From Chitinophaga pinensis (GTDB lineage Bacteria; Bacteroidota; Bacteroidia; UBA7662; JAIXUI01): a DNA stretch of 64,000 bases. Below are positions 1-64,000 of the stretch, piece after piece. The notes below the pieces were generated by a model that ran no database searches, was not told the origin of the DNA, and saw only the letters and a list, made by a program, of their open reading frames with translations. The DNA is taken from positions 20,260 to 84,259 of the forward strand of contig CALSBM010000002.1 in NCBI GenBank assembly GCA_943373175.1, given 5' to 3'. The translations under genes were made by a program, and so were the position numbers. Numbering within the stretch: the stretch's first letter is position 1; every line of letters starts with the position of its first letter.

Positions 1-1
1 G

Positions 2-202
2 GCTCAGGCCGTTTCCTACACCACTGGCGTTCCTGCTATGCTTGGCGCCTTAATGATGCTTACTGGAAATTGGATGAAGCCCGGTGTTTATAATGTGGAA
101 GAGTTTAACCCTGACCCATTCCTGAAACTCCTTGGTGAGTATGGTTTGCCTTGGCACGAAAAAGTTAATGTGCCTCTCGCTTTCAATGATTATAACCTTT
201 AA
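2..202 (+). CDS. Saccharopine dehydrogenase family protein (carboxy(nor)spermidine dehydrogenase-like), 3' end only
   Basis: Frame 2 reads AQAVSYTTGVPAMLGALMMLTGNWMKPGVYNVEEFNPDPFLKLLGEYGLPW...NL*, the characteristic C-terminus of this family. The gene is cut by the window edge. Confidence 0.85.
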   Translation, partial: AQAVSYTTGVPAMLGALMMLTGNWMKPGVYNVEEFNPDPFLKLLGEYGLPWHEKVNVPLAFNDYNL

Positions 203-227
203 TTAACCTAATTCCGCATATTTGGGT

Positions 228-3200
228 ATGCGGATTAAGTTCTTTTTATTCTTCTTGGGCTGGCTTTTCTTGAACTTTACAGTGAAGAGTCAGCCTTTGG
301 TGTATCAAGTCTTATCGTCTTCAGGAAGCAATCCGGGAGGGATTAACACAGATTCTGATACTATTGACCGCACACCGGCCAACGGATTTCAACAACTTTT
401 AGGTGCCGGAGTCACACTTCCCACTTTCAGCCCTGCTTGGAACATTCCTTTTCCATTCAAATTTTATGGTCAGCCTCAAGCTCAGTTTTGCGTTGCACAT
501 ACGGGAGTAGTTACGTTTGATGTAGCTCGGGCAAACACACCTACTTCTCCCAGCACTTCAATTTTTAGTACCAACAGCCTTCCCAACAACTCAATTGCAG
601 CCTTTTGGGGCTCATTCCCATTTCCGGCGGGAACGGGAAGCCAGTCTGCGGTTTATGGAAAAGTGTATGGACAAAGTCCTAATCGTCAATATTGGATCGA
701 TTGGACTCGTTTTGACCTCAATGGTGGTACTGGTCTATGGTTTTCATTGGTGTTTGAAGAAACCACCAACGCTGTTTTTATGGTGGATAGAACAACTTTT
801 GTTTTTAATCCTCAACCGTTTAGGGCGGGTATAAAGAAAGATGTTTCCACTTTTTTGGAGGTCCCAGGAGGTTTCTTGAGCCTTCAAGCAGGCAGTCCAT
901 CTGCCTCAGATAACTCATTCTTAAGGTTTGCGCCTAAAGAACTCAGGGCCGATACTCTGGAAGTTTTCCAGAATCAAACGTTGAATTTTGGCAGCCTCCC
1001 CGATCCTTATTCGGTCAATTTCCAAGGTAGCCGGCAACAATACCTGATCAGTAAATCAGAACTGGTAACCTTAAAAGATTATCCGGTTTTAAACAGTCTT
1101 TCTTTTCACAGAGCCAATTCTTTTCAAAATCCATTTTATGCTAATTATTCTATCAAACTAAAAAATGTAAGCATTCAAAATTTATCTCAAGGCTTTGTCG
1201 CGAATGCTCAGCAAGTGTTCATTAATGGTTCTTATCAGACTGGAAGTGATTGGAATCAGCATGTATTTCAATCGCCCTTTGAATGGGATACCACACAAAA
1301 CCTGCTGGTTGAAATTTGCTTTACAGGTAATAATGGACAGCCCTTTAGCAGCCAAGGAGTAACAGGTGGCTTTTACTCCCCATTTTCAAGCATTGCGATA
1401 GCACAAAATAACAATCAGGTTTGCGGGCTACCCTTCTTTAACTCTCCTTTCAATCCGGTTTCAACAGATTTTAGACCTGATTTCAGGTTAGTGGGTGTAG
1501 AACCTTATGTGGATTTACTTCCTCCTCGGTTGGATAGCTTATCAAGCACCGGAGACAGTTGTTTGCCCTCTTCCCGTGTTATCAGGGTAAAGGTTCAGGA
1601 TAATAGGGGCGCGATTAAAGTGAACCTGCTCCATCGTGCATACAATGCCAACCGTTGGGACAGCATTCCCATGTCTCCTGATACTGGGGATTTCTGGCGT
1701 GCCGTTTTGCCCCCTCAATCTTCAGGTATTCCTTGGCTCTACACCGCAGCAGCCATAGACAGCTCCGGAAACCGCTCTGATACCTTGCCTGCTAAAGGAT
1801 TTTCAGATGGTTTAACTGTTTTTTCCCTTGGGCCTGATGTTACCGCAATACAAGGCACTCCCAAAACACTTAGTCCTAAGCGAGATGGTGTAAAAGGACT
1901 TAAAATAACCGAAGTGATCCTTTCCAGTGGCCCTGCTTACAGCAGCCAACTTCAAACCACCTTTCCTCCGAATGCCCCTTCAGTTTTTTCTGCTGATGAG
2001 GTGATAGAAATACAAAATGTCAGTCCCATCCCCATCGATGTAAGCGGTTTTCAATTAGAATGGTTGCTTAGTAACCCTGCTGTTCCTCGGTTAAATTTCA
2101 CTTTCCCACAAGGCACTATCGCAGGCCCTAACCAGGTTCTTCTTGTTTACTCAGGATCTTTGCCCAACCAGAACAGCGACAGAATCTTTTTCATGGGCAG
2201 TTTCGCTAACCTAATGAGTTCTACCGATCGAGCAGGGTTTATCCTCAAAGATTCAAGCAATCAACTATTAGATGCTGTTGCAGTTAATGGATTCAGTTTT
2301 AATGTGAATACAGGAGTAAGACTGAGCGATTGGAATGGTCAGATTTTTATTCCCAACAACAGCACCGGTATTTCCAGACTTAATGAAACCAATAATGCCT
2401 CTGATTGGAACATTATCACAACTGGAAGGGATACTACCTCCTTTGGGTTTACCAACCCAAGTATGCTACGTGATTTTGCGAATTACTTCTGGAGAAAGGG
2501 AACAGCCTCAAACATCATCAGCAGAGAAAGAGAATTGCCCATAATTATTCAAAACCCTGAGATTTATCAATTAGAAATTAGCCTCGGCAACTGTAGTTAT
2601 CAGGATACCATTCAAGTGAATACCCTTGTTTATTGCAATCCTGGTGGCACCCCTACTGCCCCTCAAATCAAAGAATGGCGTTTAGGCGGAGTTATTCAAA
2701 ATCAGATACAGCCTTTTGGCCCAAAACCATTGAACACCACCAGTGGAGTTGTGTTGGTTGCCGGAAAAGGGCCATATCGATTCAGAGCAGTTACTACTCC
2801 GCTTAACCAGCCTCACTGGGTAAGTGTTTGGCTAGATTTAAATCGCGATGGAATAATCAGCGATTCGTCTGAGCGAGTTCTTAGATCATCCTGTATTTCT
2901 GATACTGCCTTTGGAAGGATATATGTCCCTGTTGGACAGTCCTCAGGGCCTTTATTAATGCGAATTGCTTTGGATATTGATAGTCTTGCTTTGCCTTGCG
3001 GCCCTTTTCAATCATTTCATGAAGATGTTGTTGTCCAATTTATCCAGCCAACAGAAGACCTTATCCCGCCAACACTAACCTTGCAGAAATCGGTCAATAA
3101 TCCTTGTGCTCCTTCAGCAATTTCTCTATCAACCGATGTTTCAGACCCGGAAGGAGTTGATAGTGTATGGTATCAATGGACACTTTGGCCTTCAGCATTC

Positions 3201-4778
3201 ACAGGTAGTTTACCTGCGAACTGGGATTCAGTGACTTGGAAATGGATAGCTAATCTTACACCTCCAAATCCGGGGCAATTGTTAATGTTTCAGGCTGGAG
3301 CAATAGATTTCAATCGTAATAAAAGTTTTTCTAAAGAAGATGCTGTTTCTAACAGAATAGATTCGGTTTATGCCGGAAATGATACGGTAGGAATTGCAGG
3401 AAGCAGTTTGAAAAGAATCGGTGGCGTTACTAAAAATGGCATTCTCATTTCTGAAATTCTATTAATCCCTGCACTGCAAGGTGCACGTGCCAATGCCGAC
3501 TCCTCAACTTCTTTGTTTTGGGGTCCCGATATGATAGAAATAACCAATACCACGGATACAGTTCAAGATATTGGAAGTTATCGTTTAAAGGTTGAAGTAA
3601 TTAAAACAGCTAGTCCTGTTTATTACGAAGCTAAAGTGCCTCAAGGAAGGATACTACAGCCCGGAGAAACCTTGGTTTTCACTGCTGGCACCTACATCTT
3701 TCAGCTTCCACCAAAGTTGATTCCCTTCAACTTTGCCACAACGCCACCAGATATTTGGGATTATGATGATCGAATGGCTGTGGCCTTATTTGACCCTGCA
3801 GGTTATGCTGTAGATGCCGTTTATCTCAACGACCATGAGCCATTAATTCCTGAAGACTGGCCAGGGTCAAGAATGTATGGCAGATTAATTCCGGAACTAG
3901 TAAGTGGGGTACAACGAACCCGCTCCAAAGACCTTGATCTCGGTTCAGATTGGGAATCGACTTCCCCCAATTCTGGAAGAAATATCAACATGGGTAAAAG
4001 AAACGCAGTTCTCGACACTAACCGTTTTCGGAGTTATTGGAAAGAGATAACTTCTGGTCGAATGAGTAACAGTAGTGAGTTAAACACAACCTTTCAAGGA
4101 CTTAAAACCTGGATTTTTGAATCAGAGTTTAACCAGTGTCTGCTCACCGATACCTTCACTGCAGAAGCAGACAGCCTGTTTAAAGACCTCAAAATCAATC
4201 GGTTTATTCAGAGTTCTAACTCACTTTTTTACGATAGCGTTCAAATAGGTGTTTGGCTTTCCAATCAAGGAATAATGCCAACCGACACTTTCAAGATCAG
4301 TTTGTACGACAATAACAACCTCTACGCTACGGACACGGTTGCTTTAGTTATTGCTCCCAGAGACAGTTTGCTTTATCGTTTCAAGCTTCCTTGGATAGCT
4401 TCACAACCCGGCTTTCGGGGATTGAGGGCTGCTGTTCAACTTGAAGGTGATAGAAACGCTCGAAACGATACCTTTTACCTGCTTGTAAATTCACAGGTTA
4501 ATTCCAAAGTTGAAGTACTCGAAACATTTAACGTTTATCCAAACCCTGCAAAGGATTATGTTATCGTTGAGTTTCCTACCAGAAATAACAATAACTGGGA
4601 TATCTCCATGCTGGATGCTTCTGGGAGAATAGTTAGGGAACAATCCCTCCTTTCTAAAGAAAATCATAATTTTTCAAGGATTACTTTAAATATTTCGGAT
4701 TTATCTTCTGGATTTTACTTAATCAAGGCCACTAATAGCCTTAGTGGAGACATGTATTGGAAACTCCTTAAAGAGTGA
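228..4778 (+). CDS. Large T9SS type-A cargo protein (~1516 aa): N-terminal domain, Ig-like domains, two lamin-tail-like modules, degenerate GEVED domain, CARDB-like domain
   Basis: Signal peptide after the ATG at 228. Lamin-tail-like motifs GLKITEV/GILISEI...EIxN. GEVED-like VWLDLNRDG. C-terminal VYPNPAKDYV...SGFYLIK type-A CTD. Confidence 0.85.
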   Translation: MRIKFFLFFLGWLFLNFTVKSQPLVYQVLSSSGSNPGGINTDSDTIDRTPANGFQQLLGAGVTLPTFSPAWNIPFPFKFYGQPQAQFCVAHTGVVTFDVARANTPTSPSTSIFSTNSLPNNSIAAFWGSFPFPAGTGSQSAVYGKVYGQSPNRQYWIDWTRFDLNGGTGLWFSLVFEETTNAVFMVDRTTFVFNPQPFRAGIKKDVSTFLEVPGGFLSLQAGSPSASDNSFLRFAPKELRADTLEVFQNQTLNFGSLPDPYSVNFQGSRQQYLISKSELVTLKDYPVLNSLSFHRANSFQNPFYANYSIKLKNVSIQNLSQGFVANAQQVFINGSYQTGSDWNQHVFQSPFEWDTTQNLLVEICFTGNNGQPFSSQGVTGGFYSPFSSIAIAQNNNQVCGLPFFNSPFNPVSTDFRPDFRLVGVEPYVDLLPPRLDSLSSTGDSCLPSSRVIRVKVQDNRGAIKVNLLHRAYNANRWDSIPMSPDTGDFWRAVLPPQSSGIPWLYTAAAIDSSGNRSDTLPAKGFSDGLTVFSLGPDVTAIQGTPKTLSPKRDGVKGLKITEVILSSGPAYSSQLQTTFPPNAPSVFSADEVIEIQNVSPIPIDVSGFQLEWLLSNPAVPRLNFTFPQGTIAGPNQVLLVYSGSLPNQNSDRIFFMGSFANLMSSTDRAGFILKDSSNQLLDAVAVNGFSFNVNTGVRLSDWNGQIFIPNNSTGISRLNETNNASDWNIITTGRDTTSFGFTNPSMLRDFANYFWRKGTASNIISRERELPIIIQNPEIYQLEISLGNCSYQDTIQVNTLVYCNPGGTPTAPQIKEWRLGGVIQNQIQPFGPKPLNTTSGVVLVAGKGPYRFRAVTTPLNQPHWVSVWLDLNRDGIISDSSERVLRSSCISDTAFGRIYVPVGQSSGPLLMRIALDIDSLALPCGPFQSFHEDVVVQFIQPTEDLIPPTLTLQKSVNNPCAPSAISLSTDVSDPEGVDSVWYQWTLWPSAFTGSLPANWDSVTWKWIANLTPPNPGQLLMFQAGAIDFNRNKSFSKEDAVSNRIDSVYAGNDTVGIAGSSLKRIGGVTKNGILISEILLIPALQGARANADSSTSLFWGPDMIEITNTTDTVQDIGSYRLKVEVIKTASPVYYEAKVPQGRILQPGETLVFTAGTYIFQLPPKLIPFNFATTPPDIWDYDDRMAVALFDPAGYAVDAVYLNDHEPLIPEDWPGSRMYGRLIPELVSGVQRTRSKDLDLGSDWESTSPNSGRNINMGKRNAVLDTNRFRSYWKEITSGRMSNSSELNTTFQGLKTWIFESEFNQCLLTDTFTAEADSLFKDLKINRFIQSSNSLFYDSVQIGVWLSNQGIMPTDTFKISLYDNNNLYATDTVALVIAPRDSLLYRFKLPWIASQPGFRGLRAAVQLEGDRNARNDTFYLLVNSQVNSKVEVLETFNVYPNPAKDYVIVEFPTRNNNNWDISMLDASGRIVREQSLLSKENHNFSRITLNISDLSSGFYLIKATNSLSGDMYWKLLKE

Positions 4779-4918
4779 TATAGCCCTTTCAATGTGTCGA
4801 TAGAATTAAGGAATTAGTCTTTTCAGAGCTGTTAAAATCTTTAAATTAACCTTCATTAAACCATTTATTGAGCTTCTTTATCTTACAATTCAAGAGCAGT
4901 AGCCATAACGGAGTAATC

Positions 4919-7900
4919 ATGAACAAAATAATCCTTTTTACAATCTGTATGCTGACGATGCTGGTGAGCCAGCGGTCTCATGCACAATTGGTGGTTTACC
5001 AAGTAAGCCCACAAACCACAACGGGCGGTAACCCGGGAGGAATCAATACTGATTCTGATACCTTATCCCGGTCATCTGGAAATGGGTTTACCCAGGTTTT
5101 AGGGCCAAACCAGATTTTTCCGATATACTCAGCTAAGCAAGCTATTCCTTTTAGTTTTCGTTTTGGAGGGCAGTTGGTTAGCGAGTTCGTTGTATCAACA
5201 ACCGGAATTCTGACTTTCGACACTAGCCGTGCAGGCGTGTTTTCTAGTCCGGTTGCAGGTGCTTTTACTTCTAACTTAATCCCAGATAAGTCTGTTGCAG
5301 TGTATTGGGAAAATTCTCCTTCTACCGGCACAAGCACCAATGACGTAGTAACCCGTAAGGTTTATGGAACAGCTCCTAACCGCCAGCTTTGGATTGATTG
5401 GTGTTCTATGGCAACAGGCAATGCTACCGACGCTTATTTCTCCGTTGTGATGGAAGAAACGACTAACAAAATTTATGTTGTCGATAAAAGAGTATTCACT
5501 GGAACCAACATAACCGGAACCGTTGGGGTTAAAGTAAGCAACACCAATTATGTTGAAGCCTTTGGCTCGCCGAATCTTGGTTTTACTTCTGGAACTCCTT
5601 TAGCCAATGACAACTACTATTACGAAATTTCGCAGCAAACGTATCAGACTGTAATTGGTCAAATTGGAACCGGAACCACCAACAACGCAGCAGGTGGATA
5701 TCCTTCTGTTTACGGCAATAACTTTTGGGGAGCAAAACATCAGTTCCTTATTCGCAAAAGTGAGCTTACAGCGTATTTAAACCGTCCACTTTTATCTGAG
5801 CTGAGTTTTTATGTAGTAACTCCGGGACAAGCTATCGCTTACAACAACTTTAGTATCAGCTTGAAAAATACTAATGCAGATTCTATAAACACTTTTCAAA
5901 CTGGATTTCAAACCGTCTATACCAATTCAAGCGTAGCAATCGATACAGGATGGAATAATCATCTCTTTAACAATCTCTTCCAATGGGACACTACTGGAAA
6001 CCTCTTGGTTGAAGTGTGTTTTAACAATACGGGCTTTACAGCCAACAACACCATTCTACAAAACACCCTCATGCCTTTCAGAAGCACGATGGTATTAAGA
6101 GGTGATAATGCAACAAATTGCTCAGGCCTTACTCCTTCATTTTCAGCTGATGTTAATCAATTCTTGAGACCTAACATGTTGCTAACTGGCATTGAAGCAT
6201 TCGCGGATTTGTTGCCACCGAGAGTTGACAGTCTAGGTCAAGTAGCTAGTTTGTGTAATCCCGCTCCAAAAACGGTAACTGCTCGTATTCTGGATAACCG
6301 GGGAGTGCTCAATGCAAGATTGATTTATTCCTTAAACAACGGCACTAACTGGGATACCGTTGCCATGACACTCAATGCAGGTCTGTACACTGGTAGTATT
6401 CCTGCCGGTACAGCAGGAGTAACGATACAATACACCGTTACAGCAGTTGACTCAGCAGGTAACATTACTGTTCCCCCTCCGGCTCTATCTTATCTCGATG
6501 GAGGATTAACCATCAATCTAGGCCCAGATCAAACCATTCCGGCAGGAGCTTCGGTAACTTTAGATCCTCAGGTAAACAAAGTACGGGGATTGAAGATTAC
6601 TGAAATGGTGCTTTCGAGAAATGCGATTTTTGCTAACCAGCTTCAACCAACTTATCCTTCTATCCTCGCTGGATTTACCGCATCAGATGAACTTATGGAG
6701 GTTCAAAATGTGAGTGACCAGCCGCTGAATGTTTCCGGTTTTACCATGGAATGGATAACAACTGGTGGGCCTGGAGGAGTAAATACCTATAGTGCAGTAA
6801 TTCCTACTGGCACAATTATACCGGCTGGCGGCTTTGTCTTCTTTGTCAGCGGTACTGTCTCTGATGCCAATAATCGCATTTTTGGCATGACAAGCCCTGC
6901 AAATGCGTATCAAACAGCTAATTCAGTAGGGTTTATTCTAAGAGATTCTGTAGGAAACATTGTTGATGTTTTGGCCATGAACGGCTTTAACTTCCCTGTT
7001 GCATCAGGTGTTACTGCTTCTGATTGGTTGGGTTCTATTCCTAGCAGTAACCAAAGAGCTGGCGTTCAGCGTATCAACGAAACTAACAACGCATCCGATT
7101 GGGTTATCACAACCGCAAATCAAATCATTACTTCCTTGGGAGCTACCAATGTTGGAATGACTAGTGATTATGCAAGCTACAGTTGGACGCGCACTAGCTC
7201 TGTTGGAATCTTTAGCACAGAACGGTCGGTTCAGGTAAGCCCAACGACAACCACAACTTACTTTCTTAATGCCGCCTCTAATAATTGTATAGTTCGCGAT
7301 ACTATTGTTGTGAATGTAATCGACTACTGTCAGGTTAGCACAGATTCAGTCCCGGTTTACATTCAGGAAGTTCTTTTTACTGGCTTGAGCAACTTTGGGT
7401 TCCCGACTACTAATGGCTATCAGTTTTTTAGTAATATATCTTCTCGTGTAATTCCAGGTTCAAGAAACAATATTCTGAGTGTTACTCCGGGATTTGTGAA
7501 TGGAACTGTCCCTGTTCATTTTAAAGCTTGGGTAGATTGGAATAAGGATGGTGACTTGTCTGATCCTGGTGAAGAAATTCTTAGTTCAGGCCCTGATACT
7601 ACCACTGTAAGACTTAACTATACTGTACCAAGTAACGCATCACAAGGCATTTCAAGATTAAGAATAGGAATTTTCACCACTTCTGGTGTTGGTCCATGCG
7701 ATACTACAGCGTTTGGTGATTTTCACGATTACCCCATTGAAATAGTTCCTTCATCTGTAGATACTAATAAACCAGTATTCGCAAGCTTGAATACCATAAC
7801 TCCTCAATGCAACCCTACAGCAAGGAGTATTCAGTCAGTTTGGTCTGATAACTTTACGGTTGACAGCGTTTATCTTGACTATTCAATCGACAACGGAGCA

Positions 7901-10900
7901 ACTTCTAACAGTGTTGCATTAACCTACCAGCTTGCAAACAACGAATGGACGGGCATTTTACCTGCAGGAATTAAAGGCACCAAGGTCATTTATTCAACTA
8001 GAGCAATCGACCATAGTGGTAATTCAAGAAGCTCTATTCTAAAATCATTTATCGATGGCGAATTCGTCGTACACGCAGGCAACGACACCACTGTACCTCC
8101 AACAAGTGGCGCCTTTAACAGAATTGCGAAAATTTCAAGGAATGGGCTTAAAATCTCTGAAATCCTTGTAAGTCGGGCTTCAACGGGCGCTCAAACTATT
8201 TGGCCAGCAGCACTACCTCAGGGAGGAAATGCAGATATGGTTGAAATTGCCAATACTATGGCTGTACCCGCAGATTTATCTGGCATGACCCTAAGAGTAC
8301 ATTTAATTTTTGGAGGTGGTCCAGGTGGGGGCGCTCAGAATTTGAACTTCGTTTTCCCTGCTGGCAGTATTGTTCCTCCCGGTCAAACGGCGGTTGCAAT
8401 TTATGCAACAGGTGGAAACAACCTTGCTAACCGAGTTTTTTACACCGGAAACAATTTCAATCTTTTCAATGCCAATGGTCAATTTGGGGTTGCATTAATT
8501 AATGTTGATAGTACTATTCAAGATGCATTTCTCGCGAACAACATCGTTCCAACCTCTATTATGGGAATAAGTGCCTCTGATTTTGTCGGGACGATGGCAA
8601 TCGGAGGAAACATTGCTGGTGTCCAACGTAATGTATTGACAGATTCTAATACTCCATCCGACTGGGTGCTAAGCAATGCTCAGCCTACAACTACTTCACT
8701 TCTCGCCTATAATTCCGGTGTTGGAGTTCGTTTAGCAAGTTATCAATGGAAAAACTTGGGTAACAATACGGTGCTATCCAATAATGATACGCTAACTATT
8801 ACAACCCCTACTTCAACTCAGTATGAAGTCGCGTTTACTGTTGATACTAATTGTACCGTTAAAGACACTTTCAATGTAACTGTTTCAACCGCATTTCTTG
8901 ATTTAGCTGTTGATAGTATTGTACTTCCAACAAGCTGTGTTTTGGGGGCAAATGAAATTATAAGAGTTAGAGTAAAAAATGTTGGGTTCAGTGCTTTAAC
9001 GATGAGCACTTCCCCTGTTACTGCCATCCTCGATGTCAATGGGGTGCCAACTACTTTAACCAGAAGCACAGGTACACTTGCTTTGAATGACACGATTTGG
9101 TTTCAATTTTCTGGAATTGATCTTACTGGCGCTCAGATTCCGGTTCGATATCAAATAAGCTCCTTGATTATAGTTAATGGTGACCTGGTAAGTTCCAACA
9201 ATACTAAAGGCCCCGAAGTAGTACTATCAGAACTGATTTCGGTTAATGCAGGTACTGATCAAACGATAGGGCCGGGAGTGACTACTACCTTAACAGCTTC
9301 TTCCAGCTTTGAGAGAATAGTGATTTCTGAAGTTATGCAGTCTAGAGGCAATACTGGTACTCAGGCTACTTTCCCACCAGCTATTAATACAGGGGGTGGA
9401 ATTGGCGGTCCAGATGTATTCGAATTTACTAATGTTGGCCCTAACCCAGTTTCCCTCTCAGGGCTTCAATTCCAAGCATTAACCGCAGGGGGTGGCCCAG
9501 GTCCTGGAACCGCTGTTAACTATACTTTCCCTAATGGGGTAATTCTGCCTCCCGATTCTATATTTACTGTTATCGCGGGAACAGGCACCAACGATACTAT
9601 TGGTCGTTACTTCTTCACTGGAGGTGGTAATAACAATCCAATCAACTCTACAGCTGCTATTGGCTATGTTTTAAGACGTGGAACAAGAATTATCGACGCT
9701 TTTGCAGTGAACAACTTCAATTTCCCGGTCGCTTCAGGTGTAACTGCCGATGATTGGAGTGGATCGATTAACGTTGCCAACCTTGCAGGAGCACAACGAA
9801 CAGGATTTGATAATAATACTTCCTCAAATTGGAGGGCCGACACAACTAACTTCCCTTCAACAATCGGTGCTAGAAATGCTGGATTAATTGCAACTCCTGG
9901 TAGCACACACTGGAGAGTACTCGGCAATACCACAAGCCTTGGCACATCTAACACTATTCAAGTAACCCCTTCTGCGACTTCAAACTACGTTTATACCTTA
10001 ACGGTCAACAACTGCCAATTCAGCGATACTGTTTTAGTAAACGTTTCTACTACATTCGTTGATTTAACACCAGATTCTATTCGTTTAGGAAATGGAGCTT
10101 GCGACAACAGCACTTTTGCTGACGTTGAAGTTAGAATTAGAAACATTGGATTAAGCACACTTAATGCAGCTATCAATCCAATTACATTGACTGCAACTGT
10201 TGGAGGAACTCCTACAACTTTTTTAATTAACAGTGGAACATTTGCTGCTAATTCTATTACATGGGTAACAATTCCCTCAGTTTCGCTTACTGGTCTTCAA
10301 ATCAATACATTCAACGCTGCTGTTGGAATCAAACTTAGTTGTGCGGTAGATATTTTGGCAAGTAACGACTCCTTAAATCCGGTTAGAATAATTAAGGCAC
10401 CGATGGCAGTTAGAGCCAGTAACGATACTACGGTCATTCCAGGTGGTACGGTTACCTTATCTGCATTGCCTACTCTTGGTAGCGTGGTGATTTCTGAGGT
10501 GTACTATGCTGCAAACGGGCAAGGTGCTCAGGCAGCAGGGTCATTCCCGACTGCAATTACTACTCCGGTAGGGGCCTCATTCATAGAAATTGCCAACAAT
10601 TCAACAGCGATAATGAACCTGAGTGGTTGGGTACTTGAATCTGTTGGTAACAGTCCATTAGCCATTTTTACTTTTACACTACCCTCATCCGCAGTTCTTG
10701 CGCCCGGCCAGGTATTGGTTTTAAGCAGCCAAACAGGAACTGCTGACACCGTAAATAAAGTGTATTTCTTGAATCTGGCGGCTAACCCATTTGCCGCAAA
10801 TAGAGCTTGGGGGTTAATTCTTCGTCAGGGCACAACGATTATGGATGCAGTCGCTTTCAATACGTACACTTTCTTACCAACCAGTGGGGTTACTGCATTC

Positions 10901-11797
10901 GATTCTCGTGGGTCAGTTAATAACATCGGTGGACGTGCAGCAATGATCAGAAAAGGCTGGGACACCAATTCTTCCCCTGATTGGGCATTAAGTTCTGCTA
11001 ACGATGTTTCTTCCATTGGAGCATTTAACAATGGATTGAACAAGTTTAATGCAACGTTCGTATGGTCTGTAGGAGGAAATCCGGTTGGTGCTGGAAGTTC
11101 TTTGAATGTTAACCCAACTGTTAACACCACTTACATCGTTAGTGCTAGTAACGGATTCTGTGTGGCTTACGATACAGTTAATGTGAGTATGTCCAGTGTT
11201 CGTAACCTCGAAATGATTGCTTTCAATACACCAACTAACATTCCGATTTTCGGGCCAACCCCCATTTCGGTTAAACTGAGGAACATCGGAAATCAGGCTG
11301 TTTCAGGCTTTGATTTGTTCCTTGTTGAAGGTGGATTGATGATCGCGACCAACAACATCACCAGTAGCATTGCGGTAAATGGCACTTTTGATCACACATT
11401 TTCGACCAATTGGAGTCCGGTGCTTGCAGGCCCTCTTACACTTACAGCTTACCACAACCTCGCCAATGATGTGAATAGAGGTAATGACACCATAACTGCC
11501 ACCTACAATTCTTTTGTAAGCACGGCAGATGTTGTAGCAGACGAGTTTAAATGCTATCCTAACCCTGCTAACGATGAAGTATTTATTGATGCGAAAATCC
11601 AAGGGTCTCACAGGTTGCAGGTAGTTGTTCGCGATCTGGCAGGAAGAACGGTGCTGAACATTCCGGTGGGAATGATAAATAATGGATTAAGCCGTTTCCC
11701 GATTCAAACCAATAGCTTAAACAATGGTCTATACATTTTCGAGATACTCTCAGATGAAGCTTCTGTGATGAAAGCGAAAATTCAGATTTTAAAATGA
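4919..11797 (+). CDS. Giant T9SS type-A cargo protein (~2292 aa), paralog of the upstream gene, with four lamin-tail-like modules, a GEVED domain and three CARDB-like domains
   Basis: The ATG at 4919 gives a signal peptide (MNKIILFTICML...). It shares NPGGINTDSDT with the upstream gene. GEVED-like AWVDWNKDGDLSDPGEE. CTD CYPNPANDEV...NGLYIFEI. Confidence 0.87.
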   Translation: MNKIILFTICMLTMLVSQRSHAQLVVYQVSPQTTTGGNPGGINTDSDTLSRSSGNGFTQVLGPNQIFPIYSAKQAIPFSFRFGGQLVSEFVVSTTGILTFDTSRAGVFSSPVAGAFTSNLIPDKSVAVYWENSPSTGTSTNDVVTRKVYGTAPNRQLWIDWCSMATGNATDAYFSVVMEETTNKIYVVDKRVFTGTNITGTVGVKVSNTNYVEAFGSPNLGFTSGTPLANDNYYYEISQQTYQTVIGQIGTGTTNNAAGGYPSVYGNNFWGAKHQFLIRKSELTAYLNRPLLSELSFYVVTPGQAIAYNNFSISLKNTNADSINTFQTGFQTVYTNSSVAIDTGWNNHLFNNLFQWDTTGNLLVEVCFNNTGFTANNTILQNTLMPFRSTMVLRGDNATNCSGLTPSFSADVNQFLRPNMLLTGIEAFADLLPPRVDSLGQVASLCNPAPKTVTARILDNRGVLNARLIYSLNNGTNWDTVAMTLNAGLYTGSIPAGTAGVTIQYTVTAVDSAGNITVPPPALSYLDGGLTINLGPDQTIPAGASVTLDPQVNKVRGLKITEMVLSRNAIFANQLQPTYPSILAGFTASDELMEVQNVSDQPLNVSGFTMEWITTGGPGGVNTYSAVIPTGTIIPAGGFVFFVSGTVSDANNRIFGMTSPANAYQTANSVGFILRDSVGNIVDVLAMNGFNFPVASGVTASDWLGSIPSSNQRAGVQRINETNNASDWVITTANQIITSLGATNVGMTSDYASYSWTRTSSVGIFSTERSVQVSPTTTTTYFLNAASNNCIVRDTIVVNVIDYCQVSTDSVPVYIQEVLFTGLSNFGFPTTNGYQFFSNISSRVIPGSRNNILSVTPGFVNGTVPVHFKAWVDWNKDGDLSDPGEEILSSGPDTTTVRLNYTVPSNASQGISRLRIGIFTTSGVGPCDTTAFGDFHDYPIEIVPSSVDTNKPVFASLNTITPQCNPTARSIQSVWSDNFTVDSVYLDYSIDNGATSNSVALTYQLANNEWTGILPAGIKGTKVIYSTRAIDHSGNSRSSILKSFIDGEFVVHAGNDTTVPPTSGAFNRIAKISRNGLKISEILVSRASTGAQTIWPAALPQGGNADMVEIANTMAVPADLSGMTLRVHLIFGGGPGGGAQNLNFVFPAGSIVPPGQTAVAIYATGGNNLANRVFYTGNNFNLFNANGQFGVALINVDSTIQDAFLANNIVPTSIMGISASDFVGTMAIGGNIAGVQRNVLTDSNTPSDWVLSNAQPTTTSLLAYNSGVGVRLASYQWKNLGNNTVLSNNDTLTITTPTSTQYEVAFTVDTNCTVKDTFNVTVSTAFLDLAVDSIVLPTSCVLGANEIIRVRVKNVGFSALTMSTSPVTAILDVNGVPTTLTRSTGTLALNDTIWFQFSGIDLTGAQIPVRYQISSLIIVNGDLVSSNNTKGPEVVLSELISVNAGTDQTIGPGVTTTLTASSSFERIVISEVMQSRGNTGTQATFPPAINTGGGIGGPDVFEFTNVGPNPVSLSGLQFQALTAGGGPGPGTAVNYTFPNGVILPPDSIFTVIAGTGTNDTIGRYFFTGGGNNNPINSTAAIGYVLRRGTRIIDAFAVNNFNFPVASGVTADDWSGSINVANLAGAQRTGFDNNTSSNWRADTTNFPSTIGARNAGLIATPGSTHWRVLGNTTSLGTSNTIQVTPSATSNYVYTLTVNNCQFSDTVLVNVSTTFVDLTPDSIRLGNGACDNSTFADVEVRIRNIGLSTLNAAINPITLTATVGGTPTTFLINSGTFAANSITWVTIPSVSLTGLQINTFNAAVGIKLSCAVDILASNDSLNPVRIIKAPMAVRASNDTTVIPGGTVTLSALPTLGSVVISEVYYAANGQGAQAAGSFPTAITTPVGASFIEIANNSTAIMNLSGWVLESVGNSPLAIFTFTLPSSAVLAPGQVLVLSSQTGTADTVNKVYFLNLAANPFAANRAWGLILRQGTTIMDAVAFNTYTFLPTSGVTAFDSRGSVNNIGGRAAMIRKGWDTNSSPDWALSSANDVSSIGAFNNGLNKFNATFVWSVGGNPVGAGSSLNVNPTVNTTYIVSASNGFCVAYDTVNVSMSSVRNLEMIAFNTPTNIPIFGPTPISVKLRNIGNQAVSGFDLFLVEGGLMIATNNITSSIAVNGTFDHTFSTNWSPVLAGPLTLTAYHNLANDVNRGNDTITATYNSFVSTADVVADEFKCYPNPANDEVFIDAKIQGSHRLQVVVRDLAGRTVLNIPVGMINNGLSRFPIQTNSLNNGLYIFEILSDEASVMKAKIQILK

Positions 11798-11807
11798 AAC
11801 TAATCAG

Positions 11808-14800
11808 ATGATAAAAAGGCTTTTTGCCGGAATCGCAGTTATTCTATTTTCTTTTATCGGATTTAAGGCAACCGCTAACCACATGATGGGAGGCGATATG
11901 TACTACTCGTACTTAGGCCTTAAACCCGGAGATCCGACAAGATCCCTTTATCGTCTAACCGCCGTCATTTACAGAAATTGTAATGGCGGCGGTGCGCAAT
12001 TAGAAATTTCATACCCTTTTGGAGTTTATAATGCCCTGAATAACACGCTAATACAGACAGTTGATTTAAATCAGATATCTTTTGTACAATTAGGGCAATA
12101 TGCACCAGGTTGTAGCTATCCTTCTTCGGTTTGTATTCAGGAAGGAATGTATGAGGGAATAATTGAAATACCCAACAACCTCACAGGAAATCCGGGCTTT
12201 CACATTTCTATGTACTCTTGGAGAAGAAACACCAACATAAACAATATATCAACCAATGGAGGTAATCAGTCGGGACCAGATGGAATGATTTGGAATTGTT
12301 ATATTCCTCCTCATTCCTTTACTAATAGCTCACCTCGTTTCCTCGCTAAACCATTGCCGTATATGTGCGTTGGCCGGGAATTCCGATTTAATCACAATGG
12401 TTTCGACCCCGATGGCGATTCACTGGTATTCTCTTTTGCTCATCCCTACGGTTCAATCGGTGTGGGTGCGGGTGCAGGTGGGGCTCCAGCCGGTGTTGTC
12501 GGTGGAGTACCCAATAGCCCTCCCCCTATTGGTTTAGCGAATAATCCAAGACCTCCCAACGCGAACCCCAACACGACCTTCTGGTTTGGAGGTGTTCAGT
12601 ATTTACCCGGATACTCGTTTCCCAATACCCAGATAAATTCCCTGAATGGAATGACCATTAACCCATACACCGGGGAAATCGCGGTTACGCCAACCCAAGC
12701 AGGAAACTTTGTTATAGCAGTAGAAGTAAAAGAATATCGGGTTGATCGCCTTAATGACACTACTATTTATCTTGGATCTATAAGGCGGGATTTGCAATTT
12801 CTAGTAGGTGCAGGGTGTGCGAATAATTTTGCACCTGTTGTCACCAATATCCCCGATAGCTTTGTTGTAGAAGCTGGAACCCCATTAAGCTTCAATTTTC
12901 TTGTTTTTGATGCAGAAGGCGATAGTGTAATCATCGATAAACAGGGGCAAATTTTTGACGCCTCCGGAGGATTTCAACCTCCTTATGCTAACCTTCCAAC
13001 AGCCTCAGGATTGCAAGTAGTTCAAGGAAGTTTCAGTTGGACTCCTTCTTGCTCCTATGCGCGTGTAGCTCCATATTTTTTCTCTATTTTAGTTAGAGAC
13101 AATCAATGTAATGCAACACAAAAAACAGTTTATGTAAAAGTTACTCCTAAAGACATTATAAAACCACCTTCTATTCAATGCATTGATGTTGCTAGTAATA
13201 ACAGTATTAAAATCAATTATTCAAGACCGCCTGGAAGTATTACGGACTTCCAACTATTTCGTGTGCAAAGAAGGGCTTTCGGCAGTAGTACATGGACTCA
13301 AATTGATTCAATAAATAATTGGTCAACTGGCTCATACACCGATAATTCAATTAATAACGCATTAACTCAACGGTATGAGTATCGGATGATCTCTGTAAAT
13401 CAATGTAAAGAAGAAGGGTTGCCATCCAATATTGTAACTTCAATCACCCTCACTGGGAATCGCTACAGTGCTGACCGGATACAATTACGTTGGACTAAAC
13501 CAACTTTTCCTGTTTCATTTATAGCTAAAATCAGAATTCAAAGAAGTGTTAATGGTGGAGTTTTTAATACTATTGACTCTATTCCTTCTACTGATACTGT
13601 CTATAACGATAAATGGTGCACTTCTTCCGTTAGTTATCGCATTTTTTACATAGAAAACACCACCGGTTGCCAAATAGGAACAATAACTCCTAATGGCTAC
13701 TCTCTTTTTGATACTGTTAAACCCAATGCCCCAGGGCTGTTAGTAGCGAATGTATTAGGAAACGGCAGGGTGGAAATTACAGTTTCTAGTTCTGATTCAA
13801 GCGACGTTGCCTCCTATCGACTTTTGCGGTCAATAAACGGAGGGCCATTTGTGTTGATTAATTCTGTACCAAACAACAGAACTTCAACTCATGTAATTCA
13901 AGATTTCGATAGCCCAAATGGAAGAATAAGTACTTGTTATAGGGTATTGGCGACGGATATTTGTGGATTAAACAGCGACACAACCGCTCCTCATTGTATA
14001 TCTCAGTTAAATGCTTCACCAGGACAATTGAGAATAAATTTAAGTTGGACAAATTATAGAGGACGCCCATTCAGTACTTGGAGAATACAAAAACTGCAAA
14101 GCAGCAACTGGGTAACCCTTCCCCATGTCGGAAATGTTCCTGATTCATCTTACATTGATTCCGTTTCCCTGATTTGCAACCAACTTCAAACCTATCGGGT
14201 GAAATTCTTTGCCAACGGAAGTGATACTACTACTTCTCACAGCAGTCAAATTATAATTGCCCCATTTGATACGGTAAGGCCAGAAACTCCGGCTATCTAT
14301 TCTGCCACAGTATGGAATGCAACTCAAAACAGAGTTTCATTTTTTACTGTAGCCGACGCAGATGTGAATCGATACCAGATTTTGGCTTCAGTAAACAATG
14401 GCCCTTATTCTCAGGTTGGTCAAATTCTGAATCCGCAAGCTGGATTACAAACTTTCTCGCACACAGGGATAAATACAGGAGCAAACACTTACTCTTATAG
14501 AATTCAGGCAGTAGATACCTGCAGCCAAAACAGGTCTGATAGTTCCGCAATTCAACGCCCTATACTTTTATCTGGCAATCCTGGAAATTTAAGCGCATTG
14601 CTTTCATGGACTCCATACGTTGGATACACCCTAAAGCGTCAAAGAATTCAGCGATTAATCGGAACTACTTGGACTGACATCGGATTCACTGATTCATTAG
14701 CAACCTCATATCGTGACACAGGCTCTCTGGCCTGTAACCAACCCTATCGCTATCGCTTACTTGCTGAGAAATCAGCAGATACTTTAGGTACATTTTCGAA

Positions 14801-17800
14801 TGAAGTAGTTGTCACTCCATTTGACACCTTGAGGCCGATAACACCGAATGTGTTAATGGCAACGGTTAACAGCACATCCTCTATTACCTACTCGTTCTTA
14901 AAGTCTTCTTCGGGAGATGTAAACCGTTATCAGGTACTCGGCAGTCTTAATAATGGTAGTTGGACTGTTATTTCGACTATAAACCCTCCATTTACAGACA
15001 CCTTATCCTTTACTCAAACAGGGATAAATACGCGCACTAACACTTACCGTTATCGAGTAATTGCCTTAGATAGCTGTGCCAACAATCGTTCTGATTCCAG
15101 TTTAATTCACATCCCGGTGCGATTGTCGGGTTCAGCCGGCCAATTACGAGCAACGCTAACTTGGCCGCTTTATCAAGGTTTCAATATTGATTCTCAAATA
15201 GTTCAAAAACTTTCTGGCACTTCTTGGCTGCCTTTAGCAGTTGTATCAGGAATAGCAACTAATTATGTGGACAGTGTTAATCTTCCTTGTAATGTATCTC
15301 AATCTTATCGAATTGTAAGTGTAAGTAGCAAAGGGTTAGGGAGTCTTTCGAATGAAATTGCCGTTATTCCTTTTGATACCATACCTCCTGATGCTGCTCA
15401 AGTTCTAAATGTATCAGTTCCTTCCAATGGAATTATTCAGGTTGAATGGAAAGCAAGTCCATCAGTAGATGTAAACCGCCACAGGCTTTGGAACAGCGTC
15501 AATGGATCACCAGCAACGAATTCTATTGATACAATAGTAAGAGGTGGAAATCCCGGAATCTTTCTGTCACAGTATAATGCCAACACAACGCTGAACAACT
15601 GTGTTTTTGTTAATGCTGTTGATAGCTGTTCTAACCTCAATTCTCCCAATAGTCCATCGTTCTGTGCCGTAACGTTAACTGGCTCACCAGGAAACCTCAG
15701 AAGCAACCTTAGCTGGACTGCCTTTGTTGGATACAACTTAAGTAGTTATCAAATTGAAAGACAAAATCCGGGAAGTAGTGTTTGGAACAACGTTGCCAGT
15801 GTAAGTGCGACATCCCTTTCCTATACAGATTCTATCAATACTCCTTGCAATAATACTTTTACCTATCGGATTACGGCTCTTGAAAATGGAGGTGCAAGAA
15901 CAAGTTTGTCTAACATTATAAATATTACTCCCTTTGATACAGTTCGGCCTAATGCTCCATCGATAAACCAAATCAGTGTTTACAGTTCAGGAAGTATTAG
16001 GTTAGATTTTAATGCAAGTAATTCAGTAGATGTTGACCGGCATCTTGTTTATCGATCATCAGGGGGAGCATTTCAATTAATTGACACTCTTCGCCAACAA
16101 GGCAATGGTGCTAACGTAATTTGGTATGATAGTACCGCAAGTACCTCATCTCCTATTAGTTATTGTTATTATTTAGTAGCACTTGACAGTTGTCAGAATA
16201 ACGCATCTGCCCCTTCAGATACAGATTGTACTGTTCGACTTACTGCAACCGGAAATAGCTGCACTAAGGTTGTGAACCTCACCTGGACTGGATATCAGGG
16301 TTGGAATTCAGGGATTAGCAGGTACGAAATTTACCGCTCAGATAATAATGGCCCATACATCCTTCAGGCTCAGGTAACTGGAAGTACTACTGCATTTAGT
16401 CAGGCTAGTTTACCTTTGGGAGTATCCTTCTGCTATCAAATTATTGCAGTTCAAACTGGTACAGGAGCAAACTCAGCCTCAAATTTCTTTTGCCTAACAT
16501 TAGGACCTCCTTCACCTCCAGTAATAAGTTCAGCAAGTGTTTCACAAACTGGTTTAAGTAATGGAGAAGTAGTTTTGAATTGGAGAATTCCCTCAGGGCA
16601 GCAAGCGAATTTCCTGACTTTGTATTATGCAAGTGGAAGAAGCGGTCCAATGACTATGCTGCAAACCAATATTCAGCCTACTCAAACTAGCTTCGTTCAT
16701 CAAAACCTGAATACAAAAACTGAAGTTCATCGGTACTACCTCACGCTGACCGACTCGTGCACCAATACTTCAGCACCCTCCGATACAAACAGAACTATCG
16801 ACTTCAGCATTCAGGGCGGCCAGGTGGTGCATAGAATGAACTGGACACCATACCTTGGTTGGCCAGTTCAACGATATCGCATACATCGCTTTGATCCGAG
16901 TGGATTGGTTGTGGTTGACAGCGTTCCCGGGACAGATACCGTTTACAATGCATTCCCTGCACCATGTAATCGCGATGTATCGTATAAAGTTGAAGCTATT
17001 GGACCGTTAGGACAAAGCAGTTTCTCAGATACTGCTCAAACACGCGCAGTGGATATTCTCCCTCCCAATGCTCCAACTTTTCAGAACGCAACAGTACTAA
17101 ACGACAACAGGGTTCAACTCAATTTTATTACTGCTGATTCCTTAGACATCTTTGCCTATTCGGTGCGCAGGTCTGTGAATGGAGGAAATTACAGCCACGT
17201 CAATTTTGTAGCTCATCCCGGACCCGGACAATCATTAACCTATCTGGATACCGTAAACACTCTGAATGACCAGCTTTGTTACGTTGTTGTTACGTTGGAT
17301 AGTTGCCTTAATGCGACTTCCTCAGACACCTTCTGTGTAGTTCAATTAAAAGCTGAGTCACAACAACTTCAAAACCGGATTTCCTGGTCTGCGTTCCGGG
17401 GATATAACATATCCAGTCAAATACTGGAAAGTTGGAATGGCACTAACTGGAGTACTTTAGCTACTCTTCCTAGTGCCGATACTCAGTATTTTCATACCCC
17501 ATTGCCCTGTTCTGTTACCGAGCGTTATCGCATAACACTAAATGAAGCTGGTGGAACCAGAATCACCTTATCGGATACTGCTTGGGCTACTCCATTCGAC
17601 ACCGTGAAGCCGGCTAAACCTGTGATTCTTTGGGCTAGTATCAGAACCAATACCACTGCTTTATTGAAGTGGCAACCTAATACAGAAAGTGACCTTGCCG
17701 GTTACAGGATTTACTACCGCTCTTCTGGAAATCCATGGGCTTTCTTTACTCAAACCGGAAAAATCGACTCTGTTCAAATTAATGGACTAAACACGCTGGA

Positions 17801-20800
17801 TTCTACTTATAGTTTTGCCATTGCAGCCTTTGACACTTGCGGCGGTAACAGGTCTGATACTGCACAATTCCACAGTACAGTTCAACTTCGTGGCACTGCT
17901 GGTAACCTCTCGAACAGCCTGAACTGGACGCCTTATGAAGGATTTTCGGGTGTCAATAAATACTACATTGAAAGATTAACAGGAACAACTTGGACGACCC
18001 TTGATTCAGTTAATGGTCTAACCAACCTCTATATACACGCCAACCTTCCATGCAATCAGCCAGTTATCTATCGAATTAAAACGTTAAGTAATGATGGATT
18101 TATCAGTCTTTCCGACACACTGAGGAGAATCCCATTTGATACGATTCCACCGGTAGCACCGGTAATCCGAAATCTTACCGCTCTCAATAACTCAAGTTTA
18201 GTGGTGAATTGGGATCCGGCAGATTTGCAAGTAGGCACCCATGAGATATTCCTGAAATCAATCAATGGAAGTTGGTCATTAGTTGCAACAGTTGGTAATG
18301 TAGGTACCCATACATTAAGCGGACTCAATACACTCGATTCTTCCTATTGTGTTCGGATTCAGGCACTTGATACATGCGCTTTCAACCGTTCTGCCTTTAG
18401 CCAAGAGCATTGTAGCATGCAATTGAATGGAGTTGCCGGAAACCAAAGCAATACCTTGAACTGGAGCCCATACACAGGATTTCAAAACTGGAAGTATTAC
18501 ATTGAACAGCCCGGAGGTAGTGATTGGAATGTAATTGATTCGGTTGCTTCGGGGATTCAAACATTCACGCACCAGCCCTTGGCTTGTAACGTTACTCAAA
18601 CTTATCGAATAAGGGCAACCAACCTCATTACTGGATTTTCTGCGGTCTCCGATACCTTAATGCGTACCCCCTTCGATACAGTAAAACCTAATCGGGCAGT
18701 ACTGCAATCAGTTTCGGTGACAGGTCCAAATACTATTCAAGTTTCATGGCAAGCAGGCCCCAGCCCTGATGTAAATCGTTATGAAGTTTGGCGTTCAGTT
18801 TCGGGTGGTGCATTCAGCCTGATTACTACTGTAACCAACCAGACTTCCTATACCGATAATGTTCCTTCAGCCACGCAGGGGCAACGTTATCAGTATCAGA
18901 TTATCGCAATTGACTCATGTAATTCTGCTAACCGTTCGGATCCTTCCTTGTCTCACTTAACGATGAACCTTAGCAGCCGAACTGGTGCATGTTCGCCAGC
19001 GGTAATATTGAACTGGACTGCATACCCTTACTTCCCGGGCGGCCTTGCTAACTACCAGGTTCTTCGCTCACAAAACAATGGACCATTCGCTCCTATCGCA
19101 ACCATATCAGCCAACGATACATTCTTCACCGATAATGGCGTAAACGTAACTTCAGCTTATTGTTACCGCATTCAGGCCAACAGCTTAGTTGGAACCCTTA
19201 ATGCCGTTTCTGATAGTACTTGTATTGCGCCGGCTGTGTTTGCTACTACTGCTGCCAAGCCAATGGTCTATTCTTCAGTTATTGCAACCGGAACTACAAC
19301 AGGAACTGCGTATGTTGCATGGACACCCTACAATCCTGTGGTTGATACGCTTGCAAGAGGTTATCGTTTGTATCATAGTACAGTTTCGGTTAACGGCCCT
19401 TGGAACCTGATTGCTACCTTCAATCAGGTTACCCCAACCAGCTTCAACCACACTAATGTTAATACCAGAACCGGACGCAACTTTTACACTGTTCGTGTGA
19501 TAGATTCCTGTGGGTTTGAAGGCGACTCGGCAGCAGCTCATAGTCCAACCTTGTTGCAAGTCAATAATGGAAACCTGCGAACCAACCTGTTCTGGACTCG
19601 TTATGTAGGAAGTACTCCTTCCTCCTTCGCACTTCAAAAGTCGGTAAACGGAGGTCCTTACTTCGTAATTCCTGGCCTATTGCCTACCGATACTTCCTTT
19701 ACGGATACCTTGATTCGTTGCGGACAGACTTACTCTTACCTCATTCAGCAAACCATAACCGATGCATCCGGGGGTACAAATATCAGCTTATCTGACACTG
19801 TTCAAGTAATAGGTCGTGATACCATTGCACCGGATGTACCTGTTCTCTTTGAGGCAAGTGTAACCAGAACAGATGCTGTTCTTGGAGAAATCACACTTCA
19901 ATACTTGGGTTCTTCACAAGACAACCTCAATGGCTTTCGAATCTATCGTTCAGCGAATAACGGACCGTTCAGTTTCACCTTTGTGGCCAATACAGGAACG
20001 GGACCGTTCTCTTACACAGATCAAAATTTAAATACCAGCGACAACACCTATCGTTACTTTGTCACCTCTACCGATAGCTGTAGTAACGAATCCGATTCTT
20101 CAGAAATACACGTTTCAACCAACCTGACGGTAGTTGCCGTAAACGGTGCTAACGCACTAAGCTGGACACCTTATGCAGGTTTCCAAACACTGGAGTATAA
20201 GATTGAACGTAAAACTGCTGGGACCGCATGGGCGAGTCTCGGAAACTTCCCATCTACACAAATCACTTATGACGACTCCCTAGTCCTTTGTGATACCGTT
20301 TATTATTATCGAGTTACTGCTCTTAACATTACCCCAGTAGTTCCACCAACCCAGGCATTTGCTTACTCCGATACTGCATCGGCCAAAGCGTTCGAAAGTA
20401 TCCCTCCGTTAGCACCTGCAATACATCAAGCTACTGTTGAACAGACCTCAACCACCCGCGGTGCTGTACGGGTCAACTGGTTGCCTTCCGTTTCCCGCGA
20501 TGCAATGAGGTACATTGTTTCTCGCAGTACAAGTGGGGGGACATTCATCCAAGTCGCTGACCTTGGTTTAGTTACTACTTGGTTAGATACAGTACTTAAT
20601 ACCGTTCAGGAAACCTATACTTATAGAATTGAGGTCATAGATTCTTGCTTCAACCGCAGTGTTTCCCCAAGTGTAGATCATACTACTATAGTCCTAAATA
20701 CTGCCCCAAGCAATGAATCCGCCATATTGAACTGGACTCCTTACGCAGGTTGGACCGTTAATGAGTATGAAATCTGGAGAGATAATGTGAAGGTTGGAAG

Positions 20801-21803
20801 CGTCTCAGGAGCGGTGACCACTTACACCGATACCAATCTGTTCTGCACCACCACATACAGTTATACGATTGTTGCAACACAGCTTGCAGACTCGGCTCGT
20901 TCATGGTCTAACTTCAGCAACGTTCGTCCCTTCGATACTAGAGCACCGCAGCCTGCCGAGATTATCAGTGTAAGCGTAGATTCTGCCAACAACAGCCGTA
21001 TTATTCTTCGTTGGAAACCTTCCCTCAGCTTCGATGTGCAATTCTATCAAATAATGAAACGAGAGAATGGAAGTAACCGAATTTCACCGCTCACCAATGT
21101 ATTCGGAAACATTGACTCTGTATTCGTCGATAGTCTAAGCTTTAACGAAGGACAAAACAGCTTCTGCTACTCTCTTATCGCCTTCGACTTCTGTGGAAAT
21201 ATTGGAGATACTTCCAACCAAGGGTGCAGCATTAATCTAGAAGTCACCATTGACCCTGACCAAGCTGTTGTACAAAATGTCTTGACCTGGAATGCCTACT
21301 CTGAGTTTAAAGCAGGTACAGAACGTTACGAAATACTCCGCTCCTCCGACGGCGGCTTAACATGGAGCAACTTAGCCGCTCTTCCTGCCGGGCCTGCTAT
21401 ACTTTCCTATTCCGACAACCAACTGCCAGACAGTAGTGGGGCTGCTTGTTATGTGATTGTAGCTTTTGAGAATACCGGAGGCTTCGACGCTACTTCCCGT
21501 TCCGATAAAGTATGCGTAATTCAACCTGCTAGAATTCAGATTCCGAATGTGTTTACTGCCAACGATGATAATCTTAACGACACCTTCGGGCCTATCGGAA
21601 CCTTCTTCACTGCCTACAACACCCGCATCTACGATCGTTGGGGCAATGAAGTCTTCCGCTCAACTCCTGATAGACTTCGCTGGGATGGCCGACACCATAA
21701 CGGAGGCCCTCTGGCAGAAGGCAACTATACTTATGTCATTGAAGTTACAGACCTAAATGGAAAAGCTATCCTCCGTGAAGGACGAGTAACCCTCCTCAAA
21801 TAG
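11808..21803 (+). CDS. Giant T9SS type-B cargo (gliding-motility-associated CTD) protein, 3331 aa, with ~15 paired FnIII-like repeats
   Basis: Signal peptide followed by ANHMMGGDMYY. Repeated PFDTxxP units. C-terminal IPNVFTANDDNLNDTF...IYDRWGNEVF...WDG...YTYVI...GRVTLLK type-B CTD. Confidence 0.9.
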   Translation: MIKRLFAGIAVILFSFIGFKATANHMMGGDMYYSYLGLKPGDPTRSLYRLTAVIYRNCNGGGAQLEISYPFGVYNALNNTLIQTVDLNQISFVQLGQYAPGCSYPSSVCIQEGMYEGIIEIPNNLTGNPGFHISMYSWRRNTNINNISTNGGNQSGPDGMIWNCYIPPHSFTNSSPRFLAKPLPYMCVGREFRFNHNGFDPDGDSLVFSFAHPYGSIGVGAGAGGAPAGVVGGVPNSPPPIGLANNPRPPNANPNTTFWFGGVQYLPGYSFPNTQINSLNGMTINPYTGEIAVTPTQAGNFVIAVEVKEYRVDRLNDTTIYLGSIRRDLQFLVGAGCANNFAPVVTNIPDSFVVEAGTPLSFNFLVFDAEGDSVIIDKQGQIFDASGGFQPPYANLPTASGLQVVQGSFSWTPSCSYARVAPYFFSILVRDNQCNATQKTVYVKVTPKDIIKPPSIQCIDVASNNSIKINYSRPPGSITDFQLFRVQRRAFGSSTWTQIDSINNWSTGSYTDNSINNALTQRYEYRMISVNQCKEEGLPSNIVTSITLTGNRYSADRIQLRWTKPTFPVSFIAKIRIQRSVNGGVFNTIDSIPSTDTVYNDKWCTSSVSYRIFYIENTTGCQIGTITPNGYSLFDTVKPNAPGLLVANVLGNGRVEITVSSSDSSDVASYRLLRSINGGPFVLINSVPNNRTSTHVIQDFDSPNGRISTCYRVLATDICGLNSDTTAPHCISQLNASPGQLRINLSWTNYRGRPFSTWRIQKLQSSNWVTLPHVGNVPDSSYIDSVSLICNQLQTYRVKFFANGSDTTTSHSSQIIIAPFDTVRPETPAIYSATVWNATQNRVSFFTVADADVNRYQILASVNNGPYSQVGQILNPQAGLQTFSHTGINTGANTYSYRIQAVDTCSQNRSDSSAIQRPILLSGNPGNLSALLSWTPYVGYTLKRQRIQRLIGTTWTDIGFTDSLATSYRDTGSLACNQPYRYRLLAEKSADTLGTFSNEVVVTPFDTLRPITPNVLMATVNSTSSITYSFLKSSSGDVNRYQVLGSLNNGSWTVISTINPPFTDTLSFTQTGINTRTNTYRYRVIALDSCANNRSDSSLIHIPVRLSGSAGQLRATLTWPLYQGFNIDSQIVQKLSGTSWLPLAVVSGIATNYVDSVNLPCNVSQSYRIVSVSSKGLGSLSNEIAVIPFDTIPPDAAQVLNVSVPSNGIIQVEWKASPSVDVNRHRLWNSVNGSPATNSIDTIVRGGNPGIFLSQYNANTTLNNCVFVNAVDSCSNLNSPNSPSFCAVTLTGSPGNLRSNLSWTAFVGYNLSSYQIERQNPGSSVWNNVASVSATSLSYTDSINTPCNNTFTYRITALENGGARTSLSNIINITPFDTVRPNAPSINQISVYSSGSIRLDFNASNSVDVDRHLVYRSSGGAFQLIDTLRQQGNGANVIWYDSTASTSSPISYCYYLVALDSCQNNASAPSDTDCTVRLTATGNSCTKVVNLTWTGYQGWNSGISRYEIYRSDNNGPYILQAQVTGSTTAFSQASLPLGVSFCYQIIAVQTGTGANSASNFFCLTLGPPSPPVISSASVSQTGLSNGEVVLNWRIPSGQQANFLTLYYASGRSGPMTMLQTNIQPTQTSFVHQNLNTKTEVHRYYLTLTDSCTNTSAPSDTNRTIDFSIQGGQVVHRMNWTPYLGWPVQRYRIHRFDPSGLVVVDSVPGTDTVYNAFPAPCNRDVSYKVEAIGPLGQSSFSDTAQTRAVDILPPNAPTFQNATVLNDNRVQLNFITADSLDIFAYSVRRSVNGGNYSHVNFVAHPGPGQSLTYLDTVNTLNDQLCYVVVTLDSCLNATSSDTFCVVQLKAESQQLQNRISWSAFRGYNISSQILESWNGTNWSTLATLPSADTQYFHTPLPCSVTERYRITLNEAGGTRITLSDTAWATPFDTVKPAKPVILWASIRTNTTALLKWQPNTESDLAGYRIYYRSSGNPWAFFTQTGKIDSVQINGLNTLDSTYSFAIAAFDTCGGNRSDTAQFHSTVQLRGTAGNLSNSLNWTPYEGFSGVNKYYIERLTGTTWTTLDSVNGLTNLYIHANLPCNQPVIYRIKTLSNDGFISLSDTLRRIPFDTIPPVAPVIRNLTALNNSSLVVNWDPADLQVGTHEIFLKSINGSWSLVATVGNVGTHTLSGLNTLDSSYCVRIQALDTCAFNRSAFSQEHCSMQLNGVAGNQSNTLNWSPYTGFQNWKYYIEQPGGSDWNVIDSVASGIQTFTHQPLACNVTQTYRIRATNLITGFSAVSDTLMRTPFDTVKPNRAVLQSVSVTGPNTIQVSWQAGPSPDVNRYEVWRSVSGGAFSLITTVTNQTSYTDNVPSATQGQRYQYQIIAIDSCNSANRSDPSLSHLTMNLSSRTGACSPAVILNWTAYPYFPGGLANYQVLRSQNNGPFAPIATISANDTFFTDNGVNVTSAYCYRIQANSLVGTLNAVSDSTCIAPAVFATTAAKPMVYSSVIATGTTTGTAYVAWTPYNPVVDTLARGYRLYHSTVSVNGPWNLIATFNQVTPTSFNHTNVNTRTGRNFYTVRVIDSCGFEGDSAAAHSPTLLQVNNGNLRTNLFWTRYVGSTPSSFALQKSVNGGPYFVIPGLLPTDTSFTDTLIRCGQTYSYLIQQTITDASGGTNISLSDTVQVIGRDTIAPDVPVLFEASVTRTDAVLGEITLQYLGSSQDNLNGFRIYRSANNGPFSFTFVANTGTGPFSYTDQNLNTSDNTYRYFVTSTDSCSNESDSSEIHVSTNLTVVAVNGANALSWTPYAGFQTLEYKIERKTAGTAWASLGNFPSTQITYDDSLVLCDTVYYYRVTALNITPVVPPTQAFAYSDTASAKAFESIPPLAPAIHQATVEQTSTTRGAVRVNWLPSVSRDAMRYIVSRSTSGGTFIQVADLGLVTTWLDTVLNTVQETYTYRIEVIDSCFNRSVSPSVDHTTIVLNTAPSNESAILNWTPYAGWTVNEYEIWRDNVKVGSVSGAVTTYTDTNLFCTTTYSYTIVATQLADSARSWSNFSNVRPFDTRAPQPAEIISVSVDSANNSRIILRWKPSLSFDVQFYQIMKRENGSNRISPLTNVFGNIDSVFVDSLSFNEGQNSFCYSLIAFDFCGNIGDTSNQGCSINLEVTIDPDQAVVQNVLTWNAYSEFKAGTERYEILRSSDGGLTWSNLAALPAGPAILSYSDNQLPDSSGAACYVIVAFENTGGFDATSRSDKVCVIQPARIQIPNVFTANDDNLNDTFGPIGTFFTAYNTRIYDRWGNEVFRSTPDRLRWDGRHHNGGPLAEGNYTYVIEVTDLNGKAILREGRVTLLK

Positions 21804-21827
21804 CATTCGTAAGTTTCAAAACTTTCC

Positions 21828-21860
21828 AAACGGGCTACTGTTAGTAGCCCGTTTTGTTTT
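21828..21860 (+). terminator. Intrinsic terminator after the T9SS operon
   Basis: AAACGGGCTACT-GTT-AGTAGCCCGTTT followed by TGTTTT. Confidence 0.85.
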
Positions 21861-21901
21861 CAGTTAGTTGCGGCCAGAGTTCTCTGCCTGTTTGATAAAC
21901 G

Positions 21902-21909
21902 TAAATTTG
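21902..21909 (+). promoter_or_regulatory. Candidate Bacteroidota sigma70 -7 element (TAAATTTG)
   Basis: Matches TAnnTTTG. It lies ahead of a structured-looking region and dnaE2. No clear -33 element. Confidence 0.4.
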
Positions 21910-22115
21910 AAAGAAAGAATCCTTCGACTGTACTGAAGACATTGGGGGAGCTAGCATCCGAAGGTTGAGTGCTTCACCAAAGTTTAAGCATACAAAAACA
22001 GTAGCTCCTCTCTGCTTAATGCCAATGAAATAAGTTGAGTGCTTCTTTCTCGCTCACTTGTTAAACCCGTCCAAATTGCCAATATTGTAATCGACATTTT
22101 GTCAACGATATTGAC

Positions 22116-25070
22116 ATGCTATTCCCTTGTTTCTCATGGTTCAGCCTTAACTTTGGCACGCTCTCCGTAGAGCGCCTGCTCGAAGAGGCCTCCCGGCGCG
22201 GCTACCGAAGGCTGGCACTGGCAGACCTCAACAACACCTCGGGCATTCCCGACTTTTTACGGCTGGCGCCTAAGTACGGCATTCAACCTGCGGTTGGTGT
22301 AACCTTCGCTGAAGGCAGCCAACTGCGTTACGTGGCCTTAGCACAGGATGCCGAAGCTTATGCTGAAATCAACCGACATCTGTCGCAGCAACTCAAAACT
22401 GGCACTATGCCGCGACGGCGAGCCGAAGGCCTGCATCATGCTCGCGTTGTGTATCCCACAGGCAGCTACGGCGGCTGGCGGTTAAGGCCCAATGAGTTTG
22501 TGGGTGTTAACCTCGAAGAACTCCGCCACTGGCAAATCAGGCGTAAAGGCCTTCCCGAAGACAGTCTCGTGTTTGCTCACCCTGTTGTAGGCCTCGGCCC
22601 TTCTGATTACAACACTCATCGGCTTCTACGCGCTATCGATCAGAACATCCTCTTGAGTCGTCAGCAACCCGGCAGTCTCGCCCCTCGCTCCTGGCTTATG
22701 CCCGAACCGGAACAGCTTCGCGAAGCGGCAGCTAAAGCTCCGGAACTCTTCCGCCGAACCCGCTACCTATTCGATAGCTGCCAACTTAACCTCGGATTTG
22801 GTCAGCCAAAAAACCGCCATCACCTTGGTTCAGATGCCAATTATGACCGCGAACTACTCCGTAAGGAAGCAGAAGTCGGCGCATTTAGCCGCTATGGCCA
22901 TTGCTCCGGCGAAGTACAGCAACGCCTCAACCATGAACTTCAACTCATTGAATCGCTGGGCTTTACCTCCTACTTCCTTATCTGCTGGGATATGCTCTGC
23001 TTTGCACGCAGCAAAGGCTACTTCTACGTCGGGCGAGGGTCTGGAGCTAACAGCATCGTTGCCTATTGCTTGCTTATCACCAACGTGGATCCGCTAGAAC
23101 TCGACCTCTTCTTCGAGCGATTTATCAACCCCAACCGCAGCTCTCCCCCCGACTTCGACATCGACTTCTCCTGGAAAGACCGCGACGATATCCTGCGCTA
23201 CCTATTTGAACGGTATGGAGAGGAACACGTCAGGCTACTCGGAACCTATACCACCTACCAACAGCAGGGCGTTTTGCGTGAGCTGGGTAAAGTATTTGGC
23301 CTGCCACGACAAGAAATCGAAGAGTTGCCACGATGGTTGCATGAACCACCACCTGCCGACAGCACCCTCACCAAAACCCTGATACGCTATGCCAAACGCC
23401 TGCTCGATACTCCGGCACACCTATCTATTCATGCAGGTGGTGTGCTCATTTCTGAAAAACCAATGCATTATTACACCGGCACTTTCTGGCCCCCGAAGGG
23501 ATTCCCGGTGACCCAATTCTCTATGCTTGAGGCCGAAGACCTAGGATTGTACAAATTCGACATCCTCAGCCAACGGGGACTCGGACACATACGGGAAGCC
23601 GTGGACCTGATACGGGAAAACCGGAATGAAGAAGTAGATGTACACGACATCATCGGTTTCAAGCGAGACCCCGCCATTAAGGCCCTCATCCGGGAAGGAC
23701 ATACGCTTGGCTGCTTTTATGTAGAATCGCCGGCTATGCGCATGTTGCTACGAAAACTGCGGGCGGAAGAATATCCTGATTTGGTAGCCGCCAGCTCCAT
23801 CATCCGGCCAGGCGTGGCGCGCTCAGGCATGATGAAGGAGTACATCCTGCGCTTCCGGATGCCTGAACGGCGGCAACTGGCGCACCCCGCACTCATGAAA
23901 CTCCTGCCCGACACCTTCGGCATCATGGTGTATCAAGAAGATGTAATCCGGGTAGCCCATCAATTTGCTGGCATGAGCCTCGCCGATGCCGATGTGCTCC
24001 GTCGGGGTATGTCGGGTAAGTTCCGCTCCCGTGAAGAGTTTGCCAGGGTGCGAGAAATCTTCTTCGAAGGCTGTTGCCGGCAAGGCCATCCGGATGTGCT
24101 CAGTAAAGAAATCTGGTTTCAGATCGAAAGTTTTGCCAGCTATTCCTTCTCCAAAGGCCATTCAGCCTCCTTTGCAGTAGAAAGTTTTCAGAGTCTTTGG
24201 CTGAAAGCGCACTATCCTTTAGAATTCATGACCGCCGTCATCAACAATTTCGGAGGATTCTACCGTACCGAGTATTACGTTCATGAAGCGCGTCGTGCAG
24301 GTGCTCAGGTGGAAGCGCCGTGCGTGAACCATTCAGGATTGCTGTCGCGGCTTGAAGGGCAGATTTTATGGCTGGGGTTCACCCACTTGCAGGGATTCGA
24401 AAGTGCTTCAGTTGAAAAAATGATGGCAGCCAGAATGCGCCACGGCGACTTTCACTCACTAGAAGACTTTCTGGTACGCACCGGATTATCCACCGATCAA
24501 ACAAGGCTTTTAGTTCGAATTGGCGCCTTTCGCTTTACCGGACGGAGTCGCCAAAACCTGCACTGGGAGTTGTTTGGGCTGGCACGTCAGCAGCATTCAC
24601 AGCCAGCAGACATTCCTGTAGCCTTGTTCGAAACACCGGCTGAACAATTTGAACTTCCACCGCTTGACGACACCCCTACTGCACTTGCCTTTGATGAGCT
24701 TGAGCTATTCGGCTTCTCTCTCAGTAGTCCATTCCTTTTGATTCAGCCCGACGCTTTGCAGGACAACGGGATGCGAGCGAAGCAACTGCCGGCAAAAGCT
24801 GGGTTGGCAGTGACTGTTTTTGGCTATCTGGTGACGGTTAAAAGTACTCGAACCATCACGCGGGAAATCATGGGCTTCGGCACCTTCCTCGACATTGAAG
24901 GCGACTGGATTGATACTGTCCACTTTCCGGATACTTACCGCAAGCACCCTTTCCGAGGGAGTGGTTGTTACCGAATTTCAGGGAAAGTGACGGAAGAATT
25001 CGGGTTCTACAGCATTGAAGTGGACTCTATGGAAAAACTCCCTTTAAGAAATAGATGGGATTTGCCATAA
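22116..25070 (+). CDS. dnaE2: DNA polymerase III alpha subunit, DnaE2-type (error-prone)
   Basis: PHP-like N-terminus, VGRGSGANSIVAY, PDFDIDF, HLSIHAGG, KFDILSQRGL, YSFSKGHS and a C-terminal OB fold. At 984 aa it lacks the long C-terminal extension of replicative DnaE. Confidence 0.88.
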   Translation: MLFPCFSWFSLNFGTLSVERLLEEASRRGYRRLALADLNNTSGIPDFLRLAPKYGIQPAVGVTFAEGSQLRYVALAQDAEAYAEINRHLSQQLKTGTMPRRRAEGLHHARVVYPTGSYGGWRLRPNEFVGVNLEELRHWQIRRKGLPEDSLVFAHPVVGLGPSDYNTHRLLRAIDQNILLSRQQPGSLAPRSWLMPEPEQLREAAAKAPELFRRTRYLFDSCQLNLGFGQPKNRHHLGSDANYDRELLRKEAEVGAFSRYGHCSGEVQQRLNHELQLIESLGFTSYFLICWDMLCFARSKGYFYVGRGSGANSIVAYCLLITNVDPLELDLFFERFINPNRSSPPDFDIDFSWKDRDDILRYLFERYGEEHVRLLGTYTTYQQQGVLRELGKVFGLPRQEIEELPRWLHEPPPADSTLTKTLIRYAKRLLDTPAHLSIHAGGVLISEKPMHYYTGTFWPPKGFPVTQFSMLEAEDLGLYKFDILSQRGLGHIREAVDLIRENRNEEVDVHDIIGFKRDPAIKALIREGHTLGCFYVESPAMRMLLRKLRAEEYPDLVAASSIIRPGVARSGMMKEYILRFRMPERRQLAHPALMKLLPDTFGIMVYQEDVIRVAHQFAGMSLADADVLRRGMSGKFRSREEFARVREIFFEGCCRQGHPDVLSKEIWFQIESFASYSFSKGHSASFAVESFQSLWLKAHYPLEFMTAVINNFGGFYRTEYYVHEARRAGAQVEAPCVNHSGLLSRLEGQILWLGFTHLQGFESASVEKMMAARMRHGDFHSLEDFLVRTGLSTDQTRLLVRIGAFRFTGRSRQNLHWELFGLARQQHSQPADIPVALFETPAEQFELPPLDDTPTALAFDELELFGFSLSSPFLLIQPDALQDNGMRAKQLPAKAGLAVTVFGYLVTVKSTRTITREIMGFGTFLDIEGDWIDTVHFPDTYRKHPFRGSGCYRISGKVTEEFGFYSIEVDSMEKLPLRNRWDLP

Positions 25071-25096
25071 GGGTTGCTTGATAAGGTCTGATTACC

Positions 25097-25104
25097 TACC
25101 TTTG
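25097..25104 (+). promoter_or_regulatory. Promoter -7 element for rpsF-rpsR-rplI
   Basis: TACCTTTG(C), with TTG at 25074-25076 lying 20 bp upstream, matching the Bacteroidota -33/-7 layout. Confidence 0.75.
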
Positions 25105-25125
25105 CAGTCCTTTTTAACGCAAATT

Positions 25126-25494
25126 ATGCTTAAACCGTACGAAACCGTATTCATCATGACCCCGGTCCTCACCGAGGAACAAGTGAAAGAAACGGTAGGG
25201 AAGTTTGAACAGGTACTGAAGGAAAACGGTGCCGAAATTGTCTTCCAGAATCACTGGGGACTACGCAAGCTGGCTTATCCCATCCAAAAGAAGACCAGCG
25301 GATTCTATCACCTCATCGAGTTCAAAGGAGATTCGGATTTAATTAGCCGATTTGAAATTGAATTGAAACGCGATGAGCGTATCATGCGCTTTTTAACGGT
25401 AGCTCTCGACAAATATGCCGTGATTTACAATGAAAGCCGACGCAACGGAAAGAAAGAGAAAGTGGAAGTTCCAACGCAAAACGAGGAGAACTAA
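25126..25494 (+). CDS. rpsF: 30S ribosomal protein bS6
   Basis: MLKPYETVFIMTP...WGLRKLAYPIQKK...DERIMRFL. The ATG at 25126 is preferred over the TTG at 25078. Confidence 0.97.
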   Translation: MLKPYETVFIMTPVLTEEQVKETVGKFEQVLKENGAEIVFQNHWGLRKLAYPIQKKTSGFYHLIEFKGDSDLISRFEIELKRDERIMRFLTVALDKYAVIYNESRRNGKKEKVEVPTQNEEN

Positions 25495-25497
25495 AAC

Positions 25498-25755
25498 ATG
25501 ATTAACAATCCATTTGCCGCAATGTCTCCCCGTGAGGAGATTCGTAAGAAGTACTGTCGTTTCAAGAAAAATGGCATCAAGTACATTGACTACAAAGACG
25601 CTGTCTTCTTACTGAAATTTGTAAACGAGCAAGGCAAACTATTGCCACGCCGTATCACCGGAACTTCACTTAAGTATCAGCGCAAAGTATCTCAGGCTGT
25701 TAAGCGTGCGCGCCACCTTGCCCTGATGCCTTATGTTGCAGACGCTCTTAAATAA
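25498..25755 (+). CDS. rpsR: 30S ribosomal protein bS18
   Basis: KKYCRFKK...IDYKD...[17 protein letters not shown]...ARHLALMPY. Confidence 0.97.
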
Positions 25756-25775
25756 TAATCGGGAGGACTATCATC

Positions 25776-26219
25776 ATGCAAATCATCCTGAAAGAAGATT
25801 ACAAGGGTCTTGGCTACAAGAACGACGTTGTTAAGGTCAAGAACGGACATGGCCGCAACTTCTTAATTCCAAAAGGCATTGCTGTGATTGCTAATGACAG
25901 CAATCTTAAAATGCGCAATGAAGAAGTTCGTCAGGCAGAATTCAAGCAAGCTAAAGTCAAAGCAGAAGCCGAAGTTATTGCTGAGAAAATCAACTCTATC
26001 ACGCTCAATATCGGTGCTAAAGCCGGTGAGTCTGGAAAGATTTTCGGAGCAGTTACCAACGTTCAGGTTGCTGAGGCACTTGCAGGAAAAGGTATCGCGG
26101 TTGACCGCCGCAAGATTTCCTTCAAAGGCGACATTAAGCACGTAGGCAGCTATGAGGCTGAGGTGGATCTTCACCGTGAAGTGAAAGCAACTCTAAAATT
26201 TGAAGTAGTAGCAGAATAA
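25776..26219 (+). CDS. rplI: 50S ribosomal protein bL9
   Basis: MQIILKED...LG...VKVKNGHGRNFLIPKG...KIFGAVT. Confidence 0.97.
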   Translation: MQIILKEDYKGLGYKNDVVKVKNGHGRNFLIPKGIAVIANDSNLKMRNEEVRQAEFKQAKVKAEAEVIAEKINSITLNIGAKAGESGKIFGAVTNVQVAEALAGKGIAVDRRKISFKGDIKHVGSYEAEVDLHREVKATLKFEVVAE

Positions 26220-26231
26220 TCTACTTCTGAA

Positions 26232-26277
26232 ATTAACTAAAAAAAGCCCACCCCACCGTGGGCTTTTTTTAGTTAAT
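26232..26277. terminator. Bidirectional intrinsic terminator formed by a perfect 20-bp inverted repeat
   Basis: ATTAACTAAAAAAAGCCCAC-CCCACC-GTGGGCTTTTTTTAGTTAAT. Confidence 0.85.
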
Positions 26278-26343
26278 ACCCGGATAGTTTCCTATGAAAA
26301 ACAGGTTCATTACTTACCCGGGAATTTTTCTTATTTTTCGAAA

Positions 26344-26922
26344 GTGGAAGCACTAACCAAAGCTATCAATGCGGGTCGAGATGATCTGGTAGATCAATTG
26401 CTGTTTCAGCACCCAGACTGGGTTCATGCCGAGGACTCATTAGGCACCAGCATGCTGATGCACGCACTGAACGAACGCCAGCCTTGGGTGGCAGGTGTAA
26501 TCATTCGCCACCGCCGCCATTTCAGCCCTTGGGAACTGGTAGCATGCGGTCTTGAAGGTGACTTGCGCCGCCAGCTTGATATAAATCCGGATTGGGTCAA
26601 CCTCTTCAGTCCAGATGGCTATCCGCTTATTGGGATAGCTGCTTGGTTTGGACAGGACGTTACCCTTCGTTTGCTTCTGGAAAGAGGCGCCAACCCCAAT
26701 GCTATCGCAGTAAATCCGGGTAGAATGTCTGCCTTGCATTGTGCAGCAAGTCAAAACCATCAGGAAGTTGCACGGCTGTTACTGTCTTACGGAACCTCGT
26801 TAAGCCACCTTGATCAAAATGGAAAAACTGCTTTTAAGCTGGCAAGTGACCTGGAGCACTATGAGTTTATGGAAGCGTTAAACAACCCTTCTTCGTCGCA
26901 AAATCCAGCCGTTCAGCGATAA
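26344..26922 (+). CDS. Ankyrin repeat protein
   Basis: GYPLIGIAAWFG...LLLERGANPN, SALHCAASQNH...LLLSYG, GKTAF. GTG start. Confidence 0.88.
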   Translation: MEALTKAINAGRDDLVDQLLFQHPDWVHAEDSLGTSMLMHALNERQPWVAGVIIRHRRHFSPWELVACGLEGDLRRQLDINPDWVNLFSPDGYPLIGIAAWFGQDVTLRLLLERGANPNAIAVNPGRMSALHCAASQNHQEVARLLLSYGTSLSHLDQNGKTAFKLASDLEHYEFMEALNNPSSSQNPAVQR

Positions 26923-26958
26923 TTACACTGCTTTTGTGGTAATACGGCCAAGGAAACG

Positions 26959-26966
26959 TACCTTTG
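26959..26966 (+). promoter_or_regulatory. Promoter -7 element for the DEAD-box helicase
   Basis: TACCTTTG(C) located 22 nt before the ATG. Confidence 0.65.
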
Positions 26967-26988
26967 CACACGCACTACAGCGTTCTTA

Positions 26989-28788
26989 ATGACTTCATTT
27001 TCAGACTTAGGACTTCGCCAAGAGCTATTAAGCGCCATCGAAGACCTCGGGTTTACACAACCCACCCCTATTCAGGAACAGGCTATCCCCATTCTTCTCC
27101 AAGCCACTACCGATTTTGTTGGTTTGGCACAAACAGGTACTGGTAAAACCGCTGCCTTCGGCCTTCCACTTTTACATCTTGTTGACACCCGCCGCCGTGA
27201 GGTTCAAGGGTTGATCCTCTCTCCTACCCGCGAACTTTGCCTTCAGATTTCTACCGATTTAGAGCGCTACTCGGCTCACATGCCTCAATTGCGTATTTGT
27301 GCTGTTTATGGTGGCGCAAACATTCAACCCCAAATCCGCACCCTGCGTGATGGTGTTCAGATTGTTGTTGCTACGCCTGGTCGCTTAATCGACCTCATCG
27401 ATCGCGGTGCTATTAAGCTCGACACTGTTTCCTTTACCGTTCTCGACGAGGCAGATGAAATGCTCAATATGGGCTTTCGCGACGACCTTGACTACATTCT
27501 CAGCAATACTACCGGAAAAAAATCTACTTGGTTGTTTTCCGCCACCATGCCGAATGAAGTTCGTCGCATTGCTGCTCAGTATATGACAGAACCGGCAGAG
27601 ATAACCGTTGGCAAGAAAAACCAATCTGCCGCCAATATCACGCACAACTACTTTGTTACTACTCAGGCGCATCGTTATGAGGTGTTGAAACGTATTGTTG
27701 ACAGTCATCCTGGCATGTACGGAATCATCTTTACTCGGACTAAAATGGACGCTCAGGAGATTACTGAGAAGCTCATCCGGGAAGGATACGATATTGATGC
27801 GTTACATGGTGACTTAAGTCAGCAGCAACGCGACAAAGTCATGTCCCGTTTTCGTGAAAAATCCCTTCAATTGCTCATTGCTACTGACGTTGCCGCGAGA
27901 GGTATTGATGTGGAAGGAATTACTCACGTAATCAATTACGCCTTACCAGACGATATCGAAGTTTACACGCACCGTTCAGGGCGTACAGCCCGAGCAGGCC
28001 GTTCCGGTATTTGTCTTTCTATTGTTCATCAAAAAGAACAGCATAGGATTCGCGATTTGGAAAGAATGCTAAAAGTTCCGTTCAACAAACTTCCTATTCC
28101 TAACGGCACAGAAGTCTGCGAAAACCAATTCATGCATTTCATTACCAAAATAGTGGAAACTCCTTTGGATCATGGAGAGTATGAGCGCTACCTGCCACAA
28201 GTAGAAGATGTGCTTCGGGAAATGAGCAAAGAAGAGTTACTTCAAAGAGTAGTTGCACTTGAATTTAGCCGTTTCCTTGCCTACTATAAAAACGCTCCTG
28301 ATCTTAACTTGCACGATAGCCGTGACCGCAAAAAACAAGATCAAGATCGTAGTAATAGCAGCGGCGATGAGTTTGTGCGTATTTTCTTCAATATTGGTTC
28401 TAAGGATGGCTTCTATAAGGCCAGTTTCCTTCAGTTTGCCCTTGACGCTTCAAACATCAGTAAAACTGAACTGGGAAGAATTGACCTTAGAGAAGTTTAT
28501 ACCCATGTTGAAATCAATCCTTCCCTTGCAGACCAAATGATTAATGCCATACATGGCTTAAAAGTTAATGGACGCAGGATTCGGGTAGAATATGCAGACC
28601 GCAATATGAACAAAAGCAAAGGCGGCGGTTCGGGCAGTCGGGAAGGGTTTAGTGAACGCCCCCCACGAACTGAAGGCGAGTCTAGCGGTGGCGGAGGTGG
28701 ATACTTCCAAAGCCGTGAACGCTCTGATTCCTCACGCTCAGATAAACCATCCTTTGGTGAACGAAAAAAGGGTAAGAAGTTCTACTAG
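26989..28788 (+). CDS. deaD: DEAD-box RNA helicase (DeaD/CsdA-like) with DbpA-type RNA-binding C-terminal domain
   Basis: Q motif, AQTGTGKT, PTREL, DEAD, SAT, ARGID, HRSGRTARAG and a C-terminal FFNIGSKDG domain. Confidence 0.88.
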   Translation: MTSFSDLGLRQELLSAIEDLGFTQPTPIQEQAIPILLQATTDFVGLAQTGTGKTAAFGLPLLHLVDTRRREVQGLILSPTRELCLQISTDLERYSAHMPQLRICAVYGGANIQPQIRTLRDGVQIVVATPGRLIDLIDRGAIKLDTVSFTVLDEADEMLNMGFRDDLDYILSNTTGKKSTWLFSATMPNEVRRIAAQYMTEPAEITVGKKNQSAANITHNYFVTTQAHRYEVLKRIVDSHPGMYGIIFTRTKMDAQEITEKLIREGYDIDALHGDLSQQQRDKVMSRFREKSLQLLIATDVAARGIDVEGITHVINYALPDDIEVYTHRSGRTARAGRSGICLSIVHQKEQHRIRDLERMLKVPFNKLPIPNGTEVCENQFMHFITKIVETPLDHGEYERYLPQVEDVLREMSKEELLQRVVALEFSRFLAYYKNAPDLNLHDSRDRKKQDQDRSNSSGDEFVRIFFNIGSKDGFYKASFLQFALDASNISKTELGRIDLREVYTHVEINPSLADQMINAIHGLKVNGRRIRVEYADRNMNKSKGGGSGSREGFSERPPRTEGESSGGGGGYFQSRERSDSSRSDKPSFGERKKGKKFY

Positions 28789-28797
28789 AATAATTGG

Positions 28798-28824
28798 AAA
28801 GCCGGGTTAGCCCGGCTTTTTTTT
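28798..28824 (+). terminator. Intrinsic terminator after the helicase
   Basis: AAAGCCGGG-TTAG-CCCGGCTTT followed by a T run. Confidence 0.88.
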
Positions 28825-29455
28825 CTCACGTAAATTGTCCTATTTAACCTAATATCAGAATTTCCTAATCACACAAAAGGCAACTTTAAACACTCCCGGA
28901 TATTGCTATTTTATCATTGTGAATATCGCTTTATCCATTTAACTTATTGATTTTTAGCTGGTTGTTTACTTTCTAAAACTTACAATAAAGTCTTTTCGTA
29001 AAAGAATATTCACTATCGTAAAAAGCTATTCAATGGCAACGTTCCTAGCTTTTTTACATGGTACTTTTCCCCCGGAATTGTGCTGATTCATACATTTATT
29101 AGACCTGATCTGCGTTGGAAACCACCCAAACAGTTGTCTTGAAATTTGCGTCAATCTACCGGAAACCTTGTCAATCGAAAGGGCCTTTACTATTGTGGAT
29201 ATTCATTATTATAATCCATTAGGAGTCATTTTTTTGACTGAATAAAGACGCTACAATAATTCGTGCAAACGTGCTTGACGGAGAAACAGCTATATAATCA
29301 GCAACCAGAATTTAATCGGAATTAGAATTTGAAGCGTTGATAACCAATTAGTTTAGAGAAAAAGATTATTGCCCTCCAATTTTCACAGGCAAACAGATGC
29401 TATTTTTATGATCATTCAAGCTAATTGCTTATTCTGCTAAACTAATTCTACAGCC

Positions 29456-29887
29456 TTGAGTAGCATTCAAAAAGTTAATTACAAGAGTCCGGATGAACTT
29501 TTAAATCATCTTCCCGAAGAACAGGTTCTTATGATGGAATGGCTCATGCAATACATTTCGGAGGTACTTCCTGAGTGTACGATAAAAATGAACTTCAACG
29601 CGCCGTTTTATCGTAGGAAGAAAAATCTTGTTTACCTCTGGCCTTCTGCTCTTCCATGGGGAGGAATCACTACTGGGGTTGCTGTTGGTTTTATTCACGG
29701 TCATTTACTCAGTAACGATCAGGGCTGGCTTTCAATGGGTAATCGTAAGCAGATTGGAATCCGGGTATTTAACAGTGTTCAGGAGTTACAACAACAAGCT
29801 GAAATGTTGAACATGTACTTACTTGAGTCGGCAATGATAGAAGATGAGCTATCAGCACGCACAAAAAAAGCCGGAAGAACACCATAG
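29456..29887 (+). CDS. DUF1801/YdhG-like protein
   Basis: Size and pattern (LPEC...FNAPFY...LVYLWPS...GFIHGHLL...R.FNS) resemble DUF1801. TTG start. Confidence 0.65.
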   Translation: MSSIQKVNYKSPDELLNHLPEEQVLMMEWLMQYISEVLPECTIKMNFNAPFYRRKKNLVYLWPSALPWGGITTGVAVGFIHGHLLSNDQGWLSMGNRKQIGIRVFNSVQELQQQAEMLNMYLLESAMIEDELSARTKKAGRTP

Positions 29888-29900
29888 GCTCTTCCGGCTT
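29863..29900 (-). terminator. Terminator for the minus-strand polysaccharide module, overlapping the 3' end of the DUF1801 gene
   Basis: AAGCCGGAAGA...TCTTCCGGCTT, with an A7 tract on the left that reads as a U tract on the minus strand. Confidence 0.75.
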
Positions 29901-29921
29901 AGTTAAGAATCAATTGCTGAA

Positions 29922-32141
29922 TTAGCTCAGCGTATAACTTTTTTCATTGAAGCTAAGGGTCAAAATCTTCTTGATAATTCTCCTTAACCTGCTTCTCTTC
30001 TTAGGCACTTCACCGAATACCGATTCTAGCTTATAAGGCGCAACAACATTGAGGAACAAAGAAATGTTGTTGTTGGTTGCTTTGCGGAATAAGTTCAGGG
30101 AATGATTATCAGAATCTGTCCAAACCTTATTGGCCGCAGCAATTAATACAGAATGGGTTGCTTGGCGAACAATCTGTACAGGAATTGGGTTATCAATCAA
30201 AGCCGGAAGCTCTAAGATGATTAGTTTAGGATTAATTAATCCAGGGTGGTCATCTGGTAGGAAATCGCTTAAGGAGGCGTAATCAACAAAGTTGGTGTGA
30301 ATGACATAACTGATGTCGTTATTGGAAACACGCTCTATATCGCGGTAATTCTTGTAGTTATTGACAGTTATCGGGTGAATGAAATAAACTCCATCCATGA
30401 TATCGGAGAATTTGTTGAAGAGTTTACTTCCAACCCAAGTTTTACCTACTTCAGTCTTAGTAGAGAAAAGCAGCAAAAGATTGTAAGGCTGAGGATTATC
30501 AACTTTTCCAAATTCGATTTTTATACTAGAAAGCGAGTGCTCAATGAGTGCAGCCTCCAAGTAGTCTAAGTCAATTAACTTCTCTGAGGGATCTATCAAA
30601 GGCAAAGCGCCCAACATATTGAGGCCGGTAGCCTGCTCTGCACGAGTGATTGATTTGAGTGTATTGTCTAAGAACTCGACCGTTACAAAGAATCCAAGAG
30701 CCAATACAAATCCGCCTATAAACGATACAACAATCAAAAGCGGACGTTTAGAAGGCTCAGGTTTCTGTGGGAAGAATGGCGCATCCACCATTTTAAGATT
30801 CGAAGACAACTCGATGTTTTGTTGACGCAATTGCGCCATGTTTAATCCATGGAGCAACTGAAGGTATTCCTTCTCAATGATATCAACGTTTCTATTGAGG
30901 CGATTTAAGGTTGAACCAAGAGGAGCAAATTGGTTGTAAATGCCGTCAAACTCGATTTTCCTTTTCTCAATAACCCGCATTTTGGCTTTGCTTTCATCCA
31001 GATTGAGGATGTTGTCGAGCCATTGGTTGAGTAAGTTTTGACGTGGCACCGATTCAATGGTGTTGTTTAACCTAAAATACTCATCAACCAACCTTCTGAT
31101 TTCTTCTTTTAACTGCTCAGTTTTCGATACCAGTTTAGCAATTTCCTGAGGGTTTTCATTGGCAATACGCGCATTAGCAAGAAGAAAATTGGCACTCGAA
31201 AGCTCGGAGCGTTTTTCCATAAGCTTTTGTGTGTTCATGAGTACCATACTACGTGAGCCTATTTTTTCTTCGAGGCGTTTAAGGGCAGCCTCAGCAGACT
31301 CAATCTCCATTTTCTCACGGTAGATTTCCTTTTCAAGTTCTTCCTTTGCTTCGGCTATATACTTAGTTTGCTCGTCGTAGTTGATGATTTTATTTTTAAT
31401 TCCAAAATCCCTCAACTCATCCTCGGCACCTTTCAGTTTTCCGAATGTTTTGGAAGTCTGGTCTGCGAAATAACCTACAACACTTTCTGTTTCTGAGCCT
31501 TTATTCCTTTTATACCTGGACATAAAGACATTAGCCAGTGTTACCAACGTTTGCTGAGTTACACCGGGGTCATTTCCTTTGAAGCTTAAGTCCAACATAT
31601 CGGAGCTTTGCTTACGTGCAACAGTCATGTTTCTGGTAATAGATGCAATTCCGTACGTGGGGTTGTCGGAATTGAGGAGCGAAATGATTTCGTTCTTGTA
31701 ATGGGCATTTTTATACCTGACAATATTGCCAACGGTATTTTCGAGTGAGTATTTATCTACGAGTTTATCTCTTAAACGGGCAGGGATAATCTCTTGCAAC
31801 TCTCTGAAACCACCTGAAGAAAGTAATTCTGCTTTAGGTTGGTTCAGCATTAAATGTTGAGCTAACAACCTCAGTGCTACTTCTTCGATGGTTTCCCTTG
31901 CCTTAACGGTTGCAATCAAGTTATCGAAGGCGTTATTTACCGCAAAGTAGTCCACCCGGGTCTCTTCGGTACTCATAATTGAAACACCAGAAGCAAGTCC
32001 TGTGTACATCAGGCAGTTTGACACATATTCCTTTTTCTCATTACGAGTGAAAAAGAATACGACCAGAGCCAGCGTGAGTGGAAAGAGCACCAGCCATCTA
32101 AGGTTTTTGATGATAATCCGAATAAAATCGACCAAGCTCAT
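29922..32141 (-). CDS. GumC/Wzc-like polysaccharide co-polymerase with degenerate P-loop C-terminal domain
   Basis: N-terminal TM, long coiled-coil periplasmic region, second TM (PLLIVVSFIGGFVLALGFF), then STKTEVGKT Walker-A-like motif. Confidence 0.8.
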   Translation of the reverse strand: MSLVDFIRIIIKNLRWLVLFPLTLALVVFFFTRNEKKEYVSNCLMYTGLASGVSIMSTEETRVDYFAVNNAFDNLIATVKARETIEEVALRLLAQHLMLNQPKAELLSSGGFRELQEIIPARLRDKLVDKYSLENTVGNIVRYKNAHYKNEIISLLNSDNPTYGIASITRNMTVARKQSSDMLDLSFKGNDPGVTQQTLVTLANVFMSRYKRNKGSETESVVGYFADQTSKTFGKLKGAEDELRDFGIKNKIINYDEQTKYIAEAKEELEKEIYREKMEIESAEAALKRLEEKIGSRSMVLMNTQKLMEKRSELSSANFLLANARIANENPQEIAKLVSKTEQLKEEIRRLVDEYFRLNNTIESVPRQNLLNQWLDNILNLDESKAKMRVIEKRKIEFDGIYNQFAPLGSTLNRLNRNVDIIEKEYLQLLHGLNMAQLRQQNIELSSNLKMVDAPFFPQKPEPSKRPLLIVVSFIGGFVLALGFFVTVEFLDNTLKSITRAEQATGLNMLGALPLIDPSEKLIDLDYLEAALIEHSLSSIKIEFGKVDNPQPYNLLLLFSTKTEVGKTWVGSKLFNKFSDIMDGVYFIHPITVNNYKNYRDIERVSNNDISYVIHTNFVDYASLSDFLPDDHPGLINPKLIILELPALIDNPIPVQIVRQATHSVLIAAANKVWTDSDNHSLNLFRKATNNNISLFLNVVAPYKLESVFGEVPKKRSRLRRIIKKILTLSFNEKSYTLS

Positions 32142-32153
32142 GGTTACAAATGT

Positions 32154-32924
32154 TTATTTTCTAAGCTTTGAAATGGATACTCCAACAGTAGTTTCCAACT
32201 GATTGAAGGCAATAGTGAAGGAGCGTTTGGCCATTTCAAAGTTATTTTCATTGATGGTTACCGTTTGCATGATTTGAGTATAAGATGCCAAGTCTAAGAC
32301 TCCATCACGAAAAGATTTTTCAGCGAGCACCAAATTGATTTTAGAAGACTGAGTTGCATCGTTATGAATCCTCATCAACCGATAAAAGGCGAGTACATCG
32401 TTGTACTCCATAATTATCTGACGACGCAACACTAACTCTGCTTCTTCTTTCTTGTATTTGGAAGCCTTCAAATCCATTTTGGTAGCATTAACTTTTGCTT
32501 GACGGCCAAAGATTTCATACAAAGGTAATCTGAGGTTTAATCCAAATGCGACTCCATTACTTAAAGTCGACGACTGCGCCTGTCCAAGCCCTGAATTAGA
32601 CTGTAGTATCAAATCCTGATTACCTGCTGTCACATTCACAAACGGAATCATCCCATTCATCCATGAATAGCGATCAACATTAATCTGTTGTTCGGTTTTG
32701 GATATCACGGCATCGTTAAACTTCAAGGTAGGGCTATTCTTTAGCGCAATTTTTACGATGGAATCAAGAGGCAGTAATTGTTCTGAAAGATCCTGTTGTA
32801 TGTCACCAAAAAGGGCAAGCTCATTTTCTAATAGTAACGAATCTTTTACTTGCGCCTTTAACTGAGGAGATAAAGCCCAAAAAATCAGAATTAGGCAGCT
32901 ATAGTTAGGCCACTTCAGTTTCAT
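32154..32924 (-). CDS. TolC/outer-membrane efflux family protein with a single OEP repeat (256 aa)
   Basis: Signal peptide, LDSIVKIALKNSP, two beta-strands (FVNVTAG, GLNLRLPLY) and long amphipathic helices ending QLETTVG. Confidence 0.75.
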   Translation of the reverse strand: MKLKWPNYSCLILIFWALSPQLKAQVKDSLLLENELALFGDIQQDLSEQLLPLDSIVKIALKNSPTLKFNDAVISKTEQQINVDRYSWMNGMIPFVNVTAGNQDLILQSNSGLGQAQSSTLSNGVAFGLNLRLPLYEIFGRQAKVNATKMDLKASKYKKEEAELVLRRQIIMEYNDVLAFYRLMRIHNDATQSSKINLVLAEKSFRDGVLDLASYTQIMQTVTINENNFEMAKRSFTIAFNQLETTVGVSISKLRK

Positions 32925-32925
32925 A

Positions 32926-34119
32926 CTATACGTTCTCTTTTTGAAGAAGTGCTGGAATCGTTCTGAGAATCAGATTGATATCATGCCAAAAGCTGTAATT
33001 TTTTGCATAATCATTATCCAGACTCATGCGCTCCTCCTCTGACATTTCTCCTTTTCCTCTTTTCATAACCTGCCAAAGGCCAGTAATTCCAGCCGGAGCG
33101 AGAAACCTGAGCGAGAATTGGTCAGTTGTAATTTTTTCAGCTTCGTACAAGGGCAATGGGCGATTTCCTACTAATGACATATCGCCTTTCAATACATTGA
33201 AAAGTTGAGGAAGTTCATCAATACTGGTGTTCCGGATGAACTTCCCTACTTTAGTGATGCGTGGATCATCCTTGATTTTCACGAAAGCTGACCCTGCCTT
33301 AGCCTTTTTGATTCTAGCGTATTCTTCCTCCGTAACCATCTGACCATCCATATAGAGCAAGTCTGGATTGAGCAGATCTAATTCACCCGAAAGAGACATT
33401 GTTCCTTGGCTGGCAGACTCTGTTTCTGCAACCACATTGTTATACTGGTTTAAATGCGCAAGCTCTTTCAGTTTGGCATCAGCGCCAGTGAACATAGACC
33501 TAAACTTGTAGAATTTGAAAATCTGATACCCAGTACCTACTCTTAATGAATAGTAAAACACAGGCCCTTTCGATTCAAATCGTATGGCGATAGCAACAAT
33601 TAGAAATAAAGGAAGAAGAAAAACCAAAGCAACGCTGCAAACCAATACATCGAAAATGCGTTTGGATAGCGGCATTTTATACTTTAGTTGATCCGTGTGT
33701 TTAATATCAATATGGGCATTCAATGCCGGAGGGTTTTCTATCAAGTAATTAAACCTGAGTTTTAACCCATCTGTATCATGAAGGCTTTCATAAATATCAT
33801 TGAGTCCCTCTTTGAGTGCAATAGAGGCAACCCTTGGATTGACTTCATCTAATAACAATACAAAAGGCAGTTTCCAAAGATGTTCATTGCGCAAAGTTCT
33901 AAGCAAAGGCAATCCATTAACATCGTAAAGGTTGCATTTGGAAACAACCAAGTCTATGGATTGATCATGTTTGACAGCGTCAACAAAGTCGAAACCGCTT
34001 TTGAACGTAATAACATGGTAATCATTACCGAATTTATCGGTGAAATTGTGGTTGATTTCCGGATCCTGGCAAATAAGTCCTATGGTTTTCATGCTTTCAT
34101 CTGAGGTGTTGGAAGACAT
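32926..34119 (-). CDS. Sugar transferase (monotopic phosphoglycosyltransferase, WcaJ/PglC-like) with N-terminal receiver-like domain
   Basis: KRIFD...GPVFY...KFRSM...DDPRITKVGKFIRNTSIDELPQLFNVLKGDMSLVGNRP. The first ~130 aa follow a REC pattern. Confidence 0.9.
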   Translation of the reverse strand: MSSNTSDESMKTIGLICQDPEINHNFTDKFGNDYHVITFKSGFDFVDAVKHDQSIDLVVSKCNLYDVNGLPLLRTLRNEHLWKLPFVLLLDEVNPRVASIALKEGLNDIYESLHDTDGLKLRFNYLIENPPALNAHIDIKHTDQLKYKMPLSKRIFDVLVCSVALVFLLPLFLIVAIAIRFESKGPVFYYSLRVGTGYQIFKFYKFRSMFTGADAKLKELAHLNQYNNVVAETESASQGTMSLSGELDLLNPDLLYMDGQMVTEEEYARIKKAKAGSAFVKIKDDPRITKVGKFIRNTSIDELPQLFNVLKGDMSLVGNRPLPLYEAEKITTDQFSLRFLAPAGITGLWQVMKRGKGEMSEEERMSLDNDYAKNYSFWHDINLILRTIPALLQKENV

Positions 34120-34121
34120 GA

Positions 34122-34499
34122 TTAGAGCCTGAGGCGGCGGAAAATGTTATCAATTCTAGCATCTAACTCTTCCGGATTGAAGGGCTTGACCAAGTAGTCA
34201 TCGGCTCCTGCTCTCAAGCATTTAATTTTGTCGGCAGTAGAATCATTTCCTGATAAAGTAATCAAGGGCAATTCCTTAAAAAGACCACTGGTTCGAACAT
34301 GTCGGATAAACTCGATACCGTTGATTTCAGGCATATTAATATCTGCAACAATGATATCCGGGATGTTTCCAGCTTGCAACCAACCCAATGCTTCCTTTCC
34401 GTTAGCTTTAGATACTACTTGGTATCTGCTGCCAAAATAAAGTTCAAGTAATTTAAGAATGGTCTTTTCGTCATCAACCGCGAGAAGCACTTTTTTCAT
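34122..34499 (-). CDS. Single-domain response regulator (receiver only)
   Basis: VDDE, DIIVADINMPEING, LSG and GADDYLVKPF show intact canonical residues. Confidence 0.93.
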   Translation of the reverse strand: MKKVLLAVDDEKTILKLLELYFGSRYQVVSKANGKEALGWLQAGNIPDIIVADINMPEINGIEFIRHVRTSGLFKELPLITLSGNDSTADKIKCLRAGADDYLVKPFNPEELDARIDNIFRRLRL

Positions 34500-34540
34500 A
34501 GAACCAGATTAGGTGGGAGTGGGGAAAAAATTTAAAAACG

Positions 34541-35524
34541 CTATTTAGAGACGTACATAACTTCTTTAACTGCCTTCACAATCTTCTCTACACTTGGCAG
34601 ATAAGCTTGCACTAAAGGCAGTGAATAAGGCATAGGAACATCTGTTCCATTAACCCTAAGTACAGGAGCGTCGAGGTAATCAAAAGCATCTTTCTGAACA
34701 CGGAAAGCTATCTCAGATGAAATGCTGGCAAAAGGCCAAGATTCGTCGATAACTACAATTCTGTTTGTCTTTTTAACTGATTCAATGATGGTTCGAGTGT
34801 CGAGAGGGCGGATTGTACGCAAGTCTATAACTTCAGCAGAAATGCCCTCTTTTTCCAATGCTTCAGCAGCAGCAAGGGTCACTTTCATCATTTTATTGTA
34901 AGAAACCAACGTTACATTGTTGCCTTGGCGTACAACATCTGCAAGCCCAATGGGGATGATGTACTCTCCATCAGGAACTAAGCCTTTGTCGCCATACATC
35001 TGTTCAGATTCCATGAAAATAACCGGATCATCGTCGCGAATGGCTGCTTTCAATAATCCCTTAGCGTCTGCAGGGTTAGAAGGTGAAACGACTTTCAAGC
35101 CGGGGCAGTTGGCGTACCAGCTTTCAAAAACCTGACTGTGTTGTGCCGCTAAAGTTCCTGCTGAGCCTGATGGTCCACGAAACACCATGGGTATGTTGAT
35201 TTGCCCACCAGACATGGACAACATTTTCGCTGCGGAGTTAATAACTTGGTCAATAGCGACCAATGAAAAATTAAACGTCATAAACTCAATTATCGGGCGA
35301 AGGCCGTTCATCGCTGCACCAACTCCAATTCCCGCAAAACCGAGTTCAGCAATAGGCGTATCGATAACACGGCGGGAGCCAAATTCTTCGAGCATTCCTT
35401 GGCTTACTTTGTAAGCACCATTATACTCTGCAACTTCTTCGCCCATCAAAAAGACGCGCTCATCACGACGCATTTCTTCAATAAGGGCTTCCCGCAATGC
35501 TTCACGAAACTGAATTTCTCTCAT
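34541..35524 (-). CDS. pdhB: Pyruvate dehydrogenase E1 beta subunit
   Basis: [13 protein letters not shown]...[16 protein letters not shown]...AAQHSQ...DLRTIRPLD. Confidence 0.95.
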
Positions 35525-35592
35525 CTATCGGATATTAATTCACAATTATAAAGATTTCGCACGTCCTTTTTTGCCCGAACTGGGCAATTTCG

Positions 35593-36291
35593 TTAACCAC
35601 GCGGTTTTAAAGGACGTATTTCGATATCTACTGGTAAATAATTGGTAGAAGTCTTAATCATCCAATCAAGCATTTGTCCTACTTCTACAGGATTCATCAT
35701 ATTAGGATGTGCGGTAATGGATTCGACCCGGTCGAAAAATGCTGTATTTACTGAACCGGGATAAACGCAACTCACTTTAATTCCAAACTCTCTCAGTTCC
35801 TTGTACAATGCGCTTGAGATTCCCGAAACAGCAAATTTAGTTGCGCTGTAGCCACTTCCCTGAACAACTCCATCTTTCCCAGCAATGGAAGCAATGTTGA
35901 TGATATGTCCCGCTCCTTGAGCTTTCATTACCGGGACTAGGCAACGTATGGCGTACATCAATCCATGTACGTTCACATCAAACATTTCATGCCATTGCTC
36001 GATTGGTAGCTCTTCAACCCTACCAAACCACCCTAAACCGGCATTATTTATCAACCCATAAATTCTACCGTAAGTCAAGTGCTCCATCGTTAGCTTAAAA
36101 ACCTCTTGAACAGAATGAAAATCAGAAATAGTACAGTTAAAATGTTTAAGCGCTGGATGTTGAAATTCTGGTTCATTTCTGCTCCAACTTACCACTGAAA
36201 AGCCGCTCAATAATAGTGCTTTAGCGGTTTCAAGGCCAATGCCTTTGTTAGCACCGGTAATGACGATGGTGTCGCCTTTTTGTATAGACAT
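35593..36291 (-). CDS. SDR family NAD(P)-dependent oxidoreductase
   Basis: ITGANKGIG, INNAG, YSATK. The probable ATG is at 36291. Confidence 0.92.
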   Translation of the reverse strand: MSIQKGDTIVITGANKGIGLETAKALLLSGFSVVSWSRNEPEFQHPALKHFNCTISDFHSVQEVFKLTMEHLTYGRIYGLINNAGLGWFGRVEELPIEQWHEMFDVNVHGLMYAIRCLVPVMKAQGAGHIINIASIAGKDGVVQGSGYSATKFAVSGISSALYKELREFGIKVSCVYPGSVNTAFFDRVESITAHPNMMNPVEVGQMLDWMIKTSTNYLPVDIEIRPLKPRG

Positions 36292-36377
36292 GGTTAAAAG
36301 CTTGTTAATTATGGAGAAATTGAAAAAAACGTCTCTTTTGAGGCCGTACAAAAATAAAATCTAAACTTCTCTTTCAT

Positions 36378-36385
36378 TAAATTTG
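36378..36385 (+). promoter_or_regulatory. Promoter -7 element (TAAATTTG) for the small secreted protein
   Basis: TAnnTTTG located 18 nt before the ATG at 36404. Confidence 0.55.
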
Positions 36386-36403
36386 TGTTGTAAACTTAAC
36401 AAA

Positions 36404-36649
36404 ATGAAAAAATCACTTTTTGCACTTGCCCTTGCCGGTTTTCTGTTTGCCGGTCTTAACAATGCTAACGCTTGTGATGACAAAAAAGCAGCTTCTACAA
36501 AAGGCGCTAAAAAAGAGTGTAGCTCTTCTGACAAAGCATCTGCAACTGCTGCTAAGAAAGATGGCAAGACTGAAGGATGCGCAGACAGCAAAGAAGCTAA
36601 AAAAGGTGGATGTTGCTCTAAAGACAAAGCCGCTCCAGCTAAAAGCTAA
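36404..36649 (+). CDS. Small secreted Lys/Ala/Cys-rich hypothetical protein (81 aa)
   Basis: Clear signal peptide (MKKSLFALALAGFLFAGLNNANA), with its own promoter-like element and terminator. Confidence 0.8.
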   Translation: MKKSLFALALAGFLFAGLNNANACDDKKAASTKGAKKECSSSDKASATAAKKDGKTEGCADSKEAKKGGCCSKDKAAPAKS

Positions 36650-36670
36650 ATTCCTCTTTCTCCAAGATAT

Positions 36671-36699
36671 GAAAGCCACTTCCGAGTGGCTTTCGTGCT
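36671..36699 (+). terminator. Intrinsic terminator-like hairpin
   Basis: GAAAGCCACT-TCCG-AGTGGCTTTC, a perfect 10-bp stem followed by a T-rich tail. Confidence 0.75.
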
Positions 36700-36744
36700 T
36701 TTATGGCTTATTACAAGTTCATTTTTGGTTACATTTGAGTTCCT

Positions 36745-38115
36745 ATGAAACATGTCAACGCGTATATCGCTGCTAACCAGGATCGATTTCTGGATGAGCT
36801 CTATGCCCTGCTTCGCATCCCTTCTGTAAGCGCAAATCCAGCCTACCGCGACGACGTTTTCCGTTGTGCTGAATTTGTTGCTGAAGCCATGAAAAGTGCT
36901 GGACTTGACGAAGTGGAAATTTGCCCGACGCCAGGCTTTCCTGTTGTGTATGGTGAAAAAATCTTGGATACTTCCCTGCCAACTGTTTTGATTTACGGTC
37001 ATTACGATGTTCAGCCCGCTGAGCCTTTCGAGCTTTGGCACTCACCACCTTTTGAGCCTACTTTGAAAGATGGCAAAATCTACGCTCGTGGAGCAGCCGA
37101 TGACAAAGGGCAATTTTACATGCACGTAAAGGCTGTGGAATTCATGCTTTCTACTCATTCGCTTCCATGCAATGTCAAGATGATGATTGAAGGTGAAGAG
37201 GAAGTTGGCTCTGACAATCTTGGGAACTTCTGCCGTGAAAACAAAGAGAAGCTGAAGGCTGATGTAATTCTGATTTCCGATACCAGCATGGTTGCCAACG
37301 ATGTCCCCTCTATTGATGTTGGACTTCGTGGTCTTTCTTATTTGGAAGTAGAAGTTACCGGCCCAAACCGAGATTTACATTCAGGTGTATATGGAGGTGC
37401 AGTGGCTAATCCCATCAACACATTATGTAAAATGATTGCTTCACTAACCGATGAAAACAATCATATTACCATCCCCGGTTTTTATGATGAAGTTGCAGAC
37501 GTTAGTGTGGACGACCGGAACGCTATGGCGCAGATACCCTTTTCAGAAGTTGACTATAAAACTGATTTGAATATTGCTGATGTTCAGGGAGAAGCTGGTT
37601 TTTCTACCATTGAACGCACTTCTATACGACCTACTCTTGATGTCAACGGAATCTGGGGAGGTTATACCGGAGAAGGTTCCAAGACGGTACTTCCATCCAA
37701 AGCGTTTGCGAAAATCTCCATGCGGTTAGTGCCTAACCAATCTTCTGACGAAATAACAGCAAAGTTCAAAAAGCACTTCGAAGCAATTGCTCCAAAAAGT
37801 GTTCGGGTAGAAGTTCGCCCACACCATGGCGGAGAACCAGTGGTAACCCCAACTGATTCTATTCCGTTCAAAGCTGCCGCCGCAGCCATGGAAACCACCT
37901 TCGGTAAGAAGCCTATTCCAACTCGTGGTGGAGGAAGTATCCCAATTGTAGCCTTGTTTGAAAAAGAGCTCAAATGTAAAACGGTTCTTATGGGCTTTGG
38001 GTTAGATTCGGATGCGTTGCATTCGCCAAACGAACACTACGGCGTTTTTAATTACTTGAAAGGGATTGAGACTATTCCATGGTTCTTTCAGCATTTCAGA
38101 GAAATGAACAAATGA
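36745..38115 (+). CDS. M20 family dipeptidase
   Basis: YGHYDVQP, ARGAADDKG, EGEEEVGS, DLHSG, HSPNE. Confidence 0.93.
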   Translation: MKHVNAYIAANQDRFLDELYALLRIPSVSANPAYRDDVFRCAEFVAEAMKSAGLDEVEICPTPGFPVVYGEKILDTSLPTVLIYGHYDVQPAEPFELWHSPPFEPTLKDGKIYARGAADDKGQFYMHVKAVEFMLSTHSLPCNVKMMIEGEEEVGSDNLGNFCRENKEKLKADVILISDTSMVANDVPSIDVGLRGLSYLEVEVTGPNRDLHSGVYGGAVANPINTLCKMIASLTDENNHITIPGFYDEVADVSVDDRNAMAQIPFSEVDYKTDLNIADVQGEAGFSTIERTSIRPTLDVNGIWGGYTGEGSKTVLPSKAFAKISMRLVPNQSSDEITAKFKKHFEAIAPKSVRVEVRPHHGGEPVVTPTDSIPFKAAAAAMETTFGKKPIPTRGGGSIPIVALFEKELKCKTVLMGFGLDSDALHSPNEHYGVFNYLKGIETIPWFFQHFREMNK

Positions 38116-38129
38116 CAGAATAGCTAATT

Positions 38130-38166
38130 AAAAAAGAGCCGTCCGGAATTCAGACGGCTCTTTTTG
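38130..38166. terminator. Bidirectional intrinsic terminator
   Basis: AAAAAGAGCCGTC...GACGGCTCTTTTT between convergent genes. Confidence 0.85.
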
Positions 38167-38202
38167 TTTAGCAACTTCAACAAAAAACCGTGAGTAAATT
38201 TC

Positions 38203-38237
38203 AAAAAAAAGCCGCTAACAAGAATTTGTAAGCGGCT
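38203..38237 (-). terminator. Intrinsic terminator after rplT
   Basis: Minus strand reads AGCCGCT...AGCGGCT followed by a U run. Confidence 0.75.
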
Positions 38238-38259
38238 AAAGGTTGCAGGTATTGACCGA

Positions 38260-38604
38260 TTAACGAACGGTATTGACTACAGTTTGAAAAGCAACTGGGT
38301 GATTCATGGCGAGGTCAGCGAGGACTTTACGATTGAGTTTCAGTTGTTTCTCATTGATTTTACCCATCAGTTGAGAATAAGAAAGACCTTCTTGACGAGC
38401 ACCTGCGTTGATACGGGCAATCCAAAGAGTACGGAAGTGACGTTTTTTGGTTTTGCGGTCACGGTAAGCGTAAACGCCTGCCTTTTCAACGGCATTTTTG
38501 GCGACCGTGTACACTTTAGAACGTGCTCCCCAATAGCCTTTGGCAAGGCGCATGATTTTTTTTCTGCGACGGCGGGAAGCCACGTGGTTGACGGATCTGG
38601 GCAT
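38260..38604 (-). CDS. rplT: 50S ribosomal protein bL20
   Basis: [16 protein letters not shown]...LWIARINAG...[10 protein letters not shown]. Confidence 0.98.
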
Positions 38605-38623
38605 CTTCTAAAAATTTAAGGGT

Positions 38624-38824
38624 TTATTTTCCGATTGCGAGCAAACGTTTAACATTATCTTCCTGCGTGTGGTGAACCATAGCAGTGCGAACGAGGTTGC
38701 GCTTGCGCTTAGTTGATTTTTTAGTCAGGATGTGACTGTGGTAAGCGTGTTTACGCTTGATTTTGCCTGTTCCGGTAAGCGCGAAACGCTTTTTAGCACC
38801 GGAATTGGTTTTCATCTTGGGCAT
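38624..38824 (-). CDS. rpmI: 50S ribosomal protein bL35
   Basis: [14 protein letters not shown]...[14 protein letters not shown]. Confidence 0.98.
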
Positions 38825-38834
38825 ATCCGTAGAA

Positions 38835-39386
38835 TTACTTGGTTTTCAATGATTTAGGAGAGATGAAGATGTGCATTCGTTTACCTTCGAGCTTAGGCAT
38901 TTGTTCAAGTTTTCCTATTTCTTCAAGTTTTTGTGCAAACTGAAGCAACAGAAGCTCACCACGCTCTTTAAATACGATTGCTCGTCCTCTGAAATGAACG
39001 TATGCTTTAACTTTTGCTCCCTCAGTGAGGAAAGTCTCAGCATGTTTAAGTTTGAAGTTAAAGTCGTGCTCATCGGTATTAGGGCCGAAGCGAATTTCCT
39101 TCACTACAGTTTTTACCGTATTGGCCTTTATTTCCTTTTCCTTCTTACGTTTTTCGTAAAGAAATTTAGAGAAATCGACTATTCTACAGACCGGAGGAAG
39201 TGCTCTGTCGGTAATGGTGACTAAGTCCAGACCTTGTTGGTCGGCCATAGCAATTGCTTTTTCAAGCGAGTAAACACCATTCTCTACATTTTCGCCTACA
39301 AGGCGTACTTCCGTAGCGGTAATCTGCTCGTTTATGGGCAGTTCGTATTCCGGTTTGACCACACGGGCCGGCTGTCTGGGTTTCAA
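38835..39386 (-). CDS. infC: Translation initiation factor IF-3
   Basis: INEQI...EVRLVG...[12 protein letters not shown]...KEIRFGP...[11 protein letters not shown]. The TTG start overlaps the thrS stop. Confidence 0.96.
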
Positions 39387-41323
39387 TTTCTGTTAATTTC
39401 CCTTTCTATTGAGTCGCGAACATACTGAACAAATTCCGAAATGCTCATAGAGCCGAGGTCGCCCTCGCCCTGCTTTCGCACCGATACTCTTCGTTCACTT
39501 TGCTCTTTTTCACCGATTATAAGCATGAGAGGCACTTTTTGAATCTCCGCATCACGAATTTTCCTTCCGATTTTCTCGTCTCGATGGTCAGTGAAGCCGC
39601 GAATATCGTGATTAATAAGCTCTTTTAAAACTTCATCGGCATAATCCCTAAATTTTTCGCTGATTGAAAGAATAGCATATTGTTCAGGAGCGAGCCAAAG
39701 CGGGAATTTTCCAGCGCAATGCTCAATTAAAACTGCAGTAAATCTCTCAAGCGATCCAAAAGGCGCCCGGTGTATCATCACTGGACGGTGCTTCTGGTTA
39801 TCAGCCCCTGTATATTCCAGTTCAAATCGCTCCGGCAGGTTGTAGTCCACTTGAATGGTGCCCAGTTGCCATTTCCTTCCCAGCGCATCCTTGACCATAA
39901 AATCGAGCTTAGGGCCATAAAATGCAGCTTCTCCCAATTCGGTTGTGGTAGTGAGGTTACGCTCAGCTACAGCGTCAATGATTGCCTGCTCGGCTTTCTC
40001 CCAAGCCTCATCAGTACCAATATACTTCTCTTTATTCTCCGGATCTCTAAGCGAAATCTGAGCGGTGAATTCAGTAAAACCCAGTGCATTGAAAACATAA
40101 AGTACGAGGTCTATCACCTTGATAAACTCGTCTTTCACTTGATCAGGGCGGCAAAATAAATGTGCATCGTCTTGGGTAAAACCCCTGACTCGGGTTAGTC
40201 CATGAAGCTCGCCACTCTGTTCATACCGATAGACAGTTCCAAATTCAGCAAACCTTAGTGGCAAATCGCGGTAAGAACGAGGCCTCGTTTTATATATTTC
40301 GCAATGATGCGGGCAGTTCATGGGTTTCAGAAAATACTCTTCGTTCACATCTGGAGTTCGGATGGGTTGGAAAGAGTCTTTGCCATATTTCGCATAGTGC
40401 CCGGAGGTGACATACAACTCCTTGGAACCAATGTGCGGGGTTACTACCGGCAGGTAACCAGCTTTAAGCTGTGCTTTTTGAAGGAAGGCTATCAGACGTT
40501 CCCGCATCATAGCTCCTTTGGGCAACCATAATGGAAGACCCATACCTACTTTTTCTGAAAATGCGAAAAGCTCAAGTTCTTTACCCAACTTACGATGGTC
40601 ACGTTTTTTAGCTTCTTCCAGTAAATAAAGGTATTCCTTGAGTTCTTTTTTATCGGGAAATGTTACAGCGTAAATGCGTGTTAGCTGTTTGTTTTTCTCA
40701 TTGCCCCTCCAATATGCTCCGGCGGTATTGAGCAACTTTACGGCTTTAATGGACGAAGTGTTCGGGATGTGTGGCCCTTTGCATAAATCCACGAACTGCC
40801 CCTGTTGATAAAAGGTTATATCGCCATCCGTCAGGTCCTGAATCAGTTCAATCTTGTAAGGGTCGCCCTTTTCGGTAAAATAACGAAGAGCATCCGCTTT
40901 GCTCACCTCAGTGCGCTCATAAGTGTTACCCTGAGCAGCGAGTTCAATCATTTTAGCCTCGATTTGCTCGAAGTCATCCGATGAAAAGGAATGATCTCCG
41001 AAATCGATATCGTAGTAAAATCCGCGTTCAATGGATGGGCCAATGCCTAATTTTATTCCGGGATAAAGTTCTTCGAGTGCTTCTGCCATTAGGTGAGCCG
41101 AAGAATGCCAGAAGGTTCTTTTGGCTTCTTCTTGCTCCCATGACAGAAGTTCAAGGGTGCAATCCTCTAAGAGTGGGCGGAGTAAATCTCTTACTTCTCC
41201 ATTGACTTTAGCCGCCAGCATTCGACGAGCTAAACCTTCGCTGATGCTCTTGGCAACATCAAGGGAAGAAGTTCCAGCCGGATATTGGCGTTTTGCGCCA
41301 TCGGGAAGGGTAATTGTGATCAT
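39383..41323 (-). CDS. thrS: Threonine--tRNA ligase
   Basis: TGS domain, [41 protein letters not shown]. Confidence 0.98.
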
Positions 41324-42363
41324 GATTTTATTTCAGAAAGCCTGGCTTTTGCCAGTACATGTTTAGGATCTATTTCGAGTGTTTTTTGAAAGTCAAGTTT
41401 TGCTCTGCTTTTATCCCCTTTAAGTAAAAAGCAATATCCGCGATTAAACAGAGCATCTGCGTATAAATTATTGGCTTCCCAAGAACGGGAAAACCATTGA
41501 ATAGCCTCATCAAGTTGATTTTGTCCTAATGCTATATATCCCAAATTAAACAACGCCAAAGGCTGAGTAGGTTGAAAGCGAATCAGTTCACGGTAAGTGT
41601 CTGCAGCTCGATCCAACTCCCCCTTACTTTGGTACCACATACCAAGGGAGTACCACGCTTCGTCTCGGGTGCTGTCCATTCTTATGGCATTTTGAAAATA
41701 GCGGCTTGCCAGTGTATCCTTTTTCGCCGAATAGTAAAGTCCTAACTGGAGATATGCCTCGTAATACGAAGGGTCGAGTTCGAGGGCAGTTTGAAAACTC
41801 GACATAGATTTAACAGGATTCTTCTGTTCGAGATAAATCATTCCCTTCCAATAATACCCTTCTGCAATAGTTGGATCGAGCTTAAGACCTTGATTGATTG
41901 ATTGAAAAGCTAACTCGTACTTCCGATTATAATACAACCATTCTCCTTTGCGGAGGTGAGCCAATGCAAACTTAGGATTGATCTTAAGTGCTTTATCTAT
42001 AGCATTTTCTGCCTGAACCGGAGCGCCAAGCCGGACATTCAGGGTGTGCAAGGTGGTAAAGTAAGCCGCATTGAGTGTGTCGAAACGAAAAGCTATCTCT
42101 AAATCAGATAGTGCGCGTTTCCACTGACGGACTTTAATTAGCGCAAGCGCGCGGTTATGGTAATTTTCCGGATTCTCCGGGCTTTGATTGATGACCCTAG
42201 TCAGTTCCTTCAACTCATCATTGAGGAAAAGAATGCTATCTCCTGCAAGCGAATCATTAACGCTTACTTCCTTTTGATCTTTAGGCTGGCCGGAATTGCA
42301 TGAGAAAAATCCAACAGCCAGAATGGCAGCAGGTATCCATTTAAAAAGAGAAGTAAACTTCAT
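41320..42363 (-). CDS. Tetratricopeptide-repeat lipoprotein
   Basis: Lipobox-like GFFSC and multiple TPR motifs. The stop overlaps the thrS ATG. Confidence 0.88.
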
Positions 42364-42370
42364 TAGGCGG

Positions 42371-42378
42371 CAAAATTA
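42371..42378 (-). promoter_or_regulatory. Promoter -7 element (TAATTTTG) for the TPR-thrS-infC-rpmI-rplT unit
   Basis: TAnnTTTG on the minus strand, 7 nt before the ATG. Confidence 0.6.
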
Positions 42379-42497
42379 GGGTGATGAAACCGAGCATAAA
42401 AGCGTGAAGGTTAATAATATGCCGGAAAAACTCTCTCGCCAGACTGTTTCAACACTTTAATTTGATGCAAATGCTCATGTTGGAGCGTGTAGGTTTA

Positions 42498-42505
42498 TAG
42501 ATTTG
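42498..42505 (+). promoter_or_regulatory. Promoter -7 element (TAGATTTG) for the TolB-like gene
   Basis: TAnnTTTG located 5 nt before the ATG at 42511. Confidence 0.55.
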
Positions 42506-42510
42506 TGGCC

Positions 42511-43617
42511 ATGAAAAAACACCTAAGGCTCTTATTGATTCCGATAGCCTTTTACGGATTTGCATTTACAACAGGGCCTATCAATAAAACTTCTACTCCC
42601 GCCACTAACGGATCCGACAGTTTGTTGTATCCAGAAGAAAAGCACTTTAGTAATATCCGCCAATTGACCTCTGGAGGCGACAACGCCGAAGCGTACTGGA
42701 GTTTTGATAGCAGGCATTTAATTTTTCAATCCAACAATAAGCAATGGGGGGTGCAATGTGATCAGATTTTCCTCATCAAGGATGAAACGCCCGCCCCTGC
42801 CGATATTGCTCCTTCTATGCTAAGTAGCGGAAAAGGAAGAACCACTTGTGCGTATTTTTTGCCCGGAAACAAATCTGTTTTGTTTGCTACAACCGAAGCA
42901 GGCGGTGCAGCTTGTCCGCCTGAGCCTCAGCGAAGAGCCGATGGCAAATACCTGTGGCCTATTTATCCAAGCTTTGATATTGTAGTAACCAATTTGAAAG
43001 GCAAAGTTCAAAAAAAATTGACCAACCATCCCGGATACGATGCTGAGGCTACTGTATCGCCGGATGGGAAGAAAATAGTTTTTACTTCTGATCGAAGTGG
43101 AGACCTCGAATTATGGACTATGGACATCAATGGGAAAAATCTTCGTCAGGTGACCAAGGGGCTTGGCTATGATGGAGGTGCTTTCTTCTCGCCTGACTCC
43201 AAAAGACTTGTTTTCAGAGCATCACGGCCTACTTCTGATTCTGAAATCAGTGAGTACAAAGCCTTGCTTAAAGAAGGTTTGGTTGCTCCTACTAGTATGG
43301 AAATCTACACTTGTAACTTAGATGGAAGTAAACTAAAACAGGTAACCCGCTTAGGCAAAGCCAATTGGGCTCCTTTCTTCCATCCGTCAGGGAAGAAAAT
43401 TATTTTTTCATCCAATCATAAGAGTAAGCGTGGATTTCAGTTTAACCTGTTCATGATTAATGAAGACGGAACCGGATTGGAGCAAATTTCGTATGACAAG
43501 GTGTTCGATGCGTTTCCTATGTTTTCTCCTAATGGCAAAAAGCTGGTTTTTTCTTCGAACCGTAATAACAAAGGAACAAGAGATACCAACATTTTTGCAG
43601 TTGACTGGAAAGATTAA
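42511..43617 (+). CDS. TolB-like periplasmic beta-propeller (PD40 repeats)
   Basis: Signal peptide and repeated SPDGKKIVFTS / FSPDSKRLVF / FHPSGKKIIFSS / FSPNGKKLVFSS motifs. Confidence 0.88.
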   Translation: MKKHLRLLLIPIAFYGFAFTTGPINKTSTPATNGSDSLLYPEEKHFSNIRQLTSGGDNAEAYWSFDSRHLIFQSNNKQWGVQCDQIFLIKDETPAPADIAPSMLSSGKGRTTCAYFLPGNKSVLFATTEAGGAACPPEPQRRADGKYLWPIYPSFDIVVTNLKGKVQKKLTNHPGYDAEATVSPDGKKIVFTSDRSGDLELWTMDINGKNLRQVTKGLGYDGGAFFSPDSKRLVFRASRPTSDSEISEYKALLKEGLVAPTSMEIYTCNLDGSKLKQVTRLGKANWAPFFHPSGKKIIFSSNHKSKRGFQFNLFMINEDGTGLEQISYDKVFDAFPMFSPNGKKLVFSSNRNNKGTRDTNIFAVDWKD

Positions 43618-43635
43618 AAAAGGCAAAAGAATAAG

Positions 43636-44367
43636 GTGAGTCGAAATCTGGTGGTAATCCCCACCTACAATGAAAAGGGGAACATCGAAGCAATGCTCAG
43701 GAGGATTTTCGCTCTGGGCCACCACTTTCATATCCTGGTGGTGGATGACAATTCGCCGGATGGCACAGCCGACATTGTGAGAACCCTTCAGCAGGATTTC
43801 CATGGAAAGCTTTTTCTTGAAAGCAGAAGCGGCAAACAAGGCTTAGGGACTGCTTACATACACGGATTCAGGTGGGCACTTGCCCGTTCTTATCAACTTA
43901 TCTACGAAATCGACGCAGATTTCAGCCATAATCCGGACGATCTGCTTAAACTTGAACACACTTGCCTTCGGGAGGATGCAGATATAGCCATTGGTTCGAG
44001 GTATGTAACCGGCGTTAATGTGGTTAATTGGCCTATCTCAAGGGTACTACTCTCCTATTTTGCATCAGTTTATGTACGGTTTATCACCAGGATGCCCATT
44101 ATGGATGCTACTGCCGGTTTTATTTGCTATAAAAGACAGGTGTTAGAAAAAATCCGGTTTGATAAAATTCGGTTTGTAGGCTACGCCTTTCAGATAGAAA
44201 TGAAATACACTGCCTGGAAACATGGATTTGCGCTTAAAGAAGTACCGATAATTTTCACCGACCGTACTGTTGGGGAATCAAAAATGTCGAAAGGCATAGT
44301 AAAAGAAGCTGTTCTCGGAGTAATCTCCATGAGGCTACGCACTATCTTCCGTTCCTATAAAAATTAA
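43636..44367 (+). CDS. Polyprenol monophosphomannose synthase (GT2, Ppm1/Dpm1-like)
   Basis: VIPTYNE, VDDNSPDGT, GLGTAY, DADFSHNP, GSRY, DATAGF, GYAFQIEM. Confidence 0.9.
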   Translation: MSRNLVVIPTYNEKGNIEAMLRRIFALGHHFHILVVDDNSPDGTADIVRTLQQDFHGKLFLESRSGKQGLGTAYIHGFRWALARSYQLIYEIDADFSHNPDDLLKLEHTCLREDADIAIGSRYVTGVNVVNWPISRVLLSYFASVYVRFITRMPIMDATAGFICYKRQVLEKIRFDKIRFVGYAFQIEMKYTAWKHGFALKEVPIIFTDRTVGESKMSKGIVKEAVLGVISMRLRTIFRSYKN

Positions 44368-44368
44368 G

Positions 44369-45331
44369 ATGAAAGAACAACTTTGTTTCGGCGTTGATAT
44401 TGGAGGCACCAATACCTCCATTGGACTTGTTAACCGTATAGGCGATATACTCAACGAGGAAGTTATCCCAACACATCGTGAACAGGATGCTAGTTCCTAC
44501 CTGCCACGATTATTCCGCAAGATGGAGGAGATGGGCAAACGTTATCAAGAAGATTACGAGCTGGCCGGCATAGGGATTGGCGCACCAAACGCCAATTTTT
44601 ACCGAGGAACCGTTGAAAACCCTCCTAATTTGAACTGGGGAAAGGTCGTAGAAGTTAGAAAAATCGTTGGTGAACATTTCGGTATTCCCTGCGCCTTAAC
44701 GAACGATGCAAATGCAGCAGCTATTGGAGAAATGACGTTTGGCGCCGCTCAAGGCATGAAGGATTTCATCGTGGTCACCTTGGGTACCGGCTTAGGTAGT
44801 GGAATTGTAGTTAATGGACAATTGGTTTATGGCCACGATGGTTTTGCTGGTGAGTTAGGGCATACCATAGTGAATGTAAACGGGCGGCATTGTGGTTGTG
44901 GCAATAAAGGATGTTTGGAAACTTATGTTTCTGCGACAGGCATCAAACGAACCATTTTCAAACTTTTGGCTGATTATACTTCAGACAGCGAATTGCGAAA
45001 TGTGAGTTTCGAAGAACTTGATGCAAAAATGATTACAGAAGCTGCAATCAGAGGAGATAAAATCGCTCTTGAAGCATTTGAATATACTGGGAGAATTTTG
45101 GGTATGAAGCTGGCAGAAGCTATAGCCATTACCAGCCCTGAAGCTATTTTCCTCTTTGGAGGCTTAGCGAATGCAAGGGATTTGCTTTTCCAACCTACTT
45201 TGCTTCACATGGAAAAATTTCTACTTCCCATTTTTAAGAATAAAGTCAAGCTTCAAATTTCAGGATTGCAGGATAAAAATGCTGCAGTGCTCGGTGCTTC
45301 TGCTTTAATTTGGAACGATCTAATTCGTTAA
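44369..45331 (+). CDS. ROK family sugar kinase (glucokinase-like)
   Basis: GVDIGGT, NDANAAA, TLGTGLGSG, GELGH, CGCGNKGCLE. Confidence 0.93.
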   Translation: MKEQLCFGVDIGGTNTSIGLVNRIGDILNEEVIPTHREQDASSYLPRLFRKMEEMGKRYQEDYELAGIGIGAPNANFYRGTVENPPNLNWGKVVEVRKIVGEHFGIPCALTNDANAAAIGEMTFGAAQGMKDFIVVTLGTGLGSGIVVNGQLVYGHDGFAGELGHTIVNVNGRHCGCGNKGCLETYVSATGIKRTIFKLLADYTSDSELRNVSFEELDAKMITEAAIRGDKIALEAFEYTGRILGMKLAEAIAITSPEAIFLFGGLANARDLLFQPTLLHMEKFLLPIFKNKVKLQISGLQDKNAAVLGASALIWNDLIR

Positions 45332-45379
45332 CGAATTCCTAATTAAAAGAATATCAACTGGTTACTGCCTTTGTTTTTC

Positions 45380-45387
45380 TACCTTTG
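45380..45387 (+). promoter_or_regulatory. Promoter -7 element (TACCTTTG) abutting the start of the HYC/CC/PP ORF
   Basis: TAnnTTTG(C) lies 1 nt before an ATG and 4 nt before an in-frame GTG. Confidence 0.6.
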
Positions 45388-45388
45388 C

Positions 45389-45772
45389 ATGGTGAAAAAG
45401 TTAGTCCGTCTGGTTTTAGTAATGGCGTATCTGCTTGCGGTAAGCGGAGTAAGCATTGTGCGCCATTACTGTGCCGACGAGCTGGCTTCAATAAGTCTGA
45501 ATTCTGATTCAGGCTGTGGCAGTTGTTCTGATACTGAGGATGATTGTTGTAGCACAGAGGTAACTCAATCTGAGGTTAATCACGACCACTCTCCGGCTAC
45601 TTCCGTTTGTTTCAGTCCTTGGTTTCAAGTATTGAAATCAGTACTTCCACCCTCCTACTCGCTTTGGTTAGTTCAAAAAGCTGAACGAGTTACACACTTT
45701 TGGGAGCGAGGTCCTCCCTTATATAAGAACCTCCATCATTTCCTTTCTTGGGTCGCTAACTGGAGAAATTAG
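45389..45772 (+). CDS. HYC_CC_PP-type small membrane/secreted protein with C-terminal RGPP motif
   Basis: Hydrophobic N-terminus, then RHYC, CGSC, DDCC, HDH and ERGPP. The start is ATG 45389 or GTG 45392. Confidence 0.75.
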   Translation: MVKKLVRLVLVMAYLLAVSGVSIVRHYCADELASISLNSDSGCGSCSDTEDDCCSTEVTQSEVNHDHSPATSVCFSPWFQVLKSVLPPSYSLWLVQKAERVTHFWERGPPLYKNLHHFLSWVANWRN

Positions 45773-45862
45773 CCTTGATTATTCTGCACGAAGTTATCGT
45801 GCGATGTCTTGTGCTTACTGTTGAACATGTTCAACCCGTTTTCTCCATTTAAAACCCAACCA

Positions 45863-46408
45863 ATGAAAAATCTTTTTTTGAGCATCATGCTCTTTTTAGC
45901 TGTACTGAGCAGCCAAGCCCAAACCATGACCTCAGCAACCCTTCAAATTTCCGGACTTACCTGTTCTATGTGTCAGAAGTCCACGTATAAAGCACTCTTG
46001 TCACTCCCATTTGTAAAGTCAATTGAAACTGACTTGGCGAAAGCGAAATTTATTCTGCAATTCAAAACGGATGTAGCAGTTGATCCGGACTTAATTTCGA
46101 AAGAAGTTGAAGATGCCGGCTTTGCAATTGCCGGTTTAACCATAGCGGTTTCCATGCCCAAGGTTTCCATTGAAAAGGATCAGCATCTTAAAATAGGTCA
46201 GCGTTGGTATCACTTTGTAAATTCAGCCGGTAAAACGGTTGAAGGAGTTGTTAATCTTCAATTCATTGACAAACACTTTGTTGAAGATTCTCAATTCTTG
46301 GTTTATTCTAACAAGACCGATTATGGTTGCTATAAAACAGGAAAAATGGCTGCTTGCTGCCATTCCGGGGATCAACCTTCGGGTAGAATTTATCACGTTA
46401 CGCTCTGA
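45863..46408 (+). CDS. Exported heavy-metal-associated (HMA) domain protein
   Basis: Signal peptide, GLTCSMC metal motif, HMA fold and C-terminal GCYKTG...ACCH...YHVTL. Confidence 0.88.
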   Translation: MKNLFLSIMLFLAVLSSQAQTMTSATLQISGLTCSMCQKSTYKALLSLPFVKSIETDLAKAKFILQFKTDVAVDPDLISKEVEDAGFAIAGLTIAVSMPKVSIEKDQHLKIGQRWYHFVNSAGKTVEGVVNLQFIDKHFVEDSQFLVYSNKTDYGCYKTGKMAACCHSGDQPSGRIYHVTL

Positions 46409-47244
46409 TGCGCTATTTACGCATGTTGTTCCTGTCGATTTTTTTATTGACAGGAACAAACGGCTGGTGTCAGGAGCTTTATGTAGCCACTGACCCAGCT
46501 TCAAATATGCCAGCCAAGTCATTAGGTTTCCGCCTCAATTACAAGGGTATGGAGTCTCCTTCGCGAATTATGGGACGTTATCAGGCTGAAGTTAGAGCAG
46601 GACTTACCAAGAAACTGATGGTGATGGGCGCTTTTAGCTTTTCCGATTACTATCAATTGAAAACACAGTTTGAGGGAGTGCAATTAGGGATGCAATACCG
46701 ACTTTTTAGCAAAGACCGGGTACATCGTCATTTACGTGGTGCACTTTGGGCACGTTACAGCCATTCGCTGAATCCGCAGCATTTGAGCGACCTTAATTTT
46801 TCAGGAGATCATAGTGGAATAAGTTTGGGTGGAACTTTAACTCAGCTTATCCATAAAGTGGCCTTTTCAACCACTATTGGATGGAGCAATGTCTATTACA
46901 CACAGCGTGAATCCGGATTTGACCAAGGGAATACCATCACAGGTAGCCTTTCGATTGGTGGATTAGCTTATCCTTTGAAATACAGTTCCAGCTTTAAGAA
47001 AACTAATGTCAATCTCTACGCTGAAATGCTGGGAGGCTGGAACAGTGGCTATGAAGGAGTTATTGGCCTGCATCCTATTCAAAACGGGCACTGGTTAGAT
47101 TTACAGCCGGCAATTCAATTCATTTTTAATTCGCAAACACGCCTTGATTTAGCCTATCGGTTTGAATTAGATGCCAATGTTAGGCGCATGGGACCGAATA
47201 TGGTGATGTTTCGTTTGGAACATTTGCTTTTTAAGGCTTGGTAA
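46408..47244 (+). CDS. Hypothetical outer-membrane beta-barrel protein
   Basis: Signal peptide, alternating aromatic/hydrophobic strands and a C-terminal aromatic residue. The start overlaps the HMA gene stop. Confidence 0.65.
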   Translation: MRYLRMLFLSIFLLTGTNGWCQELYVATDPASNMPAKSLGFRLNYKGMESPSRIMGRYQAEVRAGLTKKLMVMGAFSFSDYYQLKTQFEGVQLGMQYRLFSKDRVHRHLRGALWARYSHSLNPQHLSDLNFSGDHSGISLGGTLTQLIHKVAFSTTIGWSNVYYTQRESGFDQGNTITGSLSIGGLAYPLKYSSSFKKTNVNLYAEMLGGWNSGYEGVIGLHPIQNGHWLDLQPAIQFIFNSQTRLDLAYRFELDANVRRMGPNMVMFRLEHLLFKAW

Positions 47245-47262
47245 TAATAAACTGATCTATCT

Positions 47263-47300
47263 CCGCCTGTGGATTTTGGTGAGAAGCTATTCACAGGCGG
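47263..47300. other. Stem-loop without a U tract
   Basis: CCGCCTGTGGAT...ATTCACAGGCGG just after the barrel gene stop. Confidence 0.55.
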
Positions 47301-47431
47301 CTGTTCTGAAAAATCAACCTTTAAATTTTTTAGTAGGAAATAGATAAGTAAACTCCGATCAAAAGTGAGTATGCGTTCTTTTCTGAACCAAGATTACTCT
47401 TTAGTCAATAAATTTTTCGCTTTGCTTTGAG

Positions 47432-48565
47432 TTAAAGCCAAATGAGCTTTTGATGTTCTAATATGGAGGCTTTAAGTATTGACCTTTTCAGCTTACCCGC
47501 TTCTGAAAGAGGAAAAGCCGGAATTGAGGCAATTGCAACAGGACGATTCCGGCTAATGGTTTGTGAAAGCCAACCTTTCCATAACGCTTCATCGGGAAGA
47601 GGTTCCTGAAAAACCCACACCGGGCGTTCTCCCCATTTTTCGTGAGGAACTCCAACAATCGCGAAGGTGATTTGAGTATCCTGTATCAAGTTACTCAAAT
47701 CATTCTCTAACTGCTCTGGTAGTAGTTTTAGCCCACCGCTGTTGATGAGGTTGTCGAGACGCCCCAGAACCTTAAACCTGTCTTGATTTGAAACATCCAA
47801 TTCTACACTGTCATTGGTTGGAAGGTAGAAGTGCTCATTTTCTGTCAGTCCGGTCCAGTAGGCAGGTAGGCTGATGGTTAAGCTGGTATCTGCTTCTTCC
47901 TTTGCCTTATAGGGCGATATCAGCGTAAAATGCGAATCCTCTAACGTCTTTAATGCTACAAAACTGAGGCTTTCGGTCATCCCGTACGTTTGCAGCATTG
48001 CACAAGGCAACACAGCATTCAATTGCTGACCCAGCGACTCGGAAACATTTGCTCCACCTAAAAGTATTAGACTGAAGCAATTTCCTGCTTCGTTGATGCT
48101 TCCGCTGTTCAAACAAGCAACTGCCTGCGCGGGCAAAAGTGAAAGCACTACATTTCGCTCTTGTTTTGCCTCTTCCGAAAGCTCTAACAGGGGATCAAGC
48201 CGGTTAGTTAACAGACTGATGTTCCAACCTGCAAGCAGTGCTCGAATCACTAACATGAAACCACCGGCTCGATCAACAGGCAGAGCCAGCCAGGCATGAT
48301 CGATTGGATAAGAATTAAGCGCTAAGATTTGCGCGTTTGCAGCTTCTTCAACCCAATTTCTAGAAAAGCTAATCGACTTAGGCGAACCGGTTGAGCCAGA
48401 TGTTTGTAAGGAAAAGGCGCGGCATGCCGGATTAAACCATTGCTGTATGAGCGACCAAAAAGCGCGCTCATGGTCTGAAAGAACGTCAGTTTCGAGTTGT
48501 TCTGTTGCAAAAGCCAGAGCCTGTCCGGGAAGTAGGCTTCGTCCCATAAAGAACAATGGCTTCAT
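47432..48565 (-). CDS. AMP-binding enzyme, O-succinylbenzoate-CoA ligase (MenE)-like
   Basis: TSGSTGSPK, YGMTES, GRLDNLINSGGLK, GKLKR. The short form is typical of Bacteroidota MenE. Confidence 0.75.
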   Translation of the reverse strand: MKPLFFMGRSLLPGQALAFATEQLETDVLSDHERAFWSLIQQWFNPACRAFSLQTSGSTGSPKSISFSRNWVEEAANAQILALNSYPIDHAWLALPVDRAGGFMLVIRALLAGWNISLLTNRLDPLLELSEEAKQERNVVLSLLPAQAVACLNSGSINEAGNCFSLILLGGANVSESLGQQLNAVLPCAMLQTYGMTESLSFVALKTLEDSHFTLISPYKAKEEADTSLTISLPAYWTGLTENEHFYLPTNDSVELDVSNQDRFKVLGRLDNLINSGGLKLLPEQLENDLSNLIQDTQITFAIVGVPHEKWGERPVWVFQEPLPDEALWKGWLSQTISRNRPVAIASIPAFPLSEAGKLKRSILKASILEHQKLIWL

Positions 48566-48567
48566 GG

Positions 48568-49641
48568 CTATCCTTCTACGCCTTCTTTAAGTCTTTCTGC
48601 GTTTTCTGCGAGTTGTAGTGCATCAAGGAACCCTTGTAAATCCCCATCAAGTACTTGGGAGAGGTTGTACAAGGTTACACCTATTCGGTGATCGGTAACG
48701 CGGGACTGCGGGAAGTTGTAAGTGCGGATTTTAGCAGAACGGTCTCCGGAAGAAACCATGGTTTTCCGCCTTCTTGCGACTTCTTCTTGTCGTTTATTGA
48801 GTTCTTGCTCGTACAGGCGGGTACGCAACATTTGCATAGCACGTTCGCGGTTGCCAATTTGAGAGCGTTCAACCTGGCAGGTAACTACAATTCCAGAGGG
48901 TTTGTGAGTCAACATCACTTTAGTTTCTACCTTATTGACATTCTGGCCGCCGGCACCACCAGAGCGAGCAGTTTGCAATTCAATATCAGCCGGGTTAATA
49001 GTGACTTCTAACTCATCGGCTTCCGGAAGAACTACTATAGAAGCTGCTGAAGTATGCACACGCCCCTGAGTTTCCGTATCTGGTACACGTTGAACGCGAT
49101 GTACTCCAGACTCGTATTTTAGGATACCATAAACGTCTTCACCAATAATGTTCAGCACTACTTCTTTATAACCACCAGCGGTACCTTCATTTTCATCCAC
49201 CAATTCAACCTTCCAACCTTTGTTTTCGCAATACCGCATGTACATACGGTAGAGGTCACCGGCAAAAAGTGCGGCTTCGTCGCCTCCGGTACCAGCACGG
49301 ATTTCGAGAATGGCGTTGCGGCTGTCTTCAGGGTCCTGTGGAATGAGCATAAACCGGATGGCTTCTTCCATAGGTTCTTTCTGTGGAATAAGTTCATCGA
49401 GTTCGGCCTTGGCCATTTCTATCATTTCAGGATCTTTTTCTTCCTGCAACATCCGCTGACTGTTGATAATGCTATCGGTCAGTTTGCGGTAAGTATGATA
49501 GGCGTCCACAATCTTTTCCAGATCCTTGTATTCCTTATTAAGGCGCGCATATCGGCGCATATCCTCGAACACATCGGGTTCGAGGAGCATTTGGCCTACC
49601 TCTTCCCAGCGTTGTTTTATTGCTTCTAATTTATCCAGCAT
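48568..49641 (-). CDS. prfA: Peptide chain release factor 1
   Basis: [17 protein letters not shown] and RTYNFPQ. The ATG at 49641 overlaps the upstream stop (TGATG). Confidence 0.97.
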
Positions 49642-50414
49642 CAGTTTGAGCTCAGCGGCCACAAAGTTACTCTTCCCTGGCGGAGAAAGTATATCCCACT
49701 GGAAGAAGGTGCAATAGATTCAGGTATTTGGCTGGCATCCAAGGGCCACTCTCTTGCTTTAAGCGACTTCATGTTCCATTGAATGAGTTTTTCAGAAGTT
49801 AGCATCCACAAATCATGGGCATTTAGTGCGATGTCTGTAACGCCTTCCATAGGGATTTTCCGAATAAATGCCCCGTAAAAATCGAAGACCCAAACTCCTT
49901 GCTGATAAATGAGCAGGTAAAGTTTTCTTTGGTGTTCGATTAAATCAAATGCTTGAAATCCGGACGGAAAATGCTGGTTTAACCTGGGCCCTTCCCAATT
50001 TTGCATGCCTTCTGCTTCGTATTTACGAAAACATAAGGTACGGTCGTCGAAGAACCAAATCCTGTTATCGGCACTTCTGCAAAACAAAGGATTTGATGCA
50101 CTGCGGGCTTCTTCAATTACCCTCTGACTAACCGGGTAAAGGTTGTTATCGAATTCGGCAAGGGTTGAAGTTTCCGGGTAAAACGCAAGGGGCTTTAATG
50201 GGTTAAGCAAGTCAAAGGAAGAAATTCTACCCAAGTTTCGGTCTCGCCAATTCGCGATAACTTTCCCCGACGTATCTAACCGGATGATTTCGTTATCGGG
50301 TTTAATTTCATACAGATTTCCCTGCATATCTGTGTAAAGCCGGGTTTGCGATGATGCTTGCTTGCAATTGAAACAAAACCACAGAGAAAAAAGTAAGCGC
50401 AGTATTAACTTCAA
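49641..50414 (-). CDS. Hypothetical exported protein (beta-propeller-like)
   Basis: Signal peptide and [14 protein letters not shown]...FDNNL...[10 protein letters not shown]. It overlaps both neighbours. Confidence 0.7.
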
Positions 50415-51700
50415 GGGAGGATAATTTTTCCGATTGACTGTTTACAACGAATCAGGTACATGCCTGGTGTAAGACCCCAATCGGATTGGTTAAAGTAGTT
50501 TTTCACTACAAGCTGAGTTTTGAGCCTTCTTCCTTGAAGATCTACTATTTCTATTGTTTCATTAAGCCAATTATCCGGGAAATGCCATGATATACTGCCG
50601 TCTGCGCCCAACCGGCAACTGATAAATGGCTGATCGATTCTTGGGTTGTGAGTTGAAACCTGAGGTTGGAAAACTTGCTTCAACAATCCCCATAAGGCGT
50701 TATCAAAAGAAGAAAGAGCGAGCATGGATTGCCCTGAAGATTCACCCAAACGAACCACGACCAAGTTCATGGAAGGAACCACATAGATTTTCTGATCGTT
50801 TTTTCCTAAAGCTGCCATCATATCCGGTGGTGCGTTAGGGACTAACTGGCCTGAATAAAGTATTTGGGTAAGAGGAAGCATGTGGTTAGGCTGCCCGTTG
50901 AGCCACCAGAGATACCCATACGAGCGATTTAAGGTTTGTGAAGGCGTGGTCATCTGCCGGAAATAGGCAGTATCGCCTAAAATAGCTTGGCCATTCCAGT
51001 TTCCTTGAGCCAGATTCAACAATCCGAAACGGGCAATATCCCTTAACCTGCTGTAATATATACCATCATACCAAAGGCCAGACATGCCAATTCTGAACTT
51101 CACCCATTGGTTGGTTAATTGTGCTAAGTTGAGTGGAGAACAAGAGTCCAAAACCGACTGTAGTAGCAGGTATGGAGCGTTATGATACGCCCAACGAGTT
51201 CCTGCCGGTGCTTTATAAATCAAGCAGGAATCTACTGTGCAGTTATCATCTGGAACACCGTCGTCGAGACCGGTGGTCATGGTAAGCTGGTGCCGAATGG
51301 TGATGCTGTCTTCTCTAGGGAGCGAAAGGTTAGTCCAGCCTTGACCAAGGTACTGAGACGTTTTTTGTTGAATGCTTAATAGCCCCTTTTCCTGGGCGAT
51401 GCCAATTAACATGGCTGTCAGGGTTTTGCCGGCAGAAGCCCAATACCAAAGACTGTCTTTGGTAAATGTTCCATAATAACGCTCCCAGGCAATTTTGCCA
51501 TCTTTTAGAATCAGAAAGCCTTTAGTGTTTTTTGAAGTTAGATATCGGTCAACGGTATCTAAGCACGTCCAACACCAATTAACTGATGAAGGATTGACAG
51601 TATCCCACTGATTTCCAGTTATGGGTGGGAAGTAAAGAGCCTGTGAGAAGCCCTTATTACAACCGAATACAAGGAGTAAAAACAGAATAACCTTCTTCAT
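50411..51700 (-). CDS. Serine hydrolase (beta-lactamase/AmpC-like family) with T9SS-like C-terminal domain
   Basis: SAGK (SxxK), YHN (YxN), YGYLWW and C-terminal IVDLQGR...PGMYLIR. Confidence 0.88.
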   Translation of the reverse strand: MKKVILFLLLVFGCNKGFSQALYFPPITGNQWDTVNPSSVNWCWTCLDTVDRYLTSKNTKGFLILKDGKIAWERYYGTFTKDSLWYWASAGKTLTAMLIGIAQEKGLLSIQQKTSQYLGQGWTNLSLPREDSITIRHQLTMTTGLDDGVPDDNCTVDSCLIYKAPAGTRWAYHNAPYLLLQSVLDSCSPLNLAQLTNQWVKFRIGMSGLWYDGIYYSRLRDIARFGLLNLAQGNWNGQAILGDTAYFRQMTTPSQTLNRSYGYLWWLNGQPNHMLPLTQILYSGQLVPNAPPDMMAALGKNDQKIYVVPSMNLVVVRLGESSGQSMLALSSFDNALWGLLKQVFQPQVSTHNPRIDQPFISCRLGADGSISWHFPDNWLNETIEIVDLQGRRLKTQLVVKNYFNQSDWGLTPGMYLIRCKQSIGKIILP

Positions 51701-51772
51701 ACCACTGTGACATTTCTCAAATGATAAAGTTCAACAAGTGTTGGATGAAAAGTTTGTAATTTTTTGAAATAC

Positions 51773-52411
51773 CTATACTAATTTTTGACGTATTGCTTTA
51801 GATACCGCTTCAGAGACTGAGTGAACATTGAGTTTTTCGTAAATTTTCTTGATATGGCTTCTAACAGTATCAATGCTGATGAGTAATTCGGCTGCAATCA
51901 TTTTATAGGAAAAGCCATCTACCAACAATTTTAGCAATTGCCTTTCTCTCGCAGTTAACCCGTATTGTGGCGTTGGCGACTGCTGTTCTGAAAAAAACTT
52001 AAGTACTTTCTGAGCTATTGCTGCACTCATCGGAACTTCGCCGTTTCTAATATCGACTATTGCCGATAAAAGCCTTGTCGGGGTTGTTTTCTTGAGCAGA
52101 TAACCATTAGCGCCGCGCTTCAATGCTTCAAAAAGATGGTCATTATCATCAAAAACGGTGTACATGATAACGGGAAGCTCAGGTTTGATGGATTTCACCT
52201 TAGTGAGCGTATCTAACCCATTAAGTACTGGCATGTCAATGTCCATGAGGATGACATCAGGAAACAGAGACCCTATAGCCTTTTCAACATGTTCACCATT
52301 TTCAAACATTCCTACGAGGTTAAAGTCTTCACTTAGAGAGAAGAGCTGACTAAGGCTCAAACGCAAGTCAGGATTATCCTCGTAAACTAATAGCCTGAGT
52401 GGTTGATCCAT
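51773..52411 (-). CDS. NarL/FixJ-family response regulator (REC + LuxR HTH)
   Basis: DVILMDIDMP, GANGYLLK, LTARERQLLKLLVDGFSYKMIA...TVRSHIKKIYEKL. Confidence 0.95.
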   Translation of the reverse strand: MDQPLRLLVYEDNPDLRLSLSQLFSLSEDFNLVGMFENGEHVEKAIGSLFPDVILMDIDMPVLNGLDTLTKVKSIKPELPVIMYTVFDDNDHLFEALKRGANGYLLKKTTPTRLLSAIVDIRNGEVPMSAAIAQKVLKFFSEQQSPTPQYGLTARERQLLKLLVDGFSYKMIAAELLISIDTVRSHIKKIYEKLNVHSVSEAVSKAIRQKLV

Positions 52412-52446
52412 TATTCAAATGACCGCCAATTTTTTTCAGGATACAA

Positions 52447-52462
52447 TCACATTTTTATGTGA
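52447..52462. promoter_or_regulatory. Palindrome TCACAT-N4-ATGTGA between the kinase and regulator genes
   Basis: Exact 6-bp inverted repeat 35 bp upstream of the regulator start. Confidence 0.5.
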
Positions 52463-52471
52463 ATATCCCCA

Positions 52472-55462
52472 TCAACTTGGCAGTTTAAATCTTAATTTCC
52501 AATGAGTTCCCAATCCGGGTTTAGAATGAAGTTCACATTCTGCTTGAATTTGTGCAGCACGTTGATGAATGTTGCTCACACCGTTTCCTCCTTTTCTTAC
52601 TTTTTGCAAATCGAATCCGCAGCCATTGTCTGATAAGTCAATCGCAATAGATTTCGAATCTACCCTGAGGGCGATACTCATTTCAGTGGCAGCAGAATGT
52701 TTAGCAGCATTGTTTACAATTTCCTTAAAGAGGAGGTATAAATGCTGACGAGTATCCATGGGTATCGCAGCTTGTTGTAGGTCGCCGGTAACCTTAAAAG
52801 TGAGTTCAATGCCCATAGCTTCCAACGTCTGAGCTGCAAATTCCCTCATTCTTGCCACAAGTTCCGGGAGTGCATCGTTTGTGGGCTTAATGGACCAGAC
52901 GATGTCAGAAACCCGTTCCATCATTTCTTGGGTGCTGTTTCCGATTCTATTTAGCAACTCTGAGGCATTTTCCGGCTTTCTTTTCGCCAGTTCTGTTAGA
53001 ATATTCACACTCGATAACGTTGCTCCAAGGTCATCGTGCAAATCAGAGGCTATCCGCTGGCGGACTTTTTCCAGCTCCTTTTTTCTCTTCATCTTGATTC
53101 TCCAGTAAGAATAAACTATGCTTCCAAGAAACAACGTTGATCCTAACAGGAACCACCAGGTAGTATAGAAAGGTGCTTTAACTTCAATCGTAATGAAACT
53201 TGATTTTCCCTTTGGCTCACTTTCGTATTGACCTGCAAACTCTAACTGATACTTGCCTGGAGGCAAGTATGATAACGTGATGGTTCGGCCTTCCGTGATG
53301 CTTTGCCACTCGTTGCTCTTGTTAACAAAGCGATAGGAATACCTGATTTTAGTAGCATCAATTAAAACTCCGGAAGTAAGATCTAGTTCTAAAGTATTCG
53401 CGCTAGTCTGAAGTGTATAATTAGCATCAATTGGAGCATTTATTTCTTTACCATTCATTCTAATTGCAGCAATAGAGGCAACAGGTGCTGATTTCTTTTT
53501 AAAGAATTCTGGAATTGAAAGAGTGTAAATAAATTTAGGGTCAATAAAAACTAATTCATTTTTATCGATAATGGCATTCGACGTATTTTCTTCGTCTTCA
53601 ATGCCATCGAATACGTTTAATTGTTTTAAAGCATCCAGCTTCTGTTTGAGGTACACGAGAAACCCGGTGTTGGTTTGGATCCAAACATTGAGAAAAGAAT
53701 CAGGGAAAATATTAATAACACGATTGTGGGGAACTTCCTGGTTATTAACAAGATGTATCCACTTTTTAGAATGGCCATCAAGAAACCACACGCCCGATTC
53801 TTCCGTACCAACCCATAAATTACCATTTGGCATTTCCCGAACTGCCGATAACGTTGGCATGTCATAAGAAGATCGGTTGTAATCTCCCGGAAAACGAATT
53901 GACTTCCACGAAAGCGTATTCGTATCGAGTTGACCCAATCCGTTATGATGTATATTGAACCAAATGGCCCTCGTTCCAACTCCTCCTCCAGAAAAATTTA
54001 TTGATGGAAGGTTCAACTCTTTGGCGGTGCGAAATACTAGACTATCTTTTCCCCAATGATAATACATCACTTGGTGTCCTACAGTGCCTAAAACGTAGCG
54101 CATAGAATCAAGTTGAAGAACTTGAAAAGATTTTAATTGCGGATAGCGGCATTCAGGTTCATGAAATACGACCGTATCTGCATTCGAGTACTTGACTTTT
54201 AACTTAGCAATACCCATATATCCCGTAAGCAGTACCTCATTTTCTTTTATTCTAAAGCAGTTAAACACCGCTCCATCTGTTATGCGATAATGGTTGTTAA
54301 GAAGCCAACATTTCCCATTATTACGGGAGATGGCATAAACACCGCTATAACCATTTCCAAGTAACCAATCCGAGTTCAGCACCATCATCTGATAATAGTC
54401 CGGTATTTCTGGGAATTTAGAGATATAATGAATTGGAATTCGTTTAAGAAAATGCCGTTTAGTGGAAATCACGGATAATCCTTTGTCTGTAGATACCCAA
54501 AGAAGTCCTTGATTATCCACCAATAACCCATAATTCTCTATAAAAAATGGAATGCGGTATTTAGGATCAGCCGATTTAAGTATTGTAGCCGTCCAATCTT
54601 CAGGATTAACAATCAAAACGCCATTTCCAAAAGAAGTAATGGCAATTCTACCATCGGTTAATGCGGCAAATTGAAAGGAAACAAATTTTTCGTTCAAACT
54701 TCCATTCAAACACTTCAATTTAATTTTTTCAATTTGCTTAGTAAATGGATTCCACACAATTAATCCATTAGCCCAACCACCGGAAAGTATTCGTCCATCC
54801 TTTAATTGTGCGATAGGTCCTTGAACTGGTTCAACTGGGTTAAGATATATTTTATCGACTTTTAATGTTAATTTATTTAACTGATAAAGACCATAAAAAG
54901 CGCTGAAATAATGGTAATCGCCTGAATTGGTAATCAGGAATCGATTAGCAATAACATCCGATATTAATTTTACAACTTTTGGCTTTCGGGAATCATATAA
55001 ATAAACCCCCATACCACCGCTAATAAATACTCGGAATTTATCAAGCGGCTTCACTGAAAAAACTCTTTTTATGTTTTCACTATTAAGCGGCTTAGGTAGC
55101 AGTATATGCCGCCATTTTAAGGTGTAAACATTTACCATCGAAAGCCCTCCTCTATGGCCCACGAGCATGATGGAATCTCCCCAAGGACTCAGTGCTTCAA
55201 TATGATTATTCCAAACAGGGCCTTCCGGTTGAAGATTTCGGAATACTCTAAATCGATACCCGTCGTAACAGTTTAAACCACTTTTGGTTCCTGCCCAAAT
55301 TATTCCTCTTTGATCCTGAGCTATACAAAATACTGCGTTATGGGAAAGCCCGTCTAACTTGGTAAAGTGTCTGATGCGTTGGAGGTTGTCCTCCAGAACA
55401 CCAGCACAGACAAGAGGGGGCAAGGCCATGCACAGCAACAGGAAGCACCAATGTCCTCTCAT
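52472..55462 (-). CDS. Sensor histidine kinase: beta-propeller (Reg_prop) + Y_Y_Y + TM + HisKA_3 + HATPase
   Basis: DGLSHNAVFCIAQDQRGIIWAGT, LPPGKYQL, PFYTTWWF, RIASDLHDDLG, DNGCGF, GNGVSNI, GLGT. Confidence 0.93.
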   Translation of the reverse strand: MRGHWCFLLLCMALPPLVCAGVLEDNLQRIRHFTKLDGLSHNAVFCIAQDQRGIIWAGTKSGLNCYDGYRFRVFRNLQPEGPVWNNHIEALSPWGDSIMLVGHRGGLSMVNVYTLKWRHILLPKPLNSENIKRVFSVKPLDKFRVFISGGMGVYLYDSRKPKVVKLISDVIANRFLITNSGDYHYFSAFYGLYQLNKLTLKVDKIYLNPVEPVQGPIAQLKDGRILSGGWANGLIVWNPFTKQIEKIKLKCLNGSLNEKFVSFQFAALTDGRIAITSFGNGVLIVNPEDWTATILKSADPKYRIPFFIENYGLLVDNQGLLWVSTDKGLSVISTKRHFLKRIPIHYISKFPEIPDYYQMMVLNSDWLLGNGYSGVYAISRNNGKCWLLNNHYRITDGAVFNCFRIKENEVLLTGYMGIAKLKVKYSNADTVVFHEPECRYPQLKSFQVLQLDSMRYVLGTVGHQVMYYHWGKDSLVFRTAKELNLPSINFSGGGVGTRAIWFNIHHNGLGQLDTNTLSWKSIRFPGDYNRSSYDMPTLSAVREMPNGNLWVGTEESGVWFLDGHSKKWIHLVNNQEVPHNRVINIFPDSFLNVWIQTNTGFLVYLKQKLDALKQLNVFDGIEDEENTSNAIIDKNELVFIDPKFIYTLSIPEFFKKKSAPVASIAAIRMNGKEINAPIDANYTLQTSANTLELDLTSGVLIDATKIRYSYRFVNKSNEWQSITEGRTITLSYLPPGKYQLEFAGQYESEPKGKSSFITIEVKAPFYTTWWFLLGSTLFLGSIVYSYWRIKMKRKKELEKVRQRIASDLHDDLGATLSSVNILTELAKRKPENASELLNRIGNSTQEMMERVSDIVWSIKPTNDALPELVARMREFAAQTLEAMGIELTFKVTGDLQQAAIPMDTRQHLYLLFKEIVNNAAKHSAATEMSIALRVDSKSIAIDLSDNGCGFDLQKVRKGGNGVSNIHQRAAQIQAECELHSKPGLGTHWKLRFKLPS

Positions 55463-55597
55463 TGTGGACAATTTAATTGACAATTTTTAAAGCAACATCA
55501 GACTTCTTACAGAACTTTTGATTTACAGTTTTTTGACATCTTTAAACACTGATAAACAAGTACATACATCACAATAACTTCGACAAAAATTAAAACT

Positions 55598-58500
55598 ATG
55601 CGTAAGTTATTACTTTCTTTTCTTGCCTATATAGCCCTCTTAATTCCGGCTTTCTCCCAGCATATCCCTGATTCTAACCATGTTGTTTCTGCTTCTGCCG
55701 GTGACACTATTCGGTGGGTAGCCCCATACTTTCAATCCGGCGGACACCTTAGTCTTCGTCAGCAAGCATTAGTCACCCAACTTTTTGGCGACACGCTTAT
55801 TTGGGTTGTCCCACCCGGTTTGCAACAAGGAGGAATGCTTAAATGGCAAACAGCCCAAGGTTTTATCTACCCCATTACCCAGTTTTATCTTCGCTTTCGT
55901 TACCATCCCGTAAACGGGTTGCCAACTGGCTATTGGACTGGCGTTAACTCCGGAGTGCCAGACACCTTAATGCTTCCGTTCTTATCAGGTTGGCGTTCAT
56001 TAAGTTGGCCGCGAAGTGCTGGAAATGCGCCGCCAATTTCATCCATGGGTAGTCCAAATATTTGGGAGTTTAATGATACTGCACTCTGGATAGTTCATGA
56101 TACTACAGGAGGCAATTTTATTACCGGCCCTGTTGGTACACGAATTCGATTAACTGGAAACAAAGATATTCGTGTTGCTCAAGGCGACCATTTTCATTGG
56201 GAATACTTTCCTTCCGACACCTTCCTTATTGCACAAACTTCTTTCAGTAGCCTCCTCGTAACCAGTGCTAAACCCGTATTTTTCCAAGCATCCAAGTTGG
56301 TTACGTTTGGAAATTTCAAACTGAATATTCCATCGGTTCAACTTCCTGACACCATCATCTCGAATGGCAACAATGATTTAGAATTTAGCTCTTCTGGGGA
56401 CACCCTTATCCTCAAACATTTGATGCACGTTGGAAAAAGAAACCGACGGCTGAGCGGAAAATGGGTTATCAAGGAATCTCTTCAGGCTTATGATTCAACC
56501 ACTGCAACGGGAAGTATCACCTGGGCTGGAGATAGTACTTCCTTTCTGATTGGAAACTGCATGTTTGATCAACTAATTGTCAAAAGAGGGTGTACGCTGA
56601 AGTTAAACCAGCCCCTCAGACTTAAACGTTCCGGAAACAGTGGTTGGAAGCAATGGGTTATGGAAACTGGAAGTACCTTAGAAACGGATACAGCTACTAT
56701 TATTTTAGAGGGAAGTCCTTTGCTTTTCTCCCGTGGGGAGCTTCAAGCCAATGTTAAGTTGAAGCTAAAATCACGTTCTCTGAGGCAGTTTTGGCCTTCA
56801 GGAAGCCGGGTAAAGCTACTCCATCAAGGAAATATCCATCTCATTTTACCGGACTCCTCATCAGGCACACTTGATTGGCCCGATTCAACAAACAAACAAT
56901 TAAGCTCATTAATAATAGGTAGAAACAGTCGATGGGAGTTAGGCTCCGGGTTTTCAGGCACTCACATTGATTCACTGTGCCAAATCAACGAAAACGCCTC
57001 ATTGGTGTTAAACGACAACAGACTTCTGCATTTCCCTTCGCACAGCATGATTCGAGTAAACGGAAGGATTGAAACGCTGGGAAATGAGGGATTAGCTGGC
57101 TCACAATCCGGGCAATTACGGTGCAATATTCAAAACTTACTATTCTCGGATTCTGCACATGTCCTTTATGTCGGTGGTACGCAAACGGTTTCACCTTTAT
57201 CCAACTACCCACGTCTGACATTGGGGAATACTGGAGTGAAAACACTTGCTGGCAATATCTTGATAAATGGAGATTTAAGTATCCGAGGTAACTACACCCG
57301 TCTCGATGCTGACATCTATACGATAACGATAGGACGTAGTATGTATGTGAGCACAACTTCGGGAAATGGATTTACAGAAGGACAATCTGAATTAGTATTC
57401 ACTCACCCAAGAGCGGAACTTAAAGTGGAAGGGTTTCATCAATCGGAAACTGTAAATCGAGTACGGATAAAATCAGGTGGAAGCTTAAAGTTGCTGAGTG
57501 GACTTCAAATTAAAGGCAGTGGAAGGCTTACGTTAGAAAATGGAGCTATTTTGAATGCAGATACTCATGATTTAAGCGGAACAGGCCTTCTTCAGATGCT
57601 TCCGCAAAGCCAGTTGTGGCTTTCGAAAGTAGGTAGTGATCCGTTGCCTGGCTTAAGTGGAATCGCCGCCACTTATCAAATAGATTCAAGTGCCGCATTA
57701 ATACTTAATGGTTTAGGAAATCAAAAACTGAGAGGAGGCAGAGTATATGGAATTTTAAAATTTCAAGGAACAGGTGAAAAAACCCTTAGTAGCTCTCTCA
57801 CCATTCCTCCACAGCGGGTTGAAATAGGCACAGGGGTTCGTTTAAAGCAGGAAAGCTGGAAACTCGGAGGAGTTGCTACCAGTTTGAAATTAGATTCTCT
57901 GTCATACTTTGAACTTAATGGAAGTGGAATTCAACCCGATTGTGGGGGGCATTGGGAAATCAACCCATCGGCAACTGTTGGAATTTTTTCAGTTGGCGCT
58001 GCAGCAACAATTCTTCGAAAGGGGAAAACCTATCCGAATTTGAATTTTGGAACTGGCAAAGTACAAACTAACAAACGGGACACCCTGCTTTTGCTTCCCG
58101 GCTGTACCCTATTGGTGGATAGTGGCTGCAACTGGTCCATTGAAGATTCAAGTTCACTAATTTCGAATGCCTCACCACTTTCATTAGACGTATCGGGAGC
58201 CGTCACTTGCAGTCATTCTGGCGGCCTAAAAGGGTTTTTTCAGCCTATGCTGGGAGCTCCTACTATTACCCTTTCGAGCGGAAGCCGAATTCAATACTTA
58301 TTCCCTTCAGGTCAACAACAAATCGATTCCCTGAACTTTCATCACCTCAGTTTTTCTGGAAATGGATACAAGCAAATTCCTTCGAAACTAACCGTAAAGG
58401 GAAATATTGAGTTCCCCAACGCCTTTTACAGCATCCCAGACACGATAATGCTTATCGGTCAAGACACGCAAACCGTGCGAATTCCGCTCGTTCAAAACAT

Positions 58501-59926
58501 GTTGGTTCAAGGAAAAGTGAAGCAATTCAACAACAACGTAATGGTGGGTGGAAGCGTGATAATGGAGGCAGGCAGTCAACTTCGGGGTGATGGCAATGAC
58601 ACTTTACGGTTAGGAAACAATGGAGCTTTTTGGACTTCAGATTCTCAATCCATAAAAATGCCCATTCAGGCTGTTTATCCTCATCCTTATCAAACATCTG
58701 GATGGAGGTTACTGGGTTTTCCTTGGTCGTTGCATACTCAAAAGTGGGGCAACAGGTTGAATGTGCTGGACACCCTTCAACCTAAAATCAGAGGGTTGGT
58801 ATCAAATTCTAGTAATGCTACTTGGCTGTCATTGGCTCAAAAAAGCAGAATCGAACAGAAAAGCACAGACAGCCTTAACCGAGCACCGCATGAAGCATGG
58901 TTGCTGCAATGTGGCCCTGCCGGATTACTGCAAAGTGCAAGAGACTCCATATTAATCAGTGGAACCAATCTTCCGGTATTCATTGAAAAGCCAGACACGA
59001 TGATAGGCTGGAAGACGCTTTCCAATCCATTTCTTCAACCAATTGCCTTAACGGACTCTTTACAATTTCATTCCACTGGCCTTTATTCGGGCATTTGGAG
59101 ATGGGGAGGATTAATAGCGCCGGGTTGGCTATATCAATCATCGTCAATTACACTTGCCGACAGCTTGTCGAACCCTAACCTATCGGTATTGGCTCCATTT
59201 CAAGCCGGCCTTGTTCACCGAAAGTCCCCGGGAATCATTCGATTTCAATCCGCTGAAAAACCTAACTCAACTCCAACAAGTACCCTTCTTCGGACTCAAA
59301 ACAAATACCAGCACCGCATCAAGTTGAGTATTCGGTTAGGGAAAAGAATCCGGCAAATGCTTGCGGTTCAAACTAAGCAAGGTTGGCTGAATGACACCAT
59401 TCCTTTACCACCCTTTCCAGAAGGTGATGCACTTTCTTTCGGTGCTTTGAACAATCCTGCTCAAGCACTTCTTTATCCAACCGTCTCGCAATCGCTTGTA
59501 ATTCCTTTGCACATCAAACCGATTTACTCCGATAGTTTAACGATAGAAATCGAAACAGAGCAACTGGAAACAGGCTGGCAGGTCTGGTTGTATGATTCGT
59601 TACTGCAGCAATTCTTTGCAGCCGGGCAAGCAATCCAAAAACGAAGTACTGCCGGAGCTAATCAACGATTTTCTTTACACCTTATCCGAGTCCCGGTCAA
59701 CAACAACGAAGCTCCAAATGAAAATCCGTTTAATTGGACAAACGGGCAACTTTGGTTAAAGGAGCATGTTGAATCATTTTCTGTATTCAATACAAATGGG
59801 CAACTAATCGAGTCTCAAATCAACTTGGATTCAGCGACTGCAATTCAGCTCCCGAATGGAATAGCTGGCATAGCTGTCATAAAAAAAGGCGGAAAACAGT
59901 GGATTTTCCCTGTTTTCCGCCCTTGA
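55598..59926 (+). CDS. Large exported protein (1442 aa) with beta-helix-like repeats and a probable degenerate T9SS CTD
   Basis: Signal peptide, repeated Y..LTL...G.KTL motifs, W..LSNPF...GIWRW region and C-terminal FSVFNTNGQL. Confidence 0.7.
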   Translation: MRKLLLSFLAYIALLIPAFSQHIPDSNHVVSASAGDTIRWVAPYFQSGGHLSLRQQALVTQLFGDTLIWVVPPGLQQGGMLKWQTAQGFIYPITQFYLRFRYHPVNGLPTGYWTGVNSGVPDTLMLPFLSGWRSLSWPRSAGNAPPISSMGSPNIWEFNDTALWIVHDTTGGNFITGPVGTRIRLTGNKDIRVAQGDHFHWEYFPSDTFLIAQTSFSSLLVTSAKPVFFQASKLVTFGNFKLNIPSVQLPDTIISNGNNDLEFSSSGDTLILKHLMHVGKRNRRLSGKWVIKESLQAYDSTTATGSITWAGDSTSFLIGNCMFDQLIVKRGCTLKLNQPLRLKRSGNSGWKQWVMETGSTLETDTATIILEGSPLLFSRGELQANVKLKLKSRSLRQFWPSGSRVKLLHQGNIHLILPDSSSGTLDWPDSTNKQLSSLIIGRNSRWELGSGFSGTHIDSLCQINENASLVLNDNRLLHFPSHSMIRVNGRIETLGNEGLAGSQSGQLRCNIQNLLFSDSAHVLYVGGTQTVSPLSNYPRLTLGNTGVKTLAGNILINGDLSIRGNYTRLDADIYTITIGRSMYVSTTSGNGFTEGQSELVFTHPRAELKVEGFHQSETVNRVRIKSGGSLKLLSGLQIKGSGRLTLENGAILNADTHDLSGTGLLQMLPQSQLWLSKVGSDPLPGLSGIAATYQIDSSAALILNGLGNQKLRGGRVYGILKFQGTGEKTLSSSLTIPPQRVEIGTGVRLKQESWKLGGVATSLKLDSLSYFELNGSGIQPDCGGHWEINPSATVGIFSVGAAATILRKGKTYPNLNFGTGKVQTNKRDTLLLLPGCTLLVDSGCNWSIEDSSSLISNASPLSLDVSGAVTCSHSGGLKGFFQPMLGAPTITLSSGSRIQYLFPSGQQQIDSLNFHHLSFSGNGYKQIPSKLTVKGNIEFPNAFYSIPDTIMLIGQDTQTVRIPLVQNMLVQGKVKQFNNNVMVGGSVIMEAGSQLRGDGNDTLRLGNNGAFWTSDSQSIKMPIQAVYPHPYQTSGWRLLGFPWSLHTQKWGNRLNVLDTLQPKIRGLVSNSSNATWLSLAQKSRIEQKSTDSLNRAPHEAWLLQCGPAGLLQSARDSILISGTNLPVFIEKPDTMIGWKTLSNPFLQPIALTDSLQFHSTGLYSGIWRWGGLIAPGWLYQSSSITLADSLSNPNLSVLAPFQAGLVHRKSPGIIRFQSAEKPNSTPTSTLLRTQNKYQHRIKLSIRLGKRIRQMLAVQTKQGWLNDTIPLPPFPEGDALSFGALNNPAQALLYPTVSQSLVIPLHIKPIYSDSLTIEIETEQLETGWQVWLYDSLLQQFFAAGQAIQKRSTAGANQRFSLHLIRVPVNNNEAPNENPFNWTNGQLWLKEHVESFSVFNTNGQLIESQINLDSATAIQLPNGIAGIAVIKKGGKQWIFPVFRP

Positions 59927-59943
59927 TTGAGCAATAATAAGCG

Positions 59944-61299
59944 TTACTGAGTTGGGCCGTTGTCCACGTTTGCCTCAATTGCAGACTGAATCGAAACTGG
60001 AACATTGGATAAGAAATCGTAACCAAGCAAGCTTTCGAGTGCATCAACACTAACACGGTACTGACCCCAGTTGGAAGGGTTTACTGATTGAGTGTTAGGA
60101 ACGTTAACTGCAATTACACGAGTTGAACTCGTTACACGGGCTGCATCGTTGGAACCTGTAGGAAGAACGATGATTACTTTCCATACTGAAGCAGGAACTG
60201 CGATGGTATTAGAAGAAATCCAGTTAGTAGTTCCACCATTCGATCCTGAACCGCCGTTTCCGCGTCCACCACAAACAATGTAAAGTTCATTACCAGCATT
60301 CATCAAGGTGCGGCAATACTCTTCTAACAATCTCCAGGTTTGCTGGTTGTTGGTTGGCGCTTGTGGAATAACGTTAGTCATGGTGAAAGTGACCTGATTC
60401 TCAGCAGAACTGAAATCACGGTCTTCTGAAGGACACATGTGGCCGCGGTCGAAACCAGAGTTGGTATAATTACCGGTTGTAACTCTATTCCAACCTGTTG
60501 GAAGAGTATTATCAGAAGTAAATGAAGTAGAACGAGGAGCGTTACCTTTCCAAACTGGACTTAAGTGCCAGCTAACCCAGTTTGGGATATTTCTTGAGCG
60601 GTTGTAGGAAAGACTATACATCTGCTTATCCATGAGATAGTTATTCGCATTTGATATAGCATTGGTTGCACCGCTTGGATTTCCCATTCCAAGGTTGTTG
60701 TCACGTGTTGGAGTGGTGCTTCCTGAGTTACTTGTCACCTGAACATTGTCGATATTAATTCTTGCTGAGCCACCGCTGACTTTGCGAATTTGAAAGCGAA
60801 CATTTCCGGTAACATTAAGAGAAAAGTTGGAAGTGGTGAGTGAAGTTCCTACAACAGAAACTGTATTCCCAACCTTAGTCCAAGAGCTGCCGCTATTGGA
60901 TGAAGACCAAAGTTCGTAGGAAGAACTTGCATCGCTTCCGTAAACTGCCGACTGAATGCTAATGGCAGAAGCTCCATTCGTCAAGTTGAAATTCATGGTG
61001 ATAGTACCGGAGTTCACCATTCTTGCCGAGGCCAATCCGGATTTTCGATCAGAAGCTGAAGTTCCAATCAAGGCATCAGCTAAGGTCCAACTTCCTGAAG
61101 CTAAAGACACTGAAGCCGAAGCATAAGACGTTTTAGTTCCTGATTCAAACCCTTCTGTTAACGATAAACTCGCAGTTCTTGAATCAGGATCTGGAATTTC
61201 TTGATCATTATTTGTTACTGGTGCGAAAATTTCAGCCTTTTGGCAGGAAATAAATACCAGCAAAGAGAGGCTTAGAGCAAAAAGATACAATTTTCTCAT
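59944..61299 (-). CDS. DNA/RNA non-specific endonuclease (NucA family) lipoprotein
   Basis: Lipobox FISC, N-terminal beta-rich domain, PNWVSWHL, FDRGHMCPS and NNQQTW. Confidence 0.92.
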   Translation of the reverse strand: MRKLYLFALSLSLLVFISCQKAEIFAPVTNNDQEIPDPDSRTASLSLTEGFESGTKTSYASASVSLASGSWTLADALIGTSASDRKSGLASARMVNSGTITMNFNLTNGASAISIQSAVYGSDASSSYELWSSSNSGSSWTKVGNTVSVVGTSLTTSNFSLNVTGNVRFQIRKVSGGSARINIDNVQVTSNSGSTTPTRDNNLGMGNPSGATNAISNANNYLMDKQMYSLSYNRSRNIPNWVSWHLSPVWKGNAPRSTSFTSDNTLPTGWNRVTTGNYTNSGFDRGHMCPSEDRDFSSAENQVTFTMTNVIPQAPTNNQQTWRLLEEYCRTLMNAGNELYIVCGGRGNGGSGSNGGTTNWISSNTIAVPASVWKVIIVLPTGSNDAARVTSSTRVIAVNVPNTQSVNPSNWGQYRVSVDALESLLGYDFLSNVPVSIQSAIEANVDNGPTQ

Positions 61300-61303
61300 G
61301 TTG

Positions 61304-61311
61304 CAAATCTA
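61304..61311 (-). promoter_or_regulatory. Promoter -7 element (TAGATTTG) for the nuclease
   Basis: TAnnTTTG(C) on the minus strand, 4 nt before the ATG. Confidence 0.6.
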
Positions 61312-61399
61312 TAAGAAATTTGTAAACATGGGAAAACACTAAGAAGATTTACCGGTTTAATCATCAACGCTTTACCTCGCAATAATCTTAGCCATCCAA

Positions 61400-62044
61400 A
61401 TGATGAATCCTAAACTTCGGATTGAAATCTGGTCCGACATTGTTTGTCCATTTTGCTACATCGGGCTGCAACAGCTCAATTCAGCATTGAAGCAATTACC
61501 TAAAGACACTGTATATGAGATAACTTGGAAGGGATTCCTTCTCAACCCAAACCTGCAAACTGTGCCAGGGGAAACCCTCGCCAACCACCTGGCTCGCACC
61601 AAGAACCAAAGCCTTGAATGGGCTACTGATGCTATGGAGCAAGCTACTAAAATGGCTGCTCAGGAAGGGTTGCAATTTAATTTAGAAAATGCTGTACCTG
61701 CCAATTCCATCTATGGGCACCAGCTTCTAAAATATGCAAGGCAAAATGGAAATGCTACTGAAGTGTATTCCCTGCTATTTCAAGCCTATTTTACGGATGG
61801 GAAAAAAATTGATAATTCCTTAGTCCTGAAATCGATAGCAGAAAAAAGCAATTTGTCGTGGGAGGATTTCGAAAATTCTCGTGAAAGCTTACAAGAGGAA
61901 CTGGAAAACGATTTCCAAGAAGCACGCATTCTTGGAATACAAGGAGTGCCCATGATGGTAATAAACCGAAAGTGGGGAATCTCAGGAGCCCGCGGCTCTC
62001 AACTAATGCTAAAAGCCTTTCTTCAGGCTATCGAAGAAAATTAG
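61400..62044 (+). CDS. DsbA family (FrnE-like) oxidoreductase
   Basis: IEIWSDIVCPFCYIG and GIQGVP. Confidence 0.9.
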   Translation: MMNPKLRIEIWSDIVCPFCYIGLQQLNSALKQLPKDTVYEITWKGFLLNPNLQTVPGETLANHLARTKNQSLEWATDAMEQATKMAAQEGLQFNLENAVPANSIYGHQLLKYARQNGNATEVYSLLFQAYFTDGKKIDNSLVLKSIAEKSNLSWEDFENSRESLQEELENDFQEARILGIQGVPMMVINRKWGISGARGSQLMLKAFLQAIEEN

Positions 62045-62047
62045 CGC

Positions 62048-62542
62048 TTACTTCAGATAAACCTGGCCTTCGTCCATCCGAAGTTCAATATGTTCTTGTA
62101 ACGTGGTGGATAACGATAATCCTACAAAATCAGGACTAACAGGAAATTTTTTGTGTGCACGGTCAACCAAAACTGCAATATGTAATTGCTGTATCAGTAC
62201 ACCCATAAAAGGCTTAAGTGCATACATCAGCGTTTGGCCTGAATTGGCGACATCGTCAACGAGAACTAAGGGTAAATGTTGCCAGTGTTCCGGTTCATGC
62301 GATAAGGTAATATCGTCATGAACCGGATTTCGTTTATTAATGCGGATAAAGCCAACTTCTACCTCAAGGTCTGAAATAGATCTTAGCTTTTCTGCTAGCA
62401 TTTCTGCTAACTGAAAGCCCCGATTTTTAATCCCAAAGAGGAAGATTTTCTTCTCAGAAGCATGTTTCTCAAAAATTTGCCACGCTAAGCGAAGTATCTT
62501 CTGCTCTACTTTTTGCGCATCTAAAATCAGGGTAGCTGACAT
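62048..62542 (-). CDS. Phosphoribosyltransferase family protein (PyrR-like)
   Basis: LVLVDDVANSGQT PRPP-binding loop and DRAHKKFPVSPDFVG. Confidence 0.85.
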   Translation of the reverse strand: MSATLILDAQKVEQKILRLAWQIFEKHASEKKIFLFGIKNRGFQLAEMLAEKLRSISDLEVEVGFIRINKRNPVHDDITLSHEPEHWQHLPLVLVDDVANSGQTLMYALKPFMGVLIQQLHIAVLVDRAHKKFPVSPDFVGLSLSTTLQEHIELRMDEGQVYLK

Positions 62543-62551
62543 AATTCCGAA

Positions 62552-63592
62552 TTATCGAATCAGTTGATCGTTCATTTCTTTAAGGGATAGCTCCCACTTC
62601 CAGGAAGAGTCCATCATTTCGTCGAGAGTACGCTGCGGAATCCAGCCCAACACTTCCTTAGCGCGGGTATTATCTGCATAGATGGCAACAACATCTCCAT
62701 CGCGCCTTGGGCCGATTTCGTAATTCAGTGCTACACCTGAAACTTTCAGGAACGACTGAACGGCCTCCTTCACCGTAACTCCGTTACCTGTACCCAGGTT
62801 GAAGACTTCAAGTTGTGAAGTGTAACGCTTATTTAACATAAATTCCAAAGCCTGAGTATGCGCTGAGGCAATGTCGCAGACATGAATAAAATCGCGAATA
62901 CAACTGCCGTCTCTGGTGGGATAATCGCCTCCGAAAATGGTTAGCTTCTCCCGTAACCCAATGGCTGTCTGAGTGATATACGGAACTAAATAAGAAGGAA
63001 CACCAATAGGCAACTCCCCGATACGAATCGAAGGATGAGCGCCTACCGGATTGAAATAACGAAGCGAAACCACATGAGTGGAAGAAGCATTAACATAATC
63101 TTTCAGGATATCTTCGCCCATTCGTTTAGTTCTCCCATAGGGCGATTCCGGCTCAGGCAGTGGGGTGTTTTCGGTAACAGGCAATTCGGGTGGGTTGCCA
63201 TAAACTGTACAAGAAGAAGAAAAAACTAAGTAGGGAATCGAAAACTCATCGCATGCCCTAAGCACATTATTGAGCCCAATAAGGTTGTTGTCGAAGTATT
63301 TCAATGGATTTTTAACTGATTCAGCAACACTTTTGAAAGCAGCGAAGTGAATAACTCCGTCTATGGCCTTACATCGACTGAGCAACTCTGAAAGTTGGTT
63401 GTAATCCCTTAAGTCAACTTCATGGTGTTCAAAACGTTCTCTTCCTATTAACTCAACAATTCGGTCTTCAATCCAAGGGTAGGAATTGGAATAGTTATCT
63501 AAGCTGATGACTTCATGCCCGGCTTCTACCAAATCAACGACAGTATGAGAACCAATAAATCCACAACCACCGGTAACCAGAATTCTGGCCAT
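62552..63592 (-). CDS. galE: UDP-glucose 4-epimerase
   Basis: TGGCGFIGSHT, HFAAFKSVAES, SSSCTVYG, YGRTK, LRYFNP, RDFIHV. Confidence 0.96.
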   Translation of the reverse strand: MARILVTGGCGFIGSHTVVDLVEAGHEVISLDNYSNSYPWIEDRIVELIGRERFEHHEVDLRDYNQLSELLSRCKAIDGVIHFAAFKSVAESVKNPLKYFDNNLIGLNNVLRACDEFSIPYLVFSSSCTVYGNPPELPVTENTPLPEPESPYGRTKRMGEDILKDYVNASSTHVVSLRYFNPVGAHPSIRIGELPIGVPSYLVPYITQTAIGLREKLTIFGGDYPTRDGSCIRDFIHVCDIASAHTQALEFMLNKRYTSQLEVFNLGTGNGVTVKEAVQSFLKVSGVALNYEIGPRRDGDVVAIYADNTRAKEVLGWIPQRTLDEMMDSSWKWELSLKEMNDQLIR

Positions 63593-63999
63593 TATCGTTT
63601 AATTTGATTCATAAGGTACTGTCCATAACCGCTTTTCATCAGCGGTTCAGCCAAAGCTGCTAATTGCTCTGTATTGATGAAGCCCATATTCCAGGCAATT
63701 TCTTCGATGCAACCAATCTTCAGGCCCTGGCGCTCTTCGATAACACGAACAAACTCTCCGGCTTGCATCAAGGAAGGTACAGTTCCGGTATCCAACCAAG
63801 CAGTACCACGACTAAGAATGCCCACTTTCAACTTACCTCTTTCAAGATAATGTTTATTGACATCGGTGATTTCGTATTCTCCGCGAGCCGATGGCTGTAG
63901 ATTTTTTGCGATTTCTACCACCTCATTATCATAGAAATACAACCCAGGAACAGCGTAATTCGATTTAGGCTTTAAGGGCTTCTCTTCGATTAAAATAGC
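63592..63999 (-). CDS. rfbA: Glucose-1-phosphate thymidylyltransferase, 3' part (5' end outside the window)
   Basis: The frame extends to the window edge and reads [20 protein letters not shown]...[10 protein letters not shown]...WLDTGT...[11 protein letters not shown]. Confidence 0.95.
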
Positions 64000-64000
64000 C

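Follow-up and report, generated by a model that had tools for sequence, protein, structure and literature searches.

A three-gene unit of Bacteroidota pairing an exported HMA protein with a predicted 12-stranded outer-membrane barrel: a candidate route for soft metals

Closest described systems and how the unit compares

Crossing of the outer membrane by copper and mercury ions is mostly ascribed to general porins, to TonB-dependent receptors (e.g. OprC) or to plain diffusion. The canonical mer scheme contains no outer-membrane component, this step being drawn as diffusion, and in its MerP-MerT relay the soft metal is taken in the periplasm by an exported CxxC HMA protein. A small outer-membrane barrel encoded together with periplasmic copper-binding proteins is found in the PcoB/CopB systems, where the partners are PcoC/PcoA (CopC / multicopper oxidase) and the direction of flux is unsettled; PcoB has been reported to facilitate uptake (PMC9210255), whereas a 2025 study assigns it to efflux (PMC12509749). 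Barrels of the COG4313/PF13557 type, such as Pput2725 (4rl8), have 12 strands and ~260 residues and serve in the uptake of hydrophobic molecules with an N-terminal plug (~14 residues in the lumen) and a lateral exit that has been proposed for them; known members show no link to HMA genes. FapF, a product of the fap operon, carries an N-terminal coiled coil and a plug helix. The CruR (DUF2946) operons, e.g. bp2923-bfrG-bp2921 of Bordetella pertussis (PMC9426467), start with a small gene and, as do the units headed by HYC_CC_PP genes, include outer-membrane transporters, copper chaperones and AhpC/TSA-type redoxins.

The 64-kb stretch of DNA analysed here (the window) carries a three-gene unit composed of an HYC_CC_PP gene, the gene of an exported HMA protein and that of an outer-membrane barrel (Table 1). 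As in the MerP-MerT relay, an exported CxxC HMA protein would take a soft metal in the periplasm, but the window protein has an extra C-terminal domain. The barrel is like COG4313 proteins in strand number and size and, as in these, strand 1 is preceded by a short N-terminal segment that is conserved and has Glu at mature position 2; the link to an HMA gene sets the barrel apart. The encoding of a small barrel next to a periplasmic metal-binding protein recalls PcoB/CopB, although the partner is here an HMA protein, a profile search of PDB sequences showed no relation of the barrel to PcoB (7pge), and the fold resemblance to the latter is generic, with a Z of 12.6 that lies below those of many unrelated 12-stranded barrels. 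Unlike PcoB it has no Met/His-rich disordered N-terminal region, its mature N-terminus comprising 16 residues with no Met/His run, and the N-terminal extension of FapF is missing too. The HYC_CC_PP protein and CruR both have an export signal, Cys motifs and an R-[AG]-P-P motif, but the former gives no DUF2946 match, has its PP ~17 residues from the C-terminus instead of three and its CGSC and CC motifs 60 and 52 residues before RGPP (45 in CruR), and also heads efflux units; the likeness in layout is one of analogy only. In a unit made of an HYC_CC_PP gene, a TonB-dependent receptor and an exported HMA protein, the head gene family, the presence of an outer-membrane transporter and the HMA protein are as here, with the differences that in the window a passive 12-stranded barrel takes the place of the receptor and a C-terminal domain of its own extends the HMA protein.

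The unit, recognised purely from genomic context and predicted structure, is widely conserved, and may constitute a small alternative route in which a passive plugged barrel is tied to its own periplasmic metal-binding partner. If true, bacterial soft-metal handling would gain an outer-membrane component, part of the COG4313-like barrel superfamily would acquire a function and a third kind of HYC_CC_PP-headed unit would be defined. Literature searches for mer operons with an outer-membrane barrel, for HYC_CC_PP, for DUF3347 and copper and for exported HMA proteins and the outer membrane in Bacteroidota retrieved nothing relevant, and those for the HMA-barrel pair and for either protein family retrieved no paper or experiment.

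Gene layout and the three proteins

A single transcription unit is the best explanation of the arrangement of the three genes. The TACCTTTG element is likely the promoter of the whole unit, in which case the mRNA would be leaderless or near-leaderless. Counting both strands, the window contains just 34 matches to TANNTTTG, so that the pattern is rarer than in shuffled sequences; one of these matches lies within the 57-nt gap after a ROK kinase gene. The RNA spanning the first intergenic region (45765-45880) showed no significant fold stability (z -1.46). That the barrel gene begins on the stop codon of the HMA gene had been noticed in the initial annotation and is confirmed by the one-base overlap, at which both genes may be translationally coupled. 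The inverted repeat downstream of the barrel gene probably marks the end of the transcript; a strict terminator scan made no call there because the loop exceeds 8 nt. As also reported at first, genes for a P-type ATPase, a TonB receptor or MerR are absent from the unit, and none was found in its flanks within the window, where the neighbours are housekeeping genes with no other metal gene among them, a fact that counts against the main reading set out below. The Porin_10, succinyl-CoA synthetase and purine nucleoside phosphorylase genes found upstream in Chitinophaga were rejected as members of the unit because their position reflects lineage synteny and the Porin_10 gene of the window genome lies on another contig.

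Table 1. Positions of the genes, candidate signals and motifs of the three-gene unit within the window
Feature	Position	Strand	Remarks
Candidate Bacteroidota-type -7 promoter element TACCTTTG	45380-45387	+	One base 5' of head-gene ATG; putative function
HYC_CC_PP family gene, 127 aa	45389-45772	+	NCBIfam NF047658; head of unit
Intergenic spacer, 90 nt	45773-45862	+	Between HYC_CC_PP and HMA genes
Hairpin	45785-45803	+	Inside 90-nt spacer
16-bp palindrome GTTGAACATGTTCAAC	45820-45835	+	Inside 90-nt spacer
Exported two-domain HMA protein gene, 181 aa	45863-46408	+	Pfam HMA, alignment of relatives, AlphaFold2
GLTCSMC metal-site motif	45953-45973	+	Within HMA domain
TGATG stop/start overlap	46406-46410	+	HMA gene/barrel gene; one shared base, TGA + ATG
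Outer-membrane 12-stranded beta-barrel gene, 278 aa	46408-47244	+	AlphaFold2, VIA, Foldseek, conservation
Mature N-terminus of barrel QELYVATDPASNMP	46471-46512	+	Strictly conserved
Inverted repeat, 12-nt arms (92% complementary), 14-nt loop	47263-47300	+	19 nt past barrel stop, between convergent genes; putative function

The head protein scores 39.3 bits against NF047658 (cut-off 28), shows the HYC, CC and PP motifs of that family and consists of an N-terminal hydrophobic helix followed by HYC, CGSC, CC and RGPP, motifs which are conserved across 79 aligned sequences. Among five other HYC_CC_PP loci that were read, one heads a unit with a TonB receptor and an HMA protein and the remaining four head CusA/CzcA RND units, two of which adjoin a P-type ATPase ORF (the one scored being copper-type at 628 bits). 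The family heads units of both flux directions, which counts against the main reading set out below. For the HYC_CC_PP protein we infer a metal-linked accessory role, as a Cys-rich partner anchored in the membrane or as a regulatory leader like CruR.

Export of the HMA protein to the periplasm is predicted from its N-terminus MKNLFLSIMLFLAVLSSQAQ, where a basic residue and a hydrophobic core precede an A-Q junction that is conserved in relatives, and a signal peptide of residues 1-20 can be read from it; the AlphaFold2 model (pLDDT 88.1, pTM 0.82) has a low-confidence N-terminal helix in this region. The HMA domain (PF00403, residues 26-87) scores 29.8 bits (gathering threshold 24.8) and adopts the beta-alpha-beta-beta-alpha-beta fold, with CopZ and Ccc2a as Foldseek matches (TM 0.79-0.87, rmsd 1.6-1.9). 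The initial annotation was right in placing a signal peptide before a CxxC HMA domain; its remark that most HMA chaperones are cytoplasmic needs the amendment that exported HMA proteins are not unusual in themselves, MerP being one. The CxxC is present in 80 out of 80 related loci, GLTCSxC being invariant in all these relatives. By sequence the nearest solved relatives are domains of copper ATPases and CopZ, then MerP; the NCBIfam MerP and MerTP models match the HMA domain weakly, the protein reaching 23.4 bits against MerP (TIGR02052, cut-off 92.55 bits). Against the CopZ-type chaperone (NF033795) it reaches 33.6 bits with a cut-off of 91, and its signal peptide and second domain set it apart from that single-domain cytoplasmic type.

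This second domain (residues 88-181) is mainly beta, ends in a conserved beta-strand, RIYHVT, and carries H108, H117, C156, C165-C166-H167 and Y177-H178. The places in the Foldseek and VIA listings were taken up by matches to the HMA part (CopZ, Ccc2a and MerP), and the ESM Atlas yielded sub-threshold leads to unnamed Bacteroidota clusters only; there is no Pfam or NCBIfam model for this domain, nor for the barrel family. The C...CCH...YH pattern first pointed out here is present, but it is not general: the 36 nearest relatives keep H108, H117, C156, C165, C166 and H178 without exception, H167 is not conserved, and the whole Cys/His set is specific to that lineage (36/80 loci), the HMA CxxC being the only universal site. 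The C...CC...YH site is missing in Pedobacter and Mucilaginibacter orthologues that are still paired with the barrel, and its absence from about half of the paired orthologues counts against the main reading set out below.

The product of the third gene had been described as an unknown porin that looks like a beta-barrel. The barrel part of this description stands, since AlphaFold2 predicts the 12 strands typical of COG4313 (pLDDT 87.5, pTM 0.80), spread over residues 38-274 behind a signal peptide of residues 1-21. In VIA the top fold match is FapF (Z 21.8), followed by the COG4313 channel 4rl8 (Pput2725; Z 21.4, rmsd 2.8 over 224 residues, with model residues 27-274 aligned to residues 4-268), and autotransporter beta-domains match with Z 17-18. 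The mature N-terminus is 100% conserved as QELY..EPASN, E at position 2 included, and is a probable lumen plug, modelled with pLDDT ~60 at residues 21-30. Hence, instead of a general porin, the protein is most likely a plugged channel of the COG4313/FapF structural type.

At the sequence level the window barrel has no match in NCBIfam, nor one in Pfam, including PF13557 (cut-off 22 bits), at E up to 1, and its profile found no PDB sequence at E up to 10. PF13557 weakly matches 2 out of 40 family members (best E 1.2e-4), hhalign gave 6-32% probability against two small home-made PF13557 alignments, and an indirect chain leads from the family to the G057 barrel (96.7%), from this to the G024 barrel (39% identity) and from the latter to PF13557 (48 bits). 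The lumen-facing residues are polar or charged and strictly conserved; K96, R98, H108, R110, E206, D231 and Q237 are kept even in three distant variants (D231 as Glu), in which M71, invariant in 80 loci, is replaced by Ser. Classic soft-metal ligands are few along the barrel, and R63 and M73 stand where most relatives have M and H, both of which count against the main reading.

Pairing, neighbours and the sister barrel family

In each of the 80 related genome loci the barrel gene directly follows the HMA gene, with both genes on one strand. This recurrence means that the pairing is not due to chance. In a sample of 301 Bacteroidota genomes both genes are adjacent in 17/17 of those with the barrel, and the full-length two-domain HMA protein without a barrel was found in one genome only. 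Failure of the two genes to co-occur elsewhere, like a second protein other than a barrel, had been named beforehand as a reason to abandon the initial annotation; this survey found the genes together throughout, and the second protein is the predicted barrel described above. Between HMA stop and barrel ATG, 56 out of 75 related loci have a distance of -44 to +30 nt. The gene-context counts leave out the nearest relatives (76-81% identity), which come from Logan contigs. Carriers of the conserved pair belong to Chitinophagaceae, Sphingobacteriaceae and relatives, and its distribution is patchy and accessory (17/301 genomes; 3/11 in one genus). The notion of a minimal pair has to be qualified, however: the pair does recur in every locus, but usually as part of a triad, an HYC_CC_PP gene lying upstream of the HMA gene in 77/80 loci and being absent from three distant variants.

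A search for longer fused HMA-barrel forms retrieved none, which is weak evidence. One apparent fusion, P0101 (424 aa, labelled Russula earlei), was discarded: the DNA is bacterial, the eukaryotic gene call made on it is an artefact, and the HMA C-terminus, the stop codon and the signal peptide of the barrel are lost at the join.

The neighbourhoods in relatives are of metal type. An AraC regulator with an N-terminal CxxC domain occurs in 32 related loci, and other copper-type neighbours are HMA P-type ATPases, DUF3347, an HMA-MauE protein, extra exported HMA proteins and TonB receptors. The CopA-type ATPases, AraC-HMA regulators and CusA units nearby indicate detoxification as much as uptake, which counts against the main reading set out below. 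Neither a conserved catabolic gene nor a fap-like gene was detected across the 80 loci.

The window barrel family is related to the barrel of a MerR-barrel-HMA-MerTP-MerA operon (hhalign, 96.7% probability, E 3e-10). Among 45 metagenome loci of at least 6 kb sampled for this sister family, 34 have an exported HMA gene adjacent to the barrel and 24 have MerT(P) or MerA within 6 kb.

Metal, direction and alternative readings

We would give an even chance to the reading in which the unit handles a thiophilic metal ion, likeliest copper, at the outer membrane, the pair capturing scarce metal inward. The plugged 12-stranded barrel would be the channel across the outer membrane, the periplasmic HMA protein would bind the metal at its universally conserved CxxC, and the C-terminal domain of the latter would probably dock at the barrel, a second Cys/His site having been added in the window lineage; the HYC_CC_PP protein would join them as Cys-rich membrane partner or regulatory leader. 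Because the barrel has no energy source and a tight periplasmic binder is present, net movement would be directed inward, and the sister pairs beside MerT(P)/MerA would follow this logic too. Among the metals copper is the most likely, because the genome lacks MerA and MerT and the neighbours in relatives are copper-type, and as to direction we lean towards entry. Metal handling, envisaged initially as uptake or release, is supported by the context in relatives and by the sister pairs of mer type, the choice of metal, the direction and the docking being matters of argument. Against this reading it also counts that the cargo of the closest solved folds consists of hydrophobic molecules (COG4313) or unfolded polypeptide (FapF) and does not include ions.

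It is conceivable, though rather unlikely, that the flux runs outward, the HMA protein collecting periplasmic copper, e.g. from CopA-type ATPases, and releasing it through the barrel, a small outlet for detoxification of the kind proposed for PcoB/CopB. The triad adjoins HMA P-type ATPases, AraC-HMA regulators and DUF3347 in relatives, HYC_CC_PP genes also head CusA/CzcA efflux units, the patchy distribution described above is that of an accessory trait and PcoB has been assigned to efflux in the 2025 study cited above. Nevertheless, release is disfavoured where a passive barrel is combined with a tight binder in the periplasm, the pathway served by the homologous pairs beside MerT(P)/MerA is an inward one, the window copy has no resistance gene nearby and PcoB has been credited with uptake as well. 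Entry of mercury or another non-copper soft metal, as in the sister family but without the rest of the mer system, is improbable. The sister pairs within mer-type loci and the weak MerP and MerTP matches of the HMA domain speak for it, but MerP is encoded with MerT and MerA, and the window genome (99.4% complete) and the 80 related loci lack both; in this genome no MerT match was found and the best MerA candidate scores 365 bits (family cut-off 454), while the 7 kb around the 80 loci contain no homologue of MerT, MerA or MerR type. Moreover, entry of Hg(II) without a reductase would be harmful.

The fold relationships suggest two further readings. Admission of a hydrophobic or amphipathic molecule in the manner of COG4313, possibly a lipophilic metal complex or a thiol compound, with the HMA protein in redox or buffering and not as a docking chaperone, would agree with Pput2725 being among the best fold matches, with the plug and proposed lateral exit of that family, with the weak PF13557 matches of two family members and with a genuine PF13557 barrel adjoining the module in one genome. 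This seems highly improbable in view of the strict HMA-gene adjacency in two separate barrel families, the polar and charged lumen and the absence of a conserved catabolic gene nearby. We give hardly any credence to the barrel exporting the HMA or HYC_CC_PP protein, or anchoring it at the surface, as a FapF-like or split-autotransporter-like pore with metal bound outside: the polypeptide transporter FapF is the top fold match, autotransporter beta-domains follow and the terminal strand RIYHVT is conserved, but a coiled coil or linker of FapF or autotransporter type is missing from a segment of only 16 residues, no fused form was found, and the sister pairs feed periplasmic and inner-membrane Mer proteins.

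Returning to inward capture, it is tempting to extend it to both barrel families, in the sense that a COG4313-like barrel plus exported HMA protein might form a dedicated soft-metal entry of Bacteroidota, one branch serving mer systems as the outer-membrane step of Hg(II) and the window branch serving copper with a chaperone docking by its C-terminal domain, a possibility that we hold tentatively and at somewhat less than even chance. Thiol chemistry also speaks for the main reading: in 13 of the loci related to the window a TlpA-like redoxin gene is inserted between the HMA and barrel genes, and all 13 carry the Cys-bearing second domain (most of it in one, L022).

The HMA protein and its barrel partner

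The HMA protein carries a typical predicted export signal (MKNLFLSIMLFLAVLSSQA, with Q after the cleavage point), after which Pfam recognizes an HMA domain with the motif GLTCSMC at residues 26-87 (29.8 bits, cut-off 24.8); a C-terminal domain comes next. AlphaFold2, run on an alignment of 36 relatives, returned a single compact two-domain model (pLDDT 88.1, pTM 0.82) whose HMA region aligns structurally with CopZ, Ccc2a and MerP at a TM of about 0.8; by sequence, its closest solved relatives are copper ATPase domains and CopZ. The second domain is built of strands at 88-134, two short helices and a last strand at 175-180, and retrieved no structural match of its own, the lists being filled by HMA domains. 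The TGA of this gene and the ATG of the barrel gene overlap in TGATG. The barrel product matched nothing in Pfam or NCBIfam, and its AlphaFold2 model is a confident 12-stranded barrel (pLDDT 87.5, pTM 0.80). The initial annotation had described an exported CxxC HMA protein with a second domain, and a next gene starting on its stop codon and encoding a beta-barrel; the export signal, Pfam match and two-domain model, the gene overlap and the structure prediction, respectively, bear out these descriptions.

Among solved structures the barrel model came closest to FapF (VIA Z 21.8, rmsd 2.8 over 230 residues) and the COG4313 channel Pput2725 (4rl8; Z 21.4, rmsd 2.8 over 224 residues, model residues 27-274), followed by the 12-stranded porins KdgM/NanC (Z 17-19), 12-stranded autotransporter beta-domains (Z 17-18) and the copper channel PcoB (Z 12.6); Foldseek results are in agreement. 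COG4313 channels are 12-stranded barrels in which about 14 N-terminal residues fill the lumen and a Glu is conserved at mature position 2. The window's barrel family would share this layout, as judged from sequence: conservation is highest in the mature N-terminus QELY..EPASN (100% in the 80 loci with a relative of the window's barrel and in three distant variants), the next being lumen-facing K96, R98, H108, R110, N200, N202, E206, D231 and Q237, and M71 is invariant in the 80 loci. Two lumen-facing positions of the window's barrel, R63 (46594-46596) and M73 (46624-46626), are occupied by Met and His, respectively, in about 90% of relatives. It gave no match to PF13557, which 2 of 40 relatives matched weakly; direct hhalign comparison of the family with small home-made PF13557 alignments yielded 6-32% probability, and an indirect chain of family matches points to a link. 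In one genome (L114:6685-8372) the two kinds of 12-stranded barrel are direct neighbours, a barrel of the window's family being oriented tail to tail with a true PF13557 barrel (66.6 bits).

A family search over 5.8 billion proteins retrieved hundreds of relatives each for the HMA protein and the barrel, the named ones mostly from Chitinophagaceae and Sphingobacteriales; the only functional name among them is "copper chaperone", given to the HMA protein. An exhaustive representative search with the barrel returned 218 barrel clusters and no match outside its family. One 424-aa protein labelled Russula earlei (P0101) consists of bacterial HMA and barrel genes spliced by a eukaryotic gene caller; the fungal assembly was probably contaminated with Chitinophagaceae DNA. 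The pairing claimed in the initial annotation is upheld by a co-occurrence survey: across the 80 loci (Chitinophaga, Pedobacter, Mucilaginibacter, Segetibacter and others) a two-domain HMA gene always lies directly upstream of the barrel on the same strand, and it adjoins the barrel in all 17 barrel-bearing genomes of an even sample of 301 Bacteroidota. Measured from the HMA stop, the barrel ATG is found at -44 to +30 nt in 56 of 75 loci, and most of the others carry a single inserted gene. Only one of the 301 genomes (G287) encodes the full-length HMA protein without the barrel, which seems to have been lost or replaced; its locus (L083:6485-10874) has, in this order, Porin_10, HYC_CC_PP, an extra HMA, the two-domain HMA, a TlpA-like redoxin and a hybrid histidine kinase.

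The CxxC of the HMA domain is kept in 80/80 loci. The ligand set of the second domain (H108, H117, C156, C165, C166 and an aromatic-H178) is complete in the Chitinophagaceae type, to which the window's protein belongs, partial in a few loci and absent from the Pedobacter and Mucilaginibacter types. Its completeness in only 36 of the 80 loci argues for a putative lineage-specific second site rather than the basis of the HMA-barrel partnership. A TlpA-like redoxin gene is found between the HMA and barrel genes, or directly after the latter, in 13 loci, all with a Cys-bearing second domain (L022 missing just the CC pair), which fits with thiols needing to stay reduced.

Layout of the unit and its head gene

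Features of the unit in the window
Feature	Position	Strand	Remarks
Bacteroidota-type -7 element TACCTTTG	45380-45387	+	one base before ATG of HYC_CC_PP gene
HYC_CC_PP gene	45389-45772	+	127 aa; NF047658, 39.3 bits (cut-off 28)
HMA protein gene	45863-46408	+	181 aa
Barrel gene	46408-47244	+	278 aa
12-nt inverted repeat	47263-47300	+	after barrel stop

The suggestion of a minimal two-gene unit holds only in part: a third gene, HYC_CC_PP, sits directly upstream of the HMA gene, as it does in 77 of the 80 loci. The pair itself is so the core of the unit, since the three distant variants (barrels of about 340 aa) retain it with no HYC_CC_PP match adjoining. A ROK kinase gene lies upstream of the unit; downstream, acyl-CoA-ligase-like and prfA genes converge on it. 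As a -7 element precedes HYC_CC_PP, a scan between this and the HMA gene having found none, and an inverted repeat follows the barrel, we infer that 45380-47300 would be one three-gene transcription unit. A perfect 16-bp palindrome (GTTGAACATGTTCAAC, 45820-45835) lies 27 nt upstream of the HMA start codon; the predicted RNA fold of this intergenic stretch was not significant. The -7 element TAnnTTTG is only 0-1 nt ahead of a start codon at two places in the window: at 45380-45391 TACCTTTG precedes the ATG at 45389, and at 42498-42513 TAGATTTG ends on the GTG at 42505. This suggests possible leaderless or very-short-leader mRNAs in this genome.

The HYC_CC_PP protein begins with a hydrophobic helix and carries HYC, CGSC, CC and RGPP motifs. 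Its layout, with an export signal, Cys motifs and an R-[AG]-P-P stretch, recalls that of CruR, an upstream ORF that senses copper in Bordetella; however, it lacks the features that define the CruR family, having no DUF2946 match, a different spacing and a PP motif that is not C-terminal. It may be a CruR-like regulator or else a membrane-anchored Cys-rich partner.

A sister family in mer-type loci

Another class of Bacteroidota emerged from weak matches to the barrel profile. The clearest gene order there, in genome G057 (L112:3703-7798), is MerR-family regulator, barrel, exported HMA protein, MerTP (241 bits, cut-off 180) and MerA (543 bits, cut-off 454). This barrel aligns with the window's family by hhalign (probability 96.7%, E 3e-10, 223 columns), matches seven of its members directly by BLASTP, and has relatives in four further genomes and 80 metagenome loci. 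Of the 45 metagenome loci measuring 6 kb or more, 34 have an exported HMA gene adjoining the sister barrel and 24 have MerT(P) or MerA within 6 kb of it; MerA itself occurs in 5. Barrel and exported HMA gene are likewise neighbours in mer-type loci L120, L122, L141, L142, L161 and L164. Given this pairing, COG4313-like barrels and exported HMA proteins make up a two-gene device that recurs, and in the sister branch it would feed an inward path. These loci include an outer-membrane barrel, whereas the usual mer scheme lacks any component in that membrane; a review of mer systems draws the step as diffusion.

Periplasmic metallochaperones with outer-membrane channels are known as a kind of system from mer, pco and cus, and the barrel fold is already known. 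Our literature search found no paper describing the HMA-barrel pair, nor any on this barrel family or on HYC_CC_PP. The use of a COG4313-like barrel together with an HMA protein and the chaperone's own second domain appear to be new, as does the link to the sister pair in mer-type loci. Our overall reading of the unit rests on genomic context and predicted structures.

Metal and direction of transport

Neither MerT nor an above-cut-off MerA was found in the window's genome (99.4% complete), and none of the 80 loci has MerT, MerA or MerR-type genes within 7 kb; their accessory neighbours are of copper type (AraC regulators with a CxxC domain, HMA P-type ATPases, DUF3347, HMA-MauE, extra exported HMA proteins and TonB receptors). 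HYC_CC_PP, present in 74 of the 301 genomes, was also followed in five loci besides the barrel units. It heads a TonB receptor and exported HMA unit in one and CusA/CzcA RND units with a TolC-like gene in four (L124:1057-8003, L125:427-8031, L126:801-8090, L127:1051-8002 and L123:1146-4042 being the five). CusA/CzcA was scored in one of these four (786 bits, cut-off 701), and a P-type ATPase ORF lies beside the RND unit in two, copper-type (628 bits) in the one scored. The lack of mer genes, the neighbours, the HYC_CC_PP units and the nearest solved relatives of the HMA domain make copper our best guess for the metal, although silver or other soft metals may take its place.

As to direction, we lean towards inward movement, by analogy with the homologous sister pairs, which would work inward, and because the barrel would be passive and its partner a high-affinity binder. 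The pair may instead act outward, a role for which the resistance-type neighbours in related loci and the HYC_CC_PP-headed efflux units leave room; HYC_CC_PP so appears to go with units of opposite direction. The literature on PcoB is itself in disagreement, uptake being reported in PMC9210255 and efflux in PMC12509749.

In 32 of the 80 loci (cluster 4, among loci L005-L077; e.g. L043:8575-9141) the triad is followed by an AraC-family regulator of about 189 aa whose N-terminal segment bears a CxxC and is HMA-like; these regulators are candidate copper sensors.
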